The notes under the pieces: model-generated
What the model was told of the DNA's origin: nothing
What the model saw: the letters and a program-made list of their open reading frames with translations, nothing else
Databases searched by the model: none
Position numbers and translations under genes: made by a program
Shown: one piece after another, positions 1-33,388 of the stretch
Layout: the number at the start of each line of letters is the position of its first letter
Position numbering within the stretch: position 1 is the stretch's first letter
DNA from: Octopus bimaculoides
Lineage: Eukaryota
Length of the DNA: 33,388 nucleotides
Assembly: GCF_001194135.2 (NCBI RefSeq)
Contig: NC_068989.1
Span: 23,354,876-23,388,263, forward strand
Direction of reading: 5' to 3'

Positions 1-570
1 ATCCTTTGGCTCTCTCCATATCATAGGTATTGCAAACGGCATTGCTCTCTTCCTCTTATTTAGCCAATCCCTTAGTCCATTTGAACAAGCTGAACAGATG
101 ATGTGCGGGGCCCAACTCTTATCTTGATCCCCGAGAGAGCAGCCAAAGTATAACTGGTAGACCTTCTTGATTTCACTTATGATGACACGTTGCTGAGCTT
201 TGGTGGTAAATGAACCACAGACATGACAAAATATATCAGGACTGTTCTTGCAATGCCTTGACATCCTGAGTAGAATTTGATGGTGGTGATGACTTGGCAC
301 CTTAAACAGAAAGTAAAATTTATGAAAAGAAAAGATGAAAACATAAAATTACAAAATGAATACAAACAGTTATAAAACAGAAGTCAGAATCTACCTGTAT
401 AAGACGTTTACGTGTAGCGATACTGCTGATAGGAGTTACATACCTCTCTTATCTCATCAGAAAAACTGTGCCTGATAGAAGGAAACCGATTACATTTTTG
501 AAATTCACGGACAAAACTACGTATAAAACACCATATAATATCCCTGATGAAAATTGGCTGTTGACCAGTG
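1..570 (-). mobile_element. 5' end of a Chapaev3/CMC-like DNA transposon: terminus, UTR and transposase N-terminus, running off the left edge of the window
   Basis: Manual translation from ATG at 264 (minus) is open to position 1: MSRHCKNSPDIFCHVCGSFTTKAQQRVIISEIKKVYQLYFGCSLGDQDKSWAPHIICSACSNGLRDWLNKRKRAMPFAIPMIWREPKD. This is the Cys-rich LGDQDKSWAPH / PMIWREP N-terminus of this transposase family. The terminus reads CACTGGTCAACAGCC from 570 leftwards and is flanked by TAA (571-573), matching CAC ends with a TWA target. The family name is from recall. Confidence 0.78.
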
Positions 571-754
571 TTATTAAAGTTTAAGTGATAGGAGCTAAAA
601 ATGTAAAAGTATCTAAGGTACGTAAGATATACTATATTATGAGGAAAAGTAATATTGCAGTGAACTTATGCGTTTCTGAGTAGTTTGTTTATTTTTATTC
701 GAACTATGTATTATTAACAAAACCTACACACTAACTAAACTTTATTCTCTTCTA

Positions 755-1853
755 TTAGCGTCAATGATGACATTGTAGTTGGGACAGGGTGCGTTCTACA
801 ACGCACATTTGAAGCTGAGGATATGGCTGTTGTGCTCGTGCAGCACTGTTTGTAGGCCAAGTAAGATGTCTCTGTCGAAAGTTTCAGCTTTTGTGTTGTC
901 TCCATGTTACTCGTGCAGCGGCCTGTTGATTGTAGTCAGAGATGAAATAAAGCTGCAAAATGCCGGTGAACTATTGTTGGGGGCTGGAGCAACCCAATGA
1001 TGTGGTAAACCTGCCCTTGGACCTTAAAAGTTGGCATCCACCTTTCCTCTCTGACAACTTTAGGCCCAAAGGAGGTCATCTGGAAAGCGCAATTGTATGT
1101 CCTGATAAGTTGAAGAAATTCAGATGACGTTCGCACAGATCCTGCCAGCAGGTCCTTCAAAGGCTGTGGAGGGTTTTCAAATGGTGGCAGCTGCACTTTG
1201 CCATTTGAGCAGCACATCCCAGGTGGTTTGGCTGACCATTTCTTAGCATTGCAGTGCTTGGAGGTGGAGCACATACCCCCAATCTCGATTTCAGAATGGG
1301 AGGAGTAGCTTATCGTCGGTTCGTAGATGAAAGCCTTCATTAGCCAATAGGAACTTTTGGGGCTTGTAATGCCGCGAGCAGCTTCTCGTCGATGACTATT
1401 CCCCTGTAACCTACCACGTCTCAGAGGAGTTTCAGCAGATCGTGTAGTAGTAGTGACAGCAGCGTTTTTTAAATTGCAGACTGCCCATTGTTCAGCAGTC
1501 TCGGAGGCTCTTGCTTTGGCAGTGGCGGCAGCATTCTGTGAATTGCGTATTTTCCATTGTTCAGCAGTCTCGGACACTCTTGCATTGGCAGTGGCAGCAG
1601 TGTTTTTTGAATTGCATGCAGATCGAGCTAAGCTTGTTTCTTGAAAACGCACCGAATGGTCCTATGACCTCCTCCTTTTTAGTCGCATAGCTCTTTCATC
1701 GTCACTTTCAGTGACTCTCCAGCTTGTAGCATGCAAAGCGGTCTGAGCCAATCGCAAATTAGTTTCGTCAGAAGTCTCATTGATCCTTCTCGTCCTCTGT
1801 GCCAACGCAGCAGCCATTCGGTGCCCGAGACAGATTCTTTTCTTAGGTGGCAT
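755..1853 (-). mobile_element. Helitron RepHel N-terminal fragment (pseudogenised)
   Basis: ORFs 1662-1853 (MPPKKR...ETSDETNLRL) and 936-1652 contain 23-aa STPR-like repeats (69-bp unit, 1485 vs 1554) and the motifs CCSNGKVQLPP, IRTYNCAFQMTSFG and MPTFKVQGQVYH. Frameshifted continuation FLQLYFISD...LQTVLHEHN...FKCAL*...NVIIDANR reaches ~755. The HUH and helicase domains are absent. Confidence 0.92.
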
Positions 1854-2555
1854 TTTGTAAATTGGGAGAGAGAGAAAATGAAACTGGCAGATGGAGAAAT
1901 GGGATTAAATGAAGGCATAAATGAATCTGAAATTGTGGTTCTGATGAACGAAAAGTCAGCAATGAGAACAAAACTGTTTTCAAGCACAGACGTTTCCCGG
2001 TCATTTCCAAGCAACAGTTACTTGTTTCATCAAACAAACAGCTGAAAAATAAAGCAAAATGCAATAAAATAGAATAAAATGTAAATACATAATAAAATAA
2101 AAAAAAATTAAGAATGCAGACACTCTGTAAGAAATATAACAGTCAAGTAAACAATTTAAACATAAAAGCAAACAAAAACTAATAAACAAAGTGTGCTTGT
2201 TGCTAATTACATTGTCATTAGATTTTATTTTCTAATTGAATAAACCAACACTAATTATCTAACATTCAAAATTTCATGGCAGGAGATAAGTTTCAGCAAA
2301 CTTGTGTAGCATGTTCAGAACTCATTTCTAATGTTGAAATGCCACATATCGAAAAATGCTTTAAATAACATAGGAAATAAAACAGCTACAGCACAGTCAT
2401 CATTTGGTAGCCTCAGCAAGTTGTCACGTGACACTGTTTAAACTTTAACTGACCAATGGAGGGCACATAGTCTTAGCCCACACATTCTCTAACTGAGACT
2501 GTCACCTGTCAATCAGCGAAGCTACTTCAGCGTCAGCCTGTCTCACCTAATGATG

Positions 2556-3895
2556 TTATTTTCCTGCGGGCATGTTATGACTTTCAAGCCATTTTTGGTC
2601 TTCCTGCTTCAGCCATATATAGAAGCTGGCTTTTTCGACTGCTTCCTGTATTCTCCTTATTAGTTTTCTCAGTTCCGAGCTAAAAAATGCAAATCTTCTT
2701 TTGAATAACGTTGTCATTTTTCTTTCAATGAAGTCCCTAGCCCCCACTGCCAGGTGGCAATATTCGACAGTCCATCCCTGTTCTTTGCACTCTTCAATTA
2801 GTTTTTCGTGCCTCTTCTTCTTTCGTTTCTCTGCATTGTTGATGTTCTCTTCCCATGGTACTGTCAGTTCTAGTAAAATTCCTATTCTCCATTCTGTGTT
2901 CCATATGACTAAGTCTCATCTTTTTGTCGTTTTTATGAGTGGAAATATTACTAGTCTTCCCAAATCCGTGGCCAGCTCCCAGTATCCCTTCCATCTTTCG
3001 TCTATCTCGTATATTTTATTTGGAGGCCTGGTCTTATGTCCTTTTCCCTCCTTCTGGAAGTATATTTTCCTGCGTTTTTCCACTTTCGGTTACTCTCCCC
3101 TATTGTATCCTTCGATCTTCTCCTTGAATGCTGCGTTTATGATGCCGAGGACTTGATTATCACGCCATGTATACCTTTCTAGTGCTATCGGTTGTTTTTA
3201 AGTTTCACCGGACTAAGTTCACCGGTGAGGGTAGAACGTCGAAGGTAGACTTTATCAGGAAGGATGTTCTTGCTTGTTCCCTAGCCCAAAGTTCCTTCCA
3301 TGAGATTCTGCGACTGACCACATATTCCTCCCATCTCAGGCACTGTCCCTGTTGACTACATTGCACCAAATGTACTTTCTGCCTTTCTTCTTCCTCCTTT
3401 CTCACTTCGTGTACCACTGCTTCTTTCATCTCTTTTACACTGCTCTTGCAAAATGGCCTGAAATTGTGCGTCCCTAGGTCGGCTCTTGCTTCTTGCGTTG
3501 CTCTGACTATATCGGCGTGTCTTAGTGTTACGATCGCCCTGTTTACTGCCTCTTCCGCATTCCATTTCCTCCCTGTTCGTACCTTTGGAGGGTTTTCTCG
3601 GATGCTCTGATCTTTTGAATACCTTAGAATCATTACTGTCCTCGCCTTTCCTGCTTTATATTCTTCGGTGATCGATGTTATTGGTAGTTGCAGCACGGGT
3701 TTTCCATATAGTGCAGTTGTATTCAGTGGTTTCGGCAGACCAAGCCATTTTATGATAAACACACTGTTCCATCCTTTCTACTCTACTCGCGGCTATTTCG
3801 TACATTTGCAATGGCCACATTATCATTGGGTACAGCCCAAATTGCAGTATCCAACATTTGAATTTTCTCGGCAGCGTTGTTCTGTCAATTGTCTT
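2556..3895 (-). mobile_element. Hero-clade (RLE) non-LTR retrotransposon, 5'-truncated and decayed
   Basis: LKTIDRTTLPRKFKCWILQFGLYPMIMWPL (RT C-terminus), KWLGLP...ALYG...LP, TGRKW, SFLIKSTFDVLPSPVNL, RYTWRDNQVL, and the RLE DLVIW...LELTVPWEEN...K, ending ASFYIWLK. Stops and frameshifts are present and the CCHC knuckle is deleted. Confidence 0.88.
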
Positions 3896-4224
3896 TAATC
3901 GTGTTTCTTTCCTTTGCCTCTTATCATTTAATAAATCTTTATACCATCTGCCAAGACTCTTTACTGATGTAATGGGGGTACATGCATGATTCGCTAGGCC
4001 TCTTCAGAGATTCACAAAAATTCAATACAAATAAAAAATAAAAATAAGAATAAAGTAAAAATAAAAATAAATGAAAAATGAAAATATAAAAATATAAGGC
4101 ACATAAAAAGCCTACAAACAGTATATAAGACCATATAAATAGTTTTAAACACTCCAATACACATGTCTGTGCCTGTGTACATAACCATACGTAGATATCT
4201 ATGGATACAAAAGCATAAATTAAA

Positions 4225-5680
4225 AACTTGATCAAGTTTTAAATTAAAAGATTTAAAGAAGTGCCTAATCTTTTTCCTAATTCTTTCTAGGGTACTTTTG
4301 CTATTGGTAGGGTATACGAATAGTGCGTTGTCTCTGTATAGACCCCCCTGGAGGTCTGGTACTTCTGAGAATAGCCTCTTAACTAGAAAGGCTCCGACTA
4401 AGTCAGTTCCCTGAGCTGAGTCGCTCGAGCCCATAGCCACATTGACGTTATCAGGAGTGTCCGACCTCGTCCAAAGTTTACCCTCGAATTCAATTATTGT
4501 TTTCCTAGCTAAGAGTATGATATCTATTTTTTCTCTATCTATAAGAGAGAGGTTGCGAGCATAAATTAGGGACTTATTCAATAGGATAGGGGAGATGCTT
4601 GCATAGTACTTCGATATATCGAATTGTATCAAAGAAAAGTTTTTCTTAAACTGAATAGAGTTGAACCATTTTAGAACGTCCTCAGTATTAACTCATATGC
4701 TGAGTGGGATGTGAGGTTTAATTTGGGGAATTACTCCGTCTGGAATTGTCTTACTCAGTCTGCCTATGTCTGACTTGGGCATATTAGCCTCACTTCTATG
4801 TTCTCTGGGAATCCTTTTTTTATGGTCCTTAATGCTAATCCAAGGTTCTTGGGGGATGAGAGGTTCGGTCCTTTCTAGTAGATCTAGCTTGGTCATAACT
4901 TCTTTGATTTTGCTGTTGGCTTGTATGAGGTTATCCGTTGATGTAACGTTATATTTTCTATGGAGCTCCTTAATTATTAGTGATCTATACGTATTATAGT
5001 CTAATTTATACCAGTTACCGGTTTTGTCGGCTGGTATGATTAGACTACCTTCATTTTTTATTGTGTTTAAAAATTGCTTTAGTTTCTTCAAGTGGTCGTT
5101 ACTAATAGTTCTATGTTTTTTGTTTTTAGTTTTTTCGATAAATTCGAAGATATCCTTTTCGAAGTTTTCTAATGCGAAGTTCGGTGGTGGGTTTCTTCTA
5201 CTTTTGAATACTTTTCTGTTTATGATAGCTTCCTGGTTCCTGTTTGAGTTATGTTTATTTCTATTATCAAAGTGATAGGCGGCCCATCTAATTCGTCTAA
5301 GGAAATCTGTAGTCCTGTAGATAAGAGCCGTCATCTGTGTGTAGTGGTATGTCTTTGGGAGAGAAATCGGTGTGAATCCTTTGTATCATTATTCATTCAT
5401 CAAGTATTAAAAGTTGTTGTGGGTATGTAAAAACCAATCCGAAGGACAACGTAAATCACGTAGGTAAGGTAGATTTTAGAGGTAATACTTGATAATTGCA
5501 AACACCTGTATATTCCAGATAGTGGCCGGGGCGAAAAGATGAATTAAAAACGTAAAAATAAAAACAGAACACAAAGGATTCCGCGGTACACGTGTTTCAA
5601 GCTTTATAGTCGTTGCATCATTATATTGGTATATAATTGATAGACAGGATGGTATAAAGCTATCTTCAGCCGCAAATATA
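4225..5680 (-). mobile_element. Penelope-like retroelement (probably Naiad clade), RT truncated, no GIY-YIG domain visible
   Basis: ORFs 4693-5334 and 4012-4632 are in the same frame, separated by one TGA at a conserved Trp position. Motifs: FLRRIRW, PADKTGN (DKT rather than DKG), IKDHK, VRLICP (in a shifted frame), FDISKYYASI, MGSSDSAQ.TDLVG and GLYRDN (catalytic YRDD mutated). The probable original start is MIQRIHTDFSPKDIP at 5389. Coding ends ~4225, before the FLD motif. Confidence 0.88.
5583..5673 (-). ncRNA. Type I hammerhead ribozyme in the 5' region of the Penelope element
   Basis: Minus strand reads GCGG-CUGAAGA-U-AGCUUUAUA-[44 nt with an inner AUUAUAU/AUAUAAU hairpin]-UAUAAAGCU-U-GAAA-CACGUG-UA-CCGC. 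The core nucleotides are intact, stem I is GCGG/CCGC, stem II is 9 bp, stem III is the palindrome ACACGUGU, and the cleavage triplet is GUA (A at 5587). Confidence 0.85.
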
Positions 5681-6822
5681 TTCTTTCCCAAGTATTATAT
5701 CACAAAGAAGTCACCAAGAAAAAAGTAAAAGAGAGATAAAAAGTGGTAGTCCACTTGGTATTGTCCATTGTAATATCCATTGTAATATACATTATAATAT
5801 GTTTATCCTTTAAGTTGATACATTTACATAAAAGTTCATCGGTATTCCGAAATCTGTCCATATCGTGCCACAATTCAGAGTAGAGTGAATGCTAAATAAA
5901 CATAACTAGCGTATATGGGATAGAAGAAGAGGGTCCAACAAAGGTAGAAGTTGGAGGTTCAAAAAAATATAAAATACGAAGAAAACAATATATAAAAAAA
6001 ATACACAAATATTAATACAAAAATAATAGAAGTCAAATGGGGGGGGGGGGGGTAATATAAGAAAAAATAGGAAAAAATCCGGATGGTAAAGTAAGATGCA
6101 TATAAACTATTTAGAAGGGTTGGAGAAGGGTGATAAATAAAAAAATAAAATAACAGAGGTAAAAAGAAGGGGGATAAGAAAAAAACCTAAGAGTAGAAAA
6201 AGAGAAATAAGGATAGATAAAGCGATAAAGATCTAAAAGGGTGAGTTCGTAAATGACAGACATACATGATGCTGTGTCGGCCAAGACTAGTGGTGGGTCA
6301 TAAATAACGTCCGGCTAAAGAAACCTTGAAATATGATATCTTTGTGTTGAGTGGTCAGTTTAGCCAAAGTACATCACTACAACTTAAGTATACGAACTTA
6401 TCTATTATATTGGTACATACCCTTATCTAGAGGATACAAAGATGATGGAAGTGGTAAATGGTAATTAGAACATATAAAAACCAAAACAATGAATAATTGG
6501 AAAATAGAAAAAAATATACCTTACCTACGTGATACAAAAGCATATATAGATGAGTACATATGTGTCCAGATGTACGTCAACAGTCACTGCCACCACATAG
6601 AGGGGGAAATATACATATATATATATCTATCCCCTCACACATACGTACGTATATACATATATGTATACACAAATATTCCCTTACGTACATGATCCCTGGC
6701 ACCAACGTTATTCGTTGCGTTTTGAAAGCTATTTATATTTTAAAATGTGTTGGGTGCGTGCGTGTCAGTTCTGTTTGTGGTGGATGGGTCTATGTGGAAG
6801 TTCTTTCCAGAGGAGTTATTAA

Positions 6823-8719
6823 CCCTTTAGTGTTCAGATTAATTTGTTCTCACTTTCACATATTATTTATAATAAAATTAAAAAGAATGTATAAAATAAT
6901 ATACTTACAAAATAATACAGTTATGACATATTTCTGTCATGAAACTGCCCAAAGCACCCTTTACACAAGGGCACTTTGCAGAAGGAGCACATATATGAGG
7001 TCTCGACCTGATACCCCTTTGCAGTTTTTCTTTTTTGGAGCGAACACAGTCTGCAAACTTTTTTCCTTCCATTTATCTTTTTGATTTTATGGAAGTCAAT
7101 ATTTTCTGTGTTGACATCCACCTCAGTTAATTTTGCTTTTCTCCCAGTTCTGTGCTTTCTAGAAGAAAAGCCCTCACGTAACTGAGATGCGATGTCAACC
7201 CGAAATTTCAAATGGTCGTAGTCTTTTGGTGGCGGAGGTAGTTTGTGACTTTTTACATATACAATATGAATTTACTATAGTTAAATTCACTAAAAACCAC
7301 AAAATGTACCTCCACCATTTCTTCCCAGGTCGACCAACTGGGTAATATGCACGATATTGGTCGGATTTATCAACCCCACCCATATATTTGTTATAACAAA
7401 TATTCACGAGGGGTTTCCCGTCAGCACCAACACCAGGTTGTTCATTAGAAGACAGAAATAAAATCTGTCTTTTGTCTTTGAAAGCAGTAACTAAAATATT
7501 TTCTTTACGCATCTGTAGAACGTCCCCTCTATTCTTTAATTTTGTTTTCATTTCACAGGGTAAACCTTTACNNNNNNNNNNNNNNNNNNNNNNNNNNNNN
7601 NNNNNNNNNNNNNNNNNNNNNNNNNNNNNNNNNNNNNNNNNNNNNNNNNNNNNNNNNNNNNNNNNNNNNNNNNNNNNNNNNNNNNNNNNNNNNNNNNNNN
7701 NNNNNNNNNNNNNNNNNNNNNNNNNNNNNNNNNNNNNNNNNNNNNNNNNNNNNNNNNNNNNNNNNNNNNNNNNNNNNNNNNNNNNNNNNNNNNNNNNNNN
7801 NNNNNNNNNNNNNNNNNNNNNNNNNNNNNNNNNNNNNNNNNNNNNNNNNNNNNNNNNNNNNNNNNNNNNNNNNNNNNNNNNNNNNNNNNNNNNNNNNNNN
7901 NNNNNNNNNNNNNNNNNNNNNNNNNNNNNNNNNNNNNNNNNNNNNNNNNNNNNNNNNNNNNNNNNNNNNNNNNNNNNNNNNNNNNNNNNNNNNNNNNNNN
8001 NNNNNNNNNNNNNNNNNNNNNNNNNNNNNNNNNNNNNNNNNNNNNNNNNNNNNNNNNNNNNNNNNNNNNNNNNNNNNNNNNNNNNNNNNNNNNNNNNNNN
8101 NNNNNNNNNNNNNNNNNNNNNNNNNNNNNNNNNNNNNNNNNNNNNNNNNNNNNNNNNNNNNNNNNNNNNNNNNNNNNNNNNNNNNNNNNNNNNNNNNNNN
8201 NNNNNNNNNNNNNNNNNNNNNNNNNNNNNNNNNNNNNNNNNNNNNNNNNNNNNNNNNNNNNNNNNNNNNNNNNNNNNNNNNNNNNNNNNNNNNNNNNNNN
8301 NNNNNNNNNNNNNNNNNNNNNNNNNNNNNNNNNNNNNNNNNNNNNNNNNNNNNNNNNNNNNNNNNNNNNNNNNNNNNNNNNNNNAAAACACTTTTGTTTT
8401 CATTGATATTTTCAATATCATCAATAGTAAAGCCTTCAAAATCGGAATCGCTACTTGCTGACACCATTTTTTTCACAACCAAGATAAACACTTCTCTTCG
8501 AACGTTGAAAAAACCATGTGGTCTAAAAAATTTCACAGTATTTATACTTGAATAAAGGCGGGAAAGGCTTCATCTCGCATTATCTCAAAGCTACGAGAAT
8601 TCAATAACGTGATTTGTTTATTTTTTTAGCGATTTCGTAGAGCTATCGGATACGGCCGGTTTGAACAAATAAAGAGGAATTAATTTTGGCCGGTTACGGC
8701 CGGTTTGAACACTAACGGG
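6823..8719 (-). mobile_element. piggyBac transposon with both TIRs and a transposase pseudogene (ATG 8467 to stop 6921, middle in the N gap)
   Basis: Left end is TTAA|CCCTTTAGTGTTCAGA. Right end TTTGAACACTAACGGG has reverse complement CCCGTTAGTGTTCAAA (14/16 match), with a degenerate right TSD. Two subterminal TACGGCCGGTTTGAAC repeats. Protein motifs: acidic N-terminus MVSASSDSDFEGF, YNKYMGGVDKSDQ, KKWWRYILWFL, and the C-terminal Cys-rich CRLC...CSFCKVPLC.GCF..FH. One frameshift near 7215-7230. Confidence 0.95.
7572..8384. other. Assembly gap
   Basis: Run of N. Other gaps: 9318-9327, 12090-12189, 14678-14687, 27386-28293, 30488-31043. Confidence 1.
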
Positions 8720-8908
8720 TATTACTCTAATAGTAATAATAATAATGATGATAATAACAGCAACAATAATAACAAATAATAATAATATGCCAACTTTTTG
8801 AACTTTGTGATGTGGTGCTCCGTTATTCTTCCTGTGGAGAAGATCAGGTCATTCCAGCAGTGGGTATGAGAGATTCTGCTGCTATTTGGGGAGTGGTAAT
8901 TTATACAG

Positions 8909-9000
8909 TTAATTCCTCTCATCTAATTGGACAACTATTGTCAACCACATTAATGGGTTCAGTTCTACTTTTCCTCACTCTTTTAGTTTGATCATTGATT
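8909..9000 (-). pseudogene. NS1: Parvoviral NS1 endogenous viral element, C-terminal piece left of the LTR insertion
   Basis: Removing the LTR and one GATT copy restores the frame: ...YKTYQS-MIKLKE*GKVELNPLMWLTIVVQLDERN*. The LK..K..LNPL.W pattern resembles the post-helicase region of invertebrate parvovirus NS1. Confidence 0.7.
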
Positions 9001-9483
9001 TGTAAAAGTTTGATAGTTGTCATAGAGACTTTAGTCTCTCTATCACCTTTCAACATAATTATATATGAAGAGACAATAGAACAATTAACAATATAATAAA
9101 AAAGTTTTATTTATGATGATGCTTGGTTTCACAATTCCTGTCATTTAGCTTAGCAGCTGCTGATTAGGTTGTAGTTTGGTAATGGAAGGTTAAGGGCTTC
9201 TTTGATGCTTGCCAGAGAAACAAGTAGCTATCACCATCGAAGGCATCGAGGTGAAGTGGTAATTTGTTGAGGAGCGAGGAGTTGTCACGTAGAAGGTCTG
9301 AGCTCAACTGCCTAACANNNNNNNNNNGAAGGTCTGAGCTCAACTGTCTAACAAAGTGAAACTCTCTCTTTAAGAACCAGTTTTACTACGCATGCGCACT
9401 TGAGGGGCTTCCGGTGGTGAAGTCCCCTGCGCATGCGCAGAATAGTACTTCCTCAATGGCGGCTATAATTTCGCGCCACTACA
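9001..9483 (-). mobile_element. Solo LTR (Gypsy-like) inserted in the NS1 relic
   Basis: Termini are TGTA...TACA with a perfect 4-bp TSD GATT (8997-9000 and 9484-9487). On the minus strand, promoter-like motifs lie near the TGTAGTGG end and AATAAA near ~9108. Precise excision restores the flanking NS1 reading frame. Confidence 0.85.
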
Positions 9484-10162
9484 GATTGATATGTTTTGTA
9501 ATAAAACAGTCTATTTCTGATAGCATTTTCATCTTGTGGTACGACTCTCCATGGGTTTGTGGTAAACCACATTTCATCCGTGTAGATTGAGGGTTTATCT
9601 ATACAGGTCCCGAATGTAAAACTGTCAGATGCCTGGCATCGCATTCAACCTGTATTCATCAAGCCGTTACGTATTGATCGCAGTATGATTTTCCACTACT
9701 CGGCGTTCCTGTTATATGAAGTCCATTCTTTTTTGGGTGTATTTTGTGGCACACCTCGAAGGTTTCTTTGGCAAATTGCTGTAGGTCAAAGTGGTGATGC
9801 TTTAGCCATGCGGTGAAAATATTTAGGGAAGTTTGCACGTTATGGAACTTGTAGTTCATGTCGGAAAATAGTTCTGTTTTTTTTTTTGGTTGTATCTGTT
9901 GCCAAATTGGAATGAAGACAGTTTCTATATTTAGTTCTGTGGCAGCTGATGTTATGATGCTTAAAAGGTTTCGAGTATTTCGGTATATGTCGTTCCATTG
10001 CTTGTTAATGTTCATGTTGTTTGTATTTTTAGCGTATGTTATTAAATCTCCTAATTCCGTTGAATTAGCGGCAGACATGAGCTGTTTTATGAAATCATGT
10101 ATTTTGCCTTGGACTGTTATTTTATCTGTGTATCTTTCGTCGTTGTTGTTGTTATGTTCTTC
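9484..10162 (-). pseudogene. NS1: Parvoviral NS1 (SF3 helicase) endogenous viral element, central part
   Basis: W..HH.FDLQQFAKETFEVCHKIHPKKNGLHITGTPSSGKSY contains Walker A (9686-9709). After a frameshift: LRSIRNGLMNTG*MRCQASDSFTFGTCIDKPSIYTDEMW (Walker B, 9573-9587), then FTTNPWRVVPQDENAIRNRLFYY (motif C region). The B' segment appears deleted. Confidence 0.85.
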
Positions 10163-10645
10163 TGTAGTTTGGATAGCTGTCATGGTGGTATTTACCTTAC
10201 GATGAGTTAGGCCTAACGATAACAACAATCGTCTCACACTGTGTCCAACAAACCTTCTATATCCAACTTCGATTGGAAAATGCTCCACTTTCCAGCCTGT
10301 GTCTTCACATTTCTCGAGGAGGTTTACATAACAGTCAATCTTTCGAGCCCACGCAGCGGCGTCCATGTTATCTTCATGAGGACCCGTTAACTCGACTAGA
10401 TTTACAACTTTCCTTCTTTCACACCACATTAAAATGTCCGGTTTTTCCGTAACTGGGATGGGAAAGAATCCCTGGCACTCGGGTAAATCTGCAGTCACTT
10501 TCCAATAGCCGTTCCACTTTTCATCTCTCACAGGAAGTTTCTTGTTCTTCTTCTTGAAACGGATCTGCTGACCTGAGCGCTTGAAGGTAATAAAATCTCC
10601 AGATGGTACTTTCAACGGTTTTTTGTCAGTCGATGTCTTTTTACT
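10163..10645 (-). mobile_element. Hero-clade RLE endonuclease fragment (second family)
   Basis: DEKWNGYWKVTADLP...KPDILMWC...VELTGPHEDNMD...RK...GWKVEHFPIEVGYRRFVG aligns by eye to the RLE of the element at 2556-3895 (DERWKGYWELATDL...DLVIW...LELTVPWEEN). Boundaries are approximate. Confidence 0.85.
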
Positions 10646-10802
10646 TACAAATGATGCAAATGTGTTTGTGTAGCAAGTAGCACTGACAAAACATAGTGGC
10701 CAGTTAGTGTGGCAACCCAGGAAATTTGAAATCATTTGAAATTTTTGTAGCTGCAATTAGTGTCGGATTACTGATTGAGCAGGAGTACAGATTGCTGGAT
10801 TA

Positions 10803-10925
10803 GTGATCATGAACTGTATTACCATTATTGTTGATAGCATTTATGTTTGCTTCATGTGAAATTATTTTCCTTATTATTCCAAGGTGACCCCCAGAGATGA
10901 CTAGAAGCAATACTGTCATATTATC
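10803..10925 (-). pseudogene. Isolated ankyrin-repeat coding fragment
   Basis: Manual translation DNMTVLLLVISGGHLGIIRKIISHEANINAINNNGNTVHDH* fits the ankyrin consensus T.L..A...GH..I...L....A..NA....G.T.LH. It is a single degenerate repeat. Confidence 0.55.
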
Positions 10926-11009
10926 AGAGTTTTTGATTTCTAATTTCAATGAATCCTTTGTGGAGGTAAAAATAGAATTTATATATATGTATATATAGGT
11001 ATGTATAAT

Positions 11010-11800
11010 TGAAAAAGTTCTTTATAGTTTAATATGCAAAGGTGGTAAAAAAATTCTATCACTTTTCACAAGTGGTTTGTGCATGTGTTTTCCTTGCTCA
11101 GTTTCATCTCGGATCGGCCAATCCTTGCGTACATAGTGTTCAGCTCTTGTTCTGGAATTCCATAAGCACAGGAAGCAGCAAAATTTAGTATAGCCAAGCT
11201 GAAGGCCAGTAGGCATGGCCACAACCTTAAAATCTGCACAAATATGCCAGGTGTGGTTATCATACTGTATGCTTGTTAGAATTGCTTTCAGATTTTCATA
11301 TAATTCTTTCATGGTTGTCCTATAAGCTATGGGAACATAAGGTAGAGTGTTACCATTGTGTTGCTGAACAGCTTTGATCTATGAAAAGTCGCCAGTTGGT
11401 TTTATCATATGGTATTTCCAGTTGCTCAGAAAGTTCAGTGATGTCATTACAAAGGCATAAGTCATCCTTCATGGTGAATAATGCAAGCAGATCCTCCGTA
11501 CGTTTTCTGTACAGTGTTATCTTCACTCCTTTCTCAAGATTACGTTTTTGGAGCCCTGATGTCATAAACTCACTTTTCTCTGTGCTTAAATAGAGAGCTC
11601 TGCACAAGTCATTTAGAGCCTCTTGAGAAAATGGTATTGGTTTATTCTCACTTTCTCGATCATTGGGCTCCATTCACCACTGGAATGTTCATCAGCACTG
11701 CTGGAACTCTGCATTTCTTGATCTGGAGGTTTGGGCACAGGTAAATTTTCTGAGTGCTCTACTGGGCGCATTGCTGATTGCAAATTTGGGTAAACAATGT
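11010..11800 (-). mobile_element. Chapaev3/CMC-like transposase internal fragment (decayed)
   Basis: YPNLQSAMRPVEHSENLPVPKPP, FSQEALNDLCR.L.LS.EKSE, WRLFID, QYDNHTWHICADFKVV...LQLGYTKFCCFLCLWNSR and LPPLHIKL occur across several frames. Same protein family as 1-264. Confidence 0.85.
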
Positions 11801-11812
11801 GTTTCTTTAATA

Positions 11813-12089
11813 CTAGTTTAAATTGAAATTTACAATACACTCATACAATTTCTGTAATAGATCATATTTCTCATATCTCCGCCGCCACATGAATTCACAA
11901 AGATATGAGTCTATCATAGAACGTTGTGTACCACACCGTCGCTTGTTAGCCCGTTTTACACACGCCCACGTACTTTCAATTTGTTGCGTGTGCGTGTTAT
12001 TTAACGGGTTAACAAACTCGACACTGTGGTTCACCGTTTTATGTTGAAAGTTGTACCCCTCGATCTCCGGAATATGAGAATACGCCCTC
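11813..12089 (-). mobile_element. Merlin (IS1595/ISXO2-like) transposase C-terminal fragment
   Basis: RAYSHI...HKTVNHSVEFVNP..NTHTQQIESTWACVK...G......SYLCEFMWRRRY is the characteristic C-terminal half of the ISXO2-like DDE domain. It is cut by the N gap. Confidence 0.87.
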
Positions 12090-12360
12090 NNNNNNNNNNN
12101 NNNNNNNNNNNNNNNNNNNNNNNNNNNNNNNNNNNNNNNNNNNNNNNNNNNNNNNNNNNNNNNNNNNNNNNNNNNNNNNNNNNNNNNNNTATATATATAT
12201 ATGCACATACACGGAGTAGATGAAACAGGAACAACTGACGAAGGGGTATACTCTTTAGGTTGCATGTCTCGTTTCTCTGTTGTTCGTTGTTCGAAAAAAA
12301 TAGTTCGTTTTCTATGTTTTCATTTCTCATTGTGTTTAACATTTTTTGATGTCCTGTACC

Positions 12361-12529
12361 CATATATGCATGTATATATACATATATATATGTAGGTATG
12401 TACATATATGTATGGATATATGCATATATTTATATATTATTTATATTATTATATATATAGATATACACGTGTGTGTGTGTGTGTGTGTATATATGTGTGT
12501 GTGTGTGTGTATATATATGTGTGTGTGTG

Positions 12530-12573
<44 letters not shown>

Positions 12574-12986
12574 CATACATACACGTGTATGTGTGTCTGT
12601 ATATGTGCATATACAAACATACACTTGTGTGTGTGTGTGTGTGTATATATATATGTGTATGTTTATATATATATATGTATATATACACTGGTATATACGT
12701 TTATGATTTAGTTTTTTGTTTGTTTGATTTACTGTTTTGCCTGTATATATATATGTGTACAAATATGCACACACGTCTGTGACAAACTGGTGTCCTGCCC
12801 AGGTTGAGTGGAATATACACTCTGCAGACCCCAAGACCCCAGCCTTATCAGCCTTCTTGGAAAGAAACTTCTCTCCTTTTGATATTTATACACACACATA
12901 TATGTATGTTTGTATGTGTATATACATATATGTATGTATACATACATACGTACACGTGTGTGTATGTATATGTATATATACATACA

Positions 12987-13043
<57 letters not shown>

Positions 13044-13180
13044 GGATGTGTATATATATATATATACATGGATGTGTATATATATATATATACATGGATG
13101 TGTATATATATATATACACACATGGATGTGTATGTATGTATGTGTATATATATGTATACACATACATGCACATACATATT
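12361..13180. repeat. Compound (TA)n/(TG)n/(CA)n microsatellite field including four CATGGATGTG(TA)n units at 13041-13130
   Basis: Direct inspection. This field produces the many spurious YI/CV/HT-rich ORFs. Confidence 0.97.
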
Positions 13181-13950
13181 TATGATTTACTTCTTTTTGT
13201 TTTTGGAGAAAGAAGCAACTACTAATGTAAATTATGAAATGAAAAAAAAATCCTTTCATTTATATATCTGTTGATATATGGCTTCTTTGTCAGGAGGTAA
13301 CAAAAAATAGTCATAGCCAAAAAATCACTGCAATTGTGTTTTATTGTTTTTCATTTTTGTTTGGTATTTGTATCATTGTACTTCTGATATTCATTAAAAA
13401 GTTTTTAGAAAAAATCATATTTGTTGAGTTGTGTTTCTTTTTGTGATAATTAGGGTAATGTCCACCTATAAATGATCAACATCAACTGTACCCACCTCTT
13501 CACGATGTGACCATTAGAGGGCACTGACCCGCTTTTCCTCTTTCACATCATCATTGTGATTTCGAGAATAAATTTAGTCCTTCCTACACTTGAAGATGAC
13601 ATATCACTTAAGTGAAAGTGATTTTGAATTTGTCTGCCAAATCACCATTTCTCAACAAATCTTTCCAAGAATTTACACACTGACAAACCTCAAACATTTA
13701 TATAGATATAAGATCAGGGGTCGGCAAATTTATATCATTGATCTCTTCATGGAATTGTTGAGGTCTTATTGATCCCCCATCATGTAATTTTTTGAAGATA
13801 AAATTAAAATATGTGATTAATAAAAAAAATTCTTCACTTAAAAAACAAAATTCCTTCATTCTTTTGTGCTATTACCACTTTTTTAAATGAGAAATTTACT
13901 GCAAATGCTCGAAGAAATTGATAAAATCAATCGTATTATATATTCGAAGT

Positions 13951-14333
13951 GGAGGCGCAATGGCCCAGTGGTTAGGGCAGTGGACTTGCGTTCATAGGAT
14001 CGCGGTTTCGATTCCCAGACCTGGCGTTGTGAGTGTTTATTGAGCGAAAACACTTAAAGCTCCATGAGGCTCCGGCAGGGGATGGTGGCGAACCCTGTTG
14101 TACTCTTTCACCACAACATTCTCTCACTCTTACTTCCTGTTTCTGTTGTGCCTGTAATTCAAAGGGCCAGCCTTGTCACACTGTGTCACGCTGAATATCC
14201 CCGAGAACTACGTTAAGGGTACACGTGTCTGTGGAGTGCTCAGCCACTTGCACGTTATTTTCACGAGCAGGCTGTTCCGTTGATCGAATCAACTGGAACC
14301 CTCGACGTCGTAAGCGACGGAGCGTCAACAACA
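13951..14333 (+). mobile_element. tRNA-derived SINE, full length (~380 bp)
   Basis: Head GGAGGCGCAATGGCCCAGTGGTTAGGG contains an A box and GGTTTCGATTCC a B box. A non-tRNA body follows, with a short (CAA)n tail. Confidence 0.85.
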
Positions 14334-15165
14334 TATAGCCGAAATATTTAATGTAAAATATGTGTTTGGTAGAAGCTAGTTATTGTGTTTATGTATGACT
14401 GGAAATTAGTTTTATCTTTAAATTACCAGGCTTTTGCAGAATTAGTTTGCTAATAATTCAGCACTCGTAATGCTCCAAATTGTTGTAGGTGTTTATTGAC
14501 CCATTGGATAAGTTTTGGGTGTTTAACCCACTCACTTCTTCAATGGTATCTATTGATCACTTTACTAATCCCTGATATAGATAAATGGCAAAAGTGCAAC
14601 CATACCATTTTTGGAGAAAAGGAATTGAGAAAAAAAAATTTCACTACAGAAAAATAAGCAAAAAAAAAAAAAAAAAANNNNNNNNNNAAAAAAAAAAAAA
14701 AAAAAATTTTAATAACAATAGAAATAACGGCTTCATTATTAAAATTAATGAAAAAGTCATTGCATTAGTCATTAAGATTTTAAATATAGTTTACAACTTC
14801 AGTAAAAAAAGAAACCGATTGTTACCGAACACTCTGGATGAAATAGAACTCCAAATTTAGAATGGAATAAATTTAAGAAATTGCTTGCATACCAAATCTA
14901 TTGAATAATGAAATTTTTTTTTATAAAACAAGCTGACCCCGTGATAGTTGAGTTTAATTTGAAACAACCACCTGGTAGTAAATATCAATATAGCATATAG
15001 ATGTTTTATTTATAAGTCATATCATCAATATTATATAATGTCCAACCAATGCTAGCATGGAAAGCGGGCGTTAACGATGATGATGATGACGACGACATTA
15101 CGTGTCATCGTATTCCTTTATTCTTTCACTTCTTTCAGTTATTTGGGTATTAAGATAGTAGCCAA

Positions 15166-15380
15166 AGGCGGCGAGCTGGCAGAATCGTTAGCACGTCGGG
15201 CGAAAGACTTAGCGGTATTTCGTCTGCTGTGACGTTCTGAGTTCAAATTCCGCCGAGGTCGACTTTGCCTTTCATCCTTTCGGGGTCGATAAATTAAGTG
15301 CCAGTTACGCACTGGGGTCGATCTAATCGACTTAATCCCTTTGTCTGTCTTTGTTTGCCCCTCTATGTTTAGCCCCTTGT

Positions 15381-15409
<29 letters not shown>
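15166..15409 (+). mobile_element. SINE family A, full length with poly(A) tail and 14-bp TSD
   Basis: Head GGCGGCGAGCTGGCAGAATCGTTAGC...GAGTTCAAATTCC, an A-tail, and TSD AAGATAGTAGCCAA at 15152-15165 and 15410-15423. Confidence 0.93.
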
Positions 15410-15411
<2 letters not shown>

Positions 15412-15423
15412 GATAGTAGCCAA

Positions 15424-16116
15424 CTATGCCGAAATTCATGTCAGAAATCGAGGATGTTGGGAGTAAAAAACGCTGATTGTGGCTGATGGATGGAAACATG
15501 AAGCGAGAAACCGAAGTGTTGATTATAGCCGCTCAGGGACCAGTCATTAGGACGACTTTGATAAAGGTAATTCTTCTTTCTCTCAGATTCTGTGAGGAAG
15601 ATGAAATTATCAAGCATCTCTTGAGTGAATGCAGTTGCTAGCACAAAAAAAAAAAAAGAATAAATAAGTGCAGGCATAATTTTGTAGGTAAAAGAGTGTA
15701 TTGGGATGTTAACCGAATGTGTGAATTCAAAGTAATAAAGTGGTTTGAACACGAATCAGAGGCTGTAATAGAGAATAAGAATTACATGATTTTATGGGCT
15801 TCACCCATAATGACTGACTATATTATCAAGGCAAAAAGACCAGACACCGTTGTGTAAGACCATAGACTTTACAGTACCATGACAACAGAGTGGATACCAA
15901 ATTTGAAAAGATCGAGAAATATCAGGACCTAGCCACAGAGAGAGAGAGTGTAGAAGAACTTGACAATTATTCCCGTGGTGATTGGTGCACTTGGCACAAC
16001 AACCAGACTGCTACTTAAAAGCCTGAAGGATATTGGAATTGAGATTCGCATTGTCAACCTGCAGAAAGATACAACACTATTCTGCTAGAATCCTGAGGAA
16101 GATTCTCGAGACATGA
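15424..16116 (+). mobile_element. R4/Dong-clade non-LTR retrotransposon 3' fragment (RLE), decayed
   Basis: WLMDGNMKRETEVLIIAAQ, KWFEHE...V.EN, AKRPD, KYQDLA, IPVVIGALG and ARILRKILET* in shifting plus-strand frames. Confidence 0.87.
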
Positions 16117-16172
16117 AGTGATTTGTCACCAAACCTCAAGAGAACATCTTTTCTAAATAATGTAATATGTGG

Positions 16173-16419
16173 TAATAATAATAATAATAATAATAATCCT
16201 TTCTACTATAGGCACAAGACCTGAAATGGTGGTGGTGGTGGGAGGAGGATAATCGATTACATCGACCTCACTATGCAAACTGGTACTTAACTTATCAATT
16301 CCGAAAGGATGAAAGGCAAAGTCGACTTCGGCGGAATTTGAACTCAGAAGGTAAAGACGGACGAAATACTGCAAAGCATTTTGTCCGGCGTGTTAACGAT
16401 TCTGCCAGCTCACCGCCTT
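16173..16419 (-). mobile_element. SINE family A with (ATT)n tail
   Basis: Reverse complement matches 15166-15409 in the head and central CCTTTCATCCTTTCGG block. Confidence 0.9.
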
Positions 16420-16577
16420 AATAATAATAAAAATAAAATTAATAATAATGTGGAAATTATTACCGTAATAAAATGTTTAAATTATTCTTACATATTTGAG
16501 GAGAATAGTAGGACTTATATATATATTTTCTTAATATTCTATTATTATTATTATTGTCTTTTGCTAAAATTTCAGAC

Positions 16578-16791
16578 AATAATCTTTTCTAGGCACAAGG
16601 CCTGAAATTTATGGGGAGGGGGCCAGTCGATTAGATCAACTGTACGCAACTGTTACTTAATTTAATCGACCCCGAAAGGATGAAAGGCAAAGTCGACCTC
16701 GGCGGAATTTGAACTCAGAACGTAAGGACAGACGAAATACCGTTAAGCATTTTGCCCGGCGCGCTAACGTTTCTGCCAGGTCGCAGCCTTA
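16578..16791 (-). mobile_element. SINE family A with 12-bp TSD
   Basis: Homologous to 15166-15409. TSD AAAATTTCAGAC at 16566-16577 and 16792-16803. Confidence 0.92.
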
Positions 16792-16854
16792 AAAATTTCA
16801 GACTCTTATTGATTTCAGAATCTTTATACAGAACTTGTGGTTAAAAATTAAGCA

Positions 16855-16936
16855 GACCAGGTGGCCGAGTGGTTGAGGCGATGGACTGCTAATCCATTGG
16901 GGTCTCCCCGCGTGAGTTCGAATCTCATCCTCGTCG
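16855..16936 (+). tRNA. tRNA-Ser(GCT): tRNA-Ser(GCT), variant copy and possible pseudogene
   Basis: 82-nt cloverleaf with a long variable arm, anticodon loop CTGCTAA and a T-run terminator at ~16943. It differs from the 26959 copy by G4C (C:C mismatch in the acceptor stem) and A21G. Confidence 0.9.
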
Positions 16937-16952
16937 ATTAGCTTTTTTTTTT

Positions 16953-16997
16953 AAAGGCGGTGCTCCAGCATGGCCACAGTCAAATGACTGAAACAAG
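16953..16997 (+). mobile_element. 3' tail of SINE family B directly after the tRNA terminator
   Basis: AAAGGCGGTGCTCCAGCATGGCCACAGTCAAATGACTGAAACAAG matches the 3' end of the element at 22520-22889 (reverse complement). Confidence 0.8.
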
Positions 16998-17669
16998 TAA
17001 AAAAGTAATTCAGCGAACTGGTTGTTAAAATTTTGGCATCTCATCGGCAACAATATGCAAAATGTTACTTAATGATCAAAACCTAAAGTTAGTTAGTTAA
17101 CATGGCAAATAGTAACTGCAAAAAATTGCATCGTGCAAGTAGCACCCACACAGCTTACATGAACTACTCTATTTTTCAGCAACGGCTCAGTAAACTGCTT
17201 TGTACCAATAATGAAGACTGAAATAATTTACGAGACACCCAGCTATGTATCTGTAAACTCATTGAATTATACATCTTTGATTGCAAATACAATTCTGAAG
17301 CGTTTGTTTTTCGAGTTGATGTTATTTCTCTCGACTAAAAATAATATTTAGGTTTACGTGAGGGCTTCTTTTAGAGTCGTTATACGAACCCCAGATATAT
17401 ATTTAAATTCGTATGTTAAGAACACAGCAACTATTTCAAGTTATATATTGCAATTAAAAGAAAAGTATATTTTAAAATCTTTTAAAACAACATTCTAAAC
17501 AGAAAGCGATGTTAATGAGCAAGCGTCATCATGAAAATAATTCTAACTCAATAAATTATACCCCCCCCCCCCCAAAAAAAAACGAACTAAATTAATCTGT
17601 CTGTTATATATCGTTGCACTATCAAAAGTTTACCAAGCGGGAAACGAAGAAGCCAATCAGAAGCGATCT

Positions 17670-17858
17670 GAACGTCAGACGAGATGTGGTATCTGCTTCG
17701 GATCTTTGCGTTCTAAGTTCACATTTCGCCGAGGTGTGATAGAGGTCGCAATTGATTCAGACAATTGACTAATATGGAGCATAGGCTTATAACCAACAGC
17801 TACAATGGGAGGTTGAAGCTTCATCCAGCTGTAGATCATACGGCTGAATAGAATAGTT
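17670..17858 (+). repeat. Composite repeat copy 1: SINE-A-like head plus a distinct ~120-bp body with terminal hairpin
   Basis: Collinear with 19824-20021. Confidence 0.75.
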
Positions 17859-18036
17859 AAACGGTTTAACGGAATGGTAAGGAATATCGAATGAGTATAC
17901 TCGGACGTATCCTTTATTCGTTACGGGGTTCAAGAATCAATGGTTTGTTTCATTACCATTTGTGTTGTTTCTTAGAAGTACCTTTTGCGTAACATTAGAC
18001 ACCAGAGAGAAAAAACGCGATCACACCGGCCTCTAT

Positions 18037-18375
18037 GTAGTCGCCTGACTTGCTAGAAATAGCAGCCAAGTTTCCTTCAAATTACTCCTTACCATCTTAA
18101 AAAAAGCGGGCACATTGAATAATGTGATTCTAGGAATACTGCGTTTGAAGAACGATCTCGTTACAGTTGGTATGTCGTTTGATCATAGGACTGTACAATC
18201 AGAGCTAAGCTGAGATTAAATAATGTCAGAAGCAACCATTTGAGAGAGTTAGTAAGTGGTTAATCTAATGCTAGAAGTAGCAGCAAAATCTCAAAACGCA
18301 CCATACCGACTTAAAAAAGAAATATTACATTGGTCAATGTAGTCCAAGATATACAAGGAAATGGGACGGTCACGG
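18037..18375 (+). repeat. Two diverged copies of an unclassified dispersed repeat (TGCTAGAAATAGCAGC core)
   Basis: 18037-18150 aligns by eye with 18269-18375. A reverse-oriented remnant lies at ~29445-29485. Confidence 0.6.
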
Positions 18376-19289
18376 TAGATTGACATTTATCATAAGTCTC
18401 CTCGATAAGAGTTGACCTGGGTCTTAGCACCCTCCTCTTCGTCATCGTCATTACCTACAACAATAACAACGACTGTTCCTTGAGGTCCCTTGTGATTTTG
18501 AAAAAAAAAAAAAAAGGATTTAGTCTGTTGGGTTTTGTATAATACCTTTCAAAAGGAAAATTGAATTTATCATTGATTAACTTTTGCCAGCCATACGTTT
18601 ACTGAAAGAAACCAGAAAAAAAGATTGTCTTATAGAAAACATAGAAATTATTTGAAAATAAGTTGCTGCGGACTTTGTTTGTTGCCAGAGACAGTGTTGA
18701 ATACTAACTTTTGTGAAAGAAAAGAACTTTCTTTTGGCAAAATACCGAATAAATTTACATCAATATAAAAGATATATTTTTAGATCAATATGTCTAATGG
18801 CAGTTTACCAAAATACAAATACCGACAATAATGTAAAAACACAAAACAAAACAAAAAACAACAGGAGAACCCCGCCCATGCAAAGAAAACTAAAAATAAA
18901 ACTTAAAACATCAATTTTATGAACGTTCCAATGATTTGTTTGCATTTTATTTCTAAGAGCCAACTATCTTACGTCACCAAATTATATCTGTTGAGAGACG
19001 AAGACAATGGGTAGAAACAGAGAGAATTGTGAGATGTTTTGCAGTGTTATATCAATGTCTTGAGAGCAAATATTGTTTTGTTTTATTTTTCCATGTTGAT
19101 GTTGATATGGGTTCTACGATCCTACTTCATTGCGGTCTTCAAACGTATCTAATTCCATTCACATCTAAGATTCTCCCCGCTCATCAGTGCTTATTATTTA
19201 TATCACTTCTGTGAAAATGAAATATAAATTTGACTTTGGCTGATCGCAATTTGAATTCATTAAAAAAAATACCACGAGATCCTGATACG

Positions 19290-19555
19290 TTCCAAGCCAG
19301 TGTCTGCAATCAAGTTGTCGACGTAAGTGTGACGACGTTTTCTTCTCTTACATCACCATGAAGAGGGTTCCAAAAGACTAATTTGGATGCTTTCAGTTCA
19401 GAGTGATGCACCAAATAGTCGCCGCCGTCTTTGCCTGATATTCTGACCAACCTTCGGCAGAACCCGTTTGATAATTTCTGTGTCAGTGTCCATGTTTCAC
19501 TGCCATATAATAGCACTGATTCGATAGTTGCAATGAACAACTTGGTTTTGATTGT
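19290..19555 (-). mobile_element. RTE-clade LINE fragment (post-RT region)
   Basis: KTKLFIATIESVLLYGSETWTLT...HSELKASKLVFWNPLHG matches the RTE VLLYG.ETW and LVLW.P.HG pattern. Confidence 0.8.
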
Positions 19556-19560
19556 GAATA

Positions 19561-19750
19561 GCAAAATCGTTAAAGCTTTACAGTATCTAATGAAACTCAA
19601 CGTTCTGTGTCCAAATTCCGTCGAAGACAACTTTACCTTTCTTCCCATCCTGGAGTTGATAAAATGTAGCAACGGAATTGATGTAATCGACGAACCACCC
19701 TTCCCTTAAAACTGCTACTTTGTGCCTAAATGAGAAACATTATTATCAAC
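19561..19750 (+). mobile_element. SINE family A, degenerate
   Basis: CGTTCTGTGTCCAAATTCCGTCGAAGACAACTTTACCTTT...GATGTAATCGAC...TTGTGCCT aligns to family A. Confidence 0.7.
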
Positions 19751-19823
19751 ACTTTTGCCTTTCTCTCTTTCAGAATTGATAAATAAAGAAATAGTCAGGA
19801 GACTTAGATTAGCGGAATTGTTA

Positions 19824-20021
19824 GAACGTCAGACGAGATATCTTGTGGTGTCGGTTTTGGTTCTTTTCGTTCTGAGTTCGAATTTCGCCTAGGTGTGATA
19901 GAGAGGGAGCAGTTGATTCAAACAATTGGCTAGTATGGGACATAGGCTTACAACTAACAGCTGCAATGGAATGTTGAGTCTTCATCCAGCCGTAGGTTTG
20001 CACGGCTGAATAGGATCGTTA
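19824..20021 (+). repeat. Composite repeat copy 2: SINE-A-like head plus the same distinct body
   Basis: Collinear with 17670-17858 and followed directly by a family A SINE (~20010-20210). Confidence 0.75.
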
Positions 20022-20210
20022 GCGCGCCGAATAAAATACTTAGTATTTCTTCTGGATCTTTACGTTCTGAGTTCAAATCTCACCGAGATCAAGTTTGACC
20101 CTAATCCTTCCGTGGTCAATAAAATAAAGAACTAATCAAGTGCAGGGGTCGATATAATCCAGTCCCCTCGCCTCAAAATTACCTGACTTGTGACAAAATT
20201 TGAAACACTT
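20022..20210 (+). mobile_element. SINE family A, degenerate
   Basis: CTTTACGTTCTGAGTTCAAATCTCACCGAG...GGGGTCGATATAATC...CTTGTG. Confidence 0.75.
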
Positions 20211-21374
20211 ATTAACTGTTACGGCACTGAAAACTGAGTCTTTGAATTCTTTTGTGCTACATTTCAGGCAATGTCTTCAGTTAATTCCTCACCCGAAGTT
20301 TTCTTTAACAGTTGTTATGATTTACTGTCTGGTTGGTCTTGATCGAAGATGTTTCAACTGTGACCATCCTGTCTTTTTATGGGTGACTACGGTTACATTG
20401 GCTAACGTGTCCTTCATTTATCAAGTCAGTAGCACGTGAATTAAGTTAGATTGAGATACTTTATCTTGCCTGTGGGTCGAACGGACACGTAGAGATGTTC
20501 TCATGGGATCGCTTTTAGATAACTGTCTTTAGGTCTTGTAGAGCAAAATAATACAATTTCTTCGTTGATCAAGATGTATTTCAAATGAGAAAAGTCAACT
20601 AACTAGTACCTGCAGTAACCTGAAAATAATTCTGTCGACTACATTTCACCTCAACCCATGAAATGTGCCTTTGGGTCTACTGTAACGAAATCAATAAAAT
20701 AATGTAGTTCGGAAATAAAACGTTAGGCTGTTTAATTTTATCCCTCTTGATTTCAAGTTCAAAATCCTGCTTGAACTATCCTTCAGCTGTCAATAAAATA
20801 CTGAAGTGCAGAAAGGTGTACTGTTGCACAATGCAATCATAGGTCTCAAAAGAACAGCGTCGATGAAGCGCCTGTCAGACTCAGCTGACACATGCTCAAT
20901 GTGCTTATGGGCAAAGAGAAACGATATCTGGAGCTGAAATAGAATACTCTAAGCCGTTAAGCAGTTGGAAAATAGAAGGAAATAGATCCACAGTGCAAAT
21001 TCTCTCGGTGGTCTTCGTGGCCGAACGGTAGGCACAACAGCACAAGGAAATAAGATTACCCGAAAGTAAAGGCAGCATTTCAAAAACACGGCTCCCTTAG
21101 TGTCAAGAAGTAACAGACCGAAACACTTGCTTGATAGGAGTTTTCCCTCTGAAAATTTCTCCTGTTGTCTACTTGTTACATATCGAGTTTCCACTTACTA
21201 CTGGTATGGCGGTTAGAATCTTTGACAATGCTCTTCAACAAACAAACCTGAGCTCAATATAGTATGTTGTTGTTTAACCGTAAATTAGACATCATTGAGC
21301 AAACTTATAAAGTAAAGCCACTCTAACGGTGACCATCTCGCTTTTTCCTCGAGTATTTTATGCTGAGGACTATA

Positions 21375-32275: not shown

Positions 32276-33231
32276 TCAATCAAAAACTAACATCAAGCTT
32301 ACAATAAATTGGTATATAAAGTTTAGAGGAAATAAATGGTTTAAATGTTTATCTAGTGAACAGGGTATAATATCTAGAAATGGATAACTTTGAATCACTA
32401 GAAACTGGAGTAGAAGATGGTATTTCTCAGAACTCAGTAATTGGACAACACCTATTTCCAATATACATAACCTGATATACATATGTAAGGAATCATCAAT
32501 GTGGAAAATATACAGTGTAAAATGTAAGCAATGTAAAAGGTCACCATTGTAAACGTGCTTTTGAGAAGCACGTATAAATGAATATCAGAGGACATGTTTT
32601 TAAACGAAACATTACAACTTTATTTGAATGGTAATGAGAGCTGACAAGTGATGAGCGAAGCGGGCGTATATGTAGGAGTCAGAGGAAAGCGATAAAACTT
32701 ACGATTGAACAAATGATATAGTTGTAAGCCGTAATAAGCTAGCAGAGACGGAAATAAACCACTCATGATGTATGTAGCGTTGTGTAGATAAAGACTAACT
32801 GAAAAGGTACTCGCAAGGTGGAGTTGACAAAAACGTTATAGGATGTCCATGATGTGGTTAGTGTTGAGAGCTTAATTTGATTCAGTAGCTTGCGGCGCTA
32901 AGGTGGTAAGAAATACAAAAAGGCAGGTTCCATCATAGAGAAACAATGTGGTCCGTGTCGGGTCCAACCGTTGATTGTCGAAAAATCGCGCGCCAACCAA
33001 GCGGGCGGATAACTGCTCTTTGGTATTCCTACGCGCCCAGCTCTGATTGGTTGAAGTAGTCATAACATGACTGTGCTATTGCAAAACAACACCAATGGCT
33101 TTCCTGACTCCTACATATACAATTACATGAGTTTATTTTTCTTAACACTGTTTTCTGAGTTCATATCCTGCCGAAGTAAACTTTTTGCACTTTTTGTCCT
33201 TTTGAGTCGATAAGGTGTCATTCAAAGGTGG

Positions 33232-33330
33232 AAGACTGGTGAAACGGAATCATTAGCGCGTTGGATGGGTTGCCTCGCAGTATTTGTCCCGCCCCTTTGT
33301 GTTTTGAGTTCAAATCTCGCTGTGGCCAAC
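33232..33330 (+). mobile_element. Degenerate SINE family A head
   Basis: GGAATCATTAGCGCG...GTTTTGAGTTCAAATCTCGC resembles the family A head. Confidence 0.5.
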
Positions 33331-33388
33331 ATAGGTGATAAGGGACGCCAGCGCCTATAAACCTTTATATTTCAGAGTTTCGGATGGG

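What the first reader, a model, noticed from the sequence alone, without database searches (positions are those of the whole stretch)
8909..10162. Endogenous parvovirus NS1 relic in a probable cephalopod genome
Seen: an SF3 helicase layout with HPKKNGLHITGTPSSGKS (Walker A), FTFGTCIDKPSIYTDE (Walker B), FTTN..W......D..A..NR (motif C) and a downstream LK..GK..LNPLMW. It is interrupted by one frameshift, stops, a B' deletion and an LTR. Established: the PKKN..I.G..S.GK[ST] context is typical of invertebrate parvovirus (densovirus/hamaparvovirus) NS1. Inference: this is a germline fossil of a parvovirus lineage infecting this host. To my knowledge cephalopod parvoviruses are poorly described, so it may mark an unsampled lineage.
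Basis: partly seen in the sequence, partly recalled or inferred. Interest (0 to 1): 0.8.

Follow-up and report, generated by a model that had tools for sequence, protein, structure and literature searches.

The report
Decayed endogenous parvovirus NS1 fragment
A broken, partial copy of a parvovirus replication-helicase gene (NS1) sits among transposons in what is probably a cephalopod genome; this is an ordinary kind of viral fossil, but its lineage is known only from unstudied cephalopod sequences.

Summary
On the minus strand, about 8936-10150, lies the middle third-to-half of a parvovirus-type NS1 gene. Walker A, Walker B and the downstream LNPLMW box are present. Motifs B' and C are deleted, so the quoted motif C is not there. 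A profile of 45 relatives hits the pieces at 207 bits (E 2e-62).

Breaks counted:
- 1 frameshift
- 2 internal stops
- 1 in-frame deletion of about 36 codons
- 1 nested insertion of about 0.48 kb, which holds the 10-N gap
- loss of both gene ends, including the whole nuclease domain

No capsid sequence is in the window.

All named relatives are from the cuttlefish Acanthosepion pharaonis; the rest are unnamed sequencing-run contigs. Intact relatives pass Pfam Parvo_NS1. Their nearest solved structures are AAV Rep40/68 and B19 NS1. They sit beside a capsid-like gene with the parvoviral PLA2 domain. The best exogenous matches are only 13-28% identical, so no subfamily can be assigned.

The inserted block is not shown to be an LTR. 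The upstream half of the 365-codon ORF is an unrelated retrotransposon endonuclease fragment.

Parvovirus-related sequences in Octopus bimaculoides were reported in 2016. This is a new member of a known kind. Interest is moderate.

The parts
8936..10150 (-). Relic of a parvovirus-type NS1 gene, given as one part. It keeps the linker, the helicase N-terminal region, Walker A, Walker B and the post-helicase LNPLMW box. It corresponds to roughly residues 180-465 of a 514-residue intact relative. Breaks: 1 frameshift, 2 internal stops, 1 in-frame deletion (motifs B' and C), 1 nested insertion of about 0.48 kb, and both ends missing.
9318..9327 (.). 10-N assembly gap inside the nested non-NS1 block. 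It is flanked by 26-nt copies that match at 25/26 positions, which look like unmerged contig overlap.
10160..10700 (-). Fragment of a non-LTR retrotransposon ORF. It is the C-terminal PD-(D/E)XK-like (restriction-like endonuclease type) domain, truncated at its 5' side and lacking about its last 16-20 codons. It abuts the NS1 relic in the same orientation and, by read-through, in the same 365-codon ORF.
6924..8540 (-). piggyBac-type transposase gene remnant downstream of the relic (DDE_Tnp_1_7 42.4 bits, zf-Tnp_2 33.9 bits). It is interrupted by the 813-N gap at 7572-8384.
2481..3970 (-). A second, longer copy of the same retrotransposon family (RT-side and endonuclease-type domain). It shows the family is a host repeat.
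23582..23947 (-). A third, short copy of the retrotransposon endonuclease-type domain.
29833..29877 (-). The only other match in the window to the nested block: 45 nt at 97.8% identity to the block's terminal 45 nt, in opposite orientation. Nothing beyond these 45 nt aligns.

Best explanation
This is a non-functional endogenous viral element: a partial, decayed copy of the NS1 (replication initiator and SF3 helicase) gene of a parvovirus-like lineage, fixed in the germline of an animal that is probably a cephalopod.

Shown:
- The sequence is NS1-derived.
- It lacks the N-terminal nuclease domain, helicase motifs B' and C and the C-terminal tail, and it is broken in several ways. It therefore cannot encode a working helicase or nickase.
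- It is embedded in host repeats: a retrotransposon fragment upstream, a piggyBac-type gene downstream and a repeat nested inside it.

Inferred:
- It entered the germline as viral DNA or as a copy of a viral transcript.
- It was then eroded by deletion, point mutation and later transposon activity.
- The 365-codon ORF joining the retrotransposon fragment to NS1 is a chance read-through, not a gene.
For: - Family-profile hits on the window pieces: 207, 55.9, 21.4, 14.4 and 13.2 bits, collinear on one strand, covering profile positions 58-350 of 439 with a hole at 268-303.
- E 1.5e-42 to 1e-31 to NS1-like proteins in an exhaustive search.
- Those relatives pass Pfam Parvo_NS1 (38-72 bits).
- The profile against PDB returns only AAV Rep40/68 (E 1e-10) and an NS1.
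- Fold search of an intact relative: the top 50 BFVD matches are all Parvoviridae non-structural proteins (NS/NS1). The PDB top matches are AAV2 Rep40/68 and B19V NS1, ahead of papillomavirus E1.
- Relatives in two A. pharaonis scaffolds and in Logan contigs carry an adjacent VP1u with the PF08398 PLA2-like domain (32-34 bits).
- The NS1/retrotransposon junction lies in uninterrupted sequence between gaps (9328-12089).
- The two halves of the ORF hit disjoint protein sets, and no hit spans both.
Against: - On its own the window ORF scores 19.1 bits against Parvo_NS1, just under the 20-bit cut-off.
- The short pieces alone hit nothing in Pfam.
- No VP sequence, no terminal hairpins and no nuclease domain are in the window.
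- The host species is not identified, and no orthologous empty or filled site was examined.
- The scaffold has gaps nearby.
- The relatives could be a genome-resident mobile family rather than repeated infections (see rival 1).
Confidence: 0.85

Rival explanations
1. This is a variant of the main reading. The relic did not come from direct integration of viral DNA. It is a copy of a polyadenylated transcript of a parvovirus-derived element, inserted by non-LTR retrotransposon machinery. On this view the abrupt same-orientation junction (retrotransposon 3' region followed by 5'-truncated NS1) is a template-switch chimera made during target-primed reverse transcription. The family may spread inside cephalopod genomes in this way.
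For: - The upstream partner is a fragment from near the 3' end of a non-LTR retrotransposon ORF. It has the same orientation, and both partners are truncated exactly at the junction. That is the layout expected of template-switch chimeras (established knowledge: U6/L1-type chimeric retrocopies).
- Related copies carry A-runs of 14-25 nt lying 78-264 nt after the NS1 stop (L001, L003, L007).
- The L003 unit is bracketed by similar A-rich tracts 4018 bp apart.
- All six loci with upstream sequence share one VP-then-NS1 layout.
Against: - The relic's 3' end is lost, so no poly-A tail or target-site duplication can be checked in the window.
- A deletion, or end-joining of viral DNA into a pre-existing retrotransposon copy, gives the same junction.
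- The A-runs at the ends of the Logan contigs L001 and L007 may only be where assembly stopped.
- L008 has a T-run, not an A-run.
Confidence: 0.3
2. The helicase belongs to a non-parvoviral SF3 lineage, such as a Polinton/D5-type primase-helicase, a CRESS-DNA Rep or a papilloma/polyoma helicase, or to a cellular AAA+ protein.
For: SF3 cores are similar across these groups. Papillomavirus E1 appears in Pfam at sub-threshold to modest scores (PPV_E1_C 17-32 bits) and from rank 27 in the PDB fold search.
Against: - Parvo_NS1 always outscores PPV_E1_C.
- The PDB profile search returns only parvoviral Rep/NS1.
- The top 50 BFVD matches are all Parvoviridae non-structural proteins (NS/NS1).
- Relatives have an adjacent VP1u PLA2 gene and an H-hydrophobic-H motif upstream.
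Confidence: 0.02
3. The segment is a contaminant (exogenous virus reads) or a misassembly, not host DNA.
For: The scaffold has six N-gaps. One lies inside the region and one 813-N gap lies about 550 bp downstream.
Against: - The copy is heavily broken and partial.
- It carries a nested host repeat.
- It is joined to a host retrotransposon fragment within uninterrupted sequence.
- The gap flanks overlap at 25/26 positions, and the NS1 pieces are collinear across the gap.
Confidence: 0.03
4. The 365-codon ORF is a real chimeric host gene that fuses a retrotransposon endonuclease-type domain to the NS1 Walker-A region.
For: A 365-codon stop-free stretch is long for an AT-rich, repeat-rich region.
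Against: - No protein among 1.84 billion representatives spans both halves.
- The ORF starts inside a truncated domain.
- It ends just after Walker A because of the frameshift.
- It keeps only a stub of the helicase.
- No expression data are available.
Confidence: 0.03

Closest known systems
Endogenous parvoviral elements (EPVs / parvovirus-related sequences) of animal genomes. These include the Octopus bimaculoides sequences listed by Francois et al. 2016 (PMC5013282) and the EVEs surveyed by Katzourakis and Gifford 2010 (PMC2987831).
   Same: It is a partial NS1-derived sequence in host DNA, disrupted by stops, a frameshift and transposon insertion, with no sign of function. The 2016 paper already noted mollusc sequences branching outside the known genera.
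   Different: - This family is not named or described in any paper I could find.
- The O. bimaculoides protein shown in that paper's supplementary alignment reads differently around Walker A.
- Relatives of this relic carry VP upstream of NS1.
AAV2 Rep40/Rep68 and B19V NS1 SF3 helicases (PDB 1s9h, 9rm5, 7jse, 9kbh)
   Same: They are the best solved matches by profile (E 1e-10) and by fold. Walker A, B, B' and C align in intact relatives.
   Different: Identity is only 14-21%. The window copy lacks B', C, the nuclease domain and the tail. The fold model was of low confidence (mean pLDDT 56.8).
Unclassified metagenomic Parvoviridae NS1 in BFVD, for example Caledonia beadlet anemone parvo-like virus 1 and bird-faeces 'Parvoviridae sp.'
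   Same: They are the nearest exogenous viral proteins found (E 3e-16 to 1e-8).
   Different: Identity is 13-28%, below what I understand to be the genus-level NS1 threshold of ICTV (established knowledge, not tested here). No subfamily can be assigned.
IHHNV-derived EVEs of penaeid shrimp (PMC9357335, PMC12287923)
   Same: They are parvoviral fragments scattered in an aquatic invertebrate genome, some ancient and decayed.
   Different: The shrimp EVEs match a known circulating virus. Here no exogenous counterpart was found in IMG/VR or JGI metagenomes.
Chimeric retrocopies made by LINE template switching (U6/L1-type; established knowledge)
   Same: The layout matches: a retrotransposon-derived 5' part joined in the same orientation to a 5'-truncated second transcript.
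   Different: A poly-A tail and target duplications, the defining marks, cannot be checked because the 3' end is lost.

Membership tests
Parvoviridae NS1/Rep (Pfam PF01057 Parvo_NS1) | Scores at or above the curated Pfam cut-off (20 bits) | tested here: inconclusive
   The window ORF scores 19.1 bits, E 7e-4. Relatives at 44-51% identity score 38.5-71.9 bits.
Parvoviridae NS1/Rep (Pfam PF01057 Parvo_NS1) | SF3 Walker A (GxxxxGKS/T) and Walker B (hydrophobic run plus D/E-E) | tested here: met
   GTPSSGKS and SIYTDE are in the window and aligned to relatives.
Parvoviridae NS1/Rep (Pfam PF01057 Parvo_NS1) | SF3 motifs B' and C (sensor-1 Asn) | tested here: not met
   Profile positions 268-303, which align to B' and C of AAV Rep, are absent from the window copy. 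They are present in intact relatives.
Parvoviridae NS1/Rep (Pfam PF01057 Parvo_NS1) | N-terminal HUH nuclease domain | tested here: not met
   It is absent from the window. Relatives P0153-P0155 and P0036 show an H-hydrophobic-H motif and a conserved Tyr downstream, but that region hits nothing in Pfam or PDB. For the family it is therefore supported at motif level only.
Parvoviridae genome | Linked capsid gene, with PLA2 in VP1u in many lineages | tested here: not met
   No VP-like sequence is in the window. It is met in relatives: PF08398 scores 32.2 bits in L003 and 34 bits in L009. The VP body has no Pfam or PDB match.
Parvoviridae genome | Terminal hairpins / inverted terminal repeats | tested here: inconclusive
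   None is seen at the relic. In L003 two palindromes lie downstream of the unit, but their relation to the element is unknown.
   Reference NS1 sequences could not be fetched. BFVD matches are a mix of unclassified, ambidenso-, chap- and ichthama-type NS1 at 13-28% identity. Six subfamilies now exist (PMC13426907).
Endogenous viral element | Virus-derived sequence physically continuous with host sequence and carrying inactivating changes | tested here: met
   It is contiguous with retrotransposon and other repeat sequence within 9328-12089. Breaks were counted.
Endogenous viral element | Orthologous locus shared with, or absent from, related species | not testable with these tools
   The source species is unknown. 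No eukaryote genome collection is searchable by DNA.
   There are no matching inverted termini. The flanking direct repeat is 10 nt (9/10 identical). Only the block's last 45 nt recur elsewhere.
Cephalopod host | Host genes or repeats nearest to cephalopod sequences | tested here: inconclusive
   - The only named NS1 relatives are from Acanthosepion pharaonis.
- The Helitron-like ORF's best named hits are A. pharaonis (44-48%), hagfish (53%) and Octopus sinensis (70% over 41% of the query).
- A retrotransposon relative is from Argonauta hians.
- There is no near-identical named hit.

The most novel reading that the evidence does not exclude
The relic is one decayed member of a cephalopod-restricted parvovirus-like lineage. 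Its intact members have the capsid gene directly upstream of NS1 on the same strand, the reverse of the canonical NS-then-VP order. This holds in all six related loci where it can be seen. They often end in A-runs. The lineage is either a deep, unsampled parvovirus group with a permuted genome, or a parvovirus-derived element that multiplies inside cephalopod genomes by retroposition.
Probability: 0.3. Interest if true: 0.7.

Novelty: new member of a known kind. Interest (0 to 1): 0.45.

Why it matters
Endogenous parvoviral fragments are common in animals, so the relic itself is ordinary. Its value is as a pointer. The reviews and searches available to me describe no exogenous cephalopod parvovirus (PMC11357303 names none). 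Yet at least 78 protein clusters of this NS1 family sit in public cephalopod-linked data, some with full-length reading frames and a PLA2-bearing capsid gene. A descriptive survey could add a host class to parvovirus natural history. It could give calibration points for dating, and it could test whether the unusual VP-then-NS1 layout is a viral genome plan or a by-product of integration.

Tried and rejected
- A word-indexed protein search with the 365-aa ORF found nothing. A phmmer search against PDB found only noise.
- Pfam on the short pieces alone found nothing relevant.
- I looked for VP or nuclease-domain remnants anywhere in the window and found none.
- I looked for the retrotransposon's missing 3' end downstream of the relic, as a test of 'EVE inserted into the retrotransposon'. 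I found no DNA match and no matching peptide by eye in the three-frame translations.
- The LTR reading of the nested block is rejected. The Rfam scan shows no RNA family there.
- Scans of IMG/VR and JGI metagenomes with family peptide patterns found no relative. The first attempt failed because the alignment was too loose.
- I tried to name the organisms behind the Logan runs through the literature, without success.
- I tried to identify the host from transposon ORFs. The results are suggestive of cephalopods only.
- A literature search for a VP-upstream-of-NS1 layout found nothing.
- The structure model of an intact relative was of low confidence (pLDDT 56.8). Fold matches are used only for which family comes first, not for fine placement.

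Full report
**1. What is at the coordinates**

The signal is on the minus strand. A 365-codon ORF ends with ...HPKKNGLHITGTPSSGKSY. A second short ORF holds FTFGTCIDKPSIYTDE. A third frame holds ...GKVELNPLMWL. The quoted Walker A, Walker B and downstream box are therefore real.

Pfam gives Parvo_NS1 at 19.1 bits (E 7e-4) for residues 258-358 of the ORF, just under the 20-bit cut-off. The short pieces alone give nothing.

**2. Is it more than chance?**

An exhaustive HMMER search of 1.84 billion representative proteins with the ORF gave 964 hits, and they fall into two disjoint sets.
- Residues about 190-359 match NS1-like proteins: P0001 at 1.5e-42, and P0002, P0004 and P0006 at 1e-37 to 3e-31, with 44-51% identity.
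- Residues about 40-201 match the C-terminal domain of reverse-transcriptase proteins.
- No hit spans both.

The NS1-like relatives themselves pass Pfam Parvo_NS1 at 38.5-71.9 bits. A profile built from 45 relatives hits five collinear minus-strand pieces in the window: 207, 14.4, 55.9 plus 21.4, and 13.2 bits. The full-sequence E-value of the largest is 2e-62. The profile hits nothing else in the window.

**3. Anatomy of the relic**

It runs from about 10150 down to about 8936. It covers profile positions 58-350 of 439, roughly residues 180-465 of the 514-residue relative P0153.

Breaks, counted and not located:
- one frameshift
- two in-frame stops within homologous sequence
- one in-frame deletion of about 36 profile positions
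- one nested insertion of about 0.48 kb as assembled
- loss of the N-terminal roughly 180 codons (the whole nuclease domain)
- loss of the C-terminal roughly 90-100 codons

In the alignment of the family profile to AAV Rep, the deleted stretch is the one that carries motifs B' and C. Motif C is therefore not in the window. No capsid-like sequence is in the window.

**4. The assembly gap**

The 10-N gap at 9318-9327 lies inside the nested block, which has no NS1 homology, so no reading frame crosses it.
- Its flanks are 26-nt copies that match at 25/26 positions. This is the pattern of two contig ends that overlap but were not merged.
- The other 10-N gap in the window likewise sits in a poly-A run.
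- NS1 pieces on either side are collinear and on the same strand, which supports the join.
- If the flanks are one sequence, the block is 36 bp shorter than written.

**5. The nested block**

It is not shown to be an LTR.
- It has no TG...CA inverted termini.
- It is flanked by a 10-nt direct repeat (9/10 identical), longer than LTR target duplications.
- Only its terminal 45 nt recur in the window, at 29833-29877 (97.8%, opposite orientation), with no similarity beyond.
- It contains GC-rich palindromes and no Rfam family.

I leave it as an unclassified interspersed repeat.

**6. Neighbours**

Upstream, in the same orientation and the same ORF, is a roughly 0.5-kb fragment (about 10160-10700).
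- Its relatives are the C-terminal domain of proteins carrying RVT_1 and zf-RVT.
- From its position and its D...E...K pattern I read it as a restriction-like endonuclease domain of a non-LTR retrotransposon. No Pfam model covers it.
- Pairwise alignments show it stops about 16-20 codons short of its relatives' ends, exactly where NS1 similarity begins.
- Two more copies are in the window, so it is a host repeat.

Downstream lies a piggyBac-type transposase gene (DDE_Tnp_1_7 42.4 bits, zf-Tnp_2 33.9 bits), interrupted by the 813-N gap.

The NS1/retrotransposon junction lies in uninterrupted sequence.

**7. The family**

A profile search of 5.8 billion proteins found 78 relatives.
- All are unnamed Logan contigs of 1-6 kb, except two proteins of the cuttlefish Acanthosepion pharaonis. 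UniRef names those two 'Parvovirus non-structural protein 1 helicase domain-containing'.
- Full-length members exist (P0153, 514 aa; P0154, 568 aa). They show an H-hydrophobic-H motif and a conserved Tyr upstream. That N-terminal region matches nothing in Pfam or PDB.
- The profile search against PDB returns only AAV2 Rep40/68 (E 1e-10) and an NS1.
- An AlphaFold model of P0153 was poor overall (pLDDT 56.8) but good in parts of the helicase.
- Its top 50 BFVD matches are all Parvoviridae non-structural proteins (NS/NS1), at 13-28% identity.
- Its top PDB matches are AAV2 Rep and B19V NS1, ahead of papillomavirus E1.
- In A. pharaonis scaffolds L003 and L008 and in contigs L009 and L011, a gene with the parvoviral VP1u PLA2-like domain (PF08398, 32-34 bits in L003 and L009) and a further VP-like ORF lie next to NS1.

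A subfamily cannot be assigned with these tools. The PLA2 domain argues, from established knowledge, against the hamaparvovirus-type groups.

**8. Host**

- The only named NS1 relatives are cuttlefish.
- A Helitron-like ORF in the window is nearest to A. pharaonis (44-48%), hagfish (53%) and Octopus sinensis (70% over 41% of the query).
- One retrotransposon relative is from Argonauta hians.
- No near-identical named hit was found.

'Cephalopod' is likely, but the species is unknown.

**9. How it arose**

Shown: a 5'- and 3'-truncated NS1 copy joined to a 3'-truncated retrotransposon fragment in the same orientation.

Inferred: either viral DNA was joined into repeat-rich DNA and later trimmed, or a transcript was copied by retrotransposon machinery with a template switch. 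The second fits the layout and fits the A-runs found 78-264 nt after the NS1 stop in three related copies. It cannot be tested here because the relic's 3' end is gone.

I give the plain 'dead EVE' reading 0.85. Within it, I give the retroposition route about 0.3.

**10. Known or new**

- My searches found no paper on cephalopod parvoviruses or their EVEs.
- A 2024 review of aquatic parvoviruses names no cephalopod host.
- Francois et al. 2016 list parvovirus-related sequences in the Octopus bimaculoides genome. They note that mollusc sequences branch outside the known genera.
- IMG/VR and JGI metagenome scans found no exogenous relative.

Verdict: a new member of a known kind, of moderate interest.

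**11. Housekeeping**

Before I tightened my output, one script result and the notebook entries (chiefly) recorded approximate bounds of aligned pieces and of the nested block. I made no joined, repaired or consensus sequence. The pieces were always compared apart.

Noticed in passing
L003 6894-10696; L008 5060-8822; L009 151-3609; L011 about 200-3400; L007 1-2085; L004 1-1911: In all six related loci where upstream sequence is held, a VP-like gene lies directly upstream of NS1 on the same strand. It carries a PLA2 domain in L003 and L009. This is the reverse of the canonical NS-then-VP order. No second VP follows NS1 in L003, L008 or L009, so a simple head-to-tail concatemer is not supported.
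   Followed up: partly
L003 6800-6848 and 10818-10866; L001 and L007 contig ends: A-runs of 14-25 nt lie 78-264 nt after the NS1 stop in three relatives. In L003 similar A-rich 45-nt tracts bracket the VP-NS1 unit exactly 4018 bp apart. This is a possible mark of retroposed copies.
   Followed up: partly
window about 10160-10700, 2481-3970 and 23582-23947 (all minus strand): There are three copies of a non-LTR retrotransposon family whose C-terminal endonuclease-type domain has no Pfam model. Relatives occur in Argonauta hians, Branchiostoma and many unnamed ENA contigs.
   Followed up: partly
window 6924-8540 (-): A piggyBac-type transposase gene (DDE_Tnp_1_7, zf-Tnp_2) is split by an 813-N gap. 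Two 21-nt direct repeats at 8647-8667 and 8691-8711 may be its subterminal repeats.
   Followed up: partly
window 936-1652 (-): A Helitron-like N-terminal ORF. Its named relatives include several A. pharaonis proteins and an Octopus sinensis protein (70% identity over 41% of the query).
   Followed up: partly
window 11025-11840 (-): Three consecutive ORF pieces (118, 107 and 75 aa) look like a transposon-type protein but have no Pfam match.
   Followed up: no
window 10803-11021 (-): A short ankyrin-repeat-like fragment (Ank_5 21.7 bits, below cut-off) lies between the retrotransposon fragment and the unknown ORFs.
   Followed up: no
window 16855-16936 and 26959-27040 (+): Two tRNA matches in Rfam (55 and 65 bits). 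They may be genes or tRNA-derived repeat heads.
   Followed up: no
window 29833-29877, and the nested block inside the relic: A 45-nt module is shared at 97.8% identity between two otherwise unrelated sequences. The nested block also carries two copies of a GC-rich palindrome 41 nt apart, which looks promoter-like.
   Followed up: partly
window 14678-14687: The second 10-N gap sits inside a poly-A run. This suggests that 10-N gaps in this assembly mark unmerged repeat-ended contigs.
   Followed up: yes
L003 10974-11064 and 11358-11413: Two near-perfect palindromes (40-nt arms at 93% and 28-nt arms at 96%) lie a few hundred bases downstream of the cuttlefish VP-NS1 unit. Their relation to the element is unknown.
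   Followed up: no
window 12346-12834: A long TA/CA-rich microsatellite gives spurious ORFs on both strands.
   Followed up: no
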